Position numbers and translations under genes: made by a program
Notes under the pieces: generated by a model
Seen by the model: only the letters and a program-made list of their open reading frames with translations
Told to the model about the DNA's origin: nothing
The model's database searches: none
NCBI GenBank assembly: GCA_016840165.1
Contig: JAEOSU010000018.1
Coordinates: 28,902 to 92,901 of the forward strand
Direction of reading: 5' to 3'
DNA length: 64,000 nucleotides
DNA from: Promethearchaeota archaeon
GTDB lineage: Archaea; Asgardarchaeota; Lokiarchaeia; Sigyniarchaeales; SOKP01
Shown here: positions 1 to 64,000 of the stretch, piece after piece
How the letters are laid out: every line of letters starts with the position of its first letter
Numbering within the stretch: the first letter of the stretch is position 1

Positions 1-2
1 AT

Positions 3-251
3 GATTCTGCAGATTTATATATAGTTATAACTAAAAAAGCGAAGGATTATTGTCTCGGTTTCACTCCGAATTCCCCTCCAATAGATAGATCTTATTGGCT
101 TAAATTAGGAGAAGAGGTATTGAAGGATCTAAAACATAATTCAGAATTTATTGCACAATGGAATTTATTAGTTAAGAAGAAGAAATTAGTTCCTTCAGCA
201 AAACAGTTTTTAATAAAAGTGATTGAATTAGAAAAGAACCATAAGGATTAA
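3..251 (+). CDS. 3' end of a hypothetical protein running in from the left edge (partial)
   Basis: Open frame from nt 3 (DSADLYIVITKKAKDY...ELEKNHKD) to TAA at 249-251. The stop overlaps the convergent gene's stop by 4 nt. Not in the ORF track because it has no start in the window. Confidence 0.6.
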   Translation, partial: DSADLYIVITKKAKDYCLGFTPNSPPIDRSYWLKLGEEVLKDLKHNSEFIAQWNLLVKKKKLVPSAKQFLIKVIELEKNHKD

Positions 252-1882
252 AGCATATTTTCATGGAAAGAAAATGCAAGACATACCCAAAAGAGCATTC
301 TTAGTTCGACTTTAAACGCCAATGGGTCATTGCTCCAATGAAAAGCGCTATTTGAATAACTATCATCGAAAAATCTATTATTTCTTTTAATAAATGCAAT
401 TAATATTCTACTTAGATCCTCATTTGATTGGTCTAATTCTATTAAGTCTAATACTAAAAGAGCTCTTGCAGTATCCGTCAAGTTATTATTAATTGATCCA
501 TTTTGCTTCAGCGCTTTTGTTAATTCTGAGTAATATGTTTGTTTTAATCTTGTTACATCTCTGGTTTCTTCGATTAACTTAATAGACGCTAAATGGCACA
601 TCATATCTAAAGGAACATTCGTGTCTGAAAATGTAGTTACATCTAAAGACACTAGTTCTTTCAGCAAATCATTCTTATCTGTGATAATATTTCCTCTTTT
701 TTCTAACATTTTTAATGCTACCAGAGCATAGAAGTTTAAAAGTAGCTTCTCTGGGATAAATATAGTAAATTCATTTTCAAGAAACATTTCAATATCAAGT
801 AAATCAATGATATCTGTGCTATTAATAAGATTAAGTTCTGATAATATAGAGAGGCCATAGGCATTACTTATAGGATTAGGTTTATGATAGATTCCTGAAC
901 TAAAAACGCGAGCATTTATATATGGTTTAAGATATTCTATGAATTGTGAAGGATGAAGGGGAAGATCAAATCCAATCATTTTTGCAATAGCAATTATATA
1001 AAAAAGATTTTCTATATCTAATGACTCAGGATTGTTTTTGATGCAAATAAATAAATTTTCGCGGTTGAACGTTAATTGAGTAATCATTTTTTGCGTCATT
1101 TGAGGAAAATTTCCAAAGTAGTGAGCAAATGTTTTCTCATCCCCACTAAGTTCTATAATGGCACCCTTTAAGTCTTCTAGATCTTTATTTAAATACTCAT
1201 CTTCAGCTTCAACTTCATTTGGATATTGAATAAGATTCAATGCACTTTCCTTAGCTTTTTCCAATTGATCAATGATGTTTTCCTCTGATGATGGAATTTG
1301 TTTTTGCGGTAGTTTATTAAAACTCTCAGAAATAACTGTAATCGTATTTAAGTCTATATAATGATTTATGTGCTGGAGCACGTGGTTAAGGAGTTCCTCA
1401 TCCTCAAATGATATAGGATTATTTATTCTGTATTCAATTAGTTTATCTTTGAATTTAGCGGGGAGTAAATCGAAAAGATCGAGATTATCAACTTTATTTA
1501 CATCAGCTTCGACAACATATTCAATAAGACTGACAAATAAATATCTATTAGCATAGGCTCTTAATTCATTTTCATAAAATTCGTTATAATTAGAATAGGC
1601 TTTGATCCTTTCAGTAAAAGTTTTTTCAACTATAAAATCATTAGGAACTAATTCCTGAATCGGAATTCCAATCGTGTTTAATGCCGAATTAGTTGAGGAT
1701 ATAATATTTTGTATGATTTCCTTTTTCTGATAATCAGTATGTTTTTTTAACTTTGAATATATGGCAATTTTTTTAAATGTCAATAAATCCTTGATATATG
1801 CATGACACTTACCTAAATACTCAATAATTTCTTTTTGATATGTAAGACAAAAATTAGTTATGAAATAATTTATTCGCTCCAT
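248..1882 (-). CDS. Hypothetical protein; C-terminal half resembles prenyltransferase/terpene-cyclase-like alpha/alpha-barrel repeats
   Basis: 544-aa ORF with repeat-like segments 'FSSGIYHKPNPISNAYGLSILSEL' and 'NGSINNNLTDTARALLVLDLI'. Confidence 0.5.
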   Translation of the reverse strand: MERINYFITNFCLTYQKEIIEYLGKCHAYIKDLLTFKKIAIYSKLKKHTDYQKKEIIQNIISSTNSALNTIGIPIQELVPNDFIVEKTFTERIKAYSNYNEFYENELRAYANRYLFVSLIEYVVEADVNKVDNLDLFDLLPAKFKDKLIEYRINNPISFEDEELLNHVLQHINHYIDLNTITVISESFNKLPQKQIPSSEENIIDQLEKAKESALNLIQYPNEVEAEDEYLNKDLEDLKGAIIELSGDEKTFAHYFGNFPQMTQKMITQLTFNRENLFICIKNNPESLDIENLFYIIAIAKMIGFDLPLHPSQFIEYLKPYINARVFSSGIYHKPNPISNAYGLSILSELNLINSTDIIDLLDIEMFLENEFTIFIPEKLLLNFYALVALKMLEKRGNIITDKNDLLKELVSLDVTTFSDTNVPLDMMCHLASIKLIEETRDVTRLKQTYYSELTKALKQNGSINNNLTDTARALLVLDLIELDQSNEDLSRILIAFIKRNNRFFDDSYSNSAFHWSNDPLAFKVELRMLFWVCLAFSFHENML

Positions 1883-2041
1883 GTTTCTCTCTATAATCCT
1901 TATACTTAATTAATAATTAAACAAATTATAAAGGATGAAAAAATATTTAACTTTGTTTAATATATTGAAAGTGATTAAATAATCAAACCTCGGTAAGTAA
2001 AATTGATATATAAATATTAAAAGAAACTTTTGAAAGAATAG

Positions 2042-2785
2042 ATGACTGAATCTTATTATAACTATTTAGCTGAAGATTATAATCATAAAAGAAGAAAATC
2101 TTGGAAGGCTTTGGAGGATTTCCTGCAAGAAATTGGTATAGATAAATTATTTTCTTCAGGTTATTGTCTTGATATCGGTTGCGGGAATGGCCGCAATTTT
2201 CCACTTATCTCTTTAACTTCAAACCACATAATTGGGCTCGATAATTCAATAGAATTATTAAAATTTGCTCAAAAGAATGCCAATAATCAAATTAAAAAAA
2301 ATTTTGAAACGAAACCTCACATCCAATTAATATTATGTTCGCTTGATTTATTACCAATCAGATCAAAAGCTATCAACAGTGCATATGTTATTGCCGTAAT
2401 TCATCATATTAAAGGAAGTAAAAATAGAAAATTGATTATGCAACAAATCTATAATTTTCTAAAGGATAAGGGATGGGTCATTCTATCTGTATGGCGTAAG
2501 TTTCAAAAAAAATATAGATGGTTTTTCTTTAAAGATTTGATGAAGAGAGCACTGATACCTAATTATTCAAAGGTTCAGACTAAAAAAGGTTTAGAAGAGT
2601 TCGGGGATAAAATCGTTCCTTGGACTTTAAGTAAAGAAGGAAAAATATATCACCGATTTTATCATTTTTTCTCTCATAAAGAAGCTAAAAAATTAATAGA
2701 TGACTTTAAAATTGAGGTAATTACTAAATTAGGGGGTCCAGGTAAAAAAGATAACTTTTTCTTCTTCTTGAGAAAAGCAAGTTAG
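2042..2785 (+). CDS. Class I SAM methyltransferase, Trm9/ALKBH8-like (tRNA wobble-uridine carboxyl methyltransferase family)
   Basis: Motif I LDIGCGNGR, then GLDNS, IAVIHHI, VW..Q, VPW and RFYHFF, in the order seen in Trm9-type enzymes. Confidence 0.75.
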   Translation: MTESYYNYLAEDYNHKRRKSWKALEDFLQEIGIDKLFSSGYCLDIGCGNGRNFPLISLTSNHIIGLDNSIELLKFAQKNANNQIKKNFETKPHIQLILCSLDLLPIRSKAINSAYVIAVIHHIKGSKNRKLIMQQIYNFLKDKGWVILSVWRKFQKKYRWFFFKDLMKRALIPNYSKVQTKKGLEEFGDKIVPWTLSKEGKIYHRFYHFFSHKEAKKLIDDFKIEVITKLGGPGKKDNFFFFLRKAS

Positions 2786-3279
2786 ATAGGATGACAAATT
2801 ATTGAAGCATAAGCTTTCAAGATGTATGGTTTAAAGTTTTCATAATGTTTATCGATAATCGCGGTATGAATATTAATTAATCGTTCAGTAACGTCGCAAT
2901 AAAAAATTCCGTGTATACTTTTCTCGGAGTAGAATCGTTTTCGTATCATTTTTGATCTTTGCCCAAACCAAGTAGTAAATTCATGACTTTGGAGCCATGA
3001 ATTCTCTTTCGAAGTGATAACTAACCCAATGGAATTATAAGTGTTAATTGATGCTTGAATTTCACGTCCATAATAAAAATTTTGTCGTTCTTTTTTCTCC
3101 CAACTAATGTCAATTTTTGCATTAGCTCCCCAAATCTCATCGTAATCATTTTGAGAATGAAGAATTAGATTTCCTTTATTTTGATCCCCATTGAATTCAA
3201 TTTCTTTAAACCATATGGGCATCCTAGTTAGTTGCAAATTCCCTTCAGGTTTTTCATAGACATAATACTTATATTCCAT
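2782..3279 (-). CDS. Hypothetical protein
   Basis: 165-aa ORF co-oriented with and downstream of the eL13 gene; no confident family. Confidence 0.7.
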   Translation of the reverse strand: MEYKYYVYEKPEGNLQLTRMPIWFKEIEFNGDQNKGNLILHSQNDYDEIWGANAKIDISWEKKERQNFYYGREIQASINTYNSIGLVITSKENSWLQSHEFTTWFGQRSKMIRKRFYSEKSIHGIFYCDVTERLINIHTAIIDKHYENFKPYILKAYASIICHPI

Positions 3280-3341
3280 TATAATTTTCTCTTGAAGTGA
3301 TTTCCGTACTGTAAAGATAATAATGATTTTAAAAAATATCT

Positions 3342-3935
3342 TTATTTCTTGACTAATTCCTTACCTTCTTCAATCCAGCTTTTGATTCTTTCTTCTGAGC
3401 ATCCTTTAATTAACTGTCCAAGTTCGCTAGGATCTTCCAATAATAAGTCTTCAACAGAACTTACTCCTAACTCTACAAATTTCTTTTCAGTCGTGGGACC
3501 TAAACCAGAAAGCTTAGTAAGAGGCAATCTATCCTTTGGAATAGCTTTAGCTTCTAATTTTACTTTTTTAGGTTCTTTTTGAATAGGAGTTGGTTTTTCA
3601 ACAGCTTTAGCTTTCTTTGGTACTTTAACTTTCTTTTCTTTTATAGTTGGTTTTTCTTTCTTAGGTTTGAATTCCGCTCTCCGTTTTTCTTTAGGTTGAA
3701 ATGGTTTCCGTTTCTTAGATGTAGTCTTAGTGATTTTTATATTCTTTAAAGCTTCAATATTCACTTTATAACTTGATTTTCTTGAAAAGTCAATAGGAAC
3801 ATTTAGGTTCTTAAGCTCTTGAACTGATTTTCCAGATTCTTTTATTTCTGACAGAGAAAAACCCCTTCCTTTTCTTAGATTTACATTTCTCGAAGGTGAG
3901 ATTACAGTTGCGCTCACTTCTTTATTAACTTGCAT
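3342..3935 (-). CDS. rpl13e: Ribosomal protein eL13 (L13e) fused through a Lys-rich linker to a C-terminal helix-hairpin-helix domain
   Basis: N-terminal RKGRGFSLSEIK...IDFSRKS...NIEALK matches the L13e signature. C-terminal LSGLGPTTEKKF.ELGVSSVEDL...IKGCSEERIKSWI is HhH-like. Confidence 0.8.
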   Translation of the reverse strand: MQVNKEVSATVISPSRNVNLRKGRGFSLSEIKESGKSVQELKNLNVPIDFSRKSSYKVNIEALKNIKITKTTSKKRKPFQPKEKRRAEFKPKKEKPTIKEKKVKVPKKAKAVEKPTPIQKEPKKVKLEAKAIPKDRLPLTKLSGLGPTTEKKFVELGVSSVEDLLLEDPSELGQLIKGCSEERIKSWIEEGKELVKK

Positions 3936-4065
3936 ACTAACTCTACCACTTTTTTAGTAATAATGTAGTTAAGATAAATAATGAGACTTTTTATTTTTTT
4001 CTATTCGGGAGCTAAGCAAATACATGTTATTTCAAACTGACGAATTCGATGAGAAAATAATGGGT

Positions 4066-4707
4066 TCAAATTTGAATGATATCTAATTGGATCAATTTAT
4101 TTAACGATTCATAAATTTCTTGCTGGGTCTTTCCAAAGGATCTGGAAATTTCGAGGGGCGAGGTCTTGCCATCACATTTCACAGCAATCTGAAATTCGGC
4201 ATCATTAATCATACCCATTGATACAATTTTCTTTAAAACACTCACGTTTATTAGCAATTTGGGAAAAACCTCAGCAATGGTCCCACCATGAGTTAAATTT
4301 TCGATATCGGTAATAATGGTTTGAAATCTGCTTTTTTCCGTAGTGTCTCTAAAGAATTCGATATCCGATTTATGCTTTTTCCAGAATCTATTAGCAATTT
4401 TGCGTATTACGTCAATTAAACGGTCAGAATTATCATCAGCATCAGAAATAGAACAAAACAAAACCCGTGATAATGGATGATAAAAAATGACAATTGTAGA
4501 GTTTTCAGATTCGACGGTTCGCATTAATTCATTTTTTTTTTCCCCTTTCACCATTGCATCTTGAATATTGTCAATAATTCGGTTAATTTCCTTGAAAAAT
4601 CCAGTTATAATATCATTATTAATTTTTCCTTCTTGAAAATCTTTAAAAGAAGCTTCTAAAATGGATATGCCGTTATCCCCGTCAATTAAATAAATTTTAT
4701 AGATCAA
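4066..4707 (-). CDS. Longin-like domain protein with C-terminal winged-helix
   Basis: N-terminal IYLIDGDNGISIL..F...DIITGFF.EI pattern typical of Asgard longin-like domains; C-terminal CDGKTSPLEISRSFG...IYESLNKL wHTH. Confidence 0.55.
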   Translation of the reverse strand: MIYKIYLIDGDNGISILEASFKDFQEGKINNDIITGFFKEINRIIDNIQDAMVKGEKKNELMRTVESENSTIVIFYHPLSRVLFCSISDADDNSDRLIDVIRKIANRFWKKHKSDIEFFRDTTEKSRFQTIITDIENLTHGGTIAEVFPKLLINVSVLKKIVSMGMINDAEFQIAVKCDGKTSPLEISRSFGKTQQEIYESLNKLIQLDIIQI

Positions 4708-4856
4708 TTTCCCTAAAAATTAAAATCATTCACTTACCACTATAATAAAATTACCTTCTTAAGAATGTTTTTTTATTATATCGATTAACACTTAAAAATA
4801 AAAGTGGGAAATGTTATGACTAGTACAAATATTTTATTATTTCTTATTGGAAAAAA

Positions 4857-6113
4857 ATGTCAAGAAAAAACTTCTCTATTATATTCTTTATCATTTTCAG
4901 TTCTCTAATTACTTCGTATTTATTGCCTCAACAAGTAATTCTAAATGAGATGGGTTATATTAACACCAGTAGTGTATCAGATACTTTACCAAGTAAATAC
5001 CAAATTAAGCAAAGCGTTACCTATTCGGTTGAAATCAACTTTTCAGTAACACAATTGAGTTCATTTGCTGATTATTACTTTAAATTACCACGATTAAATG
5101 ATCGACAACCAAATTCTCCATATACGCCAATGTGTCCTCCTTATCAAGAGAGTGAACTTCTCTATCATAACATTTCTGGTAATCTTCCAAGTCAGACCAT
5201 ATTAAATCATACTGATAGATTTAACAACGTTTATGATTCATATAATACAACCCTAAATTTTGCCAATCCTGAAATCAAACTAAGCTCAAAATATTTAATT
5301 ACTCTCAACGAAATCGCATTTGATAATATTCTACCCTCAGAGATAGGATCCTATAATACTTCTGATGATATTTTTGAGCTTTACTGTAATCAATCAGTAG
5401 AATTTTACAGGACAGATGATCCTAACTTGATAAGTTTATCAAACAACATAGTTAGTCCTTCTGATAGTCCAATCATCAAAGCTCAGAAAATTATGAATTG
5501 GATCTGTGATAATATCGAATATAACAATAGTTTTGATGGAGAAATTGGAGCATCTAGTGCATATGGTAATTTGACAGGAGATTGCTCAGAATATTCTAGC
5601 TTAATGATTACACTTCTTCGGATTCAAGGTATCCCTGCTCGTAAAGTCACTGGTATCTGTTTCTCGAAAATGTCTAACTTTAAACCTGAAATTGGAGATA
5701 CATTTACATTTTATATGAGAGATGGAGAAACCCCTACATTATTAGGACATGCATGGGTCGAATACTATGTTCCCGATATTGGATGGATTGCTTGCGATCC
5801 TACATGGAATCAAGTTACTAACTCTTATTTTAACAGAATAGATTATTTACGCTTAAATTATAATATTGGTGAATGGTTCTTTGTCCCTCCTGATGAGTAT
5901 TTTAGTGAATTCCCAGTACCTTATTTTTTTGCTACTGGACCTGGAGCATATTCTAATACCTATGACTTCCAAATAAAAGTAACAGTTCTCGATACAAATT
6001 ACCTTACAATAGATCCACTGCTTTTGATCATAGTTTTCTCTGTAATTGCTGTAGTTATAGCTTTAATTGTCATAATGCTATATATCAGAAAAAAGAAAAA
6101 AACAAAATACTAA
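4857..6113 (+). CDS. Secreted/membrane-anchored transglutaminase-like protein
   Basis: Triad motifs GDCSEYS, HAWVEYY and WIACDPT; N-terminal hydrophobic signal; C-terminal TM helix followed by RKKKKTKY. Confidence 0.85.
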   Translation: MSRKNFSIIFFIIFSSLITSYLLPQQVILNEMGYINTSSVSDTLPSKYQIKQSVTYSVEINFSVTQLSSFADYYFKLPRLNDRQPNSPYTPMCPPYQESELLYHNISGNLPSQTILNHTDRFNNVYDSYNTTLNFANPEIKLSSKYLITLNEIAFDNILPSEIGSYNTSDDIFELYCNQSVEFYRTDDPNLISLSNNIVSPSDSPIIKAQKIMNWICDNIEYNNSFDGEIGASSAYGNLTGDCSEYSSLMITLLRIQGIPARKVTGICFSKMSNFKPEIGDTFTFYMRDGETPTLLGHAWVEYYVPDIGWIACDPTWNQVTNSYFNRIDYLRLNYNIGEWFFVPPDEYFSEFPVPYFFATGPGAYSNTYDFQIKVTVLDTNYLTIDPLLLIIVFSVIAVVIALIVIMLYIRKKKKTKY

Positions 6114-6130
6114 GGATAATGTGCATCAAC

Positions 6131-7543
6131 TTAGATATAAGTTTTAATTAACTCTCTTAAATTTTTTGTGAGATTTGGTAGTGACTTTTCAATTTTTTCT
6201 ACTCTTAATGCTTTTTCCATGAATAATAATAAATATAGATTATAATTATCTACATTTATTTTTTGAAATACAATTTTTTTAGATTGTTCCGAAATACCGG
6301 AAGTAACAATAAAATCTTTCTTTAATATCTTAAACTCTTTAAATGTCTTATATAAAGTCGTAAAGTGTGGTGCTGAGATTTCAAAAACCTTGTTAGCAAT
6401 ATCAGATTTTGAATAATTCGATAAGATGATACCATTTTCATTTAAGAGAAGAATCGCATCAGAATTAACCTTGTCAGAAAACAAACGTAATTGGTTCCGG
6501 AATAATTCACGATTAGGGCTTAGTCGTGAAAGTCCAAATGAATAAGCGGAAATAAGGCTCCAATGATCAAAAATCGATGTTTGAAAGATTTTTATGAAAA
6601 AGGTATGAGAACTTTTGCCTATCTCATTGGTTATATATTCAATATTTTTTTTGATCTCTCTTGATTTCTTTAGATCTGGATCAAACTTATTGATACATAC
6701 TACTATAGGCGGAAACTCATCTAAATTTTTAAGGGAATTGAGAATGTTCTGAAATAATGAAACCGATTCTTTAATTCTTTCAGTATCTTGGACGTCAATA
6801 AAATAAAACAATAAATCCACATTATACAAATAGACTTTTCCTTGTTCAAGAAACTTTTCTCGATATTTTTTTTGCCCCCCTAAATCCCATATAGATATTT
6901 GGGAGTTTTGTTCCTCAAATAATTTCTCCTCTGTTCTTGAAACTCCCTTTGTGGGTAAAGTTTTTATAATTTCAGAGTATCTCTTCTTTACCGCAAGTAA
7001 GAAACTTGTCTTTCCAGCTCTATCCAAGCCTGTAAATAAAATTTTTAATTGTCTTTTTATCGAAAAAGGATCTTTCAGTTCATTGGTAAACTCAAGTAAA
7101 TCTTTTTTAAGTTGATTCATAATAGCTTTATTCTCCTCTAATGTATTTCGAGCTAATATTTTTGTAGCAGTATTATCGATGATGACCCGCAAATATTTCA
7201 TGTTTTCATAAAAAAATATTTTATTTGTCTCTTCAATTAAAATGGTGATAGTTGCTGCTTTTGCGTTTCCTCTAGCTGCTTTATCAGGGATAAGAAAAAA
7301 ATATGTTAATCCATTTAATTTTAAATCGGGAAAAGGTAAGATTCCGAAATAATTAATTCCTTCTATAGTTGTACCGTTTTGATAAACAGAATCGCCCATA
7401 AGTAGACTTATAGTTTTCATAGCGACTAATAATCGCGCTGACTCATCTAAGTCTTCTGGCCAATAGATTATAGGAGTAGGTCCGTCATCATCAAAAAGGC
7501 TATATACAATTGACTTAATTATCTCTCTTTTCATTTCCGTCAT
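6131..7543 (-). CDS. Longin/uDENN (FLCN/SMCR8-like) - Rag/Arf-like small GTPase - roadblock-like fusion protein
   Basis: G1 GLDRAGKTS, G2 PTKG, G3 DLGGQ, G4 NKFD, G5 TSIFD. N-terminal SLFDDDGPTP and PDKAARG. C-terminal DAILLLNENGIILS roadblock strand-turn. Confidence 0.85.
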   Translation of the reverse strand: MTEMKREIIKSIVYSLFDDDGPTPIIYWPEDLDESARLLVAMKTISLLMGDSVYQNGTTIEGINYFGILPFPDLKLNGLTYFFLIPDKAARGNAKAATITILIEETNKIFFYENMKYLRVIIDNTATKILARNTLEENKAIMNQLKKDLLEFTNELKDPFSIKRQLKILFTGLDRAGKTSFLLAVKKRYSEIIKTLPTKGVSRTEEKLFEEQNSQISIWDLGGQKKYREKFLEQGKVYLYNVDLLFYFIDVQDTERIKESVSLFQNILNSLKNLDEFPPIVVCINKFDPDLKKSREIKKNIEYITNEIGKSSHTFFIKIFQTSIFDHWSLISAYSFGLSRLSPNRELFRNQLRLFSDKVNSDAILLLNENGIILSNYSKSDIANKVFEISAPHFTTLYKTFKEFKILKKDFIVTSGISEQSKKIVFQKINVDNYNLYLLLFMEKALRVEKIEKSLPNLTKNLRELIKTYI

Positions 7544-7684
7544 TATATAATACTTTTTAACACAGTATCTTAAAATAGATTTTAATCGAGGTAATAATCC
7601 GAAATATCGATTTTTGTAGATATTAAAATACGATATTTTAATATATCAATAAACTAAGTGTTAATAAATTTAATGAGAAAGAAA

Positions 7685-9478
7685 TTATTTTATAAAATTA
7701 AGACTTTTTATTTCAGTTTTAATCCAAATCTGCCTTAAAAATTCTAATATAGCTTGCTTGGTAGTATAGTTTTGCTTGAATTCTTCTAAACTCACTTTTT
7801 CAGTTGCTCCATGTGAAATTAATGAGTGAAATTTCCCTTGGTTTTCAAGTTTTTTAAATAAATCCATTTCGATATCCTTATCAAATTTTGTAGAATTAGA
7901 ATAAGAATCCATTGAAATATGTGGAAAATGACGTTTATCCAATTTAATAAATCGATCTATTGCCCTTTGTGAGGTATCTTCTATGAGAGCAAACTTTCTC
8001 TTATAAATTTTTGAAAATTCATTACAGCTATTAGCCATTTCAGTAACAATGTGCATACCGAGATCAAGTGAGTTAGAAGTCTCATGCATCATGTTATTGG
8101 TCAATATTTTAACCGCCTCATTTAAACCGATAAAACCAATACATAAATCTTGATTTTTTAATTGATAAAGATTAGTTCCCTCAATTAAACTATTACATAA
8201 CGGTAAATGGTTGGTCGAAAGGCGCTTTTTGATGATTTCATATTTTTTGTTCAAGATAGTAGCACATAAGTGCAATTTTTGATTTAAATCCTCCATAAAT
8301 AGCGTTTCATCTCTGTTATTAAATGCAATTCTAGGTAGGTTTATCGAGATCTTCTGAAGAATTCCATGGTTTAAATAACCGTCTAATGTTTTATTCTCTA
8401 TAGTATCATTTAGTTTAAATAATGAAGAATTTAACAGATAGGGGGCTTGATTAGTATTAATCTCATTGATAACTTTTATAAAAGAATCTTGGTATTTACT
8501 TAACCATTCACTACTACAAAATATTTTATGGACCGGGTATCGAAAAGGATGAGAATAAAAGTCACCCTCTGTAAAGATATCAATGAAACAATCAAAAAGT
8601 TTTAAGCATTCAGAGGAAAAGTCTGAGTATATTCCGTCAACTTTTCCATGAATCCCAATAGCAGTCTCATCTAAGAAGGGTTCAACTATAGTAGGATAAC
8701 ATTCTAATGATGATTTAAGATATCGCTTACCAGAGATGGCTGATAAATGATTTATTTCATATATAAAGCTTTTAAGTTCATTTCTAATCTCTGAATCGGA
8801 TAAGTTACCAACTAAGGGTGCTAAAAAAATAGTTAAATGATTAAAGCTTTGGCATCCACAAAATTCATTTTGAATTATACCTGTCCAATTTGCGAGCTGA
8901 TTCAAGGCTTCTCTTAAATTCTGAGGCGGTTTTACTTTATAAGAGAAGCTCTTAAGATCAGTGGGCGGAATTCCGTATTTCAATATGATCCTTGGATCCC
9001 AGGTATGCTCATACGGTCTTAAATCAAAATACTTAAGCTGATGAATGTAGATATCTCCAAATAAATGGGCTTTTGATTCCTCATCAGTTAAAATTCGTAA
9101 TAATGTATATTCTTCTGCCAATTGGTTAGCTGCCCAGTGATGAATCTTCTCGGGATTAATTACACTTCTAATTACATCTTTTTCTACTTTTTCCAAGATC
9201 TCCTCATAATCCATCAGTGGCATTCCTATGCGGGTATAGAGTTTCCTTTCTTTTTCATAATGATTTTCAGATAAAATAGAACAAACGATCTCTCTTATAT
9301 GGGGTCCAGAAAGGAACTTTATTCCAGAACTTATTATTCTTCTAACTACTAATTCTGTGACGTTTTTAGCCTCTTCTTCTGGCATCCCTGTTTCTTTCAT
9401 GATGCTCTCAAAAATTTTAGAGGCATCAAAATCAACGACATCTCCCTCGGATCGAAAAACTTTAGGTAATAAGTGCAT
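7685..9478 (-). CDS. ATP-cone plus anaerobic ribonucleotide reductase (NrdD)-like protein, apparently catalytically degenerate
   Basis: ATP cone (VFRSEGDVVDFDASKI...GPHIREIVC), HLFGDIYIHQL, SINLPRIA, IGFIGLNEAV and YSNS. No C-terminal CxxC site or RxxGY. ATG at 9478 (MHLLPKV) preferred over the track start at 9556. Confidence 0.8.
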   Translation of the reverse strand: MHLLPKVFRSEGDVVDFDASKIFESIMKETGMPEEEAKNVTELVVRRIISSGIKFLSGPHIREIVCSILSENHYEKERKLYTRIGMPLMDYEEILEKVEKDVIRSVINPEKIHHWAANQLAEEYTLLRILTDEESKAHLFGDIYIHQLKYFDLRPYEHTWDPRIILKYGIPPTDLKSFSYKVKPPQNLREALNQLANWTGIIQNEFCGCQSFNHLTIFLAPLVGNLSDSEIRNELKSFIYEINHLSAISGKRYLKSSLECYPTIVEPFLDETAIGIHGKVDGIYSDFSSECLKLFDCFIDIFTEGDFYSHPFRYPVHKIFCSSEWLSKYQDSFIKVINEINTNQAPYLLNSSLFKLNDTIENKTLDGYLNHGILQKISINLPRIAFNNRDETLFMEDLNQKLHLCATILNKKYEIIKKRLSTNHLPLCNSLIEGTNLYQLKNQDLCIGFIGLNEAVKILTNNMMHETSNSLDLGMHIVTEMANSCNEFSKIYKRKFALIEDTSQRAIDRFIKLDKRHFPHISMDSYSNSTKFDKDIEMDLFKKLENQGKFHSLISHGATEKVSLEEFKQNYTTKQAILEFLRQIWIKTEIKSLNFIK

Positions 9479-9681
9479 TTTGTCGGAACCTTTTTTATAT
9501 ACTCTGTTTTTAGATATTATCTCTAATATTATTATTATAGAGATTTTAAAAAACAATTTATTAACACATTAAAGAGATGTGTATTTATAAAGAAATATTA
9601 GAAAAATTTTGCTAAAATAAGATTTAGATTGTTATTACCTTGGTAACAAAAATGAAATGGAAAATAAAATTTTAGTAATTT

Positions 9682-10458
9682 TTAATTAGTTTTTGAACCA
9701 CATAACGGACAATATCTTCCTTCCTTGTTGATTAACCTCGTTCCACAGTTGGGACAGAAATTACTAATTTCAATCATGTTTATAGAAGTTTGAACGCTTT
9801 CTTGAGGAACTGCTTGAGCATTCACAACTAATTGCTGATTTGAAGATACTTGATAATACATTATTGAATCTAACTTCGCTAATTTAAAGTAACCTGCGAT
9901 TTGAAAGATAAAACCGATGAAAACAGTAATTATTAAAAAGCCTAGAGCATATAATAAAGCACCTGTCTTAAGATTTTCACATCCATTAATAGCATCTTGA
10001 CCTATATTAATAGGAAATAGCTCTCTATTATTTTGGAAATAAATCTTTAAATTTTCCCAAGCTTTCATTTCAATTACTGAGCTTGAAATAAGCAATATTA
10101 GCCCTGCTACCAGTATGCATATGCTGATGGGAAATAGGATAGCATTGAACGGTGGTATATATAATGGGATAAAGAAATTTATTGCCAAGCTGACACCTCC
10201 TACAACGAGAAAAATAAATCCGATTATAATCAAAATCATAGATCGTACGTACTTAGAACGAAACATTCCAAGATTAGGATTATTCAATTGGTAATTAATA
10301 TTTCTAATAACCCCTAATGCTAAAAAAATAAAAACCAATGCCACTATACTCGCAACTGGAGCTATAGGGGGAATAAAAGATAACACACTCGCTATCGCAA
10401 TTACCCGAATCTTCTTTCCAAATTCATAGAAACTATTTCTGATAGTATCATTATCCAA
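9682..10458 (-). CDS. Membrane protein (DUF973-like) with C-terminal zinc ribbon
   Basis: Several hydrophobic helices; C-terminal FCPNCG...YCPLCG. Confidence 0.65.
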   Translation of the reverse strand: MDNDTIRNSFYEFGKKIRVIAIASVLSFIPPIAPVASIVALVFIFLALGVIRNINYQLNNPNLGMFRSKYVRSMILIIIGFIFLVVGGVSLAINFFIPLYIPPFNAILFPISICILVAGLILLISSSVIEMKAWENLKIYFQNNRELFPINIGQDAINGCENLKTGALLYALGFLIITVFIGFIFQIAGYFKLAKLDSIMYYQVSSNQQLVVNAQAVPQESVQTSINMIEISNFCPNCGTRLINKEGRYCPLCGSKTN

Positions 10459-10625
10459 TTTTACTCACTCTTTTTTTTCAAAGATTTGTTTTACTTAAGA
10501 TGATAAATACTATGTATATTAAAATAGCTAAGGGAGTCCAATTTTAATCACTTAATTTTCATATCATAATTTTATTTTTTCAACACTCTCATTAGATTAT
10601 ATAGCTGAGTAAACCCAATTAAAAT

Positions 10626-11423
10626 ATGCTAAATTCATTTTCAGAAAAATCTTTAAAAAAATTCTTCCAAAGTCTTTATTTAACTCTTAAAAATTTCGAT
10701 GCTGAATTAACTGAAGTATGGTGTGAACCATCAGATGTGGATTATTTTCAAGGATTTAGTCAAGATCAAATAATAGAATTTATTTCTTATTTTGATTTCA
10801 TCTCAATAAAGAGAGGTAATTATATCGACTATGTTGTCATTGATAAAATACTCTTTATCATAAGAAGTCTTAAATATCTCCAATTAGATATAACGCTTCT
10901 TTCTAGTCTCTTGGATTATGACGGTTTTGAAGCATTAGTTAAGTTGATTTTGAGTGAAAGTAATTATTTTACCACCAAAAACTATAGATTCACAGATAAA
11001 ACCAATTTCAAATCTAAAACTAAGCAATCAAAATATGAAATTGATGTGATTGGTATTAATAGGAATCTTATTTTACTTATTGATTGCAAGCAATGGAAGC
11101 GTAAGGATTCCTATAGTGCCATGAATAAGGCAGCTAACTTACAATATAGGCGCGCGTTAGCTCTTAAAAAAAATCATGAGCTTTTTTCAGGGATGTTAGA
11201 ATCTTTAATAGGAATTAACAAAGTTCAAAAAGTAAAACCTCCCTTTCTGCTAATCCCTTTGATGGTGACTCTCGAAAGCAATTGGATAAAAATTAATGAT
11301 AATTCGGTACCGATTGTAAGTATCTATCAATTTCATTCTTTCCTCGAAGAACTTCATGATAATTTATACTATTTTAGAATAGTAAAGGTGAATAAATTGC
11401 AGATCCAGAAACAATTAATCTAA
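10626..11423 (+). CDS. PD-(D/E)XK nuclease-fold protein (Mrr/NERD-like restriction endonuclease domain)
   Basis: GFEALV..IL, EIDVIG and LIDCKQW motifs. Confidence 0.75.
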   Translation: MLNSFSEKSLKKFFQSLYLTLKNFDAELTEVWCEPSDVDYFQGFSQDQIIEFISYFDFISIKRGNYIDYVVIDKILFIIRSLKYLQLDITLLSSLLDYDGFEALVKLILSESNYFTTKNYRFTDKTNFKSKTKQSKYEIDVIGINRNLILLIDCKQWKRKDSYSAMNKAANLQYRRALALKKNHELFSGMLESLIGINKVQKVKPPFLLIPLMVTLESNWIKINDNSVPIVSIYQFHSFLEELHDNLYYFRIVKVNKLQIQKQLI

Positions 11424-11430
11424 AATATAG

Positions 11431-12384
11431 CTATTTATCTAATCCTAAGTATTCTTTCACTTGTTTTTTAACAATATTTGCAGCAAAATTAATAATTCCT
11501 GATTTAATCCGAGGCGATGAGAATATTACCAATATCATGTCATTGCCCAATGTGGTTTCAGTATCAATAGGAGCAAGATCTACAACTCCGTTAGATCCAC
11601 GTACGGAAATATTAAGTAACTTTCCCGCACTTAAACCCTCAATTATATCTTCTCCTATCATCGAAAGATTTTGTCCAATCGTTGCAAATAAATTGTCTGA
11701 CATTCGTGAGGAGATAGCGGAGGCAAGAATCGTTCCATCCTTCTTAATGATGGCTGAAGCTTCAATATGTAAATCTAATTTTAATAATTCTTTAAGAATT
11801 TCATTCATACTTGAAGGGGGAATAAACTCTTCTTTTTTCTTTTTCTCATATGGTTCTTTTTCTGTTGGGAGTTTTTTTACTGTTATCTTTTTTGATAAGA
11901 AGGTCAATACTTTAGTCATATCCTCCTCTAACTGTTTTTGCTTTACCAAAGATGCTTCGGAATAGGGTGCTTTAGGTACGGGTTGTGGCTTCTCCGTTGA
12001 AGATTTGGAACTATATACTCCTTTTAACCCAATAATTGATCCCTCAAACGGTTTGGGAGTAATCTCCGTAAGGATCTCCTTTTCATCTTCAATATCATCA
12101 TTTTCCTCCTTATGCACTACTAGCTTTTTGGCGTCATCCTTTGAATTATTAACATGGATTTCAACTAATGGTATTTCTTGAAGTTCAGATACTTTGGGCT
12201 TCTTCACGACTTTTGGCTTATTAATAGGTATTTTTTCCCTTGATTTACTCTCTTTTTTCTTTTTTTCTAAAGTAAGTCTTATTCGCGGTGGTTTTGTAGA
12301 AATTGGGAGCAATGCGCCACACTTACGGCATATGTTTCCATCTGCTTCGTTATTGGTCGCACCACAATTACTACATATTATCAT
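11431..12384 (-). CDS. Zinc-ribbon / disordered linker / roadblock-LC7 domain protein
   Basis: N-terminal CSNCG...CRKCG; K/E/P-rich middle; C-terminal IEASAIIKKDGTILASA...GKL.NISVRGSNG roadblock pattern. Confidence 0.75.
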   Translation of the reverse strand: MIICSNCGATNNEADGNICRKCGALLPISTKPPRIRLTLEKKKKESKSREKIPINKPKVVKKPKVSELQEIPLVEIHVNNSKDDAKKLVVHKEENDDIEDEKEILTEITPKPFEGSIIGLKGVYSSKSSTEKPQPVPKAPYSEASLVKQKQLEEDMTKVLTFLSKKITVKKLPTEKEPYEKKKKEEFIPPSSMNEILKELLKLDLHIEASAIIKKDGTILASAISSRMSDNLFATIGQNLSMIGEDIIEGLSAGKLLNISVRGSNGVVDLAPIDTETTLGNDMILVIFSSPRIKSGIINFAANIVKKQVKEYLGLDK

Positions 12385-12664
12385 AAGTGAAGCCCTTAAT
12401 AATAGCTAATTTGAGTAAAAATCGAAAATATAGTCTATATCTACTTTATACTAGTGATAATACTGTTTTATTAATATTGTTTCTTTATTATAAAAATCAA
12501 TTTAAAGTTCTAAATTATATCTTTTTCTCTGATATCTTTTCAATAGGAGTTAGTTCTGATTAGAAGATTGAATAAATTCCGAAATAAGAACCTCTAATTA
12601 TATAAAATTTACTTTTTAACAGAAGGAATTAAGTAAAAGAGAAATAAAAACATGTTGCTTTCAA

Positions 12665-13645
12665 TTATTTAAACAAAATTTCGGTCATTATATTAGCGAA
12701 TGAATCAAAGTCCTCTTTATTAATTGCCGGATCCCCTTTTAACATAAGTATATAATATGGTGTTTTGACATCTCGGATATTTAATTTCTTAAATATAAAG
12801 TTTCTCCCAAATCTTTGTACAATCATCTTACCTTCTTCTTCAATTCTTCCCGGTATGACTTGTGTAAATTGGAAACTGTCATTTAAGGTTAGAAAGTAGG
12901 GAGTGGATGCAGATAAAAGATTTTTAGTTTCCTCATCCTTGTAAAAATATCCAATGATGAGAGAGTTATCATCAATAACCACCACTCCCTCAGAATCTAC
13001 TTTTTTGGCAAATTCATCTATAGTTTTACTAATTAATTCCGCTTTGGGATATAAATTTAATAAAATTTCTGACATTGCGCTAATTATAGAATTTAGATCA
13101 TAAATCGATGTATTATAGTAATAAATGCGCTTATAATCTACAGAACGTCTCAGTTTTTCTTTAAGATCTATTTCTAAACTTTTAAATTCGTTCATTGCAT
13201 TTCGTCTTAATGCTGGGTCATATTTGTGGAAAAAGACATATATAGGAGGTTCAATTTCAAGTTTTCTAAATTGTTCAACCACATCTTTGAAGTAACTCAT
13301 AGCTTCTGGAATTCGTGGTTTGTTTTGAATGTCAATCACATAGATTGCGATCTCTGTTCCATCGAAATACTTCCCTGGGTTCTTAAGATAACTAATTCTA
13401 TAACTGATTTGTCCTCCCAAATCCCATTCGGCTATTTCCCTGCCTAAAAACTCAAAAATACGTCTTTGGGCTCCTCTAGTAGGTTTTAAAAGAGCTATTT
13501 TAGAGAATTCTCTTTGAAGGGCTAAAATTATTGAAGTCTTCCCTGCAGCATCTAAACCTGTAAACAATATTTTCGATTGAGGCTCAGGTGGCTCTTTTTT
13601 TTCTTTTGAAAGGTATTGAATTTCCAAAATAAATTCACCTTGCAA
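12665..13645 (-). CDS. Rag/Gtr-like small GTPase with C-terminal roadblock-like domain
   Basis: GLDAAGKTS, PTRG, DLGGQ, G4 HKYD and G5 TSIYD (Rag-type HKxD/TSIxD); C-terminal EGVVVIDDNSLIIG. The true start may be TTG at 13627, which follows an AGGTGA. Confidence 0.85.
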   Translation of the reverse strand: MQGEFILEIQYLSKEKKEPPEPQSKILFTGLDAAGKTSIILALQREFSKIALLKPTRGAQRRIFEFLGREIAEWDLGGQISYRISYLKNPGKYFDGTEIAIYVIDIQNKPRIPEAMSYFKDVVEQFRKLEIEPPIYVFFHKYDPALRRNAMNEFKSLEIDLKEKLRRSVDYKRIYYYNTSIYDLNSIISAMSEILLNLYPKAELISKTIDEFAKKVDSEGVVVIDDNSLIIGYFYKDEETKNLLSASTPYFLTLNDSFQFTQVIPGRIEEEGKMIVQRFGRNFIFKKLNIRDVKTPYYILMLKGDPAINKEDFDSFANIMTEILFK

Positions 13646-13792
13646 ATATGAGATAATGATAAAATATATTCTTTTGTAAGATGTGAAGAAATTATTCTAT
13701 ATATTTGTTATGTAAAAACACCTTAAAATGAGTCAAATCCTATTTTGTTAAATTTGATCCTGAAAAATAATTTCTTGTTTGTTTTTAAACGA

Positions 13793-14350
13793 CTAAAAAA
13801 TTCCTTCTGAACTTTTGTATGTCAAGTTTTTATCTACAATAAGCTGATTAAGTTTATTTAATACCTCTTCTGGAGATTTAGCTTCGTGAATAATATCAGT
13901 TCGTCTATCGTCAATTTTTTGAGAGGCAATCTTTGAGGACCACCCTTCAATATTACTCATAGCAATTATAGGTTTTTCATAAATCCATGCAAAACACAAT
14001 TCAGAAAGTGTTCCCGCTTTCCCTCCTATAGCAATACAGGCATCTCCCGCGAGAATGACTACAATGTTTCTAGCTTGTGAAAAAGGTACTGGGATCACAA
14101 TATCAATATATTTATTTGCAAACTTTTTTTCCTTAAAAGGAATGATTCCAATCGTCAATCCTCCCGCTTGTTTTGCTCCTTCACAAATTGCTTCCATTAC
14201 ACCAGATAATCCTCCGCAAGCAATCGCGTAATGCTCTTCTGCTAATAATCTTCCAAGAGATATAACTGTCTTTTTAGTTGGTTCATCGATCTCACTAGTT
14301 CCAATGACTGAAACGGTTGCTTTAATATCTTTTTTATAATCGAAATTCAT
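13793..14350 (-). CDS. TIGR00725 family SLOG/LOG-like Rossmann-fold protein
   Basis: CGGLSGVMEA, TIGIIP, ARN.V and IGGKAGTLSEL. Confidence 0.85.
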   Translation of the reverse strand: MNFDYKKDIKATVSVIGTSEIDEPTKKTVISLGRLLAEEHYAIACGGLSGVMEAICEGAKQAGGLTIGIIPFKEKKFANKYIDIVIPVPFSQARNIVVILAGDACIAIGGKAGTLSELCFAWIYEKPIIAMSNIEGWSSKIASQKIDDRRTDIIHEAKSPEEVLNKLNQLIVDKNLTYKSSEGIF

Positions 14351-14492
14351 TATTAATTGTTCTTATTCCGAATTATTAATTAAATTAATGATTTGATTAT
14401 TCTGGAATCTATGCGATCATTAGTCAAAGGAAAAGTAAAATTTCCAAAAATCAAACCTACTCCCGAACTATAGTCATCTTAGATTTTTACTA

Positions 14493-15194
14493 CTACTTAG
14501 GATTATAACGGAGGAATTCAGGGATTCTCTCACCGCACTCCGGACAGAATGCCAATCCTTCATCAATAGCCTTTTTACAGTTAGGACAAGCAATCTTCCC
14601 CTTTAAAACTGGTTGAGATGAGGGTTTTATACTGGTTAGAGAGTCTCCTTTTACCTTTTTCGTCTTATCCGTATTTCTACGCTTTAATACTATAATTATT
14701 ATCATAAATGCTACAAATCCTAAAATAATGGTAAAAAGACTATACCCCATTCCTAAAAATATATCAAAAGTCTCACTATAAGTGAAAAGACCAGTAATAT
14801 TGAGCGTAAAATGATATTCCCCTGGAAAAGTCGTAATTAAAGGGGTTACTCTAATAGTTAATAGATGCGATTGATTATTTCCTAAAATTTCCATAGTTTG
14901 ATTAATATTGATAAAATATCGATCCCCTGATTGCTCCGTTAAAGCATAATGAATCTGTCCGAAATTGGCAGACGATACATTTATAGCAATATGACCTTCA
15001 ATAATGATCAAACCCGGTTTGATGATATTTAGAGTTATATTTGACCCTAACTGGGAGGTGTTCAGTAAATTCTCTTCAGAATAACTGAAATGGTTATTAA
15101 TAACAATAAATTTAGATTGAAAGTTGATAAAAAAGCAAGATAAAAATAAAATGCTAAAAAAATATATTAGAAATATCCGTTTTTTATTCCACAT
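14493..15194 (-). CDS. Single-pass membrane protein with beta-rich extracellular domain and cytoplasmic double zinc ribbon
   Basis: Signal-like N-terminus, TM helix followed by KRR, C-terminal CPNC...FCPECG. Confidence 0.65.
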   Translation of the reverse strand: MWNKKRIFLIYFFSILFLSCFFINFQSKFIVINNHFSYSEENLLNTSQLGSNITLNIIKPGLIIIEGHIAINVSSANFGQIHYALTEQSGDRYFININQTMEILGNNQSHLLTIRVTPLITTFPGEYHFTLNITGLFTYSETFDIFLGMGYSLFTIILGFVAFMIIIIVLKRRNTDKTKKVKGDSLTSIKPSSQPVLKGKIACPNCKKAIDEGLAFCPECGERIPEFLRYNPK

Positions 15195-15213
15195 TACATC
15201 TCTAACAATAATT

Positions 15214-16170
15214 TTAGTATTTAATAACTTCTATTGAAGATTTTTTATCATGAATTTTTAATATGGGTTCTTTTATAATTTTGCCAATAATCATGGCATC
15301 CAATCCATAAAAACTAAATATTTTTATTGCTTCATCGCAATTCTCTAATGGAGCGGTTAAAACAAATGAAGTCGTTAAGTACATTTTGCTGTATTGCTCT
15401 AAAGAATAATTTTGTGCTATTAACTTAGGAGGGATACTTATAGAATCAATATCGATATTGGCCCCCACAGAAGAATATTTTACAATTTGTAAAATTGAAC
15501 CAAAGATACCACCATTCGAGATATCTTTTGAGGCATTAATAATATGTGCATGTGCGATTTGATTCATTGCATTTCTTTTGTATAAGACTTGATCACTTGA
15601 TTTAAATGTAACTGTATCCCAATATAGCTTATTTGCTTTTGCAACTTTACCGTCAAAATCAACAGCTAAAATTATTGCGTCACCAATTTGAGCATTCTTT
15701 GCTGAGATATAATCCTGTTTTAAAATTTCACCAACCATAGTGGAACTTAATTCATATGACTCACTACGTGGTTTTGTGTGGCCTCGAATGATAGGTACTT
15801 GAAATTTTGTGGAGCCTTCACAGATCCCCTCTATGATCTCTTGTCCGATTTTTGGATCTTTATAGGAAAGAATTAGACTTGCTGCTAAAGGTCTTCCTCC
15901 ACAGCAGAAGATATCATCTACTCCTACGAGTATGGAACTGAATCCTGCACCATAGGGATAAGCTTTAATATAGTTAGTGTTTATTCTATCTGTTGTAACT
16001 AATATATAGGTATCTTGATCATTTATAGCTGCAGAATCCTCACCCAAATCGGAATAAATTCTAGGACTTTTATAAGTCTTATCATTAATATACTGAACAA
16101 TTGGGCTTATTTCTTTTTTTTCAATGATGTTTTGATTTTTACGAATAGAATCTGCGATTTCTTCAAGCAT
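15214..16170 (-). CDS. AIR synthase-related (PurM/ThiL/HypE superfamily; methanogenesis-marker-2-like) protein
   Basis: GEDSAAI, GAGFSSILVGVDDI...GGRP, GHT and SKDISNGG. Confidence 0.8.
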   Translation of the reverse strand: MLEEIADSIRKNQNIIEKKEISPIVQYINDKTYKSPRIYSDLGEDSAAINDQDTYILVTTDRINTNYIKAYPYGAGFSSILVGVDDIFCCGGRPLAASLILSYKDPKIGQEIIEGICEGSTKFQVPIIRGHTKPRSESYELSSTMVGEILKQDYISAKNAQIGDAIILAVDFDGKVAKANKLYWDTVTFKSSDQVLYKRNAMNQIAHAHIINASKDISNGGIFGSILQIVKYSSVGANIDIDSISIPPKLIAQNYSLEQYSKMYLTTSFVLTAPLENCDEAIKIFSFYGLDAMIIGKIIKEPILKIHDKKSSIEVIKY

Positions 16171-16264
16171 AATAAAATCATATCTAAACTTATTAATAAT
16201 ACATCATACATATTTAATTCAATAATTATCGTTTTAAAAATTAATTAATCACAAAATATCCATA

Positions 16265-17770
16265 ATGGAAGAGTTAATTAAATCTTCAATTATTAAATCA
16301 ATAGTATTTTCGATTTATGGAGAGTTAGGACCTCAAGCACTATATATATGGCCTGAAATCATAAAGAAGGATACTAATAGTTCCAATTCTTCATTTAATA
16401 TTGAGGAAAATATTGTATATCTAACCAATAGAGATGCAACTCAAATCGCTATTAAAAATTTGAGTTTATTAATTGGAGATGGTAGCATTTTAGAAAAATC
16501 TAATTTAGATGAATATCGATATTTTGGGATTATTCCCTTTCCTGATTATAACTTAACCTCATTAACATTTTTTCATTTTACGAATGTTAATTATTCAGAA
16601 AAACCCTTACCATCAGCATGTTCGATTTTAATCGATGAATCGAAACGAAGTTTTTTGTATAATAATATCGAGAGATTTAAAGAATTGATTGTAGATTTTT
16701 GTACAACATTAGATAAAGAAAATGCAAAGGAACTTAAGTCTCAAAAAGAGCTCGAATCTTTATTCAAAAACCTTATCAATGAAATTATTTTAATAGAAAA
16801 GGAACCTACAACGCCTATCTCCGCTCATCGAAAACTTAAAATCATTATGGCAGGTCTTGATGATTCTGGAAAAACTTCCTTTTTACTTTCAGTAGATAGA
16901 AAGTATTCTAAATTAATAGGACTTAAACCTACCAGAGGAGCAAAAGTCAATTCGATTGAAGCTTTAGGAGCAACCATCTTTATATGGGATTTAGGCGGTC
17001 AGTTGGGTTTACGTAAAAAATATCTAAATAAAGCTCAATTATATCTCTATGAGGCGGATCTCTTGTTTTATTTTATTGATATTCGAAATAAAGCTAGATT
17101 TAAAGAAAGTATTGAGTATCTAACCAAGATTAAGAACGTTCTAGATGGTTTTGAACAATCCACACCAATTATTTTTATTTTTTCAAAAGGCGATCCTGAT
17201 ATAATTGATTCTAAAGAGATCAAAAATAATATCAAACTAATTACTACGGAATTAGAAAAATTAACTCCCAATGGTAAACCAGAGATCTACAATACAACGA
17301 TATTTCAATTATTTTCCATATTGAGAGCTTTTTCATCGGGAATAGCAAAACTAAGCCCCAACCGAGATTTAATAGAGTTAAATTTAAGTAGATTTTCCGA
17401 ACAAACCCAAACATTTTTAACTTTACTTTTAAGTATGGATGGTCTTGTGCTAGCAGATCATTACACCACCGAAGCATTGAAACTAACTAAAGTGCCGAAA
17501 TCTGAAGAAATCCTTAATATATTTGAAATAACAGCCCCTCAATTTGCAATGTTATTCAAAATTTTTTCAAAATATAGGGCTGTTAAAAAAGATGAGGCAA
17601 TATTCAAGGTCGCAAAATCAGTCATCTTTTTTAAAAGAATTAGGATTTCCGAAACTGATATGTTCCTTTTATTTTTATTAGACGATGAAAAGAAAAAAGA
17701 TCAAATTAATGAGAATTTATCTAGCTTTCTAAATCAAACTCAAGATCTTCTTCTTCGCTATATTTCCTAA
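16265..17770 (+). CDS. Longin/uDENN - Rag/Arf-like GTPase - roadblock-like fusion; paralogue of 6131-7543 with degenerate motifs
   Basis: SIYGELGPQA, YFGIIPFPD, G1 GLDDSGKTS, PTRG and DLGGQ; deviant G4 SKGD and G5 TTIF. Shares LSPNR and FEI.AP.F with 6131-7543. Confidence 0.85.
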   Translation: MEELIKSSIIKSIVFSIYGELGPQALYIWPEIIKKDTNSSNSSFNIEENIVYLTNRDATQIAIKNLSLLIGDGSILEKSNLDEYRYFGIIPFPDYNLTSLTFFHFTNVNYSEKPLPSACSILIDESKRSFLYNNIERFKELIVDFCTTLDKENAKELKSQKELESLFKNLINEIILIEKEPTTPISAHRKLKIIMAGLDDSGKTSFLLSVDRKYSKLIGLKPTRGAKVNSIEALGATIFIWDLGGQLGLRKKYLNKAQLYLYEADLLFYFIDIRNKARFKESIEYLTKIKNVLDGFEQSTPIIFIFSKGDPDIIDSKEIKNNIKLITTELEKLTPNGKPEIYNTTIFQLFSILRAFSSGIAKLSPNRDLIELNLSRFSEQTQTFLTLLLSMDGLVLADHYTTEALKLTKVPKSEEILNIFEITAPQFAMLFKIFSKYRAVKKDEAIFKVAKSVIFFKRIRISETDMFLLFLLDDEKKKDQINENLSSFLNQTQDLLLRYIS

Positions 17771-18669
17771 AATACTTTTTTTAAAGGGGAACGTTCAGAA
17801 ATATTTTTTCGAAGGATTCTTTTACGATAATAGGCATTAACCGCAGCAATCAACGATTGAGCAGGGATTACACACTTTGCAAATTTTACTGGGCCAAAAA
17901 GAACAAAATCTCCTCCAGAATTGATGCAATATGACATTAAAGAGGCGATTGCTCCACATCTGGGTGATTCACCATACTTTTTTACATAATTCCATGCAAA
18001 TATTGCATTTGCGGGGGCAAATCCCGCGGGTAATCCTAATTTTGTCTTAATCATTCTCACAGTTTCAGCATTAATACTAATGGATGGCAAATCTAATACT
18101 GCCGTATCAATCATGATATTTGTAATTCCCGCTTTTTTAGCTTTAGGAATTAAGCTTTCTTCTAAGAACTTTATTTTTTGATCAGGATAAATATATTTAT
18201 TTCCAAATGTTAATAATACAGCGTACTTAACTCCATAAGATTTTAATTTCTGCAACGTTTCGTCATTAGTTGCTTGGTCTATACTATTTAATACTGCTCG
18301 ATCGAGTAAACCAATCTCACCTAATCTTTTTAACGCAGGAATACGAGAACTGTCATTTAATCCATCAACGAGAAAAGGATAATCGACTAAGTCCGCAACA
18401 ATCTCACATTCTCTAATTAATGCTTCAGGATATCCCCCAACTATATCTATCATCCCTTGCATATCAGTATCTTCGATGATCTCCGTGTATTCATTTAACT
18501 CTTTCTCAAGTAATTCTATATCGATATTTCCTGTCTTTTCATCCAATAATGCTGCATGTTTAGTGTAAAAAACGGTTGCGACCATAACGGGAGGATTTTC
18601 TCCTGGCTGACCTCCAATCTTTGTACCAGCTATATTAATTACTTCTTGTTCTTTTTCATATTCTAACAT
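17767..18669 (-). CDS. mtrH: MtrH-like methyltransferase (tetrahydromethanopterin S-methyltransferase subunit H family), stand-alone
   Basis: KIGGQPGENP, AVLNSI, IDTAVLD, PAGFAPANA and GDFVLFGP. Confidence 0.85.
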   Translation of the reverse strand: MLEYEKEQEVINIAGTKIGGQPGENPPVMVATVFYTKHAALLDEKTGNIDIELLEKELNEYTEIIEDTDMQGMIDIVGGYPEALIRECEIVADLVDYPFLVDGLNDSSRIPALKRLGEIGLLDRAVLNSIDQATNDETLQKLKSYGVKYAVLLTFGNKYIYPDQKIKFLEESLIPKAKKAGITNIMIDTAVLDLPSISINAETVRMIKTKLGLPAGFAPANAIFAWNYVKKYGESPRCGAIASLMSYCINSGGDFVLFGPVKFAKCVIPAQSLIAAVNAYYRKRILRKNISERSPLKKVF

Positions 18670-18744
18670 TTTTTATCATTAATTCTTCTTAATACCTTGA
18701 TTAGCTTTTAGCTTAACTTTTAAATAAAGGTTTGTGTTTAAAAT

Positions 18745-19806
18745 TTAGGATTTATCTTTAGATTTGAGTTTCTGCTTAATCAATGTTCCAGTATAAATTA
18801 TTGATATTATGAATTCAGGTATCCATTTATGTAAAAGTAATATAATAATTGCAGCTATAAAGGAGCTTGCGGCTGAAATTGAAACATGTATACTTTCCCA
18901 TGGATATCCGATATAATACAAATATATTTGAATTAGCATACGAATAATATTGACTACATAAAATATAATCGATGATACGATCAATGATTTTGCCTTGCGC
19001 CATATAATATTTTTGTTAGTTTGCTTATCTTGTGAATGGGGTATGAATAAAATCAATCCAGCGAAGACACAAATAGCTTGAATCCCAGTGCAAAAAGTCT
19101 CAAAATAAATACTTGGCTTATCTGGTATTAAAAAACTCCAATAATATTTACCAACCGGATTGTAAACTGCTTGTGCTCCCATATTGAAAAATGTATTAAG
19201 AAGATATACTGTCTGCTTTACAACAACTTCATGAAGCCAATAGTTTACCTCTAAATCAAAGAAAAGATAAATTAAATAAGAGACTAATGGGGTTCCAATG
19301 GCAAAAATTATTAATGAATTTTTTTTAAAAATATAATTTTTATTTTCAAATTCGATGGAGAGAGACTTTTTTGCCTTAGAATCACTTAGTGAGGGTTCAA
19401 GAGTTTTACTTAATTCTTCTTTTCCATTTATATCGCGAAAATTGTGATTTACTAAAATGTAGATAAAGACAATCAATAACGGAATCATTACTATCCCAAA
19501 ATTGTATTTCGAAATAGATTCCATAACTGAAATTGAAAAGCCGATGAAATATGAAAAAATTAAATTCAAGCTCAAATAGATGATATTCTTCATTTTTATG
19601 TTTAGACTGAACGATTTAGGAAAGGAATAAGTTATAAATAAAAGATGTAAGATGGAAAGTACAATCATTAAAATTATAAAAACGAGATTTATTCCTTCAA
19701 CAGAAGATATAGAGTAAATCCCAAAGAAAAAAGCGATAATTAATTGTAAGGAAAGACCAATGAAAGTTAAGTATTGATTTTTTAAGTTTAATCTCATGAT
19801 TGACAA
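18745..19806 (-). CDS. Archaeosortase/exosortase family protein with extra N-terminal TM segment
   Basis: Multi-TM; catalytic-type motifs FETFCTGIQA (Cys), VNIIRM (Arg) and WESIH (His). Confidence 0.8.
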   Translation of the reverse strand: MSIMRLNLKNQYLTFIGLSLQLIIAFFFGIYSISSVEGINLVFIILMIVLSILHLLFITYSFPKSFSLNIKMKNIIYLSLNLIFSYFIGFSISVMESISKYNFGIVMIPLLIVFIYILVNHNFRDINGKEELSKTLEPSLSDSKAKKSLSIEFENKNYIFKKNSLIIFAIGTPLVSYLIYLFFDLEVNYWLHEVVVKQTVYLLNTFFNMGAQAVYNPVGKYYWSFLIPDKPSIYFETFCTGIQAICVFAGLILFIPHSQDKQTNKNIIWRKAKSLIVSSIIFYVVNIIRMLIQIYLYYIGYPWESIHVSISAASSFIAAIIILLLHKWIPEFIISIIYTGTLIKQKLKSKDKS

Positions 19807-20047
19807 TTCTAATTTTCTTTCATTAGAAAAAGTATTAGTTTTTATAAAATTTTATGAACTATATTTTTATTCATTATATCTTCTTATTCTAAGCTTTAAA
19901 AGGCTATAATGTAAAACAGTTGTAGAAGGGCATTATATAGCGTCGGTAAGATTCAGAAGTATTAAATAAGAAGGTATCCTATTAAGATAATGTTATTTAG
20001 GAAAAGAATATAAACATTTAGAAATCTATGGAGTAGCATGAATTACA

Positions 20048-20626
20048 GTGAGTAAAGGGAAAAATAGTTTAACTTATACTATACAAAATATTGTTGTTAG
20101 GTTGAGTTTAAATTGTAATCTAAATTTAGAGAAAATTGAAGATCGTTTTAAAAACTGTTCTTATAATCCAAATAACTTTCCAGGACTTTTTCTACGAATA
20201 AAAGCCCCTAAATCAGTCTTAATTATCTTTAATAGCGGAAAAATCATTTTAACAGGGATTAAACTATTCCAAGATATTGATTACATTTTAGAATATTTGA
20301 TTTCTCAATTCCATCGAGAAAAAATTGTTCAAGTTGATCTAATAAAGAACAATTTTGATGTCAAAGTTGTCAATATTGTTATTACTGCAGACTTAAATAA
20401 TAAAATCGATTTAGATTTAGCTTCATTGTCATTAAAAAATGCTATTTATGATCCAGAAGTCTTTCCAGGATTGATCTACAAACATGATGATCATATAAAA
20501 GGCACCTTCCTAATTTTTAGTACCGGAAAGTTAGTATTTACAGGTATAGCTCAAGAAAGTCTAATAGAGCCCTCTTTAATAAGTCTTGGGCGATTACTTA
20601 AAACTATGGACCTTTTTAAACAGTGA
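20048..20626 (+). CDS. tbp: TATA-box binding protein (divergent)
   Basis: Two TBP repeats: IQNIVV...YNPNNFPGL...IFNSGKIILTG and VNIVIT...YDPEVFPGLIY...IFSTGKLVFTG. GTG start. Confidence 0.9.
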   Translation: MSKGKNSLTYTIQNIVVRLSLNCNLNLEKIEDRFKNCSYNPNNFPGLFLRIKAPKSVLIIFNSGKIILTGIKLFQDIDYILEYLISQFHREKIVQVDLIKNNFDVKVVNIVITADLNNKIDLDLASLSLKNAIYDPEVFPGLIYKHDDHIKGTFLIFSTGKLVFTGIAQESLIEPSLISLGRLLKTMDLFKQ

Positions 20627-20742
20627 TTATCGAATTTAAAACCTTAATATCATAAGGGTAAAATTTTTTTTTAATTGATAATTCATTACTTTGAAAAAAC
20701 CATCTTATATGAATAATATGGACAATATAAAATCTTGAGTGC

Positions 20743-21480
20743 ATGAATATGTCTGAAAATAATAAAGAAAATCAAGATGATGTAATTAATGAAGAGGAAG
20801 AAGATTCTCATCAAGATGAGGAACCTAAAGAGGCTGAAGAATCAACCACAAAAGCTAAATTTACATTTAAGTGTACTCGTTGCGATGCTTGTTGCCTTTC
20901 GCGAGGTCCCATACCAATTACTTTTTATGATTTAGAATTATGGGCTAAAAACGGTGTAATCGCTAATTTTCTTCCCTATTTAGATATATATAACAAACCA
21001 GATGGCAGCATCGATCTGATAATGAAACCACTTCCTCCCAAACCCAAAGAAGGAGAAGAATCAAAGAGAGATCCATTTAGTCCTGTTCCAATCGAAGAAT
21101 TATTAGAAGAGAAATGCCCTTTATATAATAAAGAGAAGAAAGAGTGTTTAGTATATCAGAATAGGCCTCTTAGCTGTCGAACTTATCCGCTTGAGTATGA
21201 TGGGAAAAATTTTACAATAGTCGATGTTGATTGCCCTGGTTTAAACGAAGAAGGAATGACCAAAGAAGAATTAAAAGAGATGAGAGATACAGCAAAAAGA
21301 ATGTTCTATGAATTGACACGCATGCGAATTACTATACCCGTTTTAAATCAATTAATTACTCAAAAAGTTATGATCGATTTGATGCGACAGAATATGGAGG
21401 CAATGAGCAAAATGTCAGATGAAGACCGAGCAAAATTGGACGAAATCTTTAAGAAGGATCAAGAAGTTCCTGAAGAATAA
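20743..21480 (+). CDS. YkgJ/CxxCxxCC family cysteine-cluster protein
   Basis: FKCTRCDACC, CPLY, C.VYQNRPLSCRTYP and CPG; acidic N-terminal tail. Confidence 0.85.
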   Translation: MNMSENNKENQDDVINEEEEDSHQDEEPKEAEESTTKAKFTFKCTRCDACCLSRGPIPITFYDLELWAKNGVIANFLPYLDIYNKPDGSIDLIMKPLPPKPKEGEESKRDPFSPVPIEELLEEKCPLYNKEKKECLVYQNRPLSCRTYPLEYDGKNFTIVDVDCPGLNEEGMTKEELKEMRDTAKRMFYELTRMRITIPVLNQLITQKVMIDLMRQNMEAMSKMSDEDRAKLDEIFKKDQEVPEE

Positions 21481-21607
21481 ATTTTCTTTCATTTTTCCTA
21501 TTCCTATTTTTTTATTATTAAATGATTTAAATGGGACAACGTTATTTCAGCTTACAATGTAGCACCCGTTTGATTTGATTTAGATATAAGATATAATTGT
21601 GATAGAT

Positions 21608-21626
21608 TGGTTCCAATTAGGAACCA
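21608..21626. terminator. Short hairpin between convergent genes (possible terminator/stabiliser)
   Basis: TGGTTCC-AATTA-GGAACCA, a 7-bp stem 3 nt past the stop of 21630-21941. Confidence 0.3.
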
Positions 21627-21629
21627 TTT

Positions 21630-21941
21630 TCACTTTTTATCTAGCATGGTCAAATTTTGTGAATAGTATTTGGCAATTCTCCTGGTTTTTACAACTGTAT
21701 AAATGCTTAGTGCGAGAAATACTGCAATTATCCCTAAAGGTGGTCCAATCGTTAACATCATCATAATGAAATCTCCGAAATCAAAAAATGGTGATGTAAT
21801 AATCATAATAAGGTACGTATAAATAAATGAGAATAGCGTATAAGATGTTAAGATAACGCTTATTAGAGCTATGACAAAAATCCATACCGATTGTTTTTGT
21901 GTTATATTAAACCCAAACCATGTTTCATTCTCTCTACTCAT
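21630..21941 (-). CDS. Small hypothetical membrane protein
   Basis: 103 aa with 2 hydrophobic segments; purine-rich GAGAGTGA upstream. Confidence 0.65.
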   Translation of the reverse strand: MSRENETWFGFNITQKQSVWIFVIALISVILTSYTLFSFIYTYLIMIITSPFFDFGDFIMMMLTIGPPLGIIAVFLALSIYTVVKTRRIAKYYSQNLTMLDKK

Positions 21942-22153
21942 TTTATCACTCTCTATTAAAAATGGATTTTAATATCAAAAATTTAACTTAGGTTAATAAA
22001 GGTTATTGTCTTCATATTATATCTGAAAAGCACATTTTTAATCACTTCTGGATAGAAAATGCATGAATTTAAAAATTTAAATTAAAGTTATTTCTACCTA
22101 ACTTTATTTTTCTGCCCGAAAGACTTTATAATATCATTATCTTAGAACTAATT

Positions 22154-22678
22154 ATGGATGAATTAGTGGTAGATGGCTCGAGAATTAAGTTAGCCAAAGG
22201 AGATATTACCGATTTAGACACAGATGTAATAGTCAACGCGGCAAATGCTCAACTTATTATGGGGGGCGGCGTTGCTGGAGCGATACGACGCAAAGGAGGA
22301 CCAAAGATACAAGAAGAGTGCAATAAAATCGGTGGTACTCATGTTGGAGGTGCCGTGATTACTACTGGTGGAAATTTAAAAGCTAAATATGTAATTCATG
22401 CTGTAGGTCCCCGTATGGGAGAGGGAAATGAGGATGAGAAGTTGAAAAATGCAACTCTTAATAGTCTTAAATTAATGGACGAGAAAAAACTCAAAACGAT
22501 TGCATTTCCCGCTATTTCCACGGGTATATTCGGTTACCCTATTGAAAAATGTGCTGAAATTATGATCGCAACCAGTAAAGAATATTTATCTGCTGATACA
22601 CAGATTCAGGAAGTAATTTTTTGTTTATATTCAAAAAATGATTATGATGTTTTTAAAAAAGAATTAAATTTATATTAA
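22154..22678 (+). CDS. Macrodomain protein (O-acetyl-ADP-ribose deacetylase / ADP-ribosylhydrolase, MacroD type)
   Basis: GDIT, IVNAAN, GGGVAGAI, VIHAVGP and AFPAISTGIFGYP. Confidence 0.95.
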   Translation: MDELVVDGSRIKLAKGDITDLDTDVIVNAANAQLIMGGGVAGAIRRKGGPKIQEECNKIGGTHVGGAVITTGGNLKAKYVIHAVGPRMGEGNEDEKLKNATLNSLKLMDEKKLKTIAFPAISTGIFGYPIEKCAEIMIATSKEYLSADTQIQEVIFCLYSKNDYDVFKKELNLY

Positions 22679-22697
22679 TAAAAATTTATGGACTGCT

Positions 22698-23318
22698 ATG
22701 TCTGAATTAGCAAAGAAATTAACTGAAAAAATCTATAAGAAAATAAATTTTAAACCTAGACTTAAAGTTGATATTGGCGAAAAAGTTAAATTCTATTTCA
22801 GTATCATTGGATGGATAATTATCATTGGTTGTGTTTACTATTGGATTCATTTCTTTATCATAGTACGAATGTATGAACCACTTGTATATACAACTTATTT
22901 AAGCTTAATTTTAATTGGGTTGACTTCTATCTTCAGGTTTGAATCAGTCTTATTAAACTCTATTTCTTGTATTACTTTCTATGGATTCATTAATATCGCT
23001 ATATTTATGATTTCTCAAGTAAACGATTTATTTAGTTTAATTGTTGGGCCAGTTCTTCATCTGTCGATTGCTGTATTCCAGTTATTTATTATTTTTCACC
23101 CAAAGATTCCAATAAGTAAACAGTATCTATTATGGAGCTTCTTGCTATTCCTAATTTTTACGAGTAGTTATGACAGTTTTCAACGTTGGGACGTTATTAC
23201 TGGTTTGTATGATATCGTGCCAACCTCTTTTACCGAGGTTTATTCATTCTATATGCTGATATTTTCAGTTCTTGGAATTTACCTTTATAAGAGAAAATTT
23301 GGAATTTTAGTCAAATAA
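22698..23318 (+). CDS. Hypothetical polytopic membrane protein
   Basis: About 6 hydrophobic helices; 19 nt downstream of the macrodomain gene. Confidence 0.7.
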   Translation: MSELAKKLTEKIYKKINFKPRLKVDIGEKVKFYFSIIGWIIIIGCVYYWIHFFIIVRMYEPLVYTTYLSLILIGLTSIFRFESVLLNSISCITFYGFINIAIFMISQVNDLFSLIVGPVLHLSIAVFQLFIIFHPKIPISKQYLLWSFLLFLIFTSSYDSFQRWDVITGLYDIVPTSFTEVYSFYMLIFSVLGIYLYKRKFGILVK

Positions 23319-23438
23319 TTAATTAGCTAATAGATCTGAAAAGAACTTTATAGGAATGCATACTTTTTTTTTTGTAGTTTAATTATTTTTAAGAAATTCT
23401 CATTATTTAATTAACAAACAATATTAGCATGCTTTAAT

Positions 23439-26351
23439 ATGGAGCCAAGAAAATACGAATATATCCGATTTTTTGAAGAAGTTCGAAGAGAAGATGTTCC
23501 AATTGTCGGAGGGAAAAATGCTTCTCTCGGAGAATTGCTCTCTTTTGGAATTCCTGTACCTTTGGGTTTTGCAGTTACAGCAAAGGCTTTTGATTATGTA
23601 TTAGATACTAACTTCTTTACAATTAAAGAAGAAGAGGTCTCTCTGCGAGAACTCATATCTCGTGATATAAAGCGTATTTCAAATCAGCTAATGGAAGAAG
23701 ATATAAAAGCGATTGAAGAGGTTGACAAGTTATGCGCAAATATACGATATATTATAGAAAAAGCTAAAATTCCCGATAGTTTGAGAGATGAAATTTTAGA
23801 AGCATATCATAAATTAATCGATCACATTGGGGAAGAAACCACTTTTGCCATACGGAGCTCAGCAACCGCGGAAGATTTACCTGACGCTTCATTTGCAGGC
23901 CAGCAAGATACACATTTAAACATCTCTGGAGAGAAAGATGTTTTAGATTATATTTTAAAAGATATGGCATCTGTTTTCACTACCAGAGCAACGATGTACA
24001 GAGAGAGAGCGGGATTTGATCATTTTGCTGTAAAATTAAGTGTGGGCGTTCAGGAAATGGCTGGAGGAAAAGATGGAGTTAAAGCTTCCGGCGTAATGTT
24101 TTCAGAGGACCCAGACTCAGGTAATCCAAACGTTGTCGTCATTAGAGGAACTTGGGGCCTTGGAGAGTTGATTGTACAAGGAGTTGAAAAAGGTGACGAG
24201 TTCATCGTTTTTAAACACGGACCTCAATTACAAATAATCAGTAAAAGCCTCGTGAAAAAGGAGAAAACAATGATTTTCGATATTGAGAAAGGTGGGACGA
24301 TTACAAAACCCGTAGAAAAAGCTAATCAGAAGAAATTTTGCTTAAATGAACAACAAGTAAAGTTATTAGCTGAATTTGCCACCAAAATACGCGAACATTA
24401 TGGAGTACCAATGGATGTCGAATGGGCATTAGGAAATAATGGTAAAATCTATATAGTACAAGCTCGACCAGAAACAGTTCATTCTCAAAAAGGAGATACA
24501 GAGGAGATATTTTATCTATTAGAAGATGCAACTAAACTTATATCGGAAAATTATTTAATTGATAATTCTGGCACAGCAATCGGACGAAGAATTGGATATG
24601 GAAAAGTTAAAGTCATTGAATCGATTAATGAAGCCCATCTTCTTGAAGAAGGCGATATATTAATCACAGAGGAGACGAACCCAGATTGGACGAGTTATAT
24701 GGCAAATCTTGGAGGTGTAGTGACGGAGCGCGGAGGTCCCACTTGCCACGCGGCTATCGTTTCCAGAGAACTTAATATTGCATCAATTGTTGGTGCTGAT
24801 AATATTATAGAGCTTATTAAAGAAAAGATACGAGAATCCAACCTTCAAACAATTACAATTGACTGTAGTGAAGGCGAACCGCGCATCTGGGCAAAAGAGG
24901 TCGAATATGATTATGATACAATCGAATTTTCAAAGCTTCCTAAAACCAAAACGAAAGTTCTAGTGAATTTGGGAATCCCTAAAGGTGCTCTTAGTTCAGG
25001 AAAGCATCCTGATGGAACTGGGTTGGCACGTTTAGAATTCATCATAAATGATGAGATTCAAATCCATCCGAATGCCTTAATCGATTTCGATGCCTTACTT
25101 ATGAGATATGATATTTTATTAGAACAAAGAAAAAAAATCGAAAATATAAAAAAAAGTGATCTCCACTATAAAGATCCCTTTAACGAAGAGATTAAACGTT
25201 TAAGGCTCACTATTGACAAAATTAGAGAACTAACAGAAGGTTATGATGATAAAGTCGACTTTTACATACAAAAGTTGGCGGAGGGTATAGCAACTATCGC
25301 AGCAGGCGTATGGAAAAAATTACCAGATGGTGAGATAGCTCCATGTGTCGTTCGATTGTCTGACTTTAAAACAAATGAATATGAAAACCTCATTGGCGGT
25401 TGGTTTTATGAAAGTGATGAAAATAATCCGATGCTCGGCTTCCGAGGGGCCTCACGTTACTGTTCTAACGATTTCCAGAACGCTTTTATCTTAGAGTTAA
25501 AAGCAATTAAAAAGGCTAGGGAATGGGGCTTGATTAATATCATTCCAATGGTTCCATTTTTACGGACTCCAGAAGAGGGCATTCATATTGAGCAGATAAT
25601 GAGATCACAAGATTTAATTCGAGGTCAAAATGGATTAAAGGTCTATTGTATGGCAGAAATTCCCTCAAATATATTCCTAGCGGATATTTTCTGTAAAACA
25701 TTTGATGGGTTTTCAATAGGGAGCAATGATTTAACTCAATTAATTTACGGAGCTGGAAGAGATAACGAAAAACTGATTACACTTTCACGAAATTACAATT
25801 ATATAACGAATAGTGAAGCAATTAGAAGAGCAGTCTCCCATCTTATTAAAGTCGCCCATGAAAACAATAGAAAGGTCGGAATTTGTGGACAAGCACCGAG
25901 TGATGATCCCGATTTTCTCCGATTTCTAGTGAGGGAAGGAATTGACTCAATTTCTCTTAACTTTGATACTTTTGCTCGAGGAAGGATCAATACGTGGAGG
26001 ACTGAAATTATTGAAAACAAGTTAAGTGAAGATAATAAAGAATTAGCATATACTTTTCTAAGCCAATGCGATGATTTAATTGAGAAACTACGAATTCCAC
26101 GTGGTAAATTAAGGAATCTTGCTCGAAAGAAAAGAAAGAAAATTTCAGAAACATTAGATATTAATGTTTCCAAATTTGATGAGATATTTGAAAATACGAC
26201 AAGGATCTCAAATGAATTTGTGCAGAATATTAACTCTGGCAAATTTAAAAATTTTAATAATCTCTATAATGAATATCACGAACAATTACAGTCATATGAT
26301 AAACTGGTTCCTCAATTGATGAAAAGTATTCGTGAATTTGGTATTTTTTAA
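23439..26351 (+). CDS. ppsA: Phosphoenolpyruvate synthase (pyruvate, water dikinase)
   Basis: VGGKNASLGE, RSSATAEDLPDASFAGQQDT, QARPETV, phospho-His GGPTCHAAIVSRE, ENNPMLGFRGA, FSIGSNDLTQ and GICGQ. Confidence 0.95.
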   Translation: MEPRKYEYIRFFEEVRREDVPIVGGKNASLGELLSFGIPVPLGFAVTAKAFDYVLDTNFFTIKEEEVSLRELISRDIKRISNQLMEEDIKAIEEVDKLCANIRYIIEKAKIPDSLRDEILEAYHKLIDHIGEETTFAIRSSATAEDLPDASFAGQQDTHLNISGEKDVLDYILKDMASVFTTRATMYRERAGFDHFAVKLSVGVQEMAGGKDGVKASGVMFSEDPDSGNPNVVVIRGTWGLGELIVQGVEKGDEFIVFKHGPQLQIISKSLVKKEKTMIFDIEKGGTITKPVEKANQKKFCLNEQQVKLLAEFATKIREHYGVPMDVEWALGNNGKIYIVQARPETVHSQKGDTEEIFYLLEDATKLISENYLIDNSGTAIGRRIGYGKVKVIESINEAHLLEEGDILITEETNPDWTSYMANLGGVVTERGGPTCHAAIVSRELNIASIVGADNIIELIKEKIRESNLQTITIDCSEGEPRIWAKEVEYDYDTIEFSKLPKTKTKVLVNLGIPKGALSSGKHPDGTGLARLEFIINDEIQIHPNALIDFDALLMRYDILLEQRKKIENIKKSDLHYKDPFNEEIKRLRLTIDKIRELTEGYDDKVDFYIQKLAEGIATIAAGVWKKLPDGEIAPCVVRLSDFKTNEYENLIGGWFYESDENNPMLGFRGASRYCSNDFQNAFILELKAIKKAREWGLINIIPMVPFLRTPEEGIHIEQIMRSQDLIRGQNGLKVYCMAEIPSNIFLADIFCKTFDGFSIGSNDLTQLIYGAGRDNEKLITLSRNYNYITNSEAIRRAVSHLIKVAHENNRKVGICGQAPSDDPDFLRFLVREGIDSISLNFDTFARGRINTWRTEIIENKLSEDNKELAYTFLSQCDDLIEKLRIPRGKLRNLARKKRKKISETLDINVSKFDEIFENTTRISNEFVQNINSGKFKNFNNLYNEYHEQLQSYDKLVPQLMKSIREFGIF

Positions 26352-26485
26352 GGAATTTCTCATAAATTAGCTAAAACGAAAAGCTACTAAGTATAGAAAA
26401 ACAATAAAATTATATTTTATTCACTATTCATTAAATCATTCCTACTTACTATATTTCTGTAAATTTGTTATTTGGTGAATTTATC

Positions 26486-26767
26486 ATGAGCCATGAAAAA
26501 GAATTTACTGCCCTGGTTTTAGACACATTTGGAAAGGTTGAACAATTACTTAATGGAATGATCAATGATCGTTCAGTCCCTCGCAACATAAAACGAATTG
26601 CTCAGAGAGGGATTGATGAACTCAAAAAAAAGGATGATTCTCCTGCTGTTCATGCGAGTAATGTAATGTATATGGTTGATGATTTATCTCTTGATCCAAA
26701 TATTCCATTTCATCAAAGAACAACGATTTATAGAATTTTATCGTTATTAGAAAAAATAAAGGATTAA
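26486..26767 (+). CDS. UPF0147 family protein
   Basis: DRSVPRNIKR and DPNIPFHQRT.IY signature. ATG at 26486 follows GGTGA. Confidence 0.85.
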   Translation: MSHEKEFTALVLDTFGKVEQLLNGMINDRSVPRNIKRIAQRGIDELKKKDDSPAVHASNVMYMVDDLSLDPNIPFHQRTTIYRILSLLEKIKD

Positions 26768-26944
26768 ATTACTCTTTATTTTAAAATTTGTACTAGAACT
26801 TATTTTAAATAATATGTATTAAATAAGTATTAATAAGATATTCCTTCCTATTTTAAACAAACAAAATTTAAATTAGAAAATGATAATATAATCTACAAAT
26901 ATAAAGATTATATGAAATCTACAAACCAGTATATATTCAGCTAA

Positions 26945-27988
26945 ATGATAAACCAAGATATTATTACCGCTGTGTTGTATATCCAATTAGATGATGAAGT
27001 AGGTCCTAATCCCGTTGTAACTCTTCCTAAGGATTTTGCTAATGTAAATAAGATGCATGTCAGTATTAAAGTGATTACGGTACTTTCGGGAGAACATGGT
27101 AATGTTCCAAAAAAATTGGTCATTCTACCGTTTCCTTCTCTAAAATTAAAAGGAATTATTAAATATATTAAGTGGGACGATCCTAAACGAAGAGGAGGCA
27201 TTGGTCAGGCAGCAATAGCCATTTTATTTGAGGATATAAACGATGTTATCTTTTACAAATATTTTGAACAATTGAGCGACTCTTTCGAGGAAATAGGAAA
27301 AATCTTTAGAAATTTGGAAGAAAATAGATCTAAATTGGAAGAAATCGAAAAAGAAGTTAAGAATTTAATTAATAGAATCAAAACAGTACTTAATGAGCTA
27401 CGGATTGATGAAACATCTCAATCTGAATCAAAAGAATTTCCAAAACTTAAACTTAAAGATTCAACAATGATAGATTATAAATTCAAAATCATTGTGTTAG
27501 GAGATCCGGGAGTGGGAAAAACCTCGCTTATATTAAGATACACTGATAACGCTTTTCGAAGAAGTTATATTCCTACCTTAGGGGTGCACGTTAGTGATAA
27601 GATCTTTAAAATAGATGATGCCGTTGTTCAACTTGTAATCTGGGATTTAGCAGGACAACAAAAATTCGATACAATGCGTCATCAATTCTATGTTGGTTCT
27701 GATGGTTTTATTTTGGTATTTGATTTGACTAATCTCAATTCTTTTGAGAATTTATCTAACTGGTTTCTAGATATACAAAATCAATTCAAGGATCAAACTA
27801 ACTTAATGGGTTATGTTATCGGAAATAAATGTGATTTAAGAGAGCAAGTTAAAATTAAATCGGAAAATGCAAAAGAATTAGCCTCTTATCTAAACCTTAA
27901 CTTTATTGAAACATCAGCTTTATCTGGTTTAAATGTTAATAAAGTTTTTACACAATTAGCAAAATCTTTATATACTTCATTTACTTAA
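26945..27988 (+). CDS. Longin/uDENN - Rab-like small GTPase fusion
   Basis: N-terminal LDDEVGPNP and DDPKRRGG; GTPase motifs GDPGVGKTS, YIPTLG, WDLAGQ, GNKCD and ETSA. Confidence 0.9.
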   Translation: MINQDIITAVLYIQLDDEVGPNPVVTLPKDFANVNKMHVSIKVITVLSGEHGNVPKKLVILPFPSLKLKGIIKYIKWDDPKRRGGIGQAAIAILFEDINDVIFYKYFEQLSDSFEEIGKIFRNLEENRSKLEEIEKEVKNLINRIKTVLNELRIDETSQSESKEFPKLKLKDSTMIDYKFKIIVLGDPGVGKTSLILRYTDNAFRRSYIPTLGVHVSDKIFKIDDAVVQLVIWDLAGQQKFDTMRHQFYVGSDGFILVFDLTNLNSFENLSNWFLDIQNQFKDQTNLMGYVIGNKCDLREQVKIKSENAKELASYLNLNFIETSALSGLNVNKVFTQLAKSLYTSFT

Positions 27989-28053
27989 AATTCCTTGATT
28001 CTATGATTATACTAATCGTTAGAAATAAAAAATTTTTGAGAATATAAAAAATT

Positions 28054-28143
28054 ATGAAAAAAAAAGTAAAATATCTATTAATATTCTTATTAATAATTAG
28101 TAGTTCAATCACGGGAGTAATATTATACGTATTAAATTTCTGA
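28054..28143 (+). CDS. Possible 29-aa single-TM/signal-like micro-protein or gene remnant
   Basis: ATG...TGA encoding MKKKVKYLLIFLLIISSSITGVILYVLNF; below the ORF-track size cutoff. Confidence 0.3.
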   Translation: MKKKVKYLLIFLLIISSSITGVILYVLNF

Positions 28144-28336
28144 AAAATCTACATCAAGTGAAGAGATTTATTTTCTAAAGTTGATGTCTAATTGATCCAA
28201 ATAACAGATATTTATATCATCTTATAAATTTTATATAGAATTTTAGCAATAACCAAATAATAAATATTGTTAATTTTTCAATTATATAAGACTAAAAACT
28301 TTTTAGTCGATAATTTATTAGCGTTGAGGATTAAGA

Positions 28337-29389
28337 TTGGATAGAGCGATCATTCATTCCATAGTATACACTGAATTTAATGATGAATTAGGTCCAAATC
28401 CACTTTTTTGTCTTCCACAAGATTTGTCAGAGAACATTTCAATGCTTGTAAGCATTAAAACGGTTACGATCCTCTCAGCTGATCATGGTTTTATACCAGA
28501 TTCGCTTATAATTATTCCTTTTCCCTCGTTGAAATTAAAAGGTTTAATTAAATATATAGAAAGAGACGACGAATCAAGACGGGGAAAAGTTGCTCAATCT
28601 GCAATCACATTTTTATTTCGAGAAGTTGAAGATATCCTCTTTTATAAATATATGAACTATTTCAATTCTCCTTTTAATGAGACCACCCGTAAAATAGTTG
28701 AATTAGAAAATCAAAATCAGGATAAATCGCTGATATTTAGAGAAATTGAGAATTTAAAAGATAGTATTCACGCATTATTAAAAGATTTTAGGATTAAAGA
28801 ATTTCAGCAATTCTCTTATAAAGAATTTCCTGAAATAAAAAAATTAACTGAAAAAGAAGTTGATTTAAAGGCGAAAATAGTAATTATTGGAGATCCAGGA
28901 GTCGGAAAAACAAGTACTATTTTACGTTTTACTGATAATGCATTTAAAAGAAGCTATATCCCCACTATGGGCACAAACATAACTGAAAAGAGTTTTAGAG
29001 TTAAGGATAATATAATAGAGTTGATTCTATGGGATTTAGCAGGACAAAGTAAGTTCGAACTTATGCGAAAACATTTTTATCAAGGCGCTGAAGCTGTTAT
29101 ACTTATTTTTGATTTAACAAATCCTAAATCCTTTCAAAGTGTAATTCAGTGGTTTGAAGATATCGAGAATAACTTAATACTTGAGCATGAGCTTATTGGA
29201 TGTCTCTTTGGAAACAAAACTGATTTAACTAATGGACGTAAAATTGGTACTAATGAAGCACAAAAATTAGCCTCCCAGTTAAATCTAGATTACTTTGAAA
29301 CTTCGGCTCTAACAGGAAAAAATGTAGAAAATGCATTTTATAAGATCGCAGAGAAAATTATTGAAGTAAGAAAGCCAGATTTAGCATAA
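28337..29389 (+). CDS. Longin/uDENN - Rab-like small GTPase fusion (tandem paralogue)
   Basis: TEFNDELGPNP and DDESRRGK; GTPase motifs GDPGVGKTS, YIPTMG, WDLAGQ, GNKTD and ETSA. TTG start after GAGG. Confidence 0.9.
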   Translation: MDRAIIHSIVYTEFNDELGPNPLFCLPQDLSENISMLVSIKTVTILSADHGFIPDSLIIIPFPSLKLKGLIKYIERDDESRRGKVAQSAITFLFREVEDILFYKYMNYFNSPFNETTRKIVELENQNQDKSLIFREIENLKDSIHALLKDFRIKEFQQFSYKEFPEIKKLTEKEVDLKAKIVIIGDPGVGKTSTILRFTDNAFKRSYIPTMGTNITEKSFRVKDNIIELILWDLAGQSKFELMRKHFYQGAEAVILIFDLTNPKSFQSVIQWFEDIENNLILEHELIGCLFGNKTDLTNGRKIGTNEAQKLASQLNLDYFETSALTGKNVENAFYKIAEKIIEVRKPDLA

Positions 29390-29539
29390 ATTAATTCTTC
29401 CAACTAAGATTTATAATTAAGTTATAAAAATCTAAATTTTATAGTCTTATTCAAAATAGTTTAATTGGATAGTAATAAAAATAAACATTGCTAAATATTA
29501 TTTAAATTAGATTTTTATATTCTTGGGTGGAATCTAAGC

Positions 29540-30757
29540 ATGGTAAATTTTACCTTTGATGATTGGATCATAGGTGTTTCTACATTAGTAATTTTATTAT
29601 TTGGTTATGGATTAGGGTCCTACTTTTTTTACAAGTCAATAAAGATGAAGACTATGCTCCTTAGCATGCTAAGTTTGTCGATGATAAGTGTGAGTTTTGC
29701 ATGGCTACCCATTGTTTTAGATTTCTTTTTAGTGCTTTTTACTAATACAAGTGGAGAACTTTTAGTTTATATATATTTAACTTGGGGTCAACTCCCTTTT
29801 AGCGTTTTTTTAAGTCAATATGTGGCTGCGGAACTCCTTTTACCATCAAAAAAGATATATATCATTTATTTCTTAGAAATAATCGGAATACTTTTCTTAG
29901 TATTTCTATTTTTAGATCCGGTCAATTCTGTTATCCCTGTAGGATATCCTGCGGAAAACTTTTATTATAAGATTAGTATTAAAAATAATTCATTTCTAGG
30001 GATTTTTGGTCTTATATTAATCCTTTTTGTCTTTATCTTTTCTGGTATAGGTTATATTTATAAATCTTCCATTTCTAAGCCTCAAATTAAAAATAATTTT
30101 AGATTTTTAGGAATAGGAATGATATTTATTTATTTATTTGGTTTTCTAGACAGTATTCTTAATGGGATCTTTCTTGTTTTAGTAAGAATAGGGGCGATTG
30201 TCGGGCTCTTTTTATCCTACTGGGGGCTTAAACCAAGAATTCAAAAAAAACATCATGATTATGATAATCGTGTGAAGGTGATTACTTATTTTCTCCATAA
30301 GCCAAAATCCGCGGATATTTCAGGAGAGATCGAATATTATCGTGATTTATTAAAACGGCCAATAGTTTTATTCATAAGTTTTTATCTTGGAGATTTAAAA
30401 ATATTTAAGATAAGAGAGGTTATCCAAAAATTAAAAGTTTATCCTGAAATCAAAGATATTATTTATCGGACTTATGAAACCAATGAAAACATGTTTGAGT
30501 TTACACAAAATGTTATTGATAAATTTGACATAATGCTAGTATTTTGTTCAAAAGAAGCATTAAGTTCAATAGAGGTCAAAAATCAATGGATAAGTGCTCT
30601 TGAAAACAAGAAATCAATCATCCCTGTGTTTATAAAATCAGATTACGTGCCAGATCTATTGAAGAATAATGAAGGATTATTATATGATTTATATGACTTT
30701 GACAAAACAGTCTTAAATTTACGGCATTTAATATTAAAAGCAATTTTCAGTAAATAA
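29540..30757 (+). CDS. 7TM membrane protein with C-terminal TIR-like domain
   Basis: Seven hydrophobic segments in aa ~8-230, then LFISF...FDIMLVFCSKEALSS.EVKNQW..A....IIPVF...VP.LL, a TIR-type pattern. Confidence 0.7.
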   Translation: MVNFTFDDWIIGVSTLVILLFGYGLGSYFFYKSIKMKTMLLSMLSLSMISVSFAWLPIVLDFFLVLFTNTSGELLVYIYLTWGQLPFSVFLSQYVAAELLLPSKKIYIIYFLEIIGILFLVFLFLDPVNSVIPVGYPAENFYYKISIKNNSFLGIFGLILILFVFIFSGIGYIYKSSISKPQIKNNFRFLGIGMIFIYLFGFLDSILNGIFLVLVRIGAIVGLFLSYWGLKPRIQKKHHDYDNRVKVITYFLHKPKSADISGEIEYYRDLLKRPIVLFISFYLGDLKIFKIREVIQKLKVYPEIKDIIYRTYETNENMFEFTQNVIDKFDIMLVFCSKEALSSIEVKNQWISALENKKSIIPVFIKSDYVPDLLKNNEGLLYDLYDFDKTVLNLRHLILKAIFSK

Positions 30758-30772
30758 TCTGGTTTTCCGTGT

Positions 30773-31555
30773 TCAATTTTCTTTTTGGCAAGTAGGACAA
30801 AAAAAACCATGACGCCCCAAGATTTCATATCTTTTAATTGGTGTGTGACAAATAGGACAATTTTCTTCTTCAATTCGGTGAGGAATTATTAATTTACTTG
30901 AATAAGTTGCGAGATTTCCTTTTTTTCTGATCCCATACTTAAGAATCTCTTTAATATTTGTAAATAACTCTTTTAATTGATATTCCTGTAAAATATTTAT
31001 TTTAGTTAGGGGATTTATTTGAGTTCTGAATAAAATTTCATCAGAATAAATATTTCCAATTCCACATATAATCCTTTGATTCATAAGTGCGGTCTTAACA
31101 TTAGTAGTTCTTCGTTTTAAACTCATTAAAAACTCTTCATAACTCATAGTAAGTGCATCGGGTCCTAATCTATTTTTATTGATATATTTCTTATAGTCGT
31201 CAGTAATATCTAATTTGCCAAACATTCTTGTAGATATATATGATAATATATGATTATTTGTGAACTCGAACAAAACTTTACTGTACTTTGGTTCTTCTTC
31301 TCCCCTTCTGTAGTATTCTAAATCTCCTGTCATACCAAAATGCATAACTAAGAAAAATGAATTACATTCTACAAATAAATATTTTCCATGACGAGTAACT
31401 GAGTTAAATTTTTTACCCCGAAGGGTATTTATAAATATATTTTCCTCTATTGAGAGAATCCGAGTATCTTTAATTTTGATATTTTTAATTTGCTTATTTA
31501 AAGAGGTGGATTCAAAATATTGCTTAAAAGTCTCAACTTCTGGAAGTTCTGGCAT
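30773..31555 (-). CDS. mutM: Formamidopyrimidine-DNA glycosylase (Fpg/Nei family)
   Basis: N-terminal PELPEVE, RHGKY, HFGMTG, GIGNIYSDE and C-terminal CPIC...CPTCQ zinc finger. Confidence 0.93.
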   Translation of the reverse strand: MPELPEVETFKQYFESTSLNKQIKNIKIKDTRILSIEENIFINTLRGKKFNSVTRHGKYLFVECNSFFLVMHFGMTGDLEYYRRGEEEPKYSKVLFEFTNNHILSYISTRMFGKLDITDDYKKYINKNRLGPDALTMSYEEFLMSLKRRTTNVKTALMNQRIICGIGNIYSDEILFRTQINPLTKINILQEYQLKELFTNIKEILKYGIRKKGNLATYSSKLIIPHRIEEENCPICHTPIKRYEILGRHGFFCPTCQKEN

Positions 31556-31584
31556 AATCTAAATTAGATTTTTAGTTTAATCAA

Positions 31585-32553
31585 TCAAATAAGGTGCTTT
31601 TCTTTCATTTCTGAGAAAAATTGTACTAAATTCACATTTCCTCCACTTAATATAACCCCTATTCGCTTATTTTTAGTTAGCTCATTATTTAATAATTGAA
31701 AAAGTAAGGGCGCAAGTGAGACTGCTCCAGAGGGTTCAGCTACAATTTTTAAATTCTCAAGATAAAACATCATCGCTTTAAGAATTTGTTCTTCACTAAC
31801 AGTTATTATGTCGTCAACATATTTCTGAATGATTGGAAAAGTGTTCTCACCTAAGGAAGTTCGTAATCCATCAGCAATAGTATCAGGATTTTCAACTAAT
31901 AATCTCTCTCCTGATTTGAAAGACCGATAGGCATCATCAGCATTTTTGGGTTCTACTCCTATTACTTTTATACTCCGATCTAAGCCTTTTGCCGCAAGAG
32001 CTGTTCCACTTAACAATCCTCCACCGCCAACTGGTACTAATATCAAGTCTAATTTACCTACTTCTCTTAGGAGTTCATAAGCAACTGTACCTGCTCCAAA
32101 AATAACATGATTGTCATTGTGAGGATGAATAAGGCTAAGACCTTTTTCGTTAGCTAACTTTTTAGCCATTTTCTCGCGATCATGTGGATTATTCCCACTA
32201 AATATAATCTCTGCTCCATATTCTTCAGTTGCTTTTCTTTTAAATTCTGAAGTATTTTCTGGCATTACTATTGTTGCTTTAATCCCCAGCATCTTTGCTA
32301 CTAAAGCCACTGCTTGAGCATGATTTCCGGAGGAATGAGCAATAATGCCTCTTTCTCGCATATCCTGCGAAAGCTGACTAATCGCATTCCAGGCACCCCT
32401 AAATTTAAACGACCCAGTCTTTTGGAAATTTTCACATTTGATATAGACCATTTTAGCTTGATTCAATTCATTAAGTATTCTTGACCTTATTATAAGAGTA
32501 GAATTTGCGATTCTACCAACAATCTTATTCGCTAATTTAATTTGTGAAAACAT
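31585..32553 (-). CDS. PLP-dependent threonine/serine ammonia-lyase (serine racemase/dehydratase-like; no regulatory domain)
   Basis: KCENFQKTGSFKFRGA, SSGNHAQ, PVGGGGL, EPSGA and SGGN. Confidence 0.9.
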   Translation of the reverse strand: MFSQIKLANKIVGRIANSTLIIRSRILNELNQAKMVYIKCENFQKTGSFKFRGAWNAISQLSQDMRERGIIAHSSGNHAQAVALVAKMLGIKATIVMPENTSEFKRKATEEYGAEIIFSGNNPHDREKMAKKLANEKGLSLIHPHNDNHVIFGAGTVAYELLREVGKLDLILVPVGGGGLLSGTALAAKGLDRSIKVIGVEPKNADDAYRSFKSGERLLVENPDTIADGLRTSLGENTFPIIQKYVDDIITVSEEQILKAMMFYLENLKIVAEPSGAVSLAPLLFQLLNNELTKNKRIGVILSGGNVNLVQFFSEMKEKHLI

Positions 32554-32649
32554 TTTTATCAGTCTCTTTATTCAAAATATCTTACAATTTAAATTGTTTT
32601 AGCTAAATTTTTGGTAGTTTTTTAAAAAAAAAGAAAAATTAATAGAAAT

Positions 32650-33450
32650 TTATTTTCTAAACCATCTTATTATATTATAAATGATTCCAACTGAGATAAC
32701 TATTAGGGCAATTAGTGCAGTGATGGCAACTGTTAAATTTAAAGTACTCTGTTTATACCAAATTCCAAATAATGCCCAGACAATGACTAAACTATATGCG
32801 GTATCCTTCTTTAGGAGTATCATCGCATAAGTTATGATAACTACTACGAGAATCACTAAAATTGTCCAGATCTCAGCAATTAAATTAGGTCCAGTCCCAC
32901 CTGCAGCTACTGCTACACCGTCAGCTACACCAGCTGATATTAAGACTGCTGTAATGTTAGCTACTGTAGCTACTGAAATCCAGCCCAAATACACGCTAAA
33001 TGGCACGTGTACCGCGATCTTTTCCCATCGGGGGACTTCTGCTCCGCCAATATCTAGTCGTCTGTATATTTGTAATAAACAAATTAGGAGGATTAACATC
33101 ATTACTAGCGATAGGGGAATTAAAACATAATGCCAAAAGAAGATCCACGCAAAATTTGCAAGATTTCCAATAATAAAATAATAGCTAATTTTATCTAAAT
33201 AGGGCATGTCAGTTTCTTCCTTTTTGAAGACATCTCTGATTTGATATAAAGAAAATAGAGAAAGCAAAAAGTATATAACACCCCAAATCGCGAAAGTTAA
33301 TCCCGCGGGTACAAATAAGTTTGGAATTGCATCAGATAATTCACCCGTATTTCGACCTCCAATCGGAATAATGTTTGCTAAAGCATTTACAGTAATAGTA
33401 GCAATGTTAGTAACCAAATTTAAGACTTGTAATATGATTTTTTTATTCAT
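32650..33450 (-). CDS. Tryptophan-rich sensory protein-like membrane protein
   Basis: PAGLTFAIWGVIY and PFSVYLGWISVATVAN; multi-TM. Confidence 0.7.
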   Translation of the reverse strand: MNKKIILQVLNLVTNIATITVNALANIIPIGGRNTGELSDAIPNLFVPAGLTFAIWGVIYFLLSLFSLYQIRDVFKKEETDMPYLDKISYYFIIGNLANFAWIFFWHYVLIPLSLVMMLILLICLLQIYRRLDIGGAEVPRWEKIAVHVPFSVYLGWISVATVANITAVLISAGVADGVAVAAGGTGPNLIAEIWTILVILVVVIITYAMILLKKDTAYSLVIVWALFGIWYKQSTLNLTVAITALIALIVISVGIIYNIIRWFRK

Positions 33451-33622
33451 TTTTACACCTTCTTTGTGAAACTTAATTTCTTATAAATTTTTTTTAGAGG
33501 TTATCAGGTAAATCTAATTTGTATCTTATAAAACTTTTTCATCTTTAATTTATTAATATTAACCTTCTAAAAGATCAAACGGATAATCGTTGTCGAATAA
33601 TTTTTTATAAAATTTTAAAAAA

Positions 33623-34309
33623 CTACCCAAAAATAATTTTTTCAATAAGAAAATAGAAAAAGTTTGCCGCACCGAGGTATAAAAGCATAACTACGAATGC
33701 TAAAATAATTTTAACATAGAATTTACTCACTTCATATTTATAGAATAGATAAAAGGTAGATAATCCAAGAATGACTTCTGGTAAAATAATATAAACAGCT
33801 AAATGATCAAATAGGAGAATAACGTTCTGCGGGTACCAAGAAAAGACCCACATCGACATCTCAGCACCGCTAAATATTATCAATGAGAGGAAAGTCGCTA
33901 TAATATATGCCTTATTAACGGAGTCACGTTCTCTTATTCTTAAAGATATGAAACAAATAATAAAAAGAGGAATTACCCATAAACCTAACATATATGCGGA
34001 TACGGTTCCTATTTTGAAAAATCCATCGTCCGGAAAAACCAAGATATTTAATTGAGCAGATAAGTACCAATCGGGAAATACTTGAAAAAAACTTATGAAA
34101 ACAACGAAAAAGTACAATTTAAGCCATATTGAATAATTTCGAATTATTCCAACCAAAAATATTAATAGATTATAGTTTAGTACAAGAATAAATAATTTAA
34201 TTCCAATTAAAATTGGAAAAGGAATAACTAATATCACAACACAGATTGCAATAAAAAGAAGATGGGAGTAAATAAAGTCTTTTTCTATAGGTAAAAGTCT
34301 TACCATCAT
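33623..34309 (-). CDS. Hypothetical polytopic membrane protein
   Basis: Hydrophobic ORF with conserved-looking FQVFPDWYLS...LVFPDDG. Confidence 0.7.
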   Translation of the reverse strand: MMVRLLPIEKDFIYSHLLFIAICVVILVIPFPILIGIKLFILVLNYNLLIFLVGIIRNYSIWLKLYFFVVFISFFQVFPDWYLSAQLNILVFPDDGFFKIGTVSAYMLGLWVIPLFIICFISLRIRERDSVNKAYIIATFLSLIIFSGAEMSMWVFSWYPQNVILLFDHLAVYIILPEVILGLSTFYLFYKYEVSKFYVKIILAFVVMLLYLGAANFFYFLIEKIIFG

Positions 34310-34358
34310 AATAAATAATAAAAAGAAAAAAAATTAAAAATAGTTTTTTATATTACCC

Positions 34359-36422
34359 CTAGAATGGTCCAGTAAGAGAGGCATAAACACAAGGATGATC
34401 GGCAGCATTTCCGCCGGTATAAAGCACCCGTGAGACTGTGGTGTTTAGATCTCCCGATACAAATATGTGATCAATTCGAGCGTGTGGTAATCGTGGAACC
34501 CAACTATCTGGAACATCTCCTATCAATTGTAAAGAAGGTGGTACTAATTCCCAGCAATCATATAGTTCAGCAACCGTTATATTATATTGTTCTGTATTTG
34601 GTCGAAAATTAAAATCTCCCATCAATATAACATTCTGTAATCCCGGTATAAGGGATAGGATATTTTCTTGTTGTACTATTTGGGATCTATCCTCAGCAGG
34701 ATCCTCATAATTTCCAAGATGTGTAACAAAAATATTAAATTCAGTAGTTCCTACTATGATTTTTACCCAGATAGTCGCGGTTTGTTCTCCTTTACTTTCC
34801 ATATAAAATGTTCTTGGATTAAGTATAGGATATTTTGATAAAAGGGCAATCCCATAAGTGCCAGTCACGGTTTTCGGCCCATAATATGAATAAAGCTTCA
34901 ACTGATTATCGATAAATCTTACGATATCAGTATTACCACTTGAAATCCTACACGTGTCTGATTCTTGTAATGCGATAATATCTCCATCTAAATTCTTTAT
35001 AACTTCATACTGACCTTCAAAATTTTTGTTTCCACTATCATCTGAGCCTTGCTGGATGTTATAGGATACAATTGATAAGGATGCATTTGAAACAGGTCGT
35101 TGATAAGGAAATTCAAAAATTATCGTCGGAACAATGGAAGCAATTATTAAAATAATAATAATTACCATCGTTTGCTTTTTATTACTAAGTATTGAGACTG
35201 TTTTTTCCCTAATAACTTGAACATTTTTAGCGACCAATATAAATGGGAGAAAGAAAGAAAGTCCTAGTATGAGATATACTAACCAAATCATGTCGCGAAA
35301 TATATCTCCCACTAAAGGTATATAATCCCAGACGATTGTAAATACAGCAGATAAAACCATAATTAGAAAGAAACCGCTAGCTATAAAGTAGCTTCCCCCT
35401 AACTTTCTCGTACTCGGTTTGCTTCTAAATAGTTCTTGAGATAACATGATAAAGTCTATGAATATTATTGGACTTAGGATCAGCATTATGATTAAAAACA
35501 GAATACTTAGTATATTGGATTCAACAAAATAGGGATATATATCAATAAAAGCAAAGAAAACGGTGTTACTCAAAAGCACGATAACTAAACTTGCTATAAA
35601 TATTACATTCCATAATAATAACATCCATTTATTTAGTCGTTTTAGGATTTCGGGGCGATATAGTTGTAAGAATAGAAATAGAGCATTTGGACATAAAAAT
35701 AATATAAGGATCAATAAATAGTCTACTTCTGTCCATCTTGCTAAAACAGTAGGACTTGTAAAAGCAAAATATAATAGTGTGATTATCCCCATCATTGCAA
35801 TGCTCAAGCTTAAAATTTTCCATTTACTACCTGGTTGTATTTTTAGGTTATCTTTAGTATCTAATGGAGGTTCTTCTTGGACCCTTTTATTGATGAGTGG
35901 AATCATAATGGCTAAATAAATTGCAAAAATCCATCCAATCCACATGAACCAACTATATGTTGATAAATCAATCGAACTTCCAAGTACTCTTAAAGTAACC
36001 GATAGAAATACCGAAATTGCTAATCCAATGCCCAAATGTAACCCTTTTTTTTCAAAGTGTCCTTTCCCCAATTTATGAAGAAAGACCGGAAAAAATACCA
36101 TGAAACATCCTAATCCTATCCCAGTTATTATCATCTTTAGTTGTACCGGCATTAATGGCTGTAAAATCCTGCACAATACCATTATTTCTCCAATTATAAT
36201 AAATCCTATATTCGGAAAACCTCTTTTAAAGAAAAGGAGAATAATTGGAGTTAAAAGGAAGAATAAAGCTAAGACATTTTCGTTTAATTCTACTTCAATT
36301 AGATTTAAGGCATAGATAGATTCCACGAAGTCGTTTATGAGTTGAAAGAAGAATAGAAACAAGATACTGATTACTACTAATTCAGAATAAATTTTTGTAC
36401 TATATTTTTTGTAGATTTCCAT
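34359..36422 (-). CDS. Polytopic membrane protein with C-terminal endonuclease/exonuclease/phosphatase domain (CWH43/PGAP2IP-like)
   Basis: About 13 TM helices followed by SYNIQQG, ALQESD, GIALLSKYP, THLG, MGDFN, RIDHIF and DHP. Confidence 0.8.
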   Translation of the reverse strand: MEIYKKYSTKIYSELVVISILFLFFFQLINDFVESIYALNLIEVELNENVLALFFLLTPIILLFFKRGFPNIGFIIIGEIMVLCRILQPLMPVQLKMIITGIGLGCFMVFFPVFLHKLGKGHFEKKGLHLGIGLAISVFLSVTLRVLGSSIDLSTYSWFMWIGWIFAIYLAIMIPLINKRVQEEPPLDTKDNLKIQPGSKWKILSLSIAMMGIITLLYFAFTSPTVLARWTEVDYLLILILFLCPNALFLFLQLYRPEILKRLNKWMLLLWNVIFIASLVIVLLSNTVFFAFIDIYPYFVESNILSILFLIIMLILSPIIFIDFIMLSQELFRSKPSTRKLGGSYFIASGFFLIMVLSAVFTIVWDYIPLVGDIFRDMIWLVYLILGLSFFLPFILVAKNVQVIREKTVSILSNKKQTMVIIIILIIASIVPTIIFEFPYQRPVSNASLSIVSYNIQQGSDDSGNKNFEGQYEVIKNLDGDIIALQESDTCRISSGNTDIVRFIDNQLKLYSYYGPKTVTGTYGIALLSKYPILNPRTFYMESKGEQTATIWVKIIVGTTEFNIFVTHLGNYEDPAEDRSQIVQQENILSLIPGLQNVILMGDFNFRPNTEQYNITVAELYDCWELVPPSLQLIGDVPDSWVPRLPHARIDHIFVSGDLNTTVSRVLYTGGNAADHPCVYASLTGPF

Positions 36423-36561
36423 AATTATAGTTCATCACATTTTTGTATTTAAAATTATAATGAATTTTTTTCTAAATTAAGATAGAATTAAATATTTCCT
36501 TATATTGATCTTCTTTTATTACATAATTTTTGATTATAGTATCAAAGAGTATTGAAAAACA

Positions 36562-37389
36562 ATGGTTGATGTTAAAAGATATAGGGAAGAATTTAGTGAA
36601 CCGCATTATTTTGTTTCTACTTCTGATGATAAAATATTATTTTTAAGAGCATGGGTTCCTCAAGAAGAGACTGATATCGCAATCCTTATCTTTCATGGCA
36701 TTACTGCTCATAGTGGGCCATATGTAATGATAGGAGAAGCTTTATCGAAGTTTGGATATGCCGTTTATGGTTTGGATCTTCGAGGGCACGGACTCTCTGA
36801 CGGAAATCGCGGAGATTATCCTAGCAAGGAAAGTTTCATTGAAGATATAGGTGAAACTATATCCTTTATAAAAAAGAGGCATAAACGTTTGCTGATATTA
36901 GGACATAGTTTAGGGATAATGACGGCGATTTATGCTTCAAATTACTTTTTAGAGGATATTGAAGGTTTAATATTCTTAAGTGGTGCTAGAACCATAAGAC
37001 CAGGAGTTTATACAAAAACTTCTACTTTTAAGAAACTTAAAATTCTTTTTAGCTCCATTTTTAAACCTAGTAAGCCGGTTATATCTTATCAGCGGGAAGG
37101 AATGACTGGTTTAGATGATCCCCTCTATAATTTTAAATACACGCTCCGTTTTATAAAAATCTTTAATTTAAATAAGGTTAGTTTTCCTGAGCATTTAGAT
37201 ATCCCTGTTCTTTTAGGAATCGGAGAGAACGATGAATTATTCACAGTTGAATCTGCTCGCTCATTATTTGATGAAATTCCAAGTGGGAATAAAAAGTTTA
37301 TTATACTTCCTGGAGCTAAGCATGCTGAATTTCCTCCAAACTCGTGGAAAGAATTGGTTGAATGGTTAGTCTCAACATTTAAAGCTTAA
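36562..37389 (+). CDS. Alpha/beta hydrolase (lysophospholipase/monoacylglycerol lipase-like)
   Basis: FHG, DLRGHGLS, nucleophile GHSLG, GEND and C-terminal His in GAKH. Confidence 0.9.
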   Translation: MVDVKRYREEFSEPHYFVSTSDDKILFLRAWVPQEETDIAILIFHGITAHSGPYVMIGEALSKFGYAVYGLDLRGHGLSDGNRGDYPSKESFIEDIGETISFIKKRHKRLLILGHSLGIMTAIYASNYFLEDIEGLIFLSGARTIRPGVYTKTSTFKKLKILFSSIFKPSKPVISYQREGMTGLDDPLYNFKYTLRFIKIFNLNKVSFPEHLDIPVLLGIGENDELFTVESARSLFDEIPSGNKKFIILPGAKHAEFPPNSWKELVEWLVSTFKA

Positions 37390-37406
37390 AAAAAGAGGTT
37401 AGATAT

Positions 37407-38234
37407 ATGATTAAAACAATTAAAAAAGTATCTATAATTGGAATTGGGAACCTTGGTACACAAATTGCCGAATGGGCTGCCTTTTACGGTTATCAAGTAA
37501 CTATTTTCGATGTTAAACAAGAGGGGCTTAAAGATTTTGTTGAAACTGCATACAAAAAAATCCAACAAAAAGGTGCTTCTGGAAACATTCATATTAAGGA
37601 TAGTCTGAATGAAGCAGTTAAGGAGGCAGATCTTATCATTGAAGCGATACCTGAAAAACTTGAATTAAAAAGGAATGTCTTTTCCCAGATTGATAAAGCC
37701 GCCCCTTCTCATGCAATCATAGCGACCAATAGTTCTTCGATTCCTGTTTCTATGTTAGAAGAAGCTGTAGAACGTAAGGATAAAGTTTTGAATATTCACT
37801 TTTATAAATTACCTGCTTTTCCAATGGCTGACATCGCCCGTGGAACAAAAACCAGTGATCAAACCTTTGAAATAGGAAAGGAATGGATAGAAAGTATAGA
37901 AATTACGCCATTAGTACTAAAAAAACAATGCCTTGGTTTCGTATTCAACAGAGTGTGGCGGGCAATTAAAAAAGAATGTTTAAAAATTTGGGCAGGTGGA
38001 TACGCAGAACTAGAGACGGTGGATAAAGCATGGGAGATCTTTACTAAAAACCCTATTGCTCCTTTTAAATTTATGGATATTATCGGTTTGGACGTTGTTT
38101 ATGATATTGAAATGATGTATTACAATGAAAGTAAGGATCCCACTGATAAACCTCCCAAAAAGTTTGAAGAAAAAGTTAAGCGAGGGGAACTTGGAGTTAA
38201 ATCAAGCAAAGGATTTTATGATTATACAAAATGA
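37407..38234 (+). CDS. 3-hydroxyacyl-CoA dehydrogenase family protein
   Basis: GIGNLG, IIEAIPE, ATNSSS, GFVFNR, MDIIGLD and GKS-like GVKSSKGFYDY. Confidence 0.88.
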   Translation: MIKTIKKVSIIGIGNLGTQIAEWAAFYGYQVTIFDVKQEGLKDFVETAYKKIQQKGASGNIHIKDSLNEAVKEADLIIEAIPEKLELKRNVFSQIDKAAPSHAIIATNSSSIPVSMLEEAVERKDKVLNIHFYKLPAFPMADIARGTKTSDQTFEIGKEWIESIEITPLVLKKQCLGFVFNRVWRAIKKECLKIWAGGYAELETVDKAWEIFTKNPIAPFKFMDIIGLDVVYDIEMMYYNESKDPTDKPPKKFEEKVKRGELGVKSSKGFYDYTK

Positions 38235-38262
38235 AATTATATTAAAAAAAAAAATGAAAAAT

Positions 38263-39111
38263 ATGAGTCTCAATATAAAAAAAATAGGGATAATTGGTGC
38301 TGGTTTTATGGGAAGGCAGATAGCAAATTGGGCTGCTTTACATAACTATACTATACACATATATGATATAGATTCAGAAGTACTTGAAGATGCTAAGGGA
38401 TTCATAACAAAAGCCCTAAAGCGCAAACATGAAGAACATGTTATTACCAAAGTTAAATATTTTAACATACTTGAATCCGCTTTAAAAGATGTTGAACTAG
38501 TAATTGAAGCAGTATCGGAAGATCTTAATATTAAAAAGAAATTATTTTCCCAAATAGAAGATTATGTTTCGGAAGATACAATAATAGCGACAAATAGTTC
38601 CTCCTTTCCTGTTTCAAAAATTGAAGATTCTGTTCAAAGAAAGGAGAGAGTACTTAACCTTCATTTTTATGCACCTATTAATGTACGACCAATGGTCGAT
38701 ATTATGCGTGGAACACAGACGAGTGATGAAGTATTTGAAACAGGCAAAAATTGGATAGAAAGTATTGAGTGTACCCCATTGATCCTTAAAAAACATAGTT
38801 TTGGATTTCTATTCAATCGTATTTGGAGAGCAGTAAAAAGAGAGTGTTTAATAATGTGGGCAGATGGAATTGCCGATATTGAAAATATTGATGAAGCTTG
38901 GCGAATTTTTACAGGTATGCCTATGGGACCTTTTACGATGATGGATGGGATTGGATTAGATGTGATTTACAATGTAGAATCCTCTTACTTCAAAGAATCG
39001 AAAGATCCCAGAGATAGACCTCCAGATAAATTAAAAAAAATGGTAGAACGTAGTGAATTGGGTTTAAAGACTGGTAAAGGATTTTATACCTACAGGAAAA
39101 AAAAGAAATAA
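38263..39111 (+). CDS. 3-hydroxyacyl-CoA dehydrogenase family protein (tandem paralogue)
   Basis: GAGFMG, VIEAVSE, ATNSSS, GFLFNR, PMGPF and GLKTGKGFY. Start placed at ATG 38263 (38254 is an alternative) rather than the track start at 38125, which overlaps the upstream gene. Confidence 0.88.
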   Translation: MSLNIKKIGIIGAGFMGRQIANWAALHNYTIHIYDIDSEVLEDAKGFITKALKRKHEEHVITKVKYFNILESALKDVELVIEAVSEDLNIKKKLFSQIEDYVSEDTIIATNSSSFPVSKIEDSVQRKERVLNLHFYAPINVRPMVDIMRGTQTSDEVFETGKNWIESIECTPLILKKHSFGFLFNRIWRAVKRECLIMWADGIADIENIDEAWRIFTGMPMGPFTMMDGIGLDVIYNVESSYFKESKDPRDRPPDKLKKMVERSELGLKTGKGFYTYRKKKK

Positions 39112-39134
39112 TATCTATAAAACAATTAAAAAAG

Positions 39135-40070
39135 TTATCCACTTAAAAGTAAAACAAATATCCAAACTAGTATAAAACTGATTATTAAAGAAAGGTTAAC
39201 TAACATAGTGGTAACTTTCTCATTATATCCTAGCTCAATTGAAAATGGTATAATTGCGACTCCTATAGGTAATATTAATGAAATTGCTATAATAGTCCTA
39301 AATAAAGAGTCAAAAATTGAAGCAGGAAACAAGAAAAACAAACATATACTAAAAAAGATTCCCACAGAATATCGAATAATAAGCACTTTTAAAATAGTTG
39401 TCCACTCTGTCCGTTCAAATTTAAATCTTAATAGTATGCCTAATAATAGAAGTGACAAGGCGACATTTGCTCGTGCAATGATATCGATTAATTCATTAAA
39501 AAATGACGGGATAACAACTCCAGAGAAATTTATTATTAAAGCAGCAGCATAAGTTAATAGCGGAACCGATCTCAATAATTTTTTTCCCAAATATTTCACT
39601 GATATACTATTATCTTCAATTTCATTTTTAGGGGAATATATTGTACCTAAAATATATGATAATACAAAAATTGAAAATGCATTACCAGCATCAACCAAAG
39701 TTATCAGTTGCATACCGGATTCTCCCCAAATTCCTTCCACTAAAGGAAAAGAAAAATGAACCACATTAAATCCAATCATCGTCATTATCATGAGCCCTTT
39801 AATGGCTCGCTTTTTCTTTCGTGAGATAATTAAACCGATTAATGCCATGATAATTCCAAATGAGATATTTACAATCGGAAGTAAAATCAGGGACAATTCA
39901 AATTGGACAGAGGTAGTGTATTTGAGAATTACAGCAGGCAATGTAATATTAAAAATGATTTTCGAGAGTACTTCTCCATCTTTTTCTTTTATTATCTTTA
40001 TACGTTTGATGATATATCCGAGAGAGATAATGGCTAATGAGATGAGAAACGTAATATTAATATCATACAT
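39135..40070 (-). CDS. AEC family (auxin efflux carrier/malate permease-like) transporter
   Basis: About 10 TM; IIFNITLPA and GFNV..F.FPL. Divergent from the malic enzyme gene. Confidence 0.8.
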   Translation of the reverse strand: MYDINITFLISLAIISLGYIIKRIKIIKEKDGEVLSKIIFNITLPAVILKYTTSVQFELSLILLPIVNISFGIIMALIGLIISRKKKRAIKGLMIMTMIGFNVVHFSFPLVEGIWGESGMQLITLVDAGNAFSIFVLSYILGTIYSPKNEIEDNSISVKYLGKKLLRSVPLLTYAAALIINFSGVVIPSFFNELIDIIARANVALSLLLLGILLRFKFERTEWTTILKVLIIRYSVGIFFSICLFFLFPASIFDSLFRTIIAISLILPIGVAIIPFSIELGYNEKVTTMLVNLSLIISFILVWIFVLLLSG

Positions 40071-40158
40071 ATAAAGCTCATAAAATTATAATTGACTTTC
40101 AATTAAAAATGTAGAATTATAGAATAATGTTATCAAAACCTAAGTTAAAATTCATGCC

Positions 40159-41544
40159 ATGCTTTCATTATCTATGGAAAAAGTTTCAAAAGAAGAGTTA
40201 ATTAGAAAGTCGAAGATACCAGGCTTAAATGCCCTTAAGATGCATGCTTTTTATCAAGGGAAGATGCAAGTTATGCCTAGATGCCAAATTTCAAGTTATG
40301 ATGATTTTAGTATCTGGTATTCTCCAGGCGTCGCAACTCCCTGCAAAGAGATTCATAAAAATAAAGATAAAGTCTACGATTATACGAGTAAATGGAATTA
40401 TGTGGCAATTGTATCTGATGGAAGTAGGGTTTTAGGCTTAGGAAACATTGGTCCCGAAGCATCATTGCCCGTGATGGAAGGGAAAGCATTGTTGTTTAAG
40501 TATTTAGGAGGAGTTGATGCATTTCCACTAAGTATAGGCACCAATAATTGTTGTAATGCGGATCAGATTATAGAATTTGTAAAAATGATTCAGCCAACTT
40601 TTGGGGGTATTAATTTAGAAGATATAAGCAATCCAAAATGCTTTACAATTCTTGACAAATTAAGAGCTGATCCAGAAATAAAAATTCCTGTTTGGCATGA
40701 CGATCAACAAGGTACTGCATGTGTAGTCCTTTCAGGGTTAATCAATTCCTTAAAAATAGTTGGAAAAAAGAAGAATACTATTAAAATCGTATTCAATGGT
40801 ATCGGTGCTGCGAATTTTGGGATATATCGATTATTAAAAGCTGACGGCTTTAATATTGAAAATTCGATTTTTGTTGATTCAACCGGAATATTATACAAAG
40901 ATCGACCAGATTTGAACTGTCCAGATAATTATAAATGTGAAGTAGTTGAGATTAGTAATAAGGAACAAATAAGTGGAGATTGTGGTGATGCTCTAGACGG
41001 TGCTGATGTTCTAATCTCTTCAAGTATTCCTGGACCGAATATTATTAAAAAGGATTGGATTTCAAAGATGGCTGATGACGCAATTGTTTTTGTGTTGGCT
41101 AATCCAATCCCAGAGATATTTCCATGGGATGCTCATGAAGCAGGAGCAACTATAGTAGCCACAGGTCGTTCAGATTTCCCTAATCAGGTAAATAATTCGC
41201 TATGTTTTCCAGGTATATTTAGAGGCGCTCTAGATGTACGAGCTAGTACAATAACAGATGAAATGTGTATTGCAGCCTCACATTCTTTAGCAGATTTAGT
41301 ATATGAGATTGAAGGATGCTTTATTGAAACTTGTATTTTACCAACTATGGCATACGAGGATGTGTTCATTAAACAAGCTGTAGCTGCGGGATTGAAAGCT
41401 ATTGAACAAAATATAGCTAAAAAAAAATTATCTGAACAAGAATTATATGATAAGACAAGAGCGATTATTGATGGTTCCCATTCGCAGTATGAATCATTAA
41501 TGAAAAATGGATTGATACCGAAATTTACAGATTATGTAAAATGA
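40159..41544 (+). CDS. NAD(P)-dependent malic enzyme
   Basis: YSPGVA, VSDGSRVLGLGNIG, PVMEGKA, INLEDI, HDDQQGTA and ATGRSDFPNQVNN. Confidence 0.95.
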   Translation: MLSLSMEKVSKEELIRKSKIPGLNALKMHAFYQGKMQVMPRCQISSYDDFSIWYSPGVATPCKEIHKNKDKVYDYTSKWNYVAIVSDGSRVLGLGNIGPEASLPVMEGKALLFKYLGGVDAFPLSIGTNNCCNADQIIEFVKMIQPTFGGINLEDISNPKCFTILDKLRADPEIKIPVWHDDQQGTACVVLSGLINSLKIVGKKKNTIKIVFNGIGAANFGIYRLLKADGFNIENSIFVDSTGILYKDRPDLNCPDNYKCEVVEISNKEQISGDCGDALDGADVLISSSIPGPNIIKKDWISKMADDAIVFVLANPIPEIFPWDAHEAGATIVATGRSDFPNQVNNSLCFPGIFRGALDVRASTITDEMCIAASHSLADLVYEIEGCFIETCILPTMAYEDVFIKQAVAAGLKAIEQNIAKKKLSEQELYDKTRAIIDGSHSQYESLMKNGLIPKFTDYVK

Positions 41545-41633
41545 AAGATAATTTTCTCAAAATAAAATTATATAAACAAAAAGCTCAAAATAATTCTACA
41601 TATAGTATTTTTAATTCTTAAGATGTAAAAATT

Positions 41634-42551
41634 ATGAAAACCGATTTATTATCAGAGAAGAAAGTAATCATAACCGCAGCTATAACAGGCGGAATTCATG
41701 GGAAATGGGCTAACCCTTCTTTGCCAATAACTGCAGAAGAACAGGCTCAGGACGCCTTAGAATGTTATAATGCAGGAGCTTCGATAGTACATATACATGT
41801 AAGAGGGGATGATGGACAAAATACTCCTGATTTGAAATATTATAATAAGACGGTAAAACTTATTGGTGAAAAATGCCCAATCATTCGCCAAATAGGAAAT
41901 GGTATTGGGGCACGCGTCGAAACCACTCATACTATCACCAAGACTGGAAGAAAGCAAGTTCATTCCGAGATTGTCCAACCTACCTTAAAAGAGCGATTAA
42001 ATCTTTTAAATATTAATCCTCCTCCAGAAATGCATACAATAAATGCTGGAACCTTTGAATTCCGTACTCCTTATGGGGGCGCCGTATTTCAAAATCCGAT
42101 GGATTTTAATATGAAATATATTAGACGATGCAAAAAGAAAGGCTTTGGGTTAGAAATTGAAGTATATGATTCAAGTCATATTGCAAATATTCTAGAGCTA
42201 GTAGATCAAGGAATTTTAGTACCACCACTTCATTTTAGCATCGTATTAGGCATTAAAGGGGGTGCCCCAGCTAGTATTGAGAATTTGTTGCATATGGTCC
42301 ACCAAATCCCCAAAGATTCGACTTGGCAAGTAGTAACAGTGGGCAAGTATAACTTACGGACTACTTTAGTTGCTATGTGTATGGGAGCGAACGTCCGTAC
42401 GGGTTTAGAAGATACGATATACTATGAAAAAGGAGAGTTAGTAAAAAATAATGCCCAATTAGTTAAACGAATGGTTCGCTTGGCAAAAGAAATCGGGAGA
42501 GACCCCGCTACGGTTGATGAAGCTAAAGAAATGTTAGGATTAAACAAATAA
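41634..42551 (+). CDS. Beta-keto acid cleavage enzyme (BKACE/DUF849, Kce-like)
   Basis: IITAAITG, AGASIVHIHVR and NVRTGLED. Confidence 0.9.
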   Translation: MKTDLLSEKKVIITAAITGGIHGKWANPSLPITAEEQAQDALECYNAGASIVHIHVRGDDGQNTPDLKYYNKTVKLIGEKCPIIRQIGNGIGARVETTHTITKTGRKQVHSEIVQPTLKERLNLLNINPPPEMHTINAGTFEFRTPYGGAVFQNPMDFNMKYIRRCKKKGFGLEIEVYDSSHIANILELVDQGILVPPLHFSIVLGIKGGAPASIENLLHMVHQIPKDSTWQVVTVGKYNLRTTLVAMCMGANVRTGLEDTIYYEKGELVKNNAQLVKRMVRLAKEIGRDPATVDEAKEMLGLNK

Positions 42552-42629
42552 TTAAGTTAGAACTTAAGTGTTCCTTATTTTTCTTTTAAATATTTAAGAA
42601 AAAAATAAAAAAATAAAAAAGAATTTAAT

Positions 42630-44036
42630 TTATTTCAATTCTGGATGTTTCTGTATTTCTGCTCTTACATCTTCTAAACGTTTTCCATGCAAACCATAGG
42701 ATTTCATAAAAAGAATACCAATTACTAACGCTATAGCAGGAAATATGAACATTAAAGCTTTTAATCCCAATTCTTTTAAAAATGGATCAGGTACGATAAA
42801 TTCATATTGTTTATCCCAACCAATACCACCAAACATGCTCCAAAGTGTTAGTATCACCAATATAATTGAAATTCTATGAATAAATGCATTAATTCCGTAA
42901 AAACTCCCTGATCTTTTCATTCCAAATTTGAGGGCATCCTCATCAATGACATCAGCATGAATTATGTCAACATAAAATAGCGTTCCAGATAAAGCGAATC
43001 CTTGTACCGCTGTTATTATGATAAAAACGACTTGTAATTCTATTCCACTGATTAGAAAATATGGGAATAGAGACACTATCCATATACCCATGGTCAACAT
43101 AAAGGCATTTCTCATTCCTAATTTGAATCCAAGCTTTCTATGGAGTGGCATTGTTATCGCTGCTACCACAAAAGCTAACATTAAAGCGATGCTTGTAATT
43201 GTAGCATTATCAATTCCCATTACCTCATCAGCATATATAGGCAGAATGATTGGTAAAATACTAAATACATACCAAACCATAGTATTTGCAATAACAAATT
43301 TTACAAATGTTTTATTCGTTAATGTAATTTTTAGCGATTGAAAGAAAGAAGGCCTTTTTTCCAAATCTTCTGTTGATTCAGCTTTTTCTTTTATGCCTTT
43401 TAACAAAAATGGAATCGATAATATCAATGTAATTATAGCTATCACGACCATTGTTAAAAAGTATTCTCCCTTTATAGTTGGTACTTCTGCTGGTGAGTCA
43501 GGAACGTAATCACTAATAAAGATTGCTGGAACTAATGCACTAAGGATTAAAGCTATTATAGTTGTAATTTTTATAAATAAATTAGTCGCTGCTCGTTTTT
43601 TTTCAGTTGGAAACATTTCTGGGAATATAGCATTTACATTTACATCAAAAAGTGTATAAAAAAATTCGAAAATTATTATTATGAATAGAAAATAGAAGAA
43701 TTCAGATAATCTTGCACCTGTTTCAAATGGTACAAAGAATAAGAAAATCATCGATAGACATAATGGTATTATCGAAATCAATAAATAAAATTTGCGTTTA
43801 CCCCATTTTCCCCTAAATTTAGTCCGCTCCGACAGAGCACCGAGCATAGGATCATTGAAAGCATTCCATACACCCCATAAGACATATCCTAATATCATTA
43901 AGGGAGTAGGTATTCCAACAACCGTGAAATAGAAGGTAAATATGAGAAACTGGAATATTTGATAAGTTAATTGATCCGGAATAGCAGATAATCCAAAAAG
44001 GAACTTTTCCTTAAAAGGTAACTTTTCTTCACTCAT
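42630..44036 (-). CDS. MFS transporter, glycoside-pentoside-hexuronide (MelB-like) family
   Basis: WNAFNDPMLGALSERT...WGKRK, ADVIDED and RSGSFYG; about 12 TM. Confidence 0.88.
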   Translation of the reverse strand: MSEEKLPFKEKFLFGLSAIPDQLTYQIFQFLIFTFYFTVVGIPTPLMILGYVLWGVWNAFNDPMLGALSERTKFRGKWGKRKFYLLISIIPLCLSMIFLFFVPFETGARLSEFFYFLFIIIIFEFFYTLFDVNVNAIFPEMFPTEKKRAATNLFIKITTIIALILSALVPAIFISDYVPDSPAEVPTIKGEYFLTMVVIAIITLILSIPFLLKGIKEKAESTEDLEKRPSFFQSLKITLTNKTFVKFVIANTMVWYVFSILPIILPIYADEVMGIDNATITSIALMLAFVVAAITMPLHRKLGFKLGMRNAFMLTMGIWIVSLFPYFLISGIELQVVFIIITAVQGFALSGTLFYVDIIHADVIDEDALKFGMKRSGSFYGINAFIHRISIILVILTLWSMFGGIGWDKQYEFIVPDPFLKELGLKALMFIFPAIALVIGILFMKSYGLHGKRLEDVRAEIQKHPELK

Positions 44037-44238
44037 TATTAATTCCTAATTTCTAAATAGATTTAATTAAACTTATTTAAATGAGATTTTATTTAAAATT
44101 ATGGTTTTATCCGGAATAATTGATTTGACTTATCCAATTGGATGAGGGGTTTCTCAAGTTTTCAATTATGCAACATTTATAAGATTTTGAATTAATTCAA
44201 TTTTATCAATTTACAAAAAATAATTGAGTGTTATTTCA

Positions 44239-45615
44239 ATGGAAACAGATGAAAATGAAATAGTAGAAGTTGAAACAGAGACCTCGAAACGGAACGTGTT
44301 TTTTTACGCAATGTATGATTTAGCCAATACCATCTACTCTATGATAATTGTAAGCTTAATTATTAACCGTTACGTATTAGTAATTGGACAATTGGAACAT
44401 GGAATGTCGTATGGGGATGCAAGTTTTCTCTTTGGCGTTGCAAGTGCAATTATGCAGATAGGAATTGCAGTTTTAGTACCTATAATGGGTGCGTTAAGCG
44501 ACCGAGCAGGAAAAAGAAAGCCTTTTGTAATAGGACTAACTTTTATTATTCTTATCTTTGCCAGCCTTATTGGGTTATATCACAATCTTGCATTTGTTTT
44601 ACTTTTTTATGTTATAGCAAACATAGCCTATAATTTTAGCTTAATTTTTTTTGATGCTATGCTTCCTTTTATCGCAAGAAAGGAGGATGTGGGAAAAGTG
44701 TCAGGTTTCACAGTTGCATGGGGGTATCTCGGAACGATTATTTCCCTCCTTGTTTTATTGCCTTTGATTGCAATATTTGGAAATGTAACAAGTGATACAA
44801 CTCAAGGACCACTCTCTTACGGGTACACTGAAACAATTTTACCATTTGTTTTATCCATGATCCTTTTTTTCGTTTTTGCTATACCCTTTTTCTTCGTACG
44901 TGAAAAACAGAAAAAAGGAAAATTACCATCTATCGCAAACTTAGTTTCTGGTGCCTTCAGACAAATAAAAGGAACCCTGAGAGATTTGAGAAAAAATAGA
45001 CAATTGTTTATATTCATGCTAGGATACTTTTTTGTTTCGGATATTGCCAGCGTAATAATTTTATATATGACACCATTAGTTACCGATGGTTTAATAATTG
45101 GTTTTACACCAGGCATAGGAGACGATACTGTAGCGATCATTTTTATAATAATTGCTACAGTTTCAGCGGTCGTATTTACTTACTTCGTTGGTAAATTTGG
45201 ACATAAATATGGCGCGAAAAAAACATTCTATCTCGTAGGTGCCCTATGGCTGACATCATTAACGATGGCTACAATCCTTACTTTTGTTACACCGTATATA
45301 TTGGTGGGCGCAAACCCAGAATTCATATTAAGTCTTCTTGTGGGCATAATAGCAGGGCCAGCTCTCGGAGGAACATGGGTTGCTCAACGCATAATGGTAG
45401 TTGAACTTGCTCCCCAAGAAAAATTTGGAGAATTTATGGGTTTTTCAGAAATTAGTAATAAAGCTTCTTCCGCTATTGGCCCATTAGTATGGGGTGCAAT
45501 TTTACTTACTTTTGATCTCATAGGAAAAATCGCTTATGGTTTTGCTTTAATTTCCGTTGGTTTAATTCTAGTTATAGGAATAGTAATTATCTCATTTGTA
45601 AAAACAGAAAAATAA
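44239..45615 (+). CDS. MFS transporter, UMF1/Atg22-like family
   Basis: MYDLANT, PIMGALSDRAGKRK, FFDAMLP, SGF.VAWGYLG and GEFMG...KASSAIGP. ATG at 44239. Confidence 0.82.
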   Translation: METDENEIVEVETETSKRNVFFYAMYDLANTIYSMIIVSLIINRYVLVIGQLEHGMSYGDASFLFGVASAIMQIGIAVLVPIMGALSDRAGKRKPFVIGLTFIILIFASLIGLYHNLAFVLLFYVIANIAYNFSLIFFDAMLPFIARKEDVGKVSGFTVAWGYLGTIISLLVLLPLIAIFGNVTSDTTQGPLSYGYTETILPFVLSMILFFVFAIPFFFVREKQKKGKLPSIANLVSGAFRQIKGTLRDLRKNRQLFIFMLGYFFVSDIASVIILYMTPLVTDGLIIGFTPGIGDDTVAIIFIIIATVSAVVFTYFVGKFGHKYGAKKTFYLVGALWLTSLTMATILTFVTPYILVGANPEFILSLLVGIIAGPALGGTWVAQRIMVVELAPQEKFGEFMGFSEISNKASSAIGPLVWGAILLTFDLIGKIAYGFALISVGLILVIGIVIISFVKTEK

Positions 45616-45668
45616 AACCAACTTTCTTTTTTTTTATTTTTACAACTCGGAAAAAAATAAAAGAAAAA

Positions 45669-46856
45669 TTAAATAATATTCAACTTTTTACCAACTTTTT
45701 CAACTGCAGCTAATGCCATGTTTAAGTCTTCCTTGGTTAGCAAAGCATTCATTTGTACTCTTATTCGCGATAGTTCTCTTGCAACCATTGGGAACACAAT
45801 TGGTGTGCCATAAATATTTTCTTCTTCAAAAAGCAATCGGGCTAATTCTTGAGCTTTTCCTGGGTCCCCAATAATCAATGGGATAATTGGTGTTTGCGAG
45901 TTCCCCGTGTTATATCCTAAGTTCTGCACTTCTTTTTTGAAATAATTAGTATTATCCCATAAGCGCTGTACATGTTCCGGTTCACTCTCGACTACTTCTA
46001 TTGAAGCAGTGTTTGCTGCAACAATACCGGGAGGATGAGCAGTACTTAATAAATAGGTTCTGCTTTTATTCGCACAGAATTCGATTAAGTCTTTTGAACC
46101 TGCTACAGTACCTCCAAAGACTCCAAACCCTTTACTCATACTTCCTCCTTCAACATGCACTTTTCCTTGTAGATTGAAGTGAGCAACTATACCTCGACCA
46201 TTACCTAAAACTCCTTCCCCATGACAATCATCTACAAATATCATGGCTCCGAATTCCTTGCCAACTTTTGTAATTTCATCGAGAGGGGCCATATCTCCAT
46301 CCATAGAGAATACTCCATCCGTAATGATGCAAATTCTTCTCGGTTTACTTTTCTCCGCTTCCTTTAATTGGCGTTCTAAATCACCAACATCGCAATGTTT
46401 ATAAATAATTCGATTTGCTCCAGAGAGTCGAACACCATCAATAATAGAACCGTGGTTCAATTCATCTGAGACCACAATATCAGGCTTCCCAACTAACATT
46501 GGAATTAATCCTGAATTTACTGCAAATCCAGTTTGACATAAAAGCGAGGCTTCAACTTCCTTAAACTTTGCAAATTTCCTCTGGAATTCCATTGTTAAAT
46601 CAAAACTACCTGCAATTACAGGTACAGCTCCGGCTCCAGCACCATATTTCTTTATTGCATCTATACTGGCTTGGACAACTTTAGGATGAGTAGCTAAACC
46701 TAAATAATTATTTGTGTTTAACATTAATACTTTTTTTCCATCTACAACAGAATGAGGTTTAGACCCATCTTCAAGATAGCGAATTATCCATTCCAAATTC
46801 TTGTCTCGGAGATCGGTCATTTCTTCTTTTAAAAATGCTGTGGGTGAACGATTCAT
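45669..46856 (-). CDS. kbl: Glycine C-acetyltransferase (2-amino-3-ketobutyrate CoA ligase)
   Basis: NNYLGLA, SDELNHGSIIDG, DGVFSMDG, DDCHGEG and PLP lysine in SMSKG. Divergent from tdh. Confidence 0.85.
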   Translation of the reverse strand: MNRSPTAFLKEEMTDLRDKNLEWIIRYLEDGSKPHSVVDGKKVLMLNTNNYLGLATHPKVVQASIDAIKKYGAGAGAVPVIAGSFDLTMEFQRKFAKFKEVEASLLCQTGFAVNSGLIPMLVGKPDIVVSDELNHGSIIDGVRLSGANRIIYKHCDVGDLERQLKEAEKSKPRRICIITDGVFSMDGDMAPLDEITKVGKEFGAMIFVDDCHGEGVLGNGRGIVAHFNLQGKVHVEGGSMSKGFGVFGGTVAGSKDLIEFCANKSRTYLLSTAHPPGIVAANTASIEVVESEPEHVQRLWDNTNYFKKEVQNLGYNTGNSQTPIIPLIIGDPGKAQELARLLFEEENIYGTPIVFPMVARELSRIRVQMNALLTKEDLNMALAAVEKVGKKLNII

Positions 46857-47039
46857 TATATCACCTTATATCTTATGAAATTCTTTATGATTTTATTACG
46901 TTAAGGTATTTAGAAGAATTTATATGTTTTACTTATATGAAAAATAGGGGCATGAAATGGGAAAAGAGAATAAAGCTTTTTTAATTGATATAATTATGAT
47001 TCATACATAAAAAATGTATACTCAAGAATAGGGATATAA

Positions 47040-47984
47040 ATGAGGAGAATTTTGGTAATAGGGGCAGCAGGGCAAATCGGAAGTGAATTAGTCCCTGAAC
47101 TACGAAAAAAATATGGCAATGATAATGTTATTGCTACGGGTAGAAAGACACCGCTTCCGGATGAGGTTAAAGAAAATGGTCCTGTAATTTATTTAGATGC
47201 TTTAGAAAAAATCTTGCTTTCAAAGGTACTTTTTGAATATGAAATTGATACTATATTTCATATGGCTTCAATTTTATCTGCGGTCGGAGAGAAGATGCCA
47301 CAAGCTGCTTGGAACATTAATATTAATGGTTTAATAAATGTATTAGAAGCTTCAAGGGCGTATGGTATTAAAACTCTTATATGGCCAAGTTCTATTGCTG
47401 CATTTGGACCAACGACCCCCCGAGAAAACACACCAAATACTACTATATTAGAACCAACCACGATGTATGGTATATCTAAAGTTGCGGGGGAATTACTCTG
47501 TGAATATTATTATCATAAGTATCAACTCGATGTTCGTTCCATTCGATTACCGGGAATTATAAGTAGCGAAACTTTACCTGGGGGAGGTACAACTGATTAC
47601 GCTGTAGAGATTTTTTATGAAACAATAAGAAATAAGCAATATACATGCTTTTTACGCGAAGATACCGTACTACCTATGATGTATATGCCCGATTGCAATA
47701 AAGCATTGATTGATTTATTAGAAGCAGATAATTCAAAACTAAAAAGGCGGGTATATAATATTACAGGGATGAGTTTTTCAGCAGGTGAAATTGCTTCTGA
47801 AATTAAAAAGCATTTTAAAGAGTTCACAATTGACTATAAACCTGATTTTCGACAGGAAATTGCGGATTCTTGGCCAAAATCAATAGATGATACACTTGCT
47901 CGTAAAGAATGGGGTTGGGAGCCAATGTACAATCTTGAATCTATGACAAAGGACATGATTGAGAAATTAAGTAAAAGGCTTTAA
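47040..47984 (+). CDS. tdh: L-threonine 3-dehydrogenase (SDR/epimerase type)
   Basis: GAAGQIG, LSAVGE, PSSIAAFG, YGISK, PGGGTTDYA, PMMYMPD and RQEIADSWP. Confidence 0.92.
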   Translation: MRRILVIGAAGQIGSELVPELRKKYGNDNVIATGRKTPLPDEVKENGPVIYLDALEKILLSKVLFEYEIDTIFHMASILSAVGEKMPQAAWNININGLINVLEASRAYGIKTLIWPSSIAAFGPTTPRENTPNTTILEPTTMYGISKVAGELLCEYYYHKYQLDVRSIRLPGIISSETLPGGGTTDYAVEIFYETIRNKQYTCFLREDTVLPMMYMPDCNKALIDLLEADNSKLKRRVYNITGMSFSAGEIASEIKKHFKEFTIDYKPDFRQEIADSWPKSIDDTLARKEWGWEPMYNLESMTKDMIEKLSKRL

Positions 47985-48056
47985 TTAGAACCATATAGAT
48001 GATTTTAATTTCTTTCTAATTCTGTTTAAAAAATTTAAATCAATCTTTTAGATACT

Positions 48057-48287
48057 TTGAATCTTCCGAAAGATAAATTCGAGATGTTAAACATAACTTA
48101 TATGACAGGCTTAGAAGGAACTCTATTGGTGAATTATGCAATAATAGATGAGAAATTCTATTCGACTTCCATTAATTTTCTTGTTGTTCTAGTAACCATA
48201 GTCATATTTGCATTATTTCTTATTGCTATGGGTATCTATATCTATAAGACAAGAATACCAGAGAATCCTAGAACTACTAAATCTTAA
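48057..48287 (+). CDS. Small single-TM hypothetical protein or C-terminal gene remnant
   Basis: One strong hydrophobic helix followed by a basic tail; start uncertain. Confidence 0.35.
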   Translation: MNLPKDKFEMLNITYMTGLEGTLLVNYAIIDEKFYSTSINFLVVLVTIVIFALFLIAMGIYIYKTRIPENPRTTKS

Positions 48288-48505
48288 ATTTTAAATGAAA
48301 AACTTATTTTTTTTTCTTATTTTTAACCTAACTAGTTGATAAATCATCAAAGATTCAAATCACTTTTCCCTTATTTCACTTATAAAGCTTAAACATTAAT
48401 TATATAAAAGATAGCTCGCTTTGTACTTTCAAATATTGGACTAATAAAATAATAAATTAAATGAAAATAGAATTTAATTAAAAACTAAATGAATTGATTT
48501 GATAA

Positions 48506-49312
48506 ATGAAAATTAAAACAAGAAGTCAAAATAAGACTGTTTCTCCTGAAAATATTTTAGATCCGAATAATGAATATGCAATTAATATTCAAAATTTAGT
48601 GAAAAAGTACGAAGATATAACCGCCGTTAATAATTTGAATTTGAAGATAAAAAATGGAGAATTATTCAGTCTTCTTGGACCAAATGGAGCAGGAAAAACA
48701 ACTACTATCAATGTTCTGTCTGGATTAGTAAATCAGACGGATGGATTAGCGTTTGTGGGAGGATATAATGTAAGAAAAGAATTAAAATTTGTTAAACAAC
48801 TCATTGGTGTTTGCCCGCAAGAAGCAGCGATCTATAAATTTCTTACTGGAAAAGAAAATCTTAAACTATTTGGAAATCTCCATGGAATGCAGAAAAAAGA
48901 AATAGAAGAAAGGATTGAATATTTACTCAAGACTCTGGATTTTGAAGATGCAAGTCAGCGAAAAGTAAAAGGTTACAGCGGTGGAATGCTTCGTAAATTA
49001 AATATGCTAATGGCTCTAATTCATGATCCAAAAATCGCTTTTCTTGATGAACCAACGGTAGGAATGGATCCGAGAGCACGGAGAAAAGTATGGGGATTTA
49101 TTAGAGCTTTGAAAGAGCAGCAAAAAACGATAATCTTAACCACGCATTATATGGAAGAGGCTGAGGTACTGAGCGATAGAGTTGGAATTATTGATTATGG
49201 AGAACTCATTGCTATTGGGACTCCAAAAGAATTAATAAAAAAATATGAAGTAAAGAATCTAGAAGAAGTATTTTTAAAAATTACTGGCAGAAGAATTGTG
49301 GAGGGGATTTAA
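48506..49312 (+). CDS. ABC-2 type exporter ATP-binding subunit
   Basis: Walker A GPNGAGKTT, signature YSGGM, Walker B FLDEPT and THYMEEA. Confidence 0.95.
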   Translation: MKIKTRSQNKTVSPENILDPNNEYAINIQNLVKKYEDITAVNNLNLKIKNGELFSLLGPNGAGKTTTINVLSGLVNQTDGLAFVGGYNVRKELKFVKQLIGVCPQEAAIYKFLTGKENLKLFGNLHGMQKKEIEERIEYLLKTLDFEDASQRKVKGYSGGMLRKLNMLMALIHDPKIAFLDEPTVGMDPRARRKVWGFIRALKEQQKTIILTTHYMEEAEVLSDRVGIIDYGELIAIGTPKELIKKYEVKNLEEVFLKITGRRIVEGI

Positions 49313-49314
49313 AA

Positions 49315-50082
49315 ATGAATATACAGAGAGTTTTAGCATTAGTAAAAATGAATTTAAAAAAGATAATAAGAGAGCCAGCTTATCTCTTTTTGATGATCTT
49401 GTTTCCCGCAGCATTAACTCTGGTATTTGGATTAGCATTTGGAACAATAGATACTGGGATTGCTGGATTAAGTCAATTTGATTTAATGACACCAGGTTTG
49501 TTTGCTTATGCATGCATCTTTATAATTATGATTGTTGCTCAGACTTTTAGTGATGATCGTGAGCAGGGATTGTTAAAAAGAATAAATTTAACTCCTACGA
49601 CCTCAGCAGAATTTATGGGAAGCCACATTATTTCTAATACATTACTTTCTATTGTTCAAGTCGCAATAGTCGCAGTTTGTTCACTTCTTATAGGGTTCAG
49701 ACCTGAGGGGAATGTGATTGGATTTTTGCTCGCATTTCTCTTTATGATAATCCTTTCCATATGTTCGGTAGGTTTTGGTCTTTTATGCAGTACTATAGCA
49801 AAAAGTTCGGGGACAGCAACAGCGCTTTCCTTTATCTTTATCCTTCCTCAGATGTTCTTTGGTACGTTTGTCCCTTTAACTGATGCAACTAGAATAATCG
49901 CATACTTTTTGCCAAGTTATTACGCCACTGAATCACTAAGTTCGATATTGGTTGAAGGTATCCCCTTAACAGATTTAAGTATATGGATAAATCTGGGAAT
50001 ATTATCTCTAATGAGTATATTAATTATCGGTTTAGGGATTTTAATCTTCAAAAAATATGGAAAAAAATCAAATAGTAATTAA
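49315..50082 (+). CDS. ABC-2 type exporter permease
   Basis: Six TM; DREQGLLKRI..TP; immediately downstream of the ATPase. Confidence 0.9.
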   Translation: MNIQRVLALVKMNLKKIIREPAYLFLMILFPAALTLVFGLAFGTIDTGIAGLSQFDLMTPGLFAYACIFIIMIVAQTFSDDREQGLLKRINLTPTTSAEFMGSHIISNTLLSIVQVAIVAVCSLLIGFRPEGNVIGFLLAFLFMIILSICSVGFGLLCSTIAKSSGTATALSFIFILPQMFFGTFVPLTDATRIIAYFLPSYYATESLSSILVEGIPLTDLSIWINLGILSLMSILIIGLGILIFKKYGKKSNSN

Positions 50083-50213
50083 TTTCTTAATCTTTTTTCC
50101 TTTATTAAATATAAAAACCTAAATCTTTCTGTTTTAGAATTTAGAAAATATGATTCCTAAAGCGAATAAAATATTTAAAAATTGAACGCTTAAAATATTG
50201 TTGTGATACAAAG

Positions 50214-50984
50214 ATGAAAATTATTTTTCATGAAAGGTATTATAATGCCAATTATGCAATGGATCCTGCGGCTTCAGTAGGGCGTTTAGAGGGAATTATG
50301 AAGGCTCTCTCGAAGAATCCTAACTATGAAATAATAGAACCTTACCCTGCATCAAAAGATGATATATTAAGGGCTCACACAGAAAGACACTATAACTCTG
50401 TAAAAAGAAATCCTCTTCTTTATGAATTGGCTTCCTTAGCCGCTGGTGGTGCCATTGTTGCTGCAGAAGAAGCCTATAAGGGGGATCCGAGTTTTGCTGT
50501 AATAAGGCCTCCTGGACATCACGCTTCAGCCGATTCTTGCTGGGGTTTTTGCTATTTTAATAATATCTCAATTAGTTTGTTAAGACTTTACTCTGAAAAG
50601 AAGATAAACTCTGCGTTTATCTTAGATTTTGATCTTCATACGGGAGATGGGAATATAAACATTCTGCAAAATAGAAATGATGATTTCCGAGTAAAAATAC
50701 TCAATCCTGATGGGATTAATCGAGAAATTTATATGAGAGAAGTTGAGAATTATATGGAAAATTTATCTGATATTGATATTTTTGTTGCAAGTGCGGGATT
50801 CGACCAAGGAATCGAGGATTGGGGTCATTTACTGCATCCAGATGATTACTTTAAACTTGGAGAATTAATGAAGCAATACTCTGAGAAGCTATGTAAAGGA
50901 AGAAGATATGCACTTTTAGAAGGAGGCTATAATCATAATGTTCTTCCAAAAAATGTTGATTCCTTTTGTCAAGGTCTGAAATAA
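50214..50984 (+). CDS. Zn-dependent histone deacetylase family protein (compact)
   Basis: RPPGHHA, GFCYFNN, DFDLHTGDG, SAGFD and LEGGY. Confidence 0.92.
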   Translation: MKIIFHERYYNANYAMDPAASVGRLEGIMKALSKNPNYEIIEPYPASKDDILRAHTERHYNSVKRNPLLYELASLAAGGAIVAAEEAYKGDPSFAVIRPPGHHASADSCWGFCYFNNISISLLRLYSEKKINSAFILDFDLHTGDGNINILQNRNDDFRVKILNPDGINREIYMREVENYMENLSDIDIFVASAGFDQGIEDWGHLLHPDDYFKLGELMKQYSEKLCKGRRYALLEGGYNHNVLPKNVDSFCQGLK

Positions 50985-51015
50985 ATTTTACTTTTTTCTT
51001 CATTTAATCATAAGA

Positions 51016-51648
51016 TCACATTGATGCTACATTATCTCTTTTAAGATAATAATTTAATGAAAAAACTACTAAATTTGAAAGATATTCTACAAATTTATCA
51101 TCAGTATCAAATAATTTCATTAATGCCAAATGATGATATATAAGCGCATTAACCAGATTATACATGAAGACAAACACTTCTATCAGTTGATTCTCAGGTA
51201 TTTTCTTCATATTTTCATTTACTTTTCTAACCCTATGGAGTGTATCCTTAAAAAAGTTGATTACTTTTGCTTTATAGGCATTATGTAATTCTTTATCAGA
51301 TTGTATAGCAGATCTAAAAGCAAGATTATATCCTTCATTTTCCTTATGATTCTTGAATAAATCTAACACAAAATGATAAAGAAAATCTCTTACATTTTCA
51401 TCATTCATCTTACTTAAATTATGACTGTCAAAAAATGTTTCCATTGATTCTTCAAAGTATTTTCGTATAATATCTTCTTTTCCTTTTGGAAAATATTTAT
51501 AAATCGTACCAATACTAAGATCAGCGGATTCTGCTACATGGTTTGTGCTGGTTTTAGAATATCCCCGTTGTAAGATTAATTTAAAAAAGGTATCATAAAT
51601 TATATTAATTTTTTCTTCTTTATTCCGTGAAAATTTTTTATTTGACAT
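51016..51648 (-). CDS. TetR/AcrR family transcriptional regulator
   Basis: GYSKTSTNHVAESADLSIGTIYKYFP HTH. Confidence 0.92.
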   Translation of the reverse strand: MSNKKFSRNKEEKINIIYDTFFKLILQRGYSKTSTNHVAESADLSIGTIYKYFPKGKEDIIRKYFEESMETFFDSHNLSKMNDENVRDFLYHFVLDLFKNHKENEGYNLAFRSAIQSDKELHNAYKAKVINFFKDTLHRVRKVNENMKKIPENQLIEVFVFMYNLVNALIYHHLALMKLFDTDDKFVEYLSNLVVFSLNYYLKRDNVASM

Positions 51649-51661
51649 TATAAAATATTAA

Positions 51662-51707
51662 ATGAGTTTTTACTCATAAACTTTATAAGTGAGCAAATGC
51701 TCACTTA
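51662..51707. promoter_or_regulatory. Two palindromic operators (TGAG-N6-CTCA) around a TATA box in the tetR/methyltransferase divergent promoter
   Basis: ATGAGT-TTTT-ACTCAT at 51662-51677 and TAAGTGAGCA-AA-TGCTCACTTA at 51686-51707; TTTATAAG at 51682-51689. Confidence 0.8.
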
Positions 51708-51735
51708 CTTAAAAACTTATAGGTGTATTAAATAA

Positions 51736-52608
51736 ATGTTTCAACAAGAGACAATAAAATTTCATAAATTAAAGGATCCTAATGATATTAAAATAGTAGA
51801 AGATATCATATATCCTATTTTTTCTAAGAACATTGAGGAAGACAAGAACTATTTGAACGAAATCCGTTCATTAATATTAGCTTCCATGAAATATGTCAAG
51901 ATAAACTTATTTAAGCGTAAAATTTTTTGGCTATATGTAAGTAGAACCATATTAAAGGGGATTAAAAAAGGACTACCTCTTATTGAGGTTGAAGATACAC
52001 TAAGAAAGTTTATAAGAAGTCATGTTGATAATGATAAGGATATAAAGGCTAAAGAATTGGATATTGTTAAAAGCAGATTCGAGAAAATAAGAAAATATAT
52101 TATTGGAAATAAAGTTCTTGATTTAGGTGCAGGAAATGGGCTTTTAGCACAAGAAATAAAAGATCAACTTGATAAAGATGTTGTTTTAGTCGATGTTATA
52201 GATTATAACTATACAAATCTTCCATTGATTTTATATGATCCCGAAGATAGGGTACCATTAGCTGATAAAGAGGTGGATACAACCATTCTCTATACAGTAT
52301 TACATCATGCAAATGATCCAGAGCATCTTTTAGAAGAAGCAGCAAGAATAACAAAAAATCGCTTAATAATCAAAGAAGCTTATATTGAAGAAGAGAAGAT
52401 CAGAATTACTAATAGCTTTGTTGATTGGTTTTACAATCGAGTTATAGGGGATGAGGATATAAACGTTCCTCTTAATTTTCTTAAAATAAAAGAATGGAAA
52501 CGATTTCTAGAATCACTTGGATTTAAGGTTATTGAAACTAATTATGTTGGAATTGATGAACCTGCTGTACCAGAACGTCATGTATTTATTATTGCTGACC
52601 GAATCTAG
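51736..52608 (+). CDS. Class I SAM-dependent methyltransferase
   Basis: VLDLGAGNG, VDV and TVLHHA. Confidence 0.85.
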   Translation: MFQQETIKFHKLKDPNDIKIVEDIIYPIFSKNIEEDKNYLNEIRSLILASMKYVKINLFKRKIFWLYVSRTILKGIKKGLPLIEVEDTLRKFIRSHVDNDKDIKAKELDIVKSRFEKIRKYIIGNKVLDLGAGNGLLAQEIKDQLDKDVVLVDVIDYNYTNLPLILYDPEDRVPLADKEVDTTILYTVLHHANDPEHLLEEAARITKNRLIIKEAYIEEEKIRITNSFVDWFYNRVIGDEDINVPLNFLKIKEWKRFLESLGFKVIETNYVGIDEPAVPERHVFIIADRI

Positions 52609-52658
52609 CGATTGAATATAAAATCGTAAGAGAATAAAGGATTAGAATAATTCGGTAA

Positions 52659-53993
52659 TTAACTTCTAGCAGTAAGAAATTTACGAATAATTATTACTAC
52701 AAATATTATTCCTACTATAAATATGGGTGTAGGAATTAGGAATATCAAATCATAGTAAATTTCAACACACTCACCAACAAATGACTTAGGATTTTTCATT
52801 AAAAGAGCATTATGATCTGGAATTATACATCCGAAATCCCCCTTAAATCCTCCAGTAATATAGATATTACCTGTTGGATCAATCTCCACATCAGAAAAGT
52901 AAACATCAGCGCATCCAGTGCACCTTCTCTGCCATAAAAGGCCTCCAGAGGAATTTAACTTTTCAAGATAAATTGCTGTGCAAATACACATAGATACTAA
53001 AAAGAATGAATTATCTATGCATTTTATAAACCTATTTTCCGTTAAATAGATATCATTATTATTATCTGTTATTACCTTAGTATTAAACACAGAATATTCT
53101 GGTAGCGAATAGTTCCATATTGAACTCCCAGTAGAATTTATTTTTATTAAATTAGCTCCATCAGCAATAAGAATAAAACCATCAGAATCAACTGCAATAT
53201 CTTGTTCATAATATGGGAGATTCCAAGTATAATTCCAATCTTGATGCCCAGAGGAATTATACGATAGAATAATTGCTTTATCATTAATCGTTCCAGCGGT
53301 ATAAATCTTATTGTCAGCATGAGTCGTAACAGCAAAATATTCATCAGAATCGAGCCATCCTAATGTATAATTCCATACTCTATGCCCCGAATTATTGAGC
53401 TTTACTATATATGTATCTAAATGGTTTAACGGATTAATTTCTATGGATCCTACGATATATACATTGCCAAGCAGATCAATAGCCATATCATAAGAAATTA
53501 ACCATTCATAACCACCCAATACTTTGTTCCATAGAGGATCTCCTGAATTATTAAATTTGGAAAGAATAATATAATCTTTCCCATCATTTTTATCTTCAAA
53601 ATTTCCTACGAGAAAAAGATTATTATTTTTATCAATTTTAATTGTATGATAAACTATTGAATTAGATTCATTATAATCCAATAAATTTTGCCATAATAAA
53701 TCTCCCATTTGATTGAATTTTGTGATGAAGGAATTTTCTAATCCTGTTTGTGCATTCCTTGTCCCTCCTAAAACATATATATTATCAGAGGAATCAATAG
53801 CAACACTACTCGCCCAGTCAGATCCTAATATGCTCCATGTTTTTGTCCATGAATCATTCCCTTCAGTATTAGAACTTTCAGGTGAGATTCTTGACAAATT
53901 GATACGATTTTCAAATGATATTCCTAAGATTTGCTGTATAAGTAACAACTGTAAAAGGAATAAAACAAAAATATTTGATTTTTTATAATTCAT
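52659..53993 (-). CDS. Secreted, C-terminally anchored beta-propeller (SBBP-like repeat) protein
   Basis: Repeated IAID..GNVYIVG / KFN.SG..LW blades; signal peptide; C-terminal TM followed by RK. Confidence 0.8.
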   Translation of the reverse strand: MNYKKSNIFVLFLLQLLLIQQILGISFENRINLSRISPESSNTEGNDSWTKTWSILGSDWASSVAIDSSDNIYVLGGTRNAQTGLENSFITKFNQMGDLLWQNLLDYNESNSIVYHTIKIDKNNNLFLVGNFEDKNDGKDYIILSKFNNSGDPLWNKVLGGYEWLISYDMAIDLLGNVYIVGSIEINPLNHLDTYIVKLNNSGHRVWNYTLGWLDSDEYFAVTTHADNKIYTAGTINDKAIILSYNSSGHQDWNYTWNLPYYEQDIAVDSDGFILIADGANLIKINSTGSSIWNYSLPEYSVFNTKVITDNNNDIYLTENRFIKCIDNSFFLVSMCICTAIYLEKLNSSGGLLWQRRCTGCADVYFSDVEIDPTGNIYITGGFKGDFGCIIPDHNALLMKNPKSFVGECVEIYYDLIFLIPTPIFIVGIIFVVIIIRKFLTARS

Positions 53994-54112
53994 ATATTAT
54001 TTCCAAAATATCATTTAGATTCGAGTTTTAATAGAACAATTAAACATTTAACTATTATGTACAAGGATTTAGTATATGGTACTAGATCAAAAAAAGTGGA
54101 ATAAAAAATTAT

Positions 54113-55444
54113 TTAGACAATTTGGTAAAATTTATCCTCAAACTCTGGCTTTCCCTTATATTTATTCAAAAATATAAGCGGAGCTTTCTCAATATTTTTA
54201 AAAATATATGAAGGTACTCGAATTCCAGCTTGTTTGAGAGCGCTCTGTATTTCTTCTACACTTGGAGGGCATCCCTTTATAGGAATACATTCATTAATGA
54301 TTGGATTATCCTTATTTTTATTATACTGGCATTGACCGAGTAATATTGTTTTATTCATCCCCGGAGTGGGTTCTTTTATTTTCCCTGTTAAGATTTCTAT
54401 ATTATCAAAATCTTCTCCTTTCCATGCTTCCTTGATCGCGACTAAAATAACCCCATTATAGAAACTACAAAAAGTACACATAGTTTCATCATATTTAGGA
54501 TAACTAATACCTCCAATACCGGCTTTTGCATATGAAAGTGGAAGAGTATCATTCTTTTTATATATAAATTCCCATCCATGTGGTTTTGCTAATGATTCAA
54601 GGGACTCACCTTTAATTTCAATATCGCTTAAATCGAGAGGACGGCTTCTATCTTTCCCAACCTGAACTAAATGAGGAACATCAGCAGGATCTATACCTAA
54701 TAAGTTTGAACCTACTAAATCTGCAGAGAACATATCTTTAGATGCAACCAATATATCACTTCTATGAGCCTTTCCATCAAACGTAGGACCCCTCTCCAAG
54801 GTGTAAATCCCATCGATGAGCGTAAGACTTTCGGGGATTTTATTTGCTAATTGCGCCACATTGTAATGTAGATTATATTTTGGATCAGCACCATGAAATT
54901 TCTTGCGCGATGCAATATTGATAAATCCTTTTAAATTTTTAATCCCCAAACTAACTACACATTGAGCATGGGTCTTTAAAACGGGGATATCTATCAGAAA
55001 ATCAGAATGAAGCATATCTGAATTCATTTTAGCTGTCACACCTTCAGCTAATTCGACTTTTTCGTAAGGTCTTGAAAATAAATCATATAATTTGACCCCA
55101 TATCTTTCCTTTAGCAAATTATATCCTAATTTTTCAAAGGCATCTTCAGGTGTCTCTTTATCCTTAGGATCATCGGCAATTATTCCATCCCCAATTGAAA
55201 TATCGTTGACGCCGCGTTCTTTCAATAGCCTTATTACGTCCTCGACTACTCTTGATGTGGTTAGCATACCCCATTTAGGAAAATCGCAATGTCTATTCCA
55301 ATAAACTAAATTAGGTTTAATAAATATCTTCCCATCAACAGGTAGTCGTTCAAATCCATCAACTAGTTCTATTGCTTTTTTAACTGAGACTAGAGGATCT
55401 TTATATTTTACAATAGATACTACTTTTTTACTCATTGATACCAC
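54113..55444 (-). CDS. DUF362 domain protein (probable Fe-S)
   Basis: IFIKPNL, PVLKTH, SLGIKNLKG, GP and C-terminal CTFC...GQC...KGCPP. Confidence 0.85.
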   Translation of the reverse strand: MVSMSKKVVSIVKYKDPLVSVKKAIELVDGFERLPVDGKIFIKPNLVYWNRHCDFPKWGMLTTSRVVEDVIRLLKERGVNDISIGDGIIADDPKDKETPEDAFEKLGYNLLKERYGVKLYDLFSRPYEKVELAEGVTAKMNSDMLHSDFLIDIPVLKTHAQCVVSLGIKNLKGFINIASRKKFHGADPKYNLHYNVAQLANKIPESLTLIDGIYTLERGPTFDGKAHRSDILVASKDMFSADLVGSNLLGIDPADVPHLVQVGKDRSRPLDLSDIEIKGESLESLAKPHGWEFIYKKNDTLPLSYAKAGIGGISYPKYDETMCTFCSFYNGVILVAIKEAWKGEDFDNIEILTGKIKEPTPGMNKTILLGQCQYNKNKDNPIINECIPIKGCPPSVEEIQSALKQAGIRVPSYIFKNIEKAPLIFLNKYKGKPEFEDKFYQIV

Positions 55445-55518
55445 TTTTTCAATTTTATAATTTATTTGTCTTATTATCTATTAACTTTAATTCTTATAAT
55501 ATTTAAAATAATTAATCC

Positions 55519-56052
55519 TTACTCATATTTCGTATTTTTCCATTCTTTTTGCAATATGGACATTAGGATCTGATCATGATATTTTCCATTTACAAAAGTA
55601 GCTTCTCGCATTCTCCCTTCTTCCACAAATCCTAATTTTTGATAACATTTTATTGCTCTTGAGTTAAAATCGTTAACTTTTAAATCCAACCTATTAAGAT
55701 TTAAAGTATTAAATCCATAACCCATTAATAATTTCATCGCTTCAGTGCCATATCCCTTTCCCTGCTCATTTTTATCTCCTATAAAAATTCCACAGGTTCC
55801 CACTCGGTCTGTCCAGATTATATTCATGATGCTACAATTACCAATTAATTTAGTTTGATCGATCAGGATGGCAAAAATTATATCACTTTCTCGGTCTTTT
55901 AAAGAGGCATACCAATCTTCTTCCATCTCTCTGGTAAGCGGGCGATATATCGTTAAATATTGGGTAATTTCTGGATCATTTAACCAGACAAGAAATTTAT
56001 CGATATATTCTTTCTTAATTGGTGCCAGTATTACATTTTTTCCCTTAAGCAT
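55519..56052 (-). CDS. GNAT acetyltransferase, RimJ/RimL-like
   Basis: WLNDPE, QGKGYGTEA and N.RAIKCYQKLGF.EEG. Confidence 0.92.
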   Translation of the reverse strand: MLKGKNVILAPIKKEYIDKFLVWLNDPEITQYLTIYRPLTREMEEDWYASLKDRESDIIFAILIDQTKLIGNCSIMNIIWTDRVGTCGIFIGDKNEQGKGYGTEAMKLLMGYGFNTLNLNRLDLKVNDFNSRAIKCYQKLGFVEEGRMREATFVNGKYHDQILMSILQKEWKNTKYE

Positions 56053-56114
56053 AAAAAATGGTAATATCTTGTTAAATAAAAATTATGCTAAAAGAAATTA
56101 AGAATAATAAAAAG

Positions 56115-59015
56115 TTAGAAAAATATATCATGCTTACGACAAAGATACTTTATTATTTCAAATGACACAATACAAATTAATGAAATTAGAAAGCAAATTA
56201 ACCAATCAAACGCTGTCAAAAACATAAACATGAAATTGATTCCCACTGAAGCTAATGCAACTTGAAAGCCAGGAATATACATTAATGCTAAGAAGACTCC
56301 AAATAATAGTCCAATTAAGAGATACATAAATTTGGTACTATCCTCCTTGATGCTTTTGATTAATGACTTATTTGGACGGCGAATCTGATAAACAAGAAAA
56401 GATTCACAGAAAAATAAAGTTACCATGAGCATTGTAAGGGCTTTTCCTTGAGTGAAAGATACCTCTGGAGGAATTAAATCAATCGTAGTTACTATTGTAT
56501 AAAGATAGGCATCATTAAACCCTCCAAATTCAACATTCTCTAAGAAAACTGGATAAAAACCTGTAATTACAGTAAAGTATACTATTATCATACTAATGGC
56601 TAACAAGATACCAAAACCACACAGCAAAAGTAAAGTGTTTTTACTTAATATCTCTTCCTCGTCTCTCGGTTTATGCTTCATAATATCCTTTGATGTAGTA
56701 TCAAAAGTTAGAATAAGTCCTGGGAATATATGCACTGTTATTGAGAGAAAAATCCATTGAAGGTAAAACGCGTCATCTAAAAAATAGGGTAATGGTATTC
56801 CAAATATTTGTGGAATGATGACTGCTAAAATAAATTGAACTATTCCTTCAAAAACGTTAATACAGATATAGAAAAATACGACAGCTCGTATTCGAGAGAA
56901 AATACCTCGCCCCGATTCAATGCCAGTGACGATAGAATTAAAAGAGTCATCACTAATTACCATATCTGATGCTTCTTTTGCGACATCTGTGCCTTGAATC
57001 CCCATAGCAATACCCGCGTCAGCCATATTCAACGCCAAGGCATCATTCACTCCATCACCTGTCATGGCGACTACTTTATTAGCATCCTGATATCTCTCTA
57101 CAATTGTTTGTTTATGTTCTGGTGAAACTCTAGCAAACGCCCGAATTTTGCTAAATTCATCAAATGATGGATATTTATCAATATCTTTTCCTTCAATTAC
57201 TAATTCATTCATGCTATCAATTATAGAGATTTGCTGGGCAATGGCTCTAGCTGTAGGTACAGAATCTCCAGTAATCATGACTACTTCTACTCCAGCATCA
57301 TGACATGCTTTTACAGATTCTTTAACCTTATCTCTTGGAGGATCTAATATAGTAACAAAACCAATATAGATCATTTCTGATTCGCATAATATTCTCCCTT
57401 TATCACCTTCTGGGGGTGCATTATCCAATTTCCTATAACAGAGACTTAATATACGATATCCCTGACTCGCATAAATTTCAGCAATCTTAGAAACTTTATC
57501 TTTTAATTCATCAATAAATTCTACTTCATTATCCTTATAGAGTACTTTGGTACATAACGGGAGAAGTATCTCACTTGCTCCTTTAGTGAATGAATAGTAT
57601 TTCCCTTCTCTCTTATACACTTTAGACATTCGCTTAACTTTAGAATCAAAAGGATATTCTTTTTCATACTCAAAATCGTCAAGCATATAATCGCCCATTC
57701 CCTTTTGGAAGAGAACCATTAAGGCACCCTCTGTTGGACTGCCAATAACACTCCAATTCGGAATAACTCTATGGTCAATCTCTATTTCATTTTTAACTAA
57801 TGCGGAATTATTGTTTAAAAACCCAGAAGTTAAGAGTAGTTTCAATTGGGGATAATCATCAATATGTTTCACAAATTTTGGACTTTTTTCATCATCAATA
57901 TTTATTATCTCCCCCTCAGGAGCATAGCCTCGCCCAGTAACCTTAAAAATTGAACCATTTGTCCATATGTGTTCGATAGACATTTGATTTTTGGTTAATG
58001 TACCTGTTTTGTCAGAACACACAACGCTAACACGTCCTAAACTGTCAACAGAAGCTAAATTTCGGATAATTACTCCATGATGAGCCATTGATAGAACTCC
58101 AGTCAATAAAATAATCGTTACTAACAATGGAATATTAATTGGAAGAAGATCCATTGCAGAATTTAGACTTCGTGCGATCTCAAATTGTGTAAACCCACTT
58201 GCGGCCCAAATAATAATAAGAGTGAGTAACCAAAAACTAATAACAATGATTCCCAACCACTTCCCAAAATTGTTCATCTTTTCACGGATTGGAATCTCAC
58301 TGGTTCCCGCTTCCTCTAAACCAACTGAAATTTTTCCGATTTCTGTATCTTTTCCAGTCTTAGTCGCAATGGCCGTTCCATTTCCCGTAGTAATATATGT
58401 TCCATAAAAAATCATATTCTTACGATCTGCTAAAGAGATATCCGCTTGTGTTAACGCGATACCTCGTTCCATCTTTTTTTGAGGTTCACTTTCCCCTGTA
58501 AGAGAACTTTCATTAACTTCAAGGTTAGCCGATTGAATGATACGCCCATCCGCAGGAATCCGATCTCCTTGTGTTAAAACTAATAAGTCTCCGATCACTA
58601 CTTCTTTAGTTGGAACATCTAATTTTAAACCATCTCGAATAATAGTTGTAGTTGGAGCTGTCATCTCACGAAGTGCATTTAACTTTTTAGTCGCCCGATA
58701 TTGTTGTACAACAGCGACAAAGCAATTTAAGCCTACTATTGCTAAGGTTAGTAGTATAAATGAAAGATTTCCTTTTCCTCCAAATACGGCATCTAAATAC
58801 AAAATTAAAGCACCAACAAGATATATCACAATAAGCCAGTTAAATAATGGAGCTAAATAGATTTTTATGAATCCTTTAGATGCTTTTGGAATTTCATTCG
58901 GACCATATAATTCTAATCGTTTTAAAGCTTCTTCCTTTGTTAAACCTTTCGCAGAATTTGTTTTTAATTTATCATAGAGATGTTCTAAATCCATATTATA
59001 ATAAGTTTCTTCCAT
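56115..59015 (-). CDS. P-type ATPase, type II-like scaffold with non-canonical transport site (M4 PINIP)
   Basis: TGES, DKTGTLT, KGA, DPPR, MITGD and TGDGVND are intact; M4 reads LLPINIP instead of PEGLP. Confidence 0.92.
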   Translation of the reverse strand: MEETYYNMDLEHLYDKLKTNSAKGLTKEEALKRLELYGPNEIPKASKGFIKIYLAPLFNWLIVIYLVGALILYLDAVFGGKGNLSFILLTLAIVGLNCFVAVVQQYRATKKLNALREMTAPTTTIIRDGLKLDVPTKEVVIGDLLVLTQGDRIPADGRIIQSANLEVNESSLTGESEPQKKMERGIALTQADISLADRKNMIFYGTYITTGNGTAIATKTGKDTEIGKISVGLEEAGTSEIPIREKMNNFGKWLGIIVISFWLLTLIIIWAASGFTQFEIARSLNSAMDLLPINIPLLVTIILLTGVLSMAHHGVIIRNLASVDSLGRVSVVCSDKTGTLTKNQMSIEHIWTNGSIFKVTGRGYAPEGEIINIDDEKSPKFVKHIDDYPQLKLLLTSGFLNNNSALVKNEIEIDHRVIPNWSVIGSPTEGALMVLFQKGMGDYMLDDFEYEKEYPFDSKVKRMSKVYKREGKYYSFTKGASEILLPLCTKVLYKDNEVEFIDELKDKVSKIAEIYASQGYRILSLCYRKLDNAPPEGDKGRILCESEMIYIGFVTILDPPRDKVKESVKACHDAGVEVVMITGDSVPTARAIAQQISIIDSMNELVIEGKDIDKYPSFDEFSKIRAFARVSPEHKQTIVERYQDANKVVAMTGDGVNDALALNMADAGIAMGIQGTDVAKEASDMVISDDSFNSIVTGIESGRGIFSRIRAVVFFYICINVFEGIVQFILAVIIPQIFGIPLPYFLDDAFYLQWIFLSITVHIFPGLILTFDTTSKDIMKHKPRDEEEILSKNTLLLLCGFGILLAISMIIVYFTVITGFYPVFLENVEFGGFNDAYLYTIVTTIDLIPPEVSFTQGKALTMLMVTLFFCESFLVYQIRRPNKSLIKSIKEDSTKFMYLLIGLLFGVFLALMYIPGFQVALASVGINFMFMFLTAFDWLICFLISLICIVSFEIIKYLCRKHDIFF

Positions 59016-59205
59016 AATTTAATCTCCCGTGACTATTGATAATATTATAAAGCAATAATCTAATATCAAATCTTTTAATAAATAGACTATAACAATCTTT
59101 ATTTTTATTTTATTTCTTTTTGGTAAAAAAATACTTATTAGTCAAATAATTCGTAATAAAAGTAAATAATTTTTACCGTTTTAAAGATAAATTAAATTGA
59201 AAAAA

Positions 59206-62079
59206 TTAGAATATAATCTTTTTATTTCGAGCCACTTTTTTAATGATTTCTATGCCCAAAATTCCCGGAAGGGCGAAAAGGATACATAATAACCAATCAG
59301 TTATGCTAAGAAACATGAAATTAATTTGGAAATTTAAACCAAACACTTCATTCACGTAAAAATTTACTTGATAAGAAAACATTATAAAAAGAATATGCAG
59401 ACCAAGAGTAAAAACAGAAATTAGAAGTAAAGAGCGTGAAAATTCTTCACGTACACTTTTTACAAGGGATTTATTTGGTCGTCGAAAGGTCCAGATAAAA
59501 GTAGTTTCAACAATGTATATCGTGGTAATGAACATAGTTCGGGCTTTTTGCTCAACTAATTCAGGATGAGGCGCAAGGGGATCAAAATAGCTTAATATCG
59601 GATTAAGGTTCCACTCATTCATTGGAATGATCTCTGCTAAACTAAATTCTAAAATTAGAACAAGCCCAATTCCCATTAATAGTGCTTGAAATATCAATAA
59701 AATCCACATATTCTTATTAAGTAATTGTTCCTCATCTCTTGGAGGTTCTTTCATCACGTCCAGAGGATGCTTATCAATTACAAGTGCTAAAGAGGGAAAT
59801 GAATGCAAAATGGCAAATATATATATATGCTGCCATTCAGAGCTAAATAAATTAAAATCAGGTATGAATTCATAAGTAAAAAAGATAATTGCTTCCATAA
59901 TATTGATACAAATAAAAAAGTAGATAATATTGCGGATCTTAGAGAAAAGACCTCTGCCAATTCTAACTCCTTTCTCGATTGAAGTAAAATTGTCATCAGA
60001 AATAACCATATCGGCTGTTTCTTTTGCTACATCAGTCCCTGTGATCCCCATGGCTATACCTGCATTTGCGAGTTTCAAAGCTAAAGCATCATTTATCCCA
60101 TCTCCTGTCATAGCGCAGATTTTATCTTGTTTTTGATAATTTCTTACGATAATCTCCTTATCTGATGGATTTACTCGTGCAAATACTGAAACTCTATTAA
60201 ACTCATCCATTGGAAGTGATGCGATATTGTTGCCCTCGATAACAAGGTCTCCTGGCTTATAGATATTCATTTGTTCTGCTATTGTTTTTGCCGTCGCTGG
60301 ATGGTCTCCAGTAATCATTATTACTTTTATTCCTCCTTCTTGACATTCCTTAACTGAAAATTTAACCCCATTTCGAGGGGGATCTAAGATTGAAACAAAA
60401 CTTAAAAAGATTAGATCTGTTTCATAATCATCCCTATTTTTACTTTCTAAAGAATCATTTATTTTATAGGCGATCGCTAAAGTCCTATATCCCATATTCG
60501 CGCGATCCTGTATTTGAGTAGAAATCTCCTGTTTAAAGTTAGAATCAAACGATTTTGTGTTACCATTAATTTCAATTTTGGAAGAATTGTTTAATATCCT
60601 TTCCGGTGCTCCCTTTGTAAAAATGTAAAAATCGTTAGGCTCTTTTTTAACCTGGCATATTGTTGTCATACGCTTTAATTCTGAATCAAAAGGGAATTCT
60701 TGTTTCTTTTCATATTTTGCTTTAATATCATAGGGTAAAAGTTCTGCTTTTTCAGCTAAAACTAATAATGCGGACTCTGTAGGCGAACCTAGAGCTTTTC
60801 TTACTGCTACTTGGTTCGTATCTTTCAATTTTACACGCACATCTTCATATATTAATTGGGCATTGTTATTTAACACGCAAGAATCAATAAATTTTTGAAA
60901 AGTCGTGTTCGATTTTAATTCACTTTCAGATACTCCATTTTCATCAAGGATTAATCCTTCCCCCTCATAACCAGAACCAGTGACAGAATATTCATGATTA
61001 TTTATCCAAAAATATTCAACGGTCATTTCATTTCTGGTGATAGTACCTGTTTTATCGGAACAAATAATACTAACCCTTCCTAAAGATTCAATAGCAGCAA
61101 GATTTTTCACAATAACTCCGTTCTTTGCCATGTTTAGCACACCAGTTATTAGGACAAGCGTTGTCAAAATTGGTAAATTGATAGGCATGACATTCATAGA
61201 GCGTAATATTGAACTCACCAGTGCTTCACTAATAAAAGTCCCAAAAAACTGATTCTGTATCGCTAATAAAATTAATTTATAACTGATAAGTACACAAAGA
61301 TTAATAATAACGATAAGACCTAATATATAGCCTAATCGGTTTAATTTTCGGGTTAGAGGTATATCTTCTATACTTCCCATTTCGTTCAACTGGGTAGAAA
61401 TCTTCCCAATTTCCGTATGCGCCCCTGTACCTATAACCAAAGCTTTCGCTCTGCCAGTATGAGCATATGTGCCCATAAATAACATATTCTTTTGTTTCTG
61501 AACAGGAGCATCAGATATCTCGAGGGTGACCACTTCTTTATCAACTGGTTCACTTTCTCCCGTTAATGAAGCCTCTTCAACCGTTAAATTAATTACTTCA
61601 ATTAATCGGGCATCAGCAGGAATTTTGTCTCCTTGATCAACTAGTATAATATCTCCAGGGAGGACCTCTTGAGTAGGTATTTCAAATTGAATTCCATCTC
61701 TTATAACATTAGCTTTTAGAGCAGCAATCCGTTGCAAGGATTCAAGTGCTTTTCGAGCTCGATATTGTTGGATAATAACAGTAACCGAGTTCAAAATGAC
61801 AACGGTAAAAGTAATATATGTTGAACTTGGAGAACCAAGAATTAAAACTAAAATTCCTGAAACGATTAATATGACGATTAAAAAATTGAAAATAGGTGCA
61901 AGATAAATTTTCCACAGCGATTTTTTAACTTTCGGTAATTCATTATAACCATATTTTTCATATAATGTATTTAAATTTGAGAGCTTGAGACCTTGAGTTA
62001 AATCAGTCTCAAATTTATCTTTTAGTTCATTAATTTCCCATTTATAAAATTTATCTTCGGAGATTTCAGCATACTGCAT
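59206..62079 (-). CDS. P-type ATPase, tandem paralogue with non-canonical transport site (M4 PINLP)
   Basis: TGES, DKTGTIT, KGAPE, DPPR, MITGD and TGDGIND are intact; M4 reads VMPINLP. Confidence 0.92.
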   Translation of the reverse strand: MQYAEISEDKFYKWEINELKDKFETDLTQGLKLSNLNTLYEKYGYNELPKVKKSLWKIYLAPIFNFLIVILIVSGILVLILGSPSSTYITFTVVILNSVTVIIQQYRARKALESLQRIAALKANVIRDGIQFEIPTQEVLPGDIILVDQGDKIPADARLIEVINLTVEEASLTGESEPVDKEVVTLEISDAPVQKQKNMLFMGTYAHTGRAKALVIGTGAHTEIGKISTQLNEMGSIEDIPLTRKLNRLGYILGLIVIINLCVLISYKLILLAIQNQFFGTFISEALVSSILRSMNVMPINLPILTTLVLITGVLNMAKNGVIVKNLAAIESLGRVSIICSDKTGTITRNEMTVEYFWINNHEYSVTGSGYEGEGLILDENGVSESELKSNTTFQKFIDSCVLNNNAQLIYEDVRVKLKDTNQVAVRKALGSPTESALLVLAEKAELLPYDIKAKYEKKQEFPFDSELKRMTTICQVKKEPNDFYIFTKGAPERILNNSSKIEINGNTKSFDSNFKQEISTQIQDRANMGYRTLAIAYKINDSLESKNRDDYETDLIFLSFVSILDPPRNGVKFSVKECQEGGIKVIMITGDHPATAKTIAEQMNIYKPGDLVIEGNNIASLPMDEFNRVSVFARVNPSDKEIIVRNYQKQDKICAMTGDGINDALALKLANAGIAMGITGTDVAKETADMVISDDNFTSIEKGVRIGRGLFSKIRNIIYFFICINIMEAIIFFTYEFIPDFNLFSSEWQHIYIFAILHSFPSLALVIDKHPLDVMKEPPRDEEQLLNKNMWILLIFQALLMGIGLVLILEFSLAEIIPMNEWNLNPILSYFDPLAPHPELVEQKARTMFITTIYIVETTFIWTFRRPNKSLVKSVREEFSRSLLLISVFTLGLHILFIMFSYQVNFYVNEVFGLNFQINFMFLSITDWLLCILFALPGILGIEIIKKVARNKKIIF

Positions 62080-62190
62080 TATTCAAACTAAGAACAATTT
62101 GCCATTTAAATATATATAATTAGGAGTTCATACTTTATTAATAATTAATATGGAAAGTATATAGTGTTTTTAACATATTTAAAATATCAT

Positions 62191-63156
62191 TTATTTCATA
62201 AAGTCTTCAGGATCCCCTAATATATCCTTCAAGATGTTAAATTTCTTTCTTATTGTAGTACTTGAAAATTTACTCGCTTTTTCAATAAGATACTGGGTAA
62301 ATATTTTAGGATTATCTAAGGTTTGCCCAATATAATAAATTAACCCCGCGGTAAATGCTTTATAGTTTGAGTTTTGTATGTCCTCATAAGAAATTTGATT
62401 GAGAATATTATTTGCTCTTTTTAGCATTTCAATCTTTGATGTTTGATATTCTGTTTTACTCTGGAAATGGCTCTTGACCTCTTCATAAGGGATTTGATTC
62501 AAATCTTTTTGGAAAAGGATTTTAATTTTTTCTTTTATCTCATTTTCTAAATCATAAATCGTTTTAGTTTGTTTATTAAAGGTATCTTCAGTGCGTTTCA
62601 CTTTTTGCATCGCATTATTCAGCATTTTCTTGTTAATTTTATGTCCTAGCTGTTGAGAAGCATCAATAAATTGCTCTAATCTTATATGAGTGGTATCTTT
62701 AATTGCCATCCATACAATAGCAAGAAAAATTATGACCATATTTTGATATGTATGGCGATGATATTTATTATATTTAAGATATCGATCTTTAATTTCCTTA
62801 TATTTTACACTATCAATGTTCAATCCAATTCCATAACTCTTGAGGAGTTCAATTGATTTTTTTTGCTCAGTAAAACTGGATTGATAATCACGATACCATT
62901 TATTTAAAGTATTGATTTTATCATATTTCTGCTTGATTTTCGGATCTCGCATGGCTCTTGAATCATTTTTTCGAATACGTCTTTCATAATCTAATTGGGA
63001 ATCAGAAAAGAAACGTGAATCAGAAGAATCTTTATATGGTCTTTTATCATCCAATATTAATCCACAATCTTGACAAATTAAATCACCACCTTCTTCTTTC
63101 ACGTTCTTGTGTTCGCATTCTATATTTACATTGTTTTTCTTCTTTTTATTTTTCAA
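62191..63156 (-). CDS. Divergent transcription factor B (TFIIB/TFB)-like protein
   Basis: N-terminal Zn ribbon CEH...LICQDCGLIL; cyclin-repeat-like AGLIYY...TQ..I.KA.KFSSTTIRKKF C-terminal HTH. Confidence 0.7.
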   Translation of the reverse strand: MKNKKKKNNVNIECEHKNVKEEGGDLICQDCGLILDDKRPYKDSSDSRFFSDSQLDYERRIRKNDSRAMRDPKIKQKYDKINTLNKWYRDYQSSFTEQKKSIELLKSYGIGLNIDSVKYKEIKDRYLKYNKYHRHTYQNMVIIFLAIVWMAIKDTTHIRLEQFIDASQQLGHKINKKMLNNAMQKVKRTEDTFNKQTKTIYDLENEIKEKIKILFQKDLNQIPYEEVKSHFQSKTEYQTSKIEMLKRANNILNQISYEDIQNSNYKAFTAGLIYYIGQTLDNPKIFTQYLIEKASKFSSTTIRKKFNILKDILGDPEDFMK

Positions 63157-63318
63157 ATTGAACTCATCAAGTCGAATATGATAGATTTATGAAATTTCAC
63201 AAAATTCAGAAGATATAATATTATAAAATTTTATTTAAATTTTTATAAAATGAGTTCAAAATTAATATTATTAAATTCATTATTTATTTTTATTACTTTA
63301 GAAAAAGAGTAGGATATT

Positions 63319-63879
63319 ATGAAACGCCACTTTGTTCTTCGCTATTTAAAGCTATGGAATTTAGGATTTTGTTTAGTTTCGGGTTTTGAGCTTGTTGCAT
63401 TTATAATTGTAAGCTTTTTTACACCTATTTTTGTAGTAAGCCAAGATTATACGGTTTTTTCTTTATTCTTTATTTCCGGTTTGAGCCCTATCCACATGCC
63501 AGTATTATGGTTGTTGATATTTATCTCTATATTTATCTTCCTAATTTTTGCCTTGTCGCTACTCATAATTGCAAGAAATGAAAAAATAGAAAATATAACT
63601 TACGCAAAAATTTTGCTTTCGAGTGGCTTTTTCCTTTTAATTGCGAATTTTATAAAAGCCGAAGCAATCTATATTTTATCGAAAAGTATAATTGATCCGT
63701 CGGGATTATCCCTTATATTTGAACTCTTATTATACAGTCCAGCAAGTACTCCATTTTATGGCGCGGCGCTTTGGATATATTCTACAGCATCAGTGTGCAC
63801 ATATCTAATTTCAGGTTTAGTTTTTGCCGCAATAGGCTTGAAGTGGATGCTATTATTAGAGAATAAGAAATTAGCTTAA
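63319..63879 (+). CDS. Hypothetical polytopic membrane protein
   Basis: About 4-5 hydrophobic helices. Confidence 0.7.
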   Translation: MKRHFVLRYLKLWNLGFCLVSGFELVAFIIVSFFTPIFVVSQDYTVFSLFFISGLSPIHMPVLWLLIFISIFIFLIFALSLLIIARNEKIENITYAKILLSSGFFLLIANFIKAEAIYILSKSIIDPSGLSLIFELLLYSPASTPFYGAALWIYSTASVCTYLISGLVFAAIGLKWMLLLENKKLA

Positions 63880-63927
63880 AGTTGAAGAAAAATATCATAA
63901 TTCATTACGATTCTTTTTTACAGAACT

Positions 63928-63999
63928 TCAACCATAAGCAGTAATCGGTTTTATTACTTCAAATTCCTGTAGTTTAGACTTACTCACTTTGATTAAATT
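63928..63999 (-). CDS. Possible 3' end of a gene entering from the right edge (partial)
   Basis: Minus-strand open frame NLIKVSKSKLQEFEVIKPITAYG ending in TGA at 63928-63930. Confidence 0.3.
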   Translation of the reverse strand, partial: NLIKVSKSKLQEFEVIKPITAYG

Positions 64000-64000
64000 T

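Follow-up and report, generated by a model that had tools for sequence, protein, structure and literature searches.

We regard gene A of the window (the whole 64,000-nucleotide stretch analysed here) as the Arg-less member of an old paralogue pair found across a Lokiarchaeial order. Tentatively, and at somewhat less than an even chance, we take its most likely partner to be the arginine-bearing paralogue B, in an arrangement that would contain one arginine finger. Eukaryotic Rags are controlled by pairs of longin GAPs (FLCN-FNIP, NPRL2-NPRL3 and SMCR8-C9orf72) in which the catalytic arginine is present in one subunit only.

The products of A and B align from end to end (33% identity, E 7e-88), in agreement with the preliminary description, which presented A as a paralogue of B with the same three-domain architecture. 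The shared motifs listed there were all located in both proteins: IIKSIV (residues 9-14 in A, 8-13 in B), YFGI[IL]PFPD (86-94 and 65-73), LSPNR (363-367 and 341-345) and FEI[TS]AP[QH]F (420-427 and 387-394). In Pfam searches A scores 59.9 bits for Gtr1_RagA and 60.3 bits for Arf, while B scores 90.6 bits for Gtr1_RagA and likewise passes the Arf cut-off. Orthologues of A (45-76% identity) occur in nearly all family-level relatives; those of B show 57-81% identity within the family and 42-44% in sister families. The features discussed below are collected in the following table.

Table. Positions, in window numbering, of genes A to E and of the domains and motifs considered
Feature	Position	Strand	Basis
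Gene A, longin / Rag-like GTPase / roadblock-tail protein, Arg-less paralogue	16265..17770	+	ORF intact, 501 aa
Longin domain of A, aa 1-175	16265..16789	+	AF2 model, mean pLDDT 87.5; VIA-align
GP motif of A, G22-P23, strand 1 - strand 2 hairpin	16328..16333	+	alignments; AF2 model
Strand 4 - strand 5 loop of A, NVNYSEKP, aa 107-114, without Arg	16583..16606	+	alignment; AF2 model
GTPase motifs of A, G1-G5	16853..17305	+	alignment
C-terminal tail of A, about aa 358-501, probable Rag roadblock homologue by sequence	17336..17767	+	Pfam, phmmer
Gene B, Arg+ paralogue, same layout as A	6131..7543	-	470 aa ORF, Pfam, alignment
A90-R91-G92 of B, longin strand 4 - strand 5 loop, candidate arginine finger	7268..7276	-	alignment; model
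Gene C, 326-aa Rag-like GTPase-roadblock protein without longin, between B and A	12665..13645	-	Pfam Gtr1_RagA, synteny
Genes D (26945-27985) and E (28337-29386), tandem longin-Ras/Rab-like GTPase fusions	26945..29386	+	whole-genome HMM scan, Pfam Ras, alignment

The N-terminal domain of A is modelled as a longin fold with strands at residues 10-19, 22-29, 85-92, 97-106 and 115-124 and helices at 55-70, 125-152 and 161-174. Its closest structural match in VIA-align is PDB 8yqg, the longin domain of a Lokiarchaeota Roadblock-Longin protein (Z 17.4), followed by Lst4 (12.6), C9orf72 (12.5; 9.1-12.5 over the SMCR8-C9orf72 entries), FLCN (12.0) and NPRL2/3 (10.5-10.7), and the longins of SNARE, TRAPP and adaptor proteins score about 8-10, a modest margin below the GAP longins. 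For B, 8yqg is again the nearest solved structure (Z 18.1), and the A and B models together give Z 10.5-13.4 against Lst4, FLCN, C9orf72 and NPRL2/3, with generic longins lower, at about 9-10. The GAP-longin likeness proposed earlier for the A N-terminus is thus upheld by a longin fold whose best eukaryotic matches are Lst4/FNIP, FLCN, C9orf72 and NPRL2/3. Among PDB sequences, a profile of the A longin recovered 8yqg alone, marginally (E 0.018), and a profile of the B longin recovered no match at E up to 10, so that homology to FLCN, NPRL2 and SMCR8 rests on fold and motifs rather than on sequence. The Pfam Folliculin family matches B weakly, below the family cut-off (E 0.005), over residues 79-142, which span the arginine loop.

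Both longins carry a GP dipeptide (A, G22-P23; B, G21-P22) between modelled strands 1 and 2. The two residues are invariant among the aligned A-type proteins; in B-type proteins the motif is present in all those counted, being invariant in the longin alignment and nearly so in the full-length alignment. A GP motif in this position is a feature of GAP longins, found in C9orf72 and absent from FNIP2 and NPRL3; SMCR8 combines it with an arginine finger, whereas C9orf72 has it without the finger (PMC12290439). A therefore shares fold and GP motif with the catalytic longins FLCN, NPRL2 and SMCR8 but lacks their conserved loop arginine, which B has, and it resembles the non-catalytic longins of C9orf72, FNIP/Lst4 and NPRL3 in having a GAP-type longin fold without the arginine.

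The arginine loop of B lies between modelled strands 76-86 and 94-104. In the alignment of the two paralogues, D87-K-A-A-R91-G-N of B corresponds to FTNVNYSEKPLP (residues 105-116) of A, and the replacement of the DxxARG loop noted in the preliminary description is confirmed, the loop of A containing no arginine. R91 is a candidate equivalent of FLCN R164 or NPRL2 R78. Structural comparison, which gave ranges only, aligns residues 7-150 of B with 5-137 of NPRL2; by arithmetic alone, R91 of B is compatible with R78 of NPRL2 if the extra residues of B fall in the disordered 50-64 loop. We surveyed 107 proteins (55 A-type and 52 B-type) in roughly 60 genomes belonging to the order, including the cultured Promethearchaeum MK-D1. 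The ARG motif is kept in all 52 B-type proteins, and all 9 B-like representatives in a library of 1.84 billion proteins have it too; the conserved loop arginine is absent from all 55 A-type proteins, in which the strand 4-5 loop is variable and in one case deleted. The two types fall into separate clades (SH-aLRT 96 for A and 84 for B) when the tree is restricted to the GTPase and tail regions. Loss of the arginine is a trait of the A lineage, not a peculiarity of one copy. On this phylogeny, A and B stem from one old duplication inside one Lokiarchaeial order. The longin domain of A is probably unable to supply an arginine finger.

An improbable alternative is that A retains GAP-type activity through another basic residue, either the clade-invariant R128 or the lysines and arginines scattered through its loop. 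Every one of the 31 A-type proteins aligned has R128, and 8yqg has an arginine in the corresponding column; an arginine also occurs somewhere in the loop of 13 of the 47 family-level and 4 of the 8 sister-family A-type proteins. The loop arginines, however, occupy inconsistent positions, they are missing from the copy of A in the window, and in one relative the loop itself is gone. In the AF2 model R128 opens helix 2, directly behind strand 5; with sheet strands ordered 2-1-5-4-3, as is standard for longins, this residue would lie at the other end of the sheet from the GP hairpin and the loop between strands 4 and 5. The fast evolution of the A longin also speaks against activity of this kind.

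The GTPase domain of A carries the sequence motifs expected of a working guanine-nucleotide switch: a P-loop (G1, GLDDSGKTS, 197-205), the switch-I threonine (G2, T223), a DxxGQ motif (G3, DLGGQ, 242-246) and the lysine and aspartate of G4, with G1-G3 conserved throughout the family-level A clade. The preliminary description had read G4 and G5 correctly as SKGD (307-310) and TTIF (344-347), where B has NKFD and TSIF, and had called the G4 deviant. G4 is (N/T)KxD in the textbook consensus and HKxD in the Rags of eukaryotes. Since the whole A clade has [ST]KxD, with lysine and aspartate kept, the G4 of A is hardly deviant, and the TTIF is a one-off, nearly all other A-type proteins having TSIF. 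These letters do not mark a non-catalytic GTPase either: the domain is as constrained in A as in B (mean pairwise identity 0.64 and 0.67, respectively), and we have discarded the idea that SKGD and TTIF point to an inactive GTPase. The match of A to Gtr1_RagA (PF04670; cut-off 22 bits) covers residues 192-418 and positions 1-230 of the 232 in the profile, and the nearly equal Arf (PF00025) score places the domain between Arf-like and Rag-like GTPases. The same match extends into the tail: phmmer aligns residues 6-250 of RagA with 189-432 of A, and the alignment to PDB 8yl2 reaches residue 407 of A. The Atlas clusters nearest to the A tail are Gtr1_RagA fragments (score 0.87), which we treat as a lead only.

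Outside the GTPase domain the two paralogues differ in rate. Within the family, mean longin identity is 0.51 for A and 0.73 for B; between families the values are 0.31 and 0.51, respectively; the tail of A likewise evolves faster than that of B. The longin domain of A is under weaker constraint than that of B. The faster change of longin and tail, and the loss of the gene in one lineage, would suit a decaying duplicate without function of its own, which we consider very improbable given that at least 55 genomes carry an uninterrupted, full-length reading frame, that the GTPase domain equals that of B in conservation and that 40 alignment columns do not vary within the clade. On such conservation we reject the reading as a pseudogene, and A is a maintained gene.

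The two genes lie 8.7 kb apart on opposite strands, matching the earlier figure of about 9 kb, and are not co-transcribed, which counts against pairing. B, C and A form part of one gene block, both in the family studied here and in that of MK-D1. As the synteny covers the whole block, the linkage of A and B may be inherited gene order rather than selected linkage. Both genes are present in 85 of 103 family genomes. Most absences of a single gene are explained by assembly: six of the seven examined fall at contig ends (G102, G086, G087, G098, G009 and G022), and we therefore set such absences aside as evidence against co-occurrence; in G092 the scaffold contains runs of N. The sole real deletion among those examined is in G030 (99% complete), which keeps the whole block and B and has, at the place of A, a 720-nt gap without a remnant of the gene. 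This indicates that B can do without A. The co-occurrence check suggested by the preliminary description nevertheless came out positive, the Arg-less form being fixed in a conserved lineage that is found alongside the Arg+ lineage across the order, which refutes the idea of a sporadic variant that does not co-occur with the Arg+ form.

Prediction of the A:B complex gave an ipSAE of 0.51 (median of three runs) against 0.00 for the best of 3 controls, which lends weak support to the pair: of 80 solved complexes, 58 attain the pass mark, as do 2 of 110 mismatched pairs, and passing scores of 0.60 or less comprise 7 of the 80 solved complexes and both passing mismatches. At least 92% of the contacts agree between runs, and partner pLDDT is at least 75. 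The prediction used our own alignments, and as similar complexes have already been solved, the pass may reflect memorised structures. A mirror-tree comparison over 16 genomes was non-discriminating, the A-B residual correlation (0.24) not exceeding the controls A-AIRS (0.76), A-MtrH (0.35) and B-MtrH (0.32).

The principal competing explanation, which we consider unlikely overall yet substantial enough to weigh closely, is that A and B form independent homodimers or homo-oligomers. B would then be self-contained, with its own fingers, and A would be GAP-dead, its longin serving as a dimerisation or docking platform and its GTPase being slow or regulated by another protein. The G030 deletion fits this explanation, as does the want of any A-B signal above control gene pairs in rate covariation. 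The solved and modelled relatives point the same way. The longin of 8yqg, which also lacks a loop arginine, was deposited as a dimer of one sequence and is titled as a dimeric structure of one protein, and 8yl2, the MK-D1 orthologue of C (full-length match, E 2.9e-90), has 8 chains of a single sequence; a search of the literature library found no paper on either structure. Longin-containing GTPases of MK-D1 were modelled as homodimers typical of longin and roadblock domains (Tran et al. 2024, PMC10933270). Genes D and E, whose longins are of the A/B type and have both the GP motif and an R-R-G loop, are Arg+ fusions without an Arg-less counterpart, a further point against pairing. On the other side stand the retention of both lineages together across the order since one old duplication, the heteromeric prediction, weak as it is, and the Arg+/Arg- asymmetry, which mirrors all three eukaryotic longin GAP pairs.

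A different partner is also conceivable: the roadblock of A may associate with the longin-less C, or with another GTPase-roadblock paralogue, of which the genome holds several, while B or D/E might act as a GAP in trans. C is one of a run of co-oriented genes whose beginning lies 94 nt from the start of A, on the other strand, an arrangement kept from the family to MK-D1. We rate this possibility low, as the MK-D1 orthologue of C crystallised as copies of a single sequence and the longin domain of A would be left without a longin partner.

In the reading that we tentatively prefer, in which A pairs with B, contacts would be made between the two longins and between the two roadblocks, giving a complex with two GTPase domains and one arginine finger, a layout in which C9orf72-SMCR8 or FNIP-FLCN would be placed on a dimer resembling RagA-RagC. 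We propose that, with a one-fingered longin pair acting on two GTPases, stimulation would be confined to a single nucleotide site. The stricter form of this reading, a dedicated heterodimer of two polypeptides that joins a C9orf72/SMCR8-like one-finger longin pair to a Rag-like GTPase-roadblock pair, is rather unlikely on present evidence.

Several known systems resemble the pair in part. C9orf72-SMCR8, a GAP for Arf/Rab GTPases, reproduces the motif pattern of A and B respectively (GP without and with a finger), and because A keeps the GP motif that is present in C9orf72 and absent from FNIP2 and NPRL3, it is the nearer analogy for A; its subunits, however, have DENN modules and separate GTPase targets, whereas the A and B longins are fused to their own Rag-like GTPase and roadblock tail. 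FLCN-FNIP2 (Lst7-Lst4) and NPRL2-NPRL3, GAPs for RagC/D and RagA/B, respectively, are one-finger longin dimers among the best structural matches of A and B, but here too GAP and substrate are separate polypeptides. RagA/B-RagC/D (Gtr1-Gtr2) share with A/B the Gtr1_RagA domain, a GTPase followed by a tail that by sequence is roadblock-like, and the retention of two diverged paralogues, and differ in having no N-terminal longin; as the A/B duplication lies inside one Lokiarchaeial order, the pair parallels RagA/RagC rather than being ancestral to it. The nearest solved longin, 8yqg, is like A in its GP hairpin and in the lack of an arginine in the aligned loop segment, and unlike A and B in that its parent protein has no GTPase domain. 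The three-domain layout itself has already been published (Tran et al. 2024, PMC10933270) for MK-D1 Rag-like GTPases of the longin-GTPase-roadblock (LGR) type, which belong to the same family and gene block, WP_147663355.1 being B-type and WP_147663364.1 A-type. There the A-type protein was labelled XGR, for an N-terminal domain of unknown kind, the models of the longin-containing GTPases were homodimers only, and the term 'arginine finger' does not occur (PMC10933270). Here the A-type N-terminal domain is modelled as a longin, and the sequences surveyed show the Arg+/Arg- split to be clade-wide.

The one-arginine asymmetry of the eukaryotic regulators thus recurs between two paralogues of one archaeal fusion protein, with the Arg-less form kept across the order, and A/B may be an archaeal, forerunner-like counterpart of the lopsided pairs that regulate nutrient signalling in eukaryotes. 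If A and B pair, they would provide a two-protein model of the Rag / longin-GAP machine and would represent an independent Lokiarchaeial arrival at both asymmetries of the Rag system, two GTPases whose states differ and a longin GAP with a single finger. This minimal machine would be accessible in the cultured Promethearchaeum syntrophicum MK-D1 through the two proteins named above, opening GAP action in cis and in trans, and the origin of a pseudo-GAP subunit, to direct biochemistry. Should A and B not pair, A would be a clean case of a fusion protein in which one domain has lost its catalytic residue beside a fully constrained GTPase.

Proteins A and B, which share a layout of longin domain, Rag-like GTPase domain and putative roadblock tail, align over their full length at 33% identity (E 7e-88), and both score far over the curated cut-offs of Pfam Gtr1_RagA and Arf. 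B additionally has a sub-threshold match to Pfam Folliculin (residues 79-142). The preliminary description of A as a paralogue of B, with common motifs and a replaced arginine loop, holds: all quoted motifs were recovered in place, and A has NVNYSEKP (aa 107-114) where B has D-K-A-A-R91-G-N.

Features of the window discussed in the text (positions in nt)
Feature	Position	Strand	Description
B	6131-7543	-	ORF, 470 aa; Arg+ paralogue
NrdD gene	7685-9556	-	class III ribonucleotide reductase with ATP-cone, full length
C	12665-13645	-	longin-less Rag-like GTPase-roadblock protein, between B and A
Divergent spacer	16171-16264		94 nt, between A and the AIR-synthase-like gene
A	16265-17770	+	intact ORF, 501 aa; Arg-less paralogue
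R128 codon of A	16646-16648		
D	26945-27985	+	347 aa; longin + Ras/Rab-like GTPase (Pfam Ras, E 3e-51)
E	28337-29386	+	350 aa; longin + Ras/Rab-like GTPase (Pfam Ras, E 7e-49)

We searched for A and B in 121 genomes of the class. The window's family contains orthologues of A at 45-76% identity and of B at 57-81%, and the sister families of the order, whose genomes include that of the cultured Promethearchaeum syntrophicum MK-D1, encode one B-type protein (42-44% identity to B) and one A-type protein (approximately 33% to A). Outside the order, where five genomes were searched, the only matches to B were GTPase-roadblock proteins that have no longin domain and are approximately 300-330 aa long. 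We compared 107 full-length proteins, drawn from about 60 genomes: A-R-G is kept in all 52 B-type proteins and absent from all 55 A-type proteins, in which the loop is variable and in one case wholly lost. A tree built from the GTPase and tail regions only, which is free of the arginine trait, and rooted with the longin-less paralogues recovers an A clade (SH-aLRT 96) and a B clade (SH-aLRT 84). Together with the split in the loop, this indicates a single old duplication, after which the stem lineage of A lost the arginine. Across 1.84 billion representative proteins scanned, R-G was present in 9/9 B-like representatives, and A-like and intermediate forms had variable loops.

HMMs of the A and B longin domains match only four proteins genome-wide, A, B, D and E, all encoded in the window within 23 kb. 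The tandem D and E have folliculin-type longin domains with GP and an R-R-G loop, and A alone of the four is Arg-less. AF2 models of the N-terminal domains of A and B (pLDDT 87.5 and 85.0, respectively) show the longin order strand-strand-helix-strand-strand-strand-helix-helix, with the invariant GP in the strand 1-2 hairpin and either R91 (B) or the replacement loop (A) between strands 4 and 5. The top structural match of both models is PDB 8yqg, a Lokiarchaeial longin (Z 17-18), followed by Lst4 (FNIP orthologue), FLCN, C9orf72 and NPRL2/3 (Z 10.5-13.4), with generic SNARE, TRAPP and adaptor longins ranking below (Z ~8-10). The GP motif beside the arginine finger has been described as a mark of FLCN, NPRL2, SMCR8 and C9orf72; FNIP2 and NPRL3 are without GP, and some Asgard longins have GP together with the arginine (PMC12290439). 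Being GP-positive and Arg-negative, A has the motif pattern of C9orf72, and it differs in its GP from FNIP2 and NPRL3. Helix 2 of A begins, directly after strand 5, with R128. This residue is invariant in the 31 A-type proteins of the alignment but not in B, D and E, which do not conserve it; the Arg-less 8yqg has an Arg at the aligned position.

A shows no sign of being a dead GTPase: its family-level clade conserves G1, DxxGQ and the Thr of switch I. The G4 motif SKGD, initially regarded as deviant, is [ST]KxD throughout the A clade with Lys and Asp intact, and G5 TTIF proved to be confined to the window's copy rather than a clade feature. Sister-family B-type proteins have HKxD at G4, as do eukaryotic Rags. 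Domain constraint was measured as mean pairwise identity of A and B from the same genomes. Identity is 0.51 in A versus 0.73 in B for the longin domain, 0.55 versus 0.70 for the tail and 0.64 versus 0.67 for the GTPase domain, indicating that constraint in A is relaxed in the longin domain and tail but not in the GTPase domain. Within B, it is the longin domain that is best conserved, and the pattern fits a longin domain that would be catalytic in B and non-catalytic in A. In A-type proteins of the family of MK-D1, the G3 motif takes the form WDIPG[QKS], and the GTPase itself may also be altered. The MK-D1 protein (WP_147663364.1; relative's locus L095:11555-13078, +) has WDIPGK for DxxGQ, replacing the catalytic Gln by Lys; its G4 is TKVD, and its strand 4-5 loop contains R-K-R. 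Compared with the window's copy, this GTPase may have degenerated further.

The block runs in the order B, NERD-like, zinc-ribbon, C, SLOG, zinc-ribbon and AIR-synthase-like, followed by A on the other strand, and this order, interrupted by insertions, persists across the range from the window's family to MK-D1. A and B have thus been neighbors since early on, but this is weak evidence of a functional link because the whole neighborhood is generally conserved. C is retained in the block in all relatives examined, and its entire length aligns with PDB 8yl2 (E 2.9e-90); judging from the alignment printed in the supplement of Tran et al. 2024, this entry of eight chains with one sequence looks like the MK-D1 orthologue of C, WP_147663357.1. 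The spacer that separates A from the AIR-synthase-like gene hardly varies in length, distant relatives having 93 nt (genome G078) and 85 nt (G007), which suggests a divergent promoter region common to both genes. The NrdD gene adjoining B is reduced in several relatives (loci L092 8277-8711, L132 1986-2471) to an ORF of approximately 145-160 aa matching its N-terminal part.

Among the 103 family genomes over which co-occurrence was counted, 85 encode both A and B, 9 only A, 5 only B and 4 neither, about as expected from roughly 90% complete assemblies. In six of the seven one-sided cases examined, the contig breaks off at the very place expected for the missing gene. These counts and the consistent absence of A-R-G from A-type proteins contradict the possibility that the Arg-less form is a sporadic variant that does not co-occur with B. 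One genome, G030 (99% complete), is a clean deletion of A: no remnant was detectable in the 720-nt gap (L135, G030:C51, ~13917-14638) flanked by AIR-synthase-like and MtrH-like genes, and B and the remaining block are intact. A is thus dispensable to B in at least one lineage.

A had been proposed as the non-catalytic partner of B, after FLCN/FNIP, SMCR8/C9orf72 and NPRL2/NPRL3. Complex prediction with full-length A and B and their own alignments gave an ipSAE of 0.51 (median of three runs), the best of three controls being 0.00; at least 92% of contacts agree between runs, and partner pLDDT is at least 75. The pass mark was reached by 58/80 solved complexes and 2/110 mismatched pairs, and passes at 0.60 or under comprise 7 of the 80 solved complexes and both passing mismatches. 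We grade this score, which is for the heterodimer alone, as weak support for pairing. Since similar complexes have been solved and A and B are paralogous, the pass may reflect mere family likeness. The A-B signal in a rate-covariation test was not above controls. This, like the retention of B in G030, is in keeping with A and B acting independently, each as a homodimer, which we consider somewhat less likely than pairing. Pairing of A with B would be the most economical mechanism, and we hold it tentatively as a real possibility.

Longin-GTPase fusions in Lokiarchaeum have been on record since 2016. Tran et al. 2024 (PMC10933270) named the MK-D1 B-type protein (WP_147663355.1) LGR and the A-type protein XGR, leaving the N-terminal domain of the latter unidentified, and modelled longin-containing GTPases as homodimers; our literature search found no paper on an Arg+/Arg- pair. 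The longin-GTPase-roadblock kind of protein is already published, and the pair is a variant new to it. The Arg-less paralogue represents a lineage conserved across the order, in which the GTPase is intact and the longin domain, under relaxed constraint, resembles that of C9orf72.

Follow-up and report, generated by a model that had tools for sequence, protein, structure and literature searches.

The longin GAP subunits of eukaryotes are NPRL2, which belongs to GATOR1 and acts on RagA/B, FLCN, which pairs with FNIP and acts on RagC/D, and SMCR8 and C9orf72, which act on Arf and, weakly, on Rab8/11. A GP motif combined with an arginine finger is the reported signature of GAP-type longins, some Asgard ones included, and the GP motif is reported to be missing from non-GAP longins and from FNIP and NPRL3 (PMC12290439). 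That survey, published in Traffic in 2025, covers 15 FLCN/SMCR8-type longins of Asgard archaea, with the emphasis on Heimdallarchaeia; it asks which archaeal GTPases these GP/Arg longins act on, makes no mention of fusions, and does not settle on a client GTPase, ArfR or Rag being its candidates. According to a structural study of 2024, the layout of Asgard genomes seldom reveals which regulator goes with which GTPase (PMC10933270).

Asgard proteins in which a longin is fused to a GTPase have been described by Klinger et al. 2016 (cited in PMC4917890), Liu et al. (bioRxiv 10.1101/2020.10.19.343400) and Tran et al. 2024 (PMC10933270), the longin lying N-terminal to the small GTPase in Lokiarchaeia. 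Arf-like and Rag-like fusions are named in these accounts, which do not set apart a Rab/Ras-like form bearing a helical hairpin; nor are the fusions tied to the GP/Arg-finger signature in any of them, which for Klinger et al. holds for the work as represented in the citing article. Similar fusions and the key motifs are thus already published, and what is new here is a Rab-like fusion family and the retained pair of genes, A and B, through which we describe it.

Two adjacent longin-GTPase genes and their relatives

Our window is the whole 64,000-nucleotide stretch analysed, from contig JAEOSU010000018.1 of a Promethearchaeota archaeon (assembly GCA_016840165.1). On its forward strand, gene A (26945..27988, 347 aa, ATG start) and its paralogue gene B (28337..29389, 350 aa, TTG start) both encode a longin domain, a helical hairpin, a linker and a Ras/Rab-like GTPase domain, and they have the L-G architecture of Tran et al. 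2024, in which a single Asgard polypeptide carries a longin ahead of its small-GTPase domain. Each open reading frame matches Pfam Ras and groups with its orthologues in trees, A in one clade and B in another. BLASTP aligns the two over 341 residues without a gap at 46% identity (E 1e-117), and the proteins, of about 350 aa each, have no predicted membrane-spanning segment. The characteristic motifs are L15-D-D-E-V-G20-P21-N-P, D79-P-K-R82-R83-G84 and a WDLAGQ ending in Q238 in A, and F14-N-D-E-L-G19-P20-N-P, D78-E-S-R81-R82-G83 and a WDLAGQ ending in Q237 in B. An earlier note on this DNA, made from the letters alone, had reported adjacent paralogues, these motifs and their positions, all of them correctly.

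Inspection of the sequence between the genes reveals an AT-rich spacer of 348 bp (27989..28336, assigned to no strand), within which TTTATATA lies about 100 bp upstream of the gene B TTG start; GAGG precedes that start by about 8 nt. The length of this spacer leads us to regard A and B as not translationally coupled. An operon of the pair with its neighbours, which encode a UPF0147 protein, a PEP-utilising enzyme and a TM-TIR-like protein, was considered and rejected, a functional link being absent, and no conserved free GTPase gene was seen adjoining the pair. No RNA datasets were listed as matching the A/B stretch; its DNA matches are marine-sediment metagenomes, possibly its own source.

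Gene A falls in a 100%-identity cluster and has more than 100 homologues, and homologues are named from Promethearchaeota/Lokiarchaeota, Hod-, Thor- and Hermodarchaeota MAGs. Trees separate A and B into two clades (SH-aLRT 99), and every sampled genome of two genera holds one A and one B. The two starts are 1.2-1.5 kb apart in at least 12 genomes; the genes do not adjoin everywhere, and in some genomes they are separated by 12-34 kb or lie on other contigs. Differences fixed between the clades flank the Arg loop (W77/R77 and G87/A87) and fall in the G domain (Q229/E229 and Q247/H247). Judged from their sequences, A and B each stand for an old clade of orthologues.

The longin subtype of A and B is found on other GTPases as well. 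On the reverse strand of the window, a 470-aa protein (6131..7543) combines such a longin (GP, A-A-R91-G) with helices, a Gtr1/RagA-type G domain and a roadblock-like tail, and corresponds to the published Rag-like type; its longin is recovered with that of B by tblastn (E 4e-20) and by profile search (E 3e-45), its G domain by Pfam Gtr1_RagA (E 1e-25), and Folliculin matches it at E 0.005 with 17-18 bits, below the 23.3-bit cut-off. An Arf-like GTPase carrying this longin subtype is encoded on contig C30 of the same genome. In one genome, accordingly, the subtype is joined to G domains of Rab-like, Rag-like and Arf-like type, which bears out and extends the earlier note's proposal that one module is attached to both Rag-like and Rab-like GTPases. 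Among 93 representative relatives of at least 250 aa, 76 have a P-loop downstream of the longin, and a sister-family genome in a single contig of 4.4 Mb has only a Rag-type form, of 482 aa.

A longin of the GAP class joined to a Rab-like G domain

An AF2 model of A residues 1-175 (pLDDT 87.5, pTM 0.81) has longin topology (beta-beta-alpha-beta-beta-beta-alpha). The core occupies aa 1-106 (26945..27262), with strands at 9-16, 20-27, 59-63, 68-78 and 86-96 and a helix at 33-47, and is followed by two long helices (aa 107-126 and 131-158/164) and, to judge by the secondary structure and pLDDT that AF2 assigns, a linker of low confidence (aa 160-173; helices and linker together, 27263..27475). VIA-align ranks 8yqg_B first for this model (Z 18.3, rmsd 2.4 A over 144 residues); 8yqg, the longin dimer of a Lokiarchaeota Roadblock-Longin protein, is the closest solved structure to the A longin (TM 0.69-0.76). 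There follow NPRL2 9o5a_H (Z 13.4), where model residues 5-170 align to chain residues 5-184 and the post-sheet helices thus find counterparts up to about residue 184, Lst4 (Z 13.2), 8dhb_J and 6nzd_H from FLCN-FNIP2 complex entries (Z 12.4-12.7) and C9orf72 (Z 11.5), with SNARE, TRAPP and adaptor longins lower at Z ~8-9. Foldseek also matches the model to longin domains of the GAP class, the only eukaryotic rows of an ESM-Atlas shape search are NPRL2, SMCR8, FLCN/SMCR8-type and C9orf72 proteins (TM 0.63-0.71), and the nearest named language-model cluster to the A N-domain has PF06218 NPR2 in 19% of its members. Together, these comparisons of the predicted fold support the assignment of the N-terminal domain of A and B to the GAP class of longins, that is, to an NPRL2/FLCN/SMCR8/C9orf72-like type.

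What the archaeal proteins have in common with NPRL2, FLCN, SMCR8 and C9orf72 is the longin fold, a GP with which strand 2 opens and, going by topology, a conserved Arg in the loop that leads into strand 5; detectable sequence-profile similarity is lacking, as are the DENN, TINI and C-terminal domains of the eukaryotic proteins. The Pfam NPR2 (PF06218) and Folliculin (PF11704) HMMs match neither A nor B, and 35 N-domains scanned against Pfam, with E values as high as 10 allowed, gave a single sub-threshold Folliculin match, in the Rag fusion, the remainder being coiled-coil noise. Run against the genome, NPR2 had zero matches and Folliculin two sub-threshold ones, neither of them A or B, to which we attach no weight because control genomes also give matches. 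PDB profile searches with the N-domain brought up coiled-coil and TALE-repeat noise and a weak 8yqg, with sequence matches to NPRL2, FLCN and SMCR8 absent. The 8yqg entry is the sole longin among the PDB sequence matches to the A/B N-domain (E 0.011, its GPEP aligned with GPNP), yet identity is 15-17%, the aligned loop has no Arg, and the protein bears an N-terminal roadblock domain and not a C-terminal GTPase. No cDENN or dDENN follows the longin in A or B, DENN Pfam matches being zero and residues 107-173 consisting of the two helices and the linker, after which the G domain begins. Of the label longin(uDENN) proposed in the earlier note, the longin survives, by fold one of the FLCN/NPRL2/SMCR8 class, whereas the DENN module does not: this is a bare longin.

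Both signature elements are present, and they are close to invariant. In A, the GP motif as defined in PMC12290439 is G20-P21 at the start of strand 2 (27002..27007, forward strand) and is kept in 218 of the 218 full-length family members; in B it is G19-P20 (28391..28396, forward strand), identified by DNA pattern and alignment. The back-translated pattern matches the window exactly twice, in A at 26990-27012, and has 0 matches in 100 shuffles. Arg83 of A (codon 27191..27193, forward strand), in the loop between strands 4 and 5, is the candidate arginine finger, as is the aligned Arg82 of B (codon 28580..28582, forward strand). Conservation of this Arg among orthologues, the lack of which the earlier note would have taken to refute its GAP/GEF proposal, proved nearly complete: Arg83 and Gly84 are each kept in 217/218 members, and the Arg is invariant in the Rag-like and Arf-like fusions as well. 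On range-level structural alignment and topology, Arg83 is a candidate equivalent of NPRL2 R78, FLCN R164 and SMCR8 R147. GP and Arg occur in both paralogues here, whereas the eukaryotic heterodimers have the Arg in one subunit only. The Asgard longins of the Traffic 2025 survey (PMC12290439) have the same motif pair in the same structural places, and GAP activity was likewise proposed for them; in the A/B family, by contrast, the client is indicated by the fusion itself, with the Ras/Rab-like class included.

The G domain spans aa 178-347 in A (27476..27985, forward strand) and aa 177-350 in B (28865..29386, forward strand). Pfam Ras (PF00071) matches A at residues 181-342 with 173.6 bits (E 3e-51) and B with 165.9 bits (E 7e-49), and the best solved sequence relatives are Rab8A, Rab1A and Ypt1 (E ~1e-37). 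In A we find G1 GDPGVGKT, switch-I T211 preceded by R205-R206, WDLAGQ238, NKCD and SAL. Across the family, GDPxVGK[TS], T211, DxxGQ, NKxD and SA are kept in at least 217 of 218 members, and T211 and Q238 in all 218, so that the catalytic Gln, described by the earlier note as intact, is indeed so in both genes. All G1-G5 motifs and the catalytic Gln are shared with Rab8A, Rab1A and Ypt1 and with Asgard RasL; the differences from the Rabs are the Arg-Arg of switch I and the lack of a C-terminal Cys or hypervariable tail. By manual reading the RabF motifs match only in part (LGVHV, QLVIW, KFDTMR, FYVGS, LVFDLT), and in published phylogenies Asgard RasL groups with Rab/Ras/Rho/Ran taken together and does not form a sister group to Rabs (10.1101/2024.02.28.582541). 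The term Rab-like, as applied to A and B earlier and here, is apt insofar as their best PDB matches are Rabs; read from the sequence, it denotes a Ras-like GTPase and not a demonstrated Rab orthologue. The C-termini (SLYTSFT in A, KPDLA in B) are free of Cys, as had been observed before, and any Cys among the last 8 residues occurs in just 3 of the 218 family members. The absence of a prenylation signal, which the earlier note had singled out, is nothing special to A and B, because it is the rule among Asgard small GTPases (PMC10933270). A prenylation-independent membrane anchor was considered and dropped, as evidence for one was not found.

A proposed built-in GAP and its alternatives

The best explanation of these data, we believe, is that A and B are paralogues within an Asgard family, mainly of Lokiarchaeia/Promethearchaeota, of self-contained small-GTPase switches. 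How such a switch might work is less certain, and to the reading we favour, a GTPase with a built-in longin GAP that combines an Arg finger with the G domain's own Gln on a longin dimer, we give about an even chance of being right. The longin-plus-helix parts would dimerise, as might be expected by analogy with the longin dimers of NPRL2, FLCN, SMCR8 and C9orf72, and where both paralogues exist an A-B heterodimer would be most likely, on the model of NPRL2-NPRL3, FLCN-FNIP, SMCR8-C9orf72 and the solved Loki longin dimer. This dimer would be the platform on which the tethered G domain docks, through a linker of about 12 residues predicted to be flexible in both proteins. Arg83 of A or Arg82 of B would then enter the nucleotide pocket and, with the Gln of the G domain, speed GTP hydrolysis, either in the same chain or in its dimer partner. 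Docking would probably be gated, making a timer-type switch with a built-in GAP, and since a prenylation signal is absent the switch would be independent of lipid anchoring. In MglA-MglB and the Rag heterodimers a small GTPase likewise sits on a dimeric platform of roadblock/longin type, and the paired paralogues recall RagA/RagC. MglB, however, is a separate protein that supplies no Arg, and the Rags dimerise through C-terminal roadblock domains, whereas the platform in A and B is N-terminal, of longin type and equipped with a candidate Arg finger. The eukaryotic longin GAPs also differ in acting on a separate GTPase, where the A/B longin is covalently joined to one, and in that the fused G domain is Ras/Rab-like, not Rag or Arf.

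Structure prediction of the pair, which the earlier note had suggested might dimerise, lends weak support to the complex and leaves the docking step without confidence. The full-length monomer model has a pTM of 0.59, a linker pLDDT below 50 and no confident longin-G docking. With full-length A and B, 2 GTP and 2 Mg as input, the complex prediction reached a score of 0.40, the best of 3 controls scoring 0.00, from custom alignments and riding ligands unlike those of the calibration set. In that set 58 of 80 solved complexes reach the mark, as do 2 of 110 mismatched pairs, and the passing scores of 0.60 or under include 7 of those 80 solved complexes and both passing mismatches. At least 56% of contacts agree between the A+B runs and partner pLDDT is at least 75; because solved longin dimers exist, the pass may reflect likeness to them.

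The lack of confident docking would also suit a different role, in which the longin-helix unit is not a GAP but either a platform for dimerisation and docking or an exchange factor, in the manner of TRAPP, Mon1-Ccz1, DENN and the Rag roadblock. Arg-Gly and Asp79 would in that case be structural, for example in a loop salt bridge, or would bind a partner, and hydrolysis would be intrinsic or aided MglB-style, with Arg206 and Gln238 of the G domain brought into position. Among the longin and roadblock proteins that regulate small GTPases, platforms and GEFs are indeed in the majority (PMC3747258; PMC10933270). The nearest solved structure, 8yqg, is a longin dimer that lacks the Arg, and switch-I R206 and Y208 are invariant and specific to the family, so that Arg206 could, going by conservation, be an intrinsic catalytic Arg in place of Arg83. 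Nonetheless, we find this role possible rather than probable: the eukaryotic structural neighbours are specifically of the GAP class (Z 12-13, against ~8 for TRAPP, SNARE and Mon1-Ccz1 longins), the GP motif is one that non-GAP longins are reported to lack (PMC12290439), and the Arg is kept across fusions to three GTPase classes.

Alternatively, the longin might be a GAP for other, free-standing small GTPases, with the fused Rab-like G domain as its regulator: depending on its nucleotide state, that domain would uncover or mask the Arg finger or determine where the GAP is located, which would make a GTPase cascade. The genome has ~55 Ras-superfamily loci that might furnish such clients, the flexible linker and the absence of predicted cis docking are compatible with action elsewhere, and the longin GAP complexes of eukaryotes have separate GTPases as clients while being under GTPase-state control in turn (e.g. 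FLCN inactive on Rags, as in the titles of 6nzd and 8dhb). We nevertheless judge this arrangement unlikely, as one longin on three G-domain classes is most simply read as the tethering of an enzyme to its substrate, and a conserved free GTPase gene beside the pair is what we did not see. Least probable, in our estimation, is a longin that feeds a ligand or partner signal into the G domain, its fold being related to PAS/GAF, with GP and Arg binding a small molecule or peptide instead of facing the nucleotide pocket: GAF and LuxR-type ligand-binding domains do appear in the fold list at Z ~7.5-8, and related longins are joined to PAS and two-component domains in the same genome, but those matches rank well below the GAP-class longins, evidence for a pocket is absent, and GP plus Arg is what has been published as the GAP signature (PMC12290439).

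Returning to the favoured switch with a built-in GAP, we would add a more speculative thought, which we rate as rather improbable: that the eukaryotic longin GAP complexes GATOR1, FLCN-FNIP and C9orf72-SMCR8 descend from an archaeal single polypeptide in which a GP/Arg-finger longin was joined to its client GTPase, that the A/B pair is a surviving heterodimeric unit of GAP plus GTPase, and that later fission gave separate GAP and GTPase heterodimers. If this were true, the ancestral client range of the GAP class would already have taken in the Rab/Ras lineage, beyond Rag and Arf. Regardless of descent, the gene fusion itself points to likely clients of a GAP-type longin, Ras/Rab-like ones besides the Rag-like and Arf-like. 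The A/B pair is in this sense a conserved candidate, open to test, for a GTPase that carries its own off-switch, and bears on whether the arginine-finger chemistry of the longin GAPs predates eukaryotes.

Gene pair and G domains

Genes A and B, neighbouring paralogues, each encode a longin domain, two helices and a linker followed by a Ras/Rab-like G domain. Both co-oriented open reading frames lie exactly where an earlier note on this DNA had placed them, A at 26945..27988 (+; 347 aa) and B at 28337..29389 (+; 350 aa, starting at TTG with GAGG upstream), and every motif that it quoted is present: A has LDDEVGPNP where B has FNDELGPNP, D-x-x-R-R-G contains R83 of A and R82 of B, and WDLAGQ occurs in both. 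The C-termini lack Cys, as it had also stated; prenylation is absent generally in Asgard small GTPases (PMC10933270). The proteins are 46% identical with zero gaps across 341 residues, and a back-translated pattern for the GP motif (G20-P21; numbering follows A unless B is stated) matches only A and B in the window, which has a G+C content of about 30%, with 0 matches in 100 shuffles. The source genome (3.6 Mb, 105 contigs) holds about 55 Ras-superfamily loci, and the nearest protein relatives of A and B are labelled as Promethearchaeota/Lokiarchaeota MAGs.

The genes adjoin but are not translationally coupled, since an AT-rich spacer of 348 bp separates them. The spacer contains a 29-codon ORF (about 28054..28143, +) with a Lys-rich start and then a hydrophobic stretch (MKKKVKYLLIFLLIISSSITGVILYVLNF), which could have arisen by chance in such AT-rich sequence or encode a small membrane peptide. 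Directly 5' of A lies a 100-aa UPF0147 protein (26465..26767, +; Pfam E 4e-25) with no apparent link to GTPases; directly 3' of B lies a 405-aa protein (29540..30757, +) with many long hydrophobic segments by sequence reading, whose C-terminus resembles TIR_2 (Pfam E 1.5e-5; at 25.9 bits, short of the 28-bit cut-off).

The C-terminal halves are Ras-family G domains (PF00071, E 3e-51 and 7e-49), and their closest solved relatives are Rab8A, Rab1A and Ypt1. "Rab-like" should be read as RasL, because published phylogenies place no Asgard GTPase as the specific sister of Rabs (10.1101/2024.02.28.582541). Two database searches yielded over 280 clusters at the 90% identity level, and conservation was counted in 218 full-length members, of which at least 217 keep each of the P-loop, T211, D234, G237, Q238, NKxD and SA. 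Switch I of A carries Arg-Arg (R205-R206, 27557..27562), with an equivalent in B, which is unusual for a Rab/Ras-type switch I. Unexpectedly, R206 (217/218) and Y208 (218/218) are also conserved there; R206 is possibly an intrinsic catalytic Arg, as in MglA, or a contact for the longin acidic patch D16-D17-E18/D79.

Fold and class of the longin domain

No Pfam family matched residues 1-175 of A or B. The AlphaFold2 model of this region of A (35-sequence alignment; pLDDT 87.5, pTM 0.81) has longin topology, with strands at 9-16, 20-27, 59-63, 68-78 and 86-96 and helices at 33-47, 97-126 (with a break at 106) and, the long one, 131-164. Strand 2 opens with the GP motif and Arg83 sits in the hairpin loop that joins strands 4 and 5; by this topology both would lie on the same edge of the five-stranded antiparallel sheet, which agrees with the report that GP "spatially neighbours" the Arg finger in GAP-type longins (PMC12290439). 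The full-length monomer model of A keeps both domains (pLDDT 83.3), and with its pTM of 0.59 and residues 160-173 below pLDDT 50, no fixed cis arrangement is predicted.

Foldseek and VIA-align matched the model to the Lokiarchaeota Roadblock-Longin dimer 8yqg (Z 18.3, TM 0.69-0.76). VIA-align also returned NPRL2 chains (Z 13.4; model residues 5-170 on chain residues 5-184), Lst4 (13.2), the FLCN-FNIP2 complex entries 8dhb_J and 6nzd_H (12.4-12.7), yeast Npr2 (11.9), C9orf72 (11.5), DENND1 (9.4) and the SNARE, TRAPP, adaptor and Mon1-Ccz1 longins (about 8-9). In an ESM Atlas shape search the family itself ranks first, the only eukaryotic entries are NPRL2, SMCR8, FLCN/SMCR8-type and C9orf72 (TM 0.63-0.71), and a Heimdall cluster with partial Folliculin annotation is also returned; Pfam NPR2 occurs in 19% of members of the nearest named language-model cluster. 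The NPR2 and Folliculin HMMs match neither A nor B, and PDB profile searches with the longin region return 8yqg alone, weakly. A and B are thus GAP-type longins by fold and motifs, but not by sequence profiles. They do not carry a DENN module, since nothing DENN-like follows the longin. Recently released structures met in the fold searches (8yqg, 9m28, 8zla, 9jue) cover the Lokiarchaeota Roadblock-Longin longin dimer, a monomeric Loki Rag-like GTPase in GTP and GDP forms, and the MK-D1 roadblock homodimer.

All 218 members have G20 and P21; R83 is present in 217, as is G84, and D79 in 208. Arg82, just before R83, tolerates replacement (K in 50). The Arg on whose conservation among orthologues the earlier note had staked its reading is therefore conserved. 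Judged by residue conservation, both halves are strongly constrained, and the G domain seems competent for catalysis.

Spread, fusions and retention of the pair

An exhaustive profile search of 1.84 billion representatives found only 188 clusters at E ≤0.001. A P-loop follows the longin in 76 of the 93 hits of at least 250 aa; most of these are ≤400 aa with NKxD, and the longer ones mostly carry the Rag-type HKxD. Of the 76, 65 retain the Arg, as do 16 of the remaining 17. The longin subtype is therefore rare, Asgard-restricted and predominantly GTPase-fused. In seven hits (P0334, P0346, P0356, P0361, P0369, P0373 and P0374; ~275-310 aa) the GP/Arg longin occupies residues ~110-225 and is preceded by an N-terminal domain, which might be a receiver or a roadblock domain, the latter as in 8yqg.

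A profile search of the source genome found four copies: A, B, a Rag-type and an Arf-type fusion. The Rag-type protein (6131..7543, -; 470 aa) has the longin (GP, A-A-R91-G) first, continues through helices into a Gtr1/RagA-type G domain (Pfam E 1e-25) and ends in a roadblock-like tail. The Arf-type protein (contig C30, L006:2177-5557, +; 1126 aa) has an Arf-type G domain (147-309), a longin copy with GV in place of GP and D-x-x-x-R-G kept, PAS-PAS and further sensor domains. The proposal that one module has been joined to GTPases of more than one class holds, for Rab-like, Rag-like and Arf-like G domains.

In trees of 74 and 56 sequences the ~350-aa family splits into an A and a B clade (SH-aLRT 99), with single-copy genera branching outside both; all eight genomes examined from two genera carry exactly one A and one B. 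Across 301 sampled genomes of the phylum, the subtype occurs in 68/68 from the window's own family. The pair lies 1.2-1.5 kb apart, start to start, in at least 12 genomes, 2-4 kb in about eight, and 12-34 kb or on other contigs in a few. In related genomes the Rag-type fusion is often ~19-20 kb from the pair on the same contig, and in the sister family one 4.4-Mb genome that looks complete carries the Rag-type form only. Clade-fixed A/B differences flank the Arg loop (W77/R77, 27173..27175; G87/A87, 27203..27205) and occur in the G domain (Q229/E229, 27629..27631; Q247/H247, 27683..27685). Either an asymmetric heterodimer or subfunctionalisation could account for them; co-retention and divergence together fit a heterodimer without proving one.

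Complex prediction of full-length A and B with two GTP and two Mg scored 0.40 (runs 0.34-0.48; best of three controls 0.00), graded "weak support", with its own alignments and riding ligands differing from the calibration, in which 58 of 80 solved complexes and 2 of 110 mismatched pairs reached the mark, 7 of the 80 and both passing mismatches scoring ≤0.60. At least 56% of contacts are shared between runs, and partner pLDDT is at least 75. Because solved longin dimers exist, the pass may reflect likeness to known dimers; the result raises the dimer idea a little, and is uninformative on whether the Arg acts in cis or in trans.

A possible built-in GAP

Building on the observed architecture, fold class, motif conservation and fusion pattern, we infer that the longin-helix parts could dimerise into a platform on which the tethered G domain would dock, with Arg83/Arg82 complementing the G domain's own Gln to speed hydrolysis. 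We give about even odds to this built-in, probably gated GAP. A less probable reading, one we would hold at perhaps half that weight, has the longin serve as a platform without a catalytic role or as a GEF, or else activate in the manner of MglB through the intrinsic switch-I Arg206. It is rather unlikely that the longin is instead a GAP for other free GTPases under control of the fused G domain, and quite improbable that it is a ligand or partner sensor.

Longin-GTPase fusions are known in Lokiarchaeia (Klinger 2016, as cited in PMC4917890; Liu et al. 2020, 10.1101/2020.10.19.343400; Tran et al. 2024, PMC10933270), where Arf-like and Rag-like G domains are named, Klinger's as relayed by the citing paper. 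NPRL2-like Asgard longins (Liu et al. 2020) and the GP plus Arg-finger signature (PMC12290439) are likewise published; the latter paper, from 2025, gives ArfR or Rag as candidate clients and leaves fusions unmentioned. Those texts do not state that the signature longin is joined to Ras/Rab-like G domains across a large conserved family, nor that this family persists as a retained A/B pair. Overall, the earlier observation stands and its interpretation stands in part, for the several GTPase classes and the conserved Arg. The finding is real, conserved and well defined, and it brings an explicitly posed question, which clients Asgard GAP-type longins have and how they act on them, within reach of a simple experiment with two small proteins.

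Follow-up and report, generated by a model that had tools for sequence, protein, structure and literature searches.

TIR domains occur in two forms, as NAD-consuming enzymes (bacteria, plants, SARM1) and as inert scaffolds (animal Toll/interleukin receptors). To our knowledge, the transition from enzyme to scaffold has rarely been caught in the act. In a stretch of 64,000 nucleotides from a Promethearchaeota archaeon (hereafter, the window), a gene that follows two genes for small GTPases encodes a seven-helix membrane protein with a C-terminal TIR domain, in which Gln occupies the position of the usual catalytic Glu. This raises the question of what such a TIR domain still does, and of whether the membrane protein and the GTPases act together. 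A literature search found no paper on Asgard 7TM-TIR proteins or on their link to GTPases.

The gene (P0001) extends over positions 29540-30757 of the forward strand, stop codon included, as defined by the list of open reading frames, the translation and 12 homologues with 44-85% identity. It has an ATG start and encodes 405 amino acids, and the homologues begin at an identical MV(N/S)F. From the N-terminus, seven transmembrane helices are followed by a disordered linker and then by a domain of TIR fold. The order of seven hydrophobic helices and a TIR-like domain, already proposed in the preliminary description, is borne out by Kyte-Doolittle analysis (seven hydrophobic segments), by the AlphaFold2 (AF2) model (transmembrane helices at residues 6-36, 39-68, 74-100, 102-125, 152-178, 181-206 and 211-230) and by fold matches. 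The membrane domain (residues 1-230; 29540-30229, +), delimited by these three lines of evidence and by the family alignment, is modelled with a pLDDT of about 80-90 and displays a beta-hairpin (131-147) within an outer loop. Because the predicted inner loops contain 13 Lys or Arg residues versus 2 in the outer loops, an N-out/C-in topology fits the sequence. The cytoplasmic linker (residues 231-272; 30230-30355, +) is basic and poorly conserved. Its residues 234-257 have a pLDDT below 50 and, of the three regions of the protein, it shows the lowest identity and the highest dN/dS. The remainder (residues 273-405; 30356-30754, +) is the cytoplasmic TIR-fold domain, the active-site signature of which is degraded. 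With the entire protein, a search of NCBIfam gave zero matches and a whole-model Foldseek search gave only weak matches to GPCRs and TIR domains (E 1e-4 to 1e-2).

The C-terminal domain (about 273-405) is modelled as an alpha/beta domain (pLDDT 75-89) with the flavodoxin-like TIR fold, a sheet of five parallel strands between helices. Comparison with solved structures (VIA) yielded Cat1 (Z 13.4, rmsd 2.0 over 114 residues), RPS4 (Z 13.0), RPP1 and Hydra TRR-2 (Z 12.4 each) and MyD88 (Z 12.3) and, somewhat lower, ThsB (Z 12.0), SARM1 (Z 11.9) and MAL (Z 11.8); the matches in the Atlas were to TIR_2/ThsB clusters. Sequence profiles recognize the domain at the borderline. In Pfam, at E values up to 1, TIR_2 is the only family matched and no 7tm family appears; the TIR_2 score is 25.9 bits with the whole protein and 28.5 bits with residues 255-405, for a cut-off of 28, and the match covers only profile positions 35-101 of 122. 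Seven TIR paralogues encoded in the same genome can be aligned across the whole domain. Six of them, that is all but the 1133-residue one, were scanned against Pfam. Five score 45-58 bits with TIR_2, of which they cover profile positions 1-109 to 1-118, and for the sixth, a 1221-residue WD40 protein, TIR_2 is not among the 25 families listed. Sequence searches of the PDB with the domain and the family profile retrieved only a bacterial SEFIR protein (E 3.5e-7) and a TIR-TPR protein (E 1e-3) and, more weakly, Hydra TRR-2 (E 0.16) and C. elegans TIR-1 (E 3.4). The fold matches and the full-length alignment of the paralogues establish the TIR fold of the domain.

In enzymatic TIR domains, the catalytic Glu belongs to an S-x-x-V/C-x-x-E motif after strand C. 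In the present protein the motif reads SSIEVKNQW and is placed by the AF2 model in the helix after strand C, with Gln349, encoded by CAA (30584-30586, +), at the family-invariant, catalytic-type Glu position. This column contains Glu in 23/23 other TIR domains of the lineage examined, with the pattern ..V.KEW.AA; counted by set, it is Glu in 16/16 other lineage TIRs and in 17/17 other 7TM-TIR proteins, and Gln in all 10 members of the protein's own clade. We located the catalytic position from the sequence motif and the secondary structure rather than from a residue-level structural superposition. In the solved TIR-TPR protein 9m0n, SEWVKKEIT aligns with the S..VKKEW of the family, the Glu of which we take to correspond to SARM1 Glu642 in the S-x-W-V-x-K-E motif. 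Thus, the preliminary description was right in pointing to a Gln in place of the usual Glu. Beyond this residue, the Gln-bearing TIR has kept 20 of the 41 family-conserved columns and lost 21, including Y281F, T283, W310, D316, Y321F, N325 and C329F.

The ten Gln-bearing sequences are monophyletic (support 100/100) and nested among 17 Glu-bearing 7TM-TIRs, their sister group being Glu-bearing positional orthologues from the same genus. The Glu-to-Gln substitution has a single origin. The stem of the Gln clade is long (0.71 versus 0.23 for the Glu-bearing sister). Inside the clade, the dN/dS of the TIR domain is 0.10-0.15, like that of the transmembrane domain, which corresponds to purifying selection. 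Since the Glu is gone, only 20/41 conserved columns are kept and selection continues, the best reading is that this TIR has lost NADase-type chemistry and retained a non-catalytic role, the presumed loss being deduced from one residue together with the decay of the motif.

It has also to be considered whether the domain might still be an enzyme, either with its carboxylate shifted by one helical turn, to Glu345, or with a Gln that supports a changed substrate or product chemistry. Glu345, the Glu of SIEV, lies four residues before Gln349 and might share a helix face with it. The residue at this position is Glu in eight and Asp in one of the ten clade members, compared with Pro, Ala, Asn or Ser in the Glu-bearing relatives. 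An acidic residue at -4 is therefore a derived feature of the Gln clade, which, like the purifying selection on the domain, would agree with a persisting activity. However, in P0010 (identical to L002/L007), which branches first within the clade, position 349 is already Gln while -4 is Ser, so that the loss of the Glu preceded any replacement. Moreover, many further conserved polar residues disappeared at the same time, and in the TIR NADases studied, Glu-to-Gln and Glu-to-Ala substitutions abolish activity. We consider a persisting enzyme very improbable, and Glu345, which is Ser in the basal member and Asp in another, an unlikely catalytic substitute. As for the scaffold-type TIR put forward in the preliminary description, the lost Glu, the degradation of other conserved polar positions and the persisting selection all fit a non-enzymatic domain, although the loss of activity itself is deduced from sequence.

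The seven-helix domain defines a Promethearchaeota family of 664 representatives, in every one of which it is N-terminal. It is a sensor-type input module with exchangeable outputs, since some members consist of it alone and others join it to TIR, PHD/RING-like zinc finger or histidine kinase modules. Four members are fused to HisKA and HATPase_c, with or without PAS, and these match the family profile at E values of 1e-45 to 3e-64. Three of 53 members match Pfam HisKA_7TM (PF16927; best E 3.3e-6). The present protein has no PF16927 match at E values up to 1; an Atlas feature search with it also pointed to HisKA_7TM. One ESM Atlas cluster assembles 78 Promethearchaeota 7TM-TIR proteins, 92% of them with TIR_2. 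Across the family, G26, D61, L80, E98, K105 and R216 are conserved.

Could the domain be an anchor, a small transporter or an enzyme instead of a sensor, the C-terminal domains being merely held at the membrane? The bulk of the family members are about 235 residues long and lack any output domain, the model has no ligand-binding ectodomain and exposes only short loops and one beta-hairpin outward, and the fold matches include the alkaline ceramidase ACER3 and ion-pumping rhodopsins. Nevertheless, the members in which HisKA-HATPase_c follows, with or without PAS, show the classic layout of a domain for signal input, and some members match HisKA_7TM. In addition, the buried charges D61, E98 and R216 are invariant or nearly so whatever the output type, which makes such a role of the domain improbable. 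The analysis thus supports the view that the protein belongs to a sensor-type 7TM family, crosses the membrane several times and carries its TIR domain in the cytoplasm.

Both genes upstream encode a longin-like N-domain followed by a Ras-family GTPase: the first (P0002) at 26945-27988 (+; Pfam Ras 173.6 bits, alignment) and the second (P0003), directly upstream of the 7TM-TIR gene, at 28337-29389 (+; Pfam Ras 165.9 bits, AF2 model). Their description as GTPases is thus confirmed, as is the distance of 150 nucleotides that separates the upstream stop at 29389 from the 7TM-TIR gene. In the model of the second GTPase, an N-domain with the order beta-beta-alpha-beta-beta-beta-alpha-alpha leads through a long helix to the G domain; the longin label is based on this order of strands and helices and on a weak Atlas lead (NPR2, 19% of one cluster, score 0.88). 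Neither GTPase has a C-terminal, lipid-anchor Cys. The intervening spacer (29390-29539, +) is AT-rich (about 28% GC), so much so that TATA-like and oligo-T runs within it are uninformative.

The preliminary description had seen in this arrangement a possible coupling of receptor and GTPases. A longin-Ras-like GTPase block has a 7TM-family gene within 3 kb in 39 of 78 species loci, where chance would give about 1% (by arithmetic from 6 family genes in 3.6 Mb), all loci coming from related genomes of one archaeal class, with an adjacency that is largely inherited synteny. Such a gene is found upstream of the block in 27/71 and downstream in 14/61 evaluable loci. The PPDK-UPF0147-GTPase-GTPase block is collinear in close relatives, and positional orthologues with a Glu-bearing TIR, a Gln-bearing TIR or a zinc finger stand behind the same GTPase pair. 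One complete chromosome has the cluster broken in two, with a 7TM gene beside a GTPase gene in either part (L107, L028). This linkage concerns the 7TM family and longin-GTPase genes, but not TIR domains as such: only one genus has the TIR-bearing form beside GTPases, no GTPase gene lies within 6 kb of any further TIR or 7TM gene in this genome, and other 7TM-TIR paralogues lack a nearby GTPase gene as well. A Ras-GTPase-TIR fusion is encoded elsewhere in the same genome. What adjoins the second GTPase gene most constantly is a nitroreductase gene, not a 7TM gene. In sister species (L025, L026, L027) the nitroreductase gene occupies the position of the spacer, and in one of them flavin reductase and beta-propeller genes also intervene before the 7TM-TIR gene; the tight spacing of 150 nucleotides is special to the subclade that lost the nitroreductase gene. 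A complex prediction for the full 7TM-TIR protein and the second GTPase returned "no answer" (score 0.00), which is evidence neither way. The proposal of a coupling is thus supported only in part, by the gene linkage of the 7TM family with longin-GTPases, which survives the split of the cluster, and a receptor-to-G-protein module would be a conjecture.

The restriction of the TIR-bearing form to one genus and the genes that intervene in the sister species would also be compatible with another origin. The protein might belong to a TIR conflict repertoire of the antiviral or abortive-infection type, as a decoy, a regulator or an inactive remnant, with its adjacency to the GTPases being a meaningless inherited order. 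TIR fusions typical of conflict systems, to WD40 repeats, a STAND-type NTPase, SMC/AAA and PCI, are indeed encoded in this genome, and the SMC/AAA-TIR protein matches PADLOC mad3 (7.8e-32). However, at E values up to 0.001, PADLOC has no family for the 7TM-TIR protein or for the two GTPases next to it, and the 7TM family adjoins GTPase genes with other outputs as well, and also after the cluster split. The present locus and the paralogous 7TM-TIR loci hold metabolic or housekeeping genes, and the idea of a defence island was rejected on examination of three paralogous loci, where the neighbours encode aldehyde ferredoxin oxidoreductase, Fe-ADH, NAD kinase, a citrate transporter and HMG-CoA synthase. 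Finally, the stable position and the purifying selection, seen in at least ten sequences, are unlike those of defence genes with fast turnover. We regard a part in a conflict system as unlikely, though still deserving attention.

The explanation that we prefer, with about an even chance of being correct, is that of a membrane 7TM sensor with a non-enzymatic TIR domain, derived from a Glu-bearing ancestor, that shares a pathway with longin-Ras-like GTPases. The N-terminal 7TM domain comes from a family that serves as an input module for several outputs (none, PHD/RING-like zinc finger, TIR or histidine kinase). The TIR domain descends from a Glu-bearing, presumably NAD-cleaving TIR and lost, on one stem branch, its catalytic-type Glu (Glu to Gln) along with about half of the conserved residues, remaining under purifying selection afterwards. 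It would then most likely be non-enzymatic and act as a surface for binding or assembly. It may contact, TIR to TIR, the seven Glu-bearing TIR proteins of the genome, one of which is the Ras-GTPase-TIR fusion; alternatively, it may bind a nucleotide ligand. In either case the 7TM domain would control this activity and place it at the membrane. Since 7TM-family genes recur next to those of the longin-Ras-like GTPases, which lack lipid-anchor cysteines, the two kinds of protein may act in one membrane-associated pathway. The architecture, the fold, the substitution with its single origin, the continued selection and the neighbourhood counts are observations, from which the loss of NADase activity, a role as scaffold and a possible coupling with the GTPases are inferred.

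What emerges from the analysis is a family of 7TM sensors in Promethearchaeota that carry exchangeable outputs and whose genes recur beside those of longin-Ras-like GTPases. In sister species of one Asgard genus, Glu- and Gln-bearing TIR domains occur at one chromosomal position, attached to the same 7TM sensor. They form a natural matched pair for asking what a TIR domain still does after loss of the Glu. As far as we know, Asgard small GTPases have no lipid anchors and no known membrane partners; the 7TM proteins are therefore concrete candidates for such partners. One may go further, in what we consider a long shot, and imagine that private Promethearchaeota 7TM sensors dock lipid-free longin-Ras-like GTPases at the membrane and switch them, with the catalytically dead TIR as a TLR-like adaptor surface. 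If true, this would represent an archaeal pathway of receptor, adaptor and small GTPase with an origin independent of eukaryotic GPCR and TLR signalling.

Compared with known systems, the two upstream genes share their architecture (longin-like N-domain, Ras/Rab-like G domain, no C-terminal Cys) with the longin-GTPase fusions recorded as 'LG' architectures in Prometheoarchaeum MK-D1, where GTPase genes generally lie outside operons with regulators (Tran et al., 2024, PMC10933270). That article mentions no 7TM or TIR partners, the words 'TIR' and 'transmembrane' having 0 occurrences in it. The 7TM domain is similar to class C GPCRs (GABA-B, GPR156, CaSR) in helix count, topology and bundle arrangement (VIA Z 13.5-14.7, rmsd 3.7-4.1 over 212-231 residues), the best match being the GABA-B receptor 7TM domain (Z 14.7, rmsd 4.1 over 231 residues). 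A Z of 12-14 is also attained by ACER3, by designed bundles, one of them de novo, and by rhodopsins (about 13), and the best match lies only slightly above the Z of about 14 typical of the best match of mostly helical models, a level that helical bundles reach without kinship. The modelled fold thus appears to resemble GPCR and rhodopsin bundles at the level common to helical bundles. As with GPCRs, genes for GTP switches adjoin the 7TM-TIR gene, but these are Ras-like with a longin-like domain and not heterotrimeric G alpha, and the protein lacks a Pfam 7tm family match. A 2026 preprint describes Asgard structural clusters with GPCRs, which may or may not be the present 7TM family (10.64898/2026.10.28.762692).

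HisKA_7TM (PF16927) is likewise a seven-helix N-terminal input domain, with a kinase as output where the present protein has a TIR. With the TIR NADases and cyclases (SARM1, plant TNL TIRs, AbTir/ThsB/Cat1; TIR_2, PF13676), the protein has the fold in common (Z 12-13.4). However, whereas the paralogues of the lineage match TIR_2 over its full length (45-58 bits) and carry the Glu motif S..V.KEW, the 7TM-TIR protein has Gln, lacks about half of the conserved residues, scores at the borderline of TIR_2 and carries a fused seven-helix membrane domain. The scaffold TIRs of animal TLRs, MyD88 and MAL offer a parallel in kind, that of a receptor-type membrane protein with a cytoplasmic TIR devoid of the catalytic Glu, and the fold matches include MyD88 (Z 12.3), MAL (Z 11.8) and Hydra TRR-2 (Z 12.4). 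Yet the present protein crosses the membrane seven times, not once, lacks an LRR ectodomain and, on inspection, reads YRTYETNENMF after strand B in place of an RDxxPG-type box 2. It also has an origin of its own, being a recent derivative of an archaeal TIR with Glu.

The open reading frame encoding the 7TM-TIR protein (29540-30757, + strand; 405 aa) is borne out by 12 homologues (44-85% identity) sharing its start methionine. Its seven hydrophobic helices, deduced in the preliminary description, are recovered both as seven segments in hydropathy analysis and as seven TM helices in an AlphaFold2 model built from the 12-sequence alignment (mean pLDDT 78.9). The model also predicts a beta-hairpin (residues 131-147) in the loop joining helices 4 and 5, a basic, disordered linker (residues 234-257) and an alpha/beta domain beginning at about residue 273. 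By our own count, the predicted inner loops contain 13 Lys/Arg residues, versus two in the outer ones. Therefore, the N-terminus is predicted to lie outside and the C-terminal domain in the cytoplasm.

Pfam assigns this C-terminal domain to TIR_2 at a borderline level (the whole protein scores 25.9 bits and the domain on its own 28.5 bits, for a cut-off of 28 bits, with only profile positions 35-101 covered). The proposed TIR identity was settled by structural comparison, same-genome paralogues and an ESM Atlas cluster. In an exhaustive structural comparison, residues 272-405 match the solved TIR domains of Cat1 (Z 13.4, rmsd 2.0 over 114 residues), RPS4 (13.0), RPP1 (12.4), MyD88 (12.3), TIR-1 (12.1), ThsB (12.0) and SARM1 (11.9). 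The ESM Atlas cluster groups 78 proteins from Promethearchaeota, about 413 aa long and of the same overall shape, 92% of which have TIR_2. Moreover, structures retrieved with the family profile include those of a bacterial SEFIR protein (E 3.5e-7) and a TIR-TPR protein (E 1e-3), and the family thus falls within the wider TIR/SEFIR superfamily. Seven additional ORFs of the source genome contain a TIR domain (hmmsearch E 1e-23 to 1e-46). Among the six scanned with Pfam (the 1133-aa one was left out), five match TIR_2 from profile position 1 to 109-118 with 45-58 bits; for the sixth, a 1221-aa WD40 protein, TIR_2 is not among the 25 best families. Six Glu-bearing TIR genes of this repertoire are located at C8:56261-59923, C8:51725-53356, C15:31590-33353, C91:6287-9097, C72:18704-20308 and C66:20994-24392 (contigs of the source genome). 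Among their partner regions are about 19 WD40 repeats in the 1221-aa protein, a PCI-like region in the 588-aa one, a weak match to a STAND-type NTPase in that of 937 aa and SMC_N/AAA in that of 535 aa (PADLOC mad3, 7.8e-32). The gene for the 588-aa TIR protein, on contig C15, is followed at a distance of 2 kb downstream by a stand-alone gene of the 7TM family (35305-36018).

The replacement of the usual TIR glutamate by glutamine was confirmed. The codon at 30584-30586 is CAA, encoding Gln349 within SSIEVKNQW. At this position, all seven same-genome paralogues read ..S..V.(K/M/G)EW.(A/S)A, nine more TIRs from related genomes have the same Glu motif, and 17 more 7TM-TIR proteins carry Glu, reading KEWTAA. 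In the solved TIR-TPR protein, SEWVKKEIT aligns with the family motif. We take S-x-W-V-x-K-E, in the helix following strand C, to be the site of SARM1 Glu642 and of the catalytic Glu in the TIR NADases of plants and bacteria. In the AlphaFold2 model, Q349 belongs to helix 344-355, after strand 331-336. The predicted correspondence of Q349 with the catalytic position rests on motif and secondary structure rather than on residue-level superposition. Across 16 Glu-bearing TIRs, 41 columns are at least 85% conserved, of which 20 are retained by the Gln clade, the ten 7TM-TIR sequences sharing this Gln. Most retained columns belong to the hydrophobic core or to turns (F278, S280, D285, F335, C336, S337, S343, W350, A353, I360, I361, P362 and P371), and those lost include Y281F, A282Y, T283, W310, D316, Y321F, M322T, N325, C329F, E349Q and L378E. 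From the alignment, E349Q is not isolated, other family-conserved columns being changed as well.

When 29 7TM-TIR proteins are placed in a maximum-likelihood tree, the ten Gln sequences form one clade (100/100) with a stem of 0.71 changes per column. Its sister group is made of four proteins with Glu (stem 0.23), and other Glu-bearing 7TM-TIRs surround the two groups. Hence, the Glu was lost once, and a burst of other changes came with this loss. Inside the Gln clade, dN/dS is 0.10-0.15 for the TIR domain and 0.11-0.17 for the TM domain, with dS near saturation. The TIR is conserved no better than the TM part in this clade; in a Glu-bearing sister pair, TIR identity is 90% versus 72% for the TM part. 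At the sequence level, such a pattern is that of a domain whose function has changed, as opposed to a pseudogene in decay. Alternatively, E345, the Glu of SIEV, may have taken over as catalytic residue. Position -4 is indeed acidic in nine of the ten Gln-clade members, but the earliest-branching one has Ser there and yet already carries Gln349, and we consider such a takeover very improbable. The core reading, that of a non-catalytic TIR carried by a sensor, stands in our estimation at about an even chance.

The seven-helix domain has no Pfam or NCBIfam match of its own. In structural comparison, the membrane domains of class C GPCRs come first, with GABA-B at Z 14.7 (231 residues aligned, rmsd 4.1) and GPR156 at Z 13.9. 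Z values of 12-14 are also obtained with Frizzled, ACER3, class A and adhesion GPCRs, microbial rhodopsins and even designed GPCR-like bundles. Since helical bundles can attain such scores without kinship, "receptor-shaped" is a fair description, and "GPCR homologue" goes beyond the evidence. A profile from 20 diverse members retrieved 664 cluster representatives among 1.84 billion, with the domain N-terminal in all. Lengths fall into classes of about 235 aa (domain alone), 345-375 aa, 405-420 aa and 484-618 aa; G26, L80, K105 and R216 are invariant across all classes, and near-invariance extends to D61 in helix 2 and E98 at the inner end of helix 3. Pfam analysis of 53 longer members found TIR_2 in ten, a RING-type zinc finger in four, HisKA_7TM in three (best E 3.3e-6) and HisKA plus HATPase_c in four. 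The latter (P0032, P0033, P0093 and P0111, metagenomic representatives, one with PAS) are seven-helix sensor histidine kinases. Because the domain feeds histidine kinases and swaps outputs, it would by ordinary logic be a signal-input module. Tails of the 345-375-aa class display a PHD/RING-CH-like cross-brace, C-x2-C-x12-C-x2-C-x4-(C/H)-x2-C-x11-C-x2-C. Such a finger replaces the TIR in positional counterparts from sister genera (L032:4868-5902; L033:10560-11609 and 11765-12838; L027:9355-10398), where Pfam zf-C3HC4_3 scores 21.5 bits, below cut-off. These are seven-helix membrane proteins with a putative ubiquitin-ligase-type finger.

The 7TM-TIR gene starts, as previously described, 150 nt past the end of the second of two GTPase genes (26945-27988 and 28337-29389, both + strand). 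Both products are GTPases of the Ras family in which the G motifs are intact and a C-terminal Cys is missing, and their N-domain has the predicted longin-like order beta-beta-alpha-beta-beta-beta-alpha-alpha. Longin-GTPase fusions have been described in Asgard archaea (PMC10933270). In close relatives, PPDK, UPF0147, the two GTPases and 7TM-TIR form a collinear block, followed on the opposite strand by Fpg and a PALP enzyme. Such collinearity alone says little about a 7TM-GTPase link, and farther comparisons are informative. In those same-genus species that have the Glu-bearing orthologue, it stays behind the GTPase pair, with a nitroreductase gene immediately before it; the gene separating the two GTPase genes codes for an MFS transporter in one species and for a beta-lactamase-family protein in the other, and in one species flavin reductase and beta-propeller genes also separate the second GTPase from the nitroreductase. 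In another genus, the closest TM domain (E ~1e-70) is encoded by the gene at the same position, which has a zinc finger in place of the TIR, and a second, stand-alone 7TM gene lies immediately upstream of the first GTPase. Elsewhere in the window, 34359-36422 (-) encodes a 687-aa multi-TM protein; its orthologue on a related contig has Pfam Exo_endo_phos_PGAP2IP and Exo_endo_phos, which agrees with a CWH43/PGAP2IP-like reading.

Synteny was surveyed in different species, at 78 loci retrieved with a GTPase profile. A 7TM-family gene is found on the same strand within 3 kb of the GTPase block at 39 of them (27 of 71 evaluable upstream sides, 14 of 61 downstream); chance proximity would be about 1% by our arithmetic (six family genes in 3.6 Mb), but the loci are related, so that this comparison is not a probability. 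GT-NTR (21 loci) and 7TM-GT-GT-NTR (14 loci) are the commonest orders. On the complete chromosome CP070831.1, a 7TM-GTPase-GTPase-nitroreductase-7TM cluster is split into halves about 130 kb apart (L107 at ~2.81 Mb, L028 at ~2.67 Mb), either of which retains one GTPase gene beside a 7TM-family gene. The expected synteny is partly supported for the 7TM family, but not for the TIR in particular: within 6 kb of the five other 7TM genes and the seven other TIR genes of the source genome there is no GTPase, despite 66 small-GTPase ORFs. The steadier neighbour of the second GTPase gene is not the 7TM gene but a nitroreductase-family gene of about 190 aa (L025:8611-9183; L026:9267-9836; L027:10526-11116; most of L044-L119), directly after the second GTPase gene in most loci and 65-68% identical between genera; it is absent from the corresponding 150-nt gap of the window (29390-29539). 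Paralogous 7TM-TIR genes elsewhere sit among metabolic genes. At locus L031, a paralogous 7TM-TIR gene with Glu (8840-10081, -) and an NAD kinase gene (6772-7878, +) are about 1 kb apart, with one 200-aa ORF between them; this single case may be due to chance. Outside the window, the source genome encodes a 443-aa Ras-GTPase-TIR fusion (C8:11352-12680, equivalent to L035:3353-4681, + strand), with an N-terminal Ras domain (114.5 bits) and a C-terminal Glu-bearing TIR_2 (48.7 bits), a further hint of a TIR-GTPase connection.

It can be proposed that the 7TM input domain controls a cytoplasmic TIR that would no longer cleave NAD+ and would instead offer a binding or assembly surface; likely partners would be the catalytic TIR proteins of the lineage or a nucleotide ligand. 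The protein would probably share a membrane-proximal pathway with the longin-Ras-like GTPases. Functional coupling with them is nevertheless a tentative, somewhat doubtful proposal, and a true cascade of receptor, adaptor and GTPase is unlikely. No description of 7TM-TIR proteins or of their GTPase neighbourhood was found in the searchable literature; a 2026 preprint mentions, without detail, Asgard structural clusters with GPCRs (10.64898/2026.10.28.762692). By fold and kinship, the protein belongs to the TIR_2 superfamily, without the defining catalytic feature of the enzymatic subgroup. Its 7TM domain appears related to that of histidine-kinase 7TM sensors, whereas kinship with GPCRs is not demonstrable. 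In working mode, it would be likest to an animal TLR-type receptor, combining a membrane sensor with an inert TIR. It is, however, not a member of the TLR family: it carries seven helices, lacks an LRR ectodomain and box 2, and arose independently.

Follow-up and report, generated by a model that had tools for sequence, protein, structure and literature searches.

A tandem pair of archaeal P-type ATPases with a rebuilt transport site belongs to an apparently undescribed, Asgard-centred subfamily adjoining the P2 pumps

The transport site is the basis on which P-type ATPases are grouped, and wherever a new site architecture has come to light so far (P3A, P4, P5, and P6), the substrate or the direction of transport was new as well. 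The single-site Ca2+ pumps LMCA1, PMCA, and SPCA retain site II, and P2D pumps keep the conserved Asp of M6. Plant P3A pumps read PIAMP in M4. P4 pumps carry DGET in the A domain, PISL without the second Pro in M4, a Lys in M5, and GDGANDV in the P domain. In the mycobacterial CtpE family (P6), the conserved M6 Asp is replaced (by Ile in CtpE) and transport behaviour is altered (Palmgren 2023, PMC10654040). Here, we describe two neighbouring genes for P-type ATPases with a rebuilt transport site.

The window, a stretch of 64,000 nucleotides from a Promethearchaeota archaeon of the Asgard class Lokiarchaeia (contig JAEOSU010000018.1), holds the tandem genes P0001 and P0002 (Table 1), the products of which are 40% identical. 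Both proteins contain the N-domain motif KGAxE, DPPR, and MITGD in addition to the phosphorylation motif DKTGT, the A-domain motif TGES (residues 173-176 in each), and TGDGxND (TGDGVND, residues 652-658 of P0001; TGDGIND, residues 658-664 of P0002). In both, Pfam matches cover the N-terminal, E1-E2, Cation_ATPase, Hydrolase, and C-terminal domains, and the superfamily model TIGR01494 scored 283 and 262 bits (cut-off 62). Judged by their motifs, P0001 and P0002 are thus complete, catalytically competent P-type ATPases with ten predicted transmembrane helices. A first-pass annotation had read the catalytic motifs as complete in both paralogues, with Ile for Glu in M4, His at the conserved Asp of M6, and M5 N-x-x-E and an M8 Glu kept; all of these readings held, with motifs and M4 coordinates exact. 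A third paralogue, P0272 on contig C80 of the same genome, is canonical, with PEGLI in M4, NFDE in M5, and NIATDG in M6. Because the genome encodes this separate PEGL pump, Ca2+ export need not rest on P0001 or P0002.

Table 1. Pump genes, their motifs, and neighbouring genes, in positions of the window
Feature	Position	Strand	Remarks
P0001, PIN-type P-type ATPase, downstream paralogue	56115..59015	minus	966 aa, M4 PINIP
P0002, PIN-type P-type ATPase, upstream paralogue	59206..62079	minus	957 aa, M4 PINLP
P0001 M4 PINIP, residues 292-296	58128..58142	minus	I293 and N294 in place of Glu and Gly of PEGLP
P0002 M4 PINLP, residues 299-303	61171..61185	minus	
P0001 M6 HIFP	56721..56732	minus	H762 codon 56730-56732, conserved M6 Asp position
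P0002 M6 HSFP	59794..59805	minus	H759 codon 59803-59805
P0001 M5 NVFEGI, residues 720-725	56841..56858	minus	N720 and E723 kept
P0002 M5 NIMEAI, residues 726-731	59887..59904	minus	N726 and E729 kept
P0001 M8 Glu871 codon	56403..56405	minus	SERCA E908 position
P0002 M8 Glu858 codon	59506..59508	minus	
P0001 phosphorylation motif DKTGT, residues 335-339	57999..58013	minus	
P0002 phosphorylation motif DKTGT, residues 342-346	61042..61056	minus	
Spacer between the pump genes	59016..59205	minus	AT-rich, 190 bp
321-aa protein, N-terminal TFIIB-like zinc ribbon	62191..63156	minus	Directly upstream of P0002
GNAT acetyltransferase	55519..56052	minus	Directly downstream of P0001; conserved Loki-lineage neighbour, 19 loci
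DUF362 protein	54113..55444	minus	Further downstream; conserved in 16 loci

Pumps built in this way are here called PIN-type. Their signature comprises P-[ILVFW]-N-[ILF]-[PVI] in M4, placed 43 residues ahead of the Asp of DKTGT, His at the Asp position of M6, and Q-[QMT] for Q-E in M2, with N..E of M5 and the Glu of M8 kept. In a HMMER alignment to human SPCA1, PINIP of P0001 paired with PEGLP and H762 with the M6 Asp, and MAFFT alignments including 92 PEGL-type pumps returned the same register for M4 and M6. A 2-residue insertion in M6, suggested by a gap in the HMMER alignment, was an artefact; between the conserved Gln and the conserved Pro, the large MAFFT alignments contain no gap. In this register, S758, V761, and H762 of P0001 correspond to N796, T799, and D800 of SERCA, and N720 and E723 to site-I ligands of SERCA.

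Residue conservation was compared between 116 members of the PIN-type clade and the 92 PEGL-type pumps (P0001 numbering). Position 293 was I, L, V, F, or W in all 116 PIN-type sequences and Glu in 89 of the 92 PEGL-type pumps. The next residue was Asn in 113/116 (N294) versus Gly in 81/92, and His was present at position 762 in 115/116 versus Asp in 75/92. Thus, the conserved feature of M4 is the Asn, and the Ile itself is variable. The second Pro of the P2 motif in M4 was retained in 109 PIN-type pumps. E723 was invariant (116/116) and N720 nearly so (110/116); Glu871 of M8 was found in 107/116, a position divided between Gln (53) and Glu (37) in the PEGL-type. The canonical N, T, and D positions of M6 are occupied by S/F, V/L, and H (P0001/P0002), and the residue preceding the M5 Asn is I, V, or L. 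Toward the cytoplasmic side, QE of M2 has become QQ and Q..D of M1 has become P..N: Q105 (108/116) stands where P2 pumps have Glu, and P56 (113/116) where they have Gln.

As read from these alignments, the canonical Ca2+ site II is dismantled: a hydrophobic residue stands in for the M4 Glu, a hydrophobic residue or Ser for the M6 Asn, and His for the M6 Asp. In M1 and M2, the acidic residues at the cytoplasmic entrance are neutralised. The residues corresponding to SERCA site I (Asn and Glu of M5, Glu of M8) are kept, and a new, near-invariant Asn has been placed in the unwound segment of M4. This pattern is far beyond chance. The first-pass annotation had argued from the two copies for selection toward a non-Ca2+ substrate. 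Selection is borne out, since the substitutions are near-invariant across a large, old clade; the non-Ca2+ substrate is a sensible deduction from the replacement of every site-II ligand.

The phylogenetic position of the pair was determined in trees without eukaryotic P2, P3, P4, or P5 sequences, in which 80 ordinary PEGL-type pumps, retrieved via the universal motifs CSDKTGT and GDGVND, were reused as P2 references. The 116 PIN-type sequences were monophyletic and enclosed no PEGL member (FastTree support 0.97; IQ-TREE SH-aLRT 99). P0001 and P0002 carry every feature of the signature and fell inside this clade, with P0002 in a separate, old subclade. The clade was sister to all sampled PEGL-type P2 pumps, and the P3 pumps lay outside both. 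A search of archaea for the PIN motif, proposed in the first-pass annotation along with a phylogeny, was rewarding: a motif scan of GTDB genomes yielded at least 119 PIN-type copies, nearly all in Asgard MAGs or isolates and a few in TACK lineages. Carriers include the cultured P. syntrophicum MK-D1 and L. ossiferum, many Asgard genomes hold two or three copies, and 277 of the 301 sampled genomes of the phylum matched at E <= 1e-100. More than 120 homologues of P0001 with at least 70% identity were found in Asgard MAGs. With a 116-member clade and presence in most Asgard genomes, PIN-type pumps are not a local oddity.

The loss of the canonical ion ligands might also mean that P0001 and P0002 are degenerate, no longer transport anything, and act only as regulators or scaffolds. 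We regard this as scarcely credible: the catalytic motifs are all intact, the altered membrane residues are near-invariant throughout a phylum-wide clade, and orthologues are 70-90% identical across many MAGs.

PIN-type pumps scored below the cut-off of every NCBIfam family model. The best match was to the PMR1 type (TIGR01522; 461 bits for P0001 and 452 for P0002, cut-off 798); the SERCA type (TIGR01116) gave 414 and 443 bits (cut-off 703). The IID model gave 396 bits (cut-off 645), the P3A model TIGR01647 332 and 336 bits (cut-off 615), the P5 model TIGR01657 224 and 233 bits (cut-off 618; the P5 motif PP(E/A)LP of M4 is missing, no PPxLP being present), and the P4 model TIGR01652 96 and 102 bits (cut-off 431). 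The AF2 model of P0001 (pLDDT 87.3) has the fold of a P2 pump with an unwound M4, and its best fold matches were SERCA2b, SPCA1, the H,K- and Na,K-ATPases, and PfATP4, which gave the top structural Z of 31.8 (28% identity over 732 residues). In the open literature searched, PINIP, PINLP, PINIV, and PFNFP were not found as protein motifs, and publications on Asgard archaea and P-type ATPases contained only generic statements on a 'Ca2+ ATPase', with no description of the PIN-type clade found. The suggestion that the pair may represent an undescribed subfamily is thus strengthened: the PIN-type, newly named here, is a distinct, Asgard-centred, and apparently undescribed subfamily.

These comparisons bear on whether P0001 and P0002 are ordinary export pumps for Ca2+ (or Ca2+/Mn2+) with unusual ligands, as the designation 'Ca2+-transporting ATPase' (TC 3.A.3.2.21-like) implies. 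Database names and a paper on the Asgard transportome (PMC7997004) speak of Ca2+ ATPases, PMR1/SPCA, LMCA1, and SERCA lead the HMM and PDB comparisons, and the Asn and Glu of M5 and the Glu of M8 remain at site I. We nevertheless consider this reading very unlikely. Each of the three side-chain ligands of site II has given way to another, conserved residue; the Ca2+ entrance has lost its acidic residues to neutral ones; the scores lie far under every Ca2+-pump cut-off; and canonical PEGL pumps occur besides in the same genome and in P. syntrophicum MK-D1.

The Ile in M4 had been taken as an echo of the PISL motif and the pair as possibly relevant to the origin of the P4 flippases. P4 pumps (Drs2, ATP8A1, Neo1) share the overall P-type fold, and in both groups a hydrophobic residue is followed by a small polar one in M4 (PISL versus PINI). 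Neither idea gained support from the comparison, however. The Ile is a variable residue of the motif, and hydrophobicity at this position of M4 does not mark a flippase, because an archaeal P3A proton pump is hydrophobic there too: the Methanobacterium protein at locus L218, which passes the NCBIfam P3A cut-off, reads PVAQP in M4, has LDD in M6, and has an Arg in M5. PIN-type pumps carry TGES rather than DGET in the A domain and GDGVNDA rather than GDGANDV in the P domain, retain the second Pro of M4, and keep the P2-type N..E of M5, with a hydrophobic residue where P4 pumps have Lys. Their P4 NCBIfam scores (89-115 bits) resemble those of ordinary PEGL pumps (80-102 bits), so excess affinity to P4 is absent. 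In structural alignments, the P0001 model was 27-30% identical to P2 pumps versus 17-19% to P4 and P5 pumps; P4 flippases reached a structural Z of 25-27. By HMM score, fold, and motifs alike, the clade stands beside the P2 pumps and shows no special affinity to P4, and the PIN-type genes are not supported as an answer to the question of P4 flippase origin. The CDC50 domain PF03381 had zero matches in the genome and likewise in 14/14 control genomes, so that this search was without a positive control. CDC50 is not required by P4B pumps (PMC10654040).

A cargo that is lipid, amphipathic, or organic (phospholipid, polyprenyl phosphate, or polyamine-like) would also be compatible with an emptied site, which would then serve as a headgroup pocket as in P4 and P5 pumps, whether by convergence or in a distant archaeal forerunner and possibly together with a VTT/DedA protein. 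The hydrophobic-polar-hydrophobic order after the Pro of M4, as in P4 PISL, and the loss of every site-II ligand along with the acidic entry funnel agree with this idea, and the gene neighbourhood adds to it. The tandem order of a P0002-type followed by a P0001-type gene recurs in many loci, and in seven of the loci a gene for a VTT/DedA protein of 262-307 aa lies between or beside the pump genes (L215, L157, L139, L187, L195, L172, and L165). Such a gene was also found near pump genes of the deep-branching PFNFP/PLNFP-type subclade (L100 and L179), and a gene for an SCP2 lipid-transfer protein near Thor-lineage copies. DedA proteins have been linked to ion and pH homeostasis as well, which weakens the argument. 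In its favour, the VTT family includes scramblases (PMC8077175) and UndP (polyprenyl-phosphate) flippases (PMC9876793). The VTT gene is absent from the window and from the loci of many relatives. The only VTT match of the genome is located 1.4 kb downstream from the gene of a P1B pump of the metal type, implying that adjacency of VTT and pump genes is not specific to the PIN-type. VTT/DedA in the relatives' pump operons is a real if weak hint toward a lipid or organic substrate. Given also the P2-like A domain, M4, M5, and M8, the P4 scores, and the structural identities, we consider such a cargo unlikely. Quite unlikely is the more specific proposal that PIN-type pumps, working with co-encoded VTT/DedA (VMP1/TMEM41-like) proteins, are ATP-driven translocators of lipid or polyprenyl-phosphate headgroups and not ion pumps. 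If true, pump and VTT protein would form an Asgard-wide pump-plus-scramblase module. It might be an archaeal counterpart, or a forerunner, of the membrane homeostasis that eukaryotes maintain with flippases and scramblases, or else of the partnership between VMP1 and SERCA.

The zinc-ribbon protein upstream of P0002 was conserved beside P0002-type genes at 26 loci, down to 43% identity. Neighbour clustering of 119 loci did not reveal any metal- or ion-related gene common to different lineages, and neither metal-binding domains nor metal-related neighbours of PIN-type pumps were found, which counts against a cation as cargo. The neighbours were mostly lineage-specific, namely luciferase-like oxidoreductase, TFB, PanB, subtilase, SCP2, AOR, MFS, molybdopterin oxidoreductase, ABC ATPase, and a metallo-beta-lactamase-fold protein. 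Rfam gave zero matches in the window.

With moderate confidence, we propose that PIN-type pumps are an active P-type subfamily, sister to the PEGL-type P2 pumps, that moves a small cation other than Ca2+ at a site-I-like pocket. One such cation would be bound in a putative pocket formed by N720, E723, H762, E871, and N294 and would be carried across by the standard E1/E2 cycle. As cargo, a proton would be most plausible, or else a divalent metal for which His and carboxylate groups can serve as ligands (Mn, Fe, Zn, Co, Ni, possibly Mg). The paralogues may represent an old duplicate pair whose tandem order has become fixed in the Loki lineage, and P0001 and P0002 probably differ in specificity or regulation. 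Alternatively, the E/E/H/N residues could be tied up in salt bridges with one another, providing a built-in charge without an ion site, and a non-ionic cargo would then be favoured.

The PIN-type architecture is present in most sampled Asgard genomes, and the current annotation 'Ca2+-transporting ATPase' is probably wrong. Such an error would touch claims on Asgard Ca2+ signalling (e.g. PMC7997004). Once identified, the substrate would tell us what is pumped across the membranes of the archaea most closely related to eukaryotes, and the cultured carriers P. syntrophicum MK-D1 and L. ossiferum make the question testable. The recurrent VTT/DedA neighbour likewise offers a testable tie to membrane-lipid homeostasis.

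Among known systems, the P2A pumps (SPCA1/PMR1, Listeria LMCA1, and SERCA) provide the top HMM, sequence, and fold matches. PIN-type pumps share with them the domain order, ten transmembrane helices, TGES, DKTGT, GDGVNDA, the P-x-x-x-P spacing of M4, N..E of M5, and the Glu of M8. They differ from P2A in the hydrophobic residue and Asn that replace Glu and Gly in M4, in a hydrophobic..hydrophobic-His sequence for N..TD in M6, and in QQ for QE of M2 and P..N for Q..D of M1. Their scores fall well short of the cut-offs (461/798 and 414/703), and in the trees they branch off outside every sampled PEGL-type pump. P2D Na+ pumps (PfATP4, fungal ENA) include the protein with the top structural Z, whereas the IID score stays below its cut-off. 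P3A H+-ATPases (AHA2, Pma1) resemble the PIN-type in that the Glu position of P-x-x-x-P in M4 is hydrophobic and no acidic M4 ligand is present; they keep the M6 Asp, their proton acceptor, and an M5 Arg, whereas the PIN-type has His in M6 and N..E in M5, and P3 pumps branch outside the PIN-type plus P2. Compared by features, P6 pumps are bacterial and keep PEGL in M4, whereas PIN-type pumps are archaeal, lack PEGL, and have His in M6. The P6 family nonetheless provides a precedent for a prokaryotic P-type family that is set apart by replacement of the M6 Asp.

P0001 and P0002, the two P-type ATPases encoded in tandem and co-oriented in the window, share 40% identity, and homologues at 70-90% identity are named Promethearchaeota or Lokiarchaeota. 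Both proteins contain the Pfam N-terminus, E1-E2, Cation_ATPase, Hydrolase, and C-terminus domains, i.e. the full set of a ten-helix P-type ATPase, as well as the catalytic motifs TGES, DKTGT, KGAxE, DPPR, MITGD, and TGDGxND. Judged from these motifs, the ATPase engine of both is intact. The source genome (3.6 Mb, 105 contigs) encodes a third paralogue on contig C80, P0272, with canonical PEGLI, NFDE, and NIATDG. No Rfam family was found in the whole window; a local G+C peak (0.376 versus ~0.30) with positive GC skew was seen at 24001-26000.

Features at the pump genes and at related loci
Feature	Location	Strand	Basis or remark
P0001, P-type ATPase, 966 aa	56115-59015	-	ORF, Pfam, catalytic motifs
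AT-rich spacer P0001/P0002, 190 bp	59016-59205		VTT/DedA gene absent
P0002, P-type ATPase, 957 aa	59206-62079	-	ORF, Pfam, catalytic motifs
321-aa protein, N-terminal TFIIB-like zinc ribbon	62191-63156	-	directly upstream of P0002
186-aa ORF	63319-63879	+	divergent from TFB-like gene; conserved in 17 related loci
VTT/DedA-type protein	L215:3956-4762	-	Pfam PF09335
VTT/DedA-type protein	L187:2163-2987	+	Pfam PF09335
VTT/DedA-type protein	L157:4360-5166	-	position by pump genes
VTT match	L217:1378-2121 (G000:C51:118187-118645)	+	34% identity; only match in source genome
SCP2 (sterol/lipid carrier) domain gene	L107:4381-4803	-	also at 7 other Thor-lineage loci
352-aa protein next to canonical PEGLI pump	L003:130-1188 (G000:C80)	+	judged by eye

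The first-pass annotation had described a rewired transport site (PINIP and PINLP), and its motif coordinates were exact on re-check. HMMER alignment of P0001 with human SPCA1 placed PINIP on PEGLP, such that I293 (P0001 numbering) corresponded to the ion-binding Glu, N294 to Gly, and H762 to the M6 Asp. The same register was obtained when 116 pumps with this M4 pattern (termed PIN-type) and 92 pumps with the usual M4 Glu (PEGL-type) were aligned with MAFFT. A two-residue M6 gap in the HMMER alignment was dismissed as an artefact because these large alignments were gapless there. In SERCA numbering, both window pumps have E309 replaced by I, G310 by N, N796 by S/F, T799 by V/L, and D800 by H, with N768, E771, and E908 kept. 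Position 293 varied among the 116 PIN-type pumps (I93/L9/V6/F6/W2) and N294 was present in 113, which points to the Asn, not the Ile, as the constant new feature of M4. H762 (115/116), E723 (116/116), N720 (110/116), and E871 (107/116) were similarly conserved. In alignment A2 (31 sequences), P292, E723, and Q104 were invariant, and N294, H762, Q753, P765, D772, E871, N97, and R879 were at least 90% conserved. In Ca2+ pumps, acidic residues line the cytoplasmic entry; PIN-type pumps have these neutralised. M2 has Q105 in 108 of the 116 (Glu in 87/92 PEGL pumps), and M1 has P56 in 113 (Gln in 87/92).

These alignments show that Ca2+ site II has been dismantled, together with the acidic entry, and that N294, N720, E723, H762, and E871 remain as a conserved set. 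We infer, with about an even chance of being right, that a remodelled site-I-like pocket would bind one small non-Ca2+ cation and move it through the usual E1/E2 cycle; the most plausible cargo would be a proton or a divalent metal compatible with His. The lost ligands could also be read as degeneration with transport abolished; for proteins with complete catalytic motifs and this conserved residue set, that is highly improbable.

When 1.84 billion representatives were searched exhaustively with HMMER, ~35 clusters topped the list at above ~520 bits, all with P-[IVLFW]-N-[ILF]-[PVI]; every match ranked below them was PEGLP-like. Among the distant matches were giant P-type ATPases of 1,500-1,700 aa (P0157, P0189, P0190, and P0230) with CPAAV, CPSAL, APSSF, or APASA in M4 instead of PEGLP, resembling the uncharacterised mycobacterial CtpH/CtpI type (PMC10654040). 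A FastTree phylogeny (210 sequences; root set by the two P1B pumps of the genome) united the 116 PIN-type sequences in a single clade (support 0.97), and no PEGL sequence fell within it. P0001 and P0002 fell into separate old subclades, the P0002 type diverging before the P0001 type split from the Thor, Odin, and Heimdall types. IQ-TREE (LG+G4, 84 sequences) recovered the clade with SH-aLRT 99 and, with support 79, made it the sister of all sampled PEGL-type P2 pumps; both groups excluded a genuine archaeal P3A pump and MgtA of E. coli.

A degenerate DNA pattern, P-[hydrophobic]-N-[hydrophobic] at a fixed M4 position before DKTGTxT (M4 Pro 43 residues ahead of the phosphorylated Asp), matched the species genomes of GTDB at no fewer than 119 sites, nearly all in Asgard-labelled or unclassified archaea; all those examined were P-type ATPases with the motif. 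The labels among the 119 matches listed were 57 Promethearchaeota/Loki, 15 Thor, 8 Hod, 7 Heimdall, 6 Hermod, one each of Odin, Sigyn, Atabey, and Borr, 16 unclassified archaea, 2 Nitrososphaeria, 2 Bathyarchaeota, 1 Methanomethylicus, and 1 Aerophobetes contig. The last (L122, NJBP01000013.1), the sole bacterial-labelled case among the matches listed, is probably mis-binned, because its pump clusters tightly, at full support, with a Promethearchaeia/Loki sequence and has Loki-type neighbours. A Korarchaeota member was found by name. Among cultured species, P. syntrophicum MK-D1 carries a PFNFP-type member and L. ossiferum one with PINIP. P0001 was matched at E <= 1e-100 in 277 of 301 sampled genomes of the phylum and in 88 of 90 of the high-quality subset. 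Approximately 70% of the 301 reached E < 1e-190, far exceeding the match of the genome's own PEGL paralogue (6.7e-126). The subfamily comes near to being a hallmark of Asgard archaea.

At many loci, a P0002-type gene is again followed in tandem by a P0001-type gene. In the Loki lineage, the block reads TFB-like 321-aa protein, P0002-type pump, P0001-type pump, GNAT, and DUF362. The TFB-like gene is kept directly upstream of P0002-type pumps at 26 loci, with identity down to 43%, and may encode a dedicated regulator. Relatives L196 and L103 have a second nearby protein (308 aa) matching Pfam TFIIB repeats. The 186-aa ORF had no Pfam match; its relatives look membrane-embedded. Next to the canonical pump, the 352-aa protein has an N-terminal extension and a C-terminal half resembling a small Ras/Rab-like GTPase (GSAAVGKTTL), and may be an Asgard-type eukaryote-like GTPase. 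Neighbours of PIN-type pumps other than these and the VTT/DedA genes below were lineage-specific and uninformative.

At seven loci (L215, L157, L139, L187, L195, L172, and L165), a 262-307-aa protein is encoded between or beside two PIN-type pump genes. Two copies were scanned for the Pfam VTT domain, scoring 36.2 (L215) and 31.5 bits (L187) at a gathering score of 33.9. Such loci occur in several Loki- and Hod-labelled MAGs, and VTT proteins of lower similarity (29-33% identity) are encoded close to deep-branching PLNFP/PFNFP pumps at L100 and L179. The window contains no VTT/DedA gene. The genome's only match is encoded ~1.4 kb downstream of a heavy-metal-type ATPase (P1B, SCPC), beyond an intervening 252-aa ORF; the adjacency of VTT genes and pumps may therefore be of wider occurrence. 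Among VTT proteins are VMP1 and TMEM41B, which are scramblases of the ER (PMC8077175), and UndP flippases of bacteria (PMC9876793); MK-D1 carries VMP1- and TMEM41-family members (bioRxiv 10.1101/2020.12.18.423352). According to a passage in PMC11294092 citing Zhao et al. 2017, VMP1 raises SERCA activity. The association is a lead, not proof, and is worth follow-up. At the Thor-lineage loci, the SCP2 gene is encoded ~1.3 kb from the PIN-type pump gene and on the other strand. Alternatively to cation transport, the charged residues of PIN-type pumps could form an internal salt bridge, with the vacated cavity serving a lipid or organic headgroup; this is unlikely, and the family comparisons below do not favour it.

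The NCBIfam family models all scored P0001 below their respective cut-offs: PMR1 type 461 bits, SERCA type 414, IID 396, IIC 384, PMCA 380, P3A 332, MgtA 282, P5 224, and P4 96. Together with the 116-member clade, this agrees with the earlier suggestion of an undescribed subfamily: PIN-type pumps are a real, conserved subfamily of P2-like pumps, apparently undescribed in the searchable literature. In a paper on the Asgard transportome, these proteins appear only under the orthologues of a putative Ca2+ ATPase (PMC7997004). A 2023 review regards P4 pumps as unique to eukaryotes and notes remaining undescribed prokaryotic diversity, leaving Asgard archaea unmentioned (PMC10654040). Foldseek with the AF2 model (pLDDT 87.3, pTM 0.83) ranked P2 pumps best, the top 50 all being SERCA, SPCA, LMCA1, Na,K- or H,K-ATPases. 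An exhaustive structural scan gave 27-30% identity for P2 pumps (Z: PfATP4 31.8, SPCA1 29.1, SERCA2 28.8, LMCA1 28.6) and 21-24% for P3. These rankings speak for unusual Ca2+/Mn2+ pumps and the altered site II speaks against them; we regard that reading as improbable.

The relevance to P4 flippase origin raised in the first-pass annotation found no support. P4 and P5 pumps reached 17-19% identity (Z 23-27) in the structural scan. Other PIN-type members scored 89-115 bits with the P4 model versus 80-102 for canonical PEGL pumps, and both groups scored alike with the P5 model, suggesting no excess affinity to either. P4 flippases are marked by DGET, an M5 Lys, GDGANDV, and the absence of the second M4 Pro; none of these hallmarks occurs in PIN-type pumps. 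An archaeal P3A pump, which passes its own cut-off, keeps the M6 Asp and M5 Arg that PIN-type pumps lack, but resembles them in having a hydrophobic residue at the Glu position of M4 (PVAQP). A hydrophobic M4 residue is therefore common to proton pumps and not flippase-specific.
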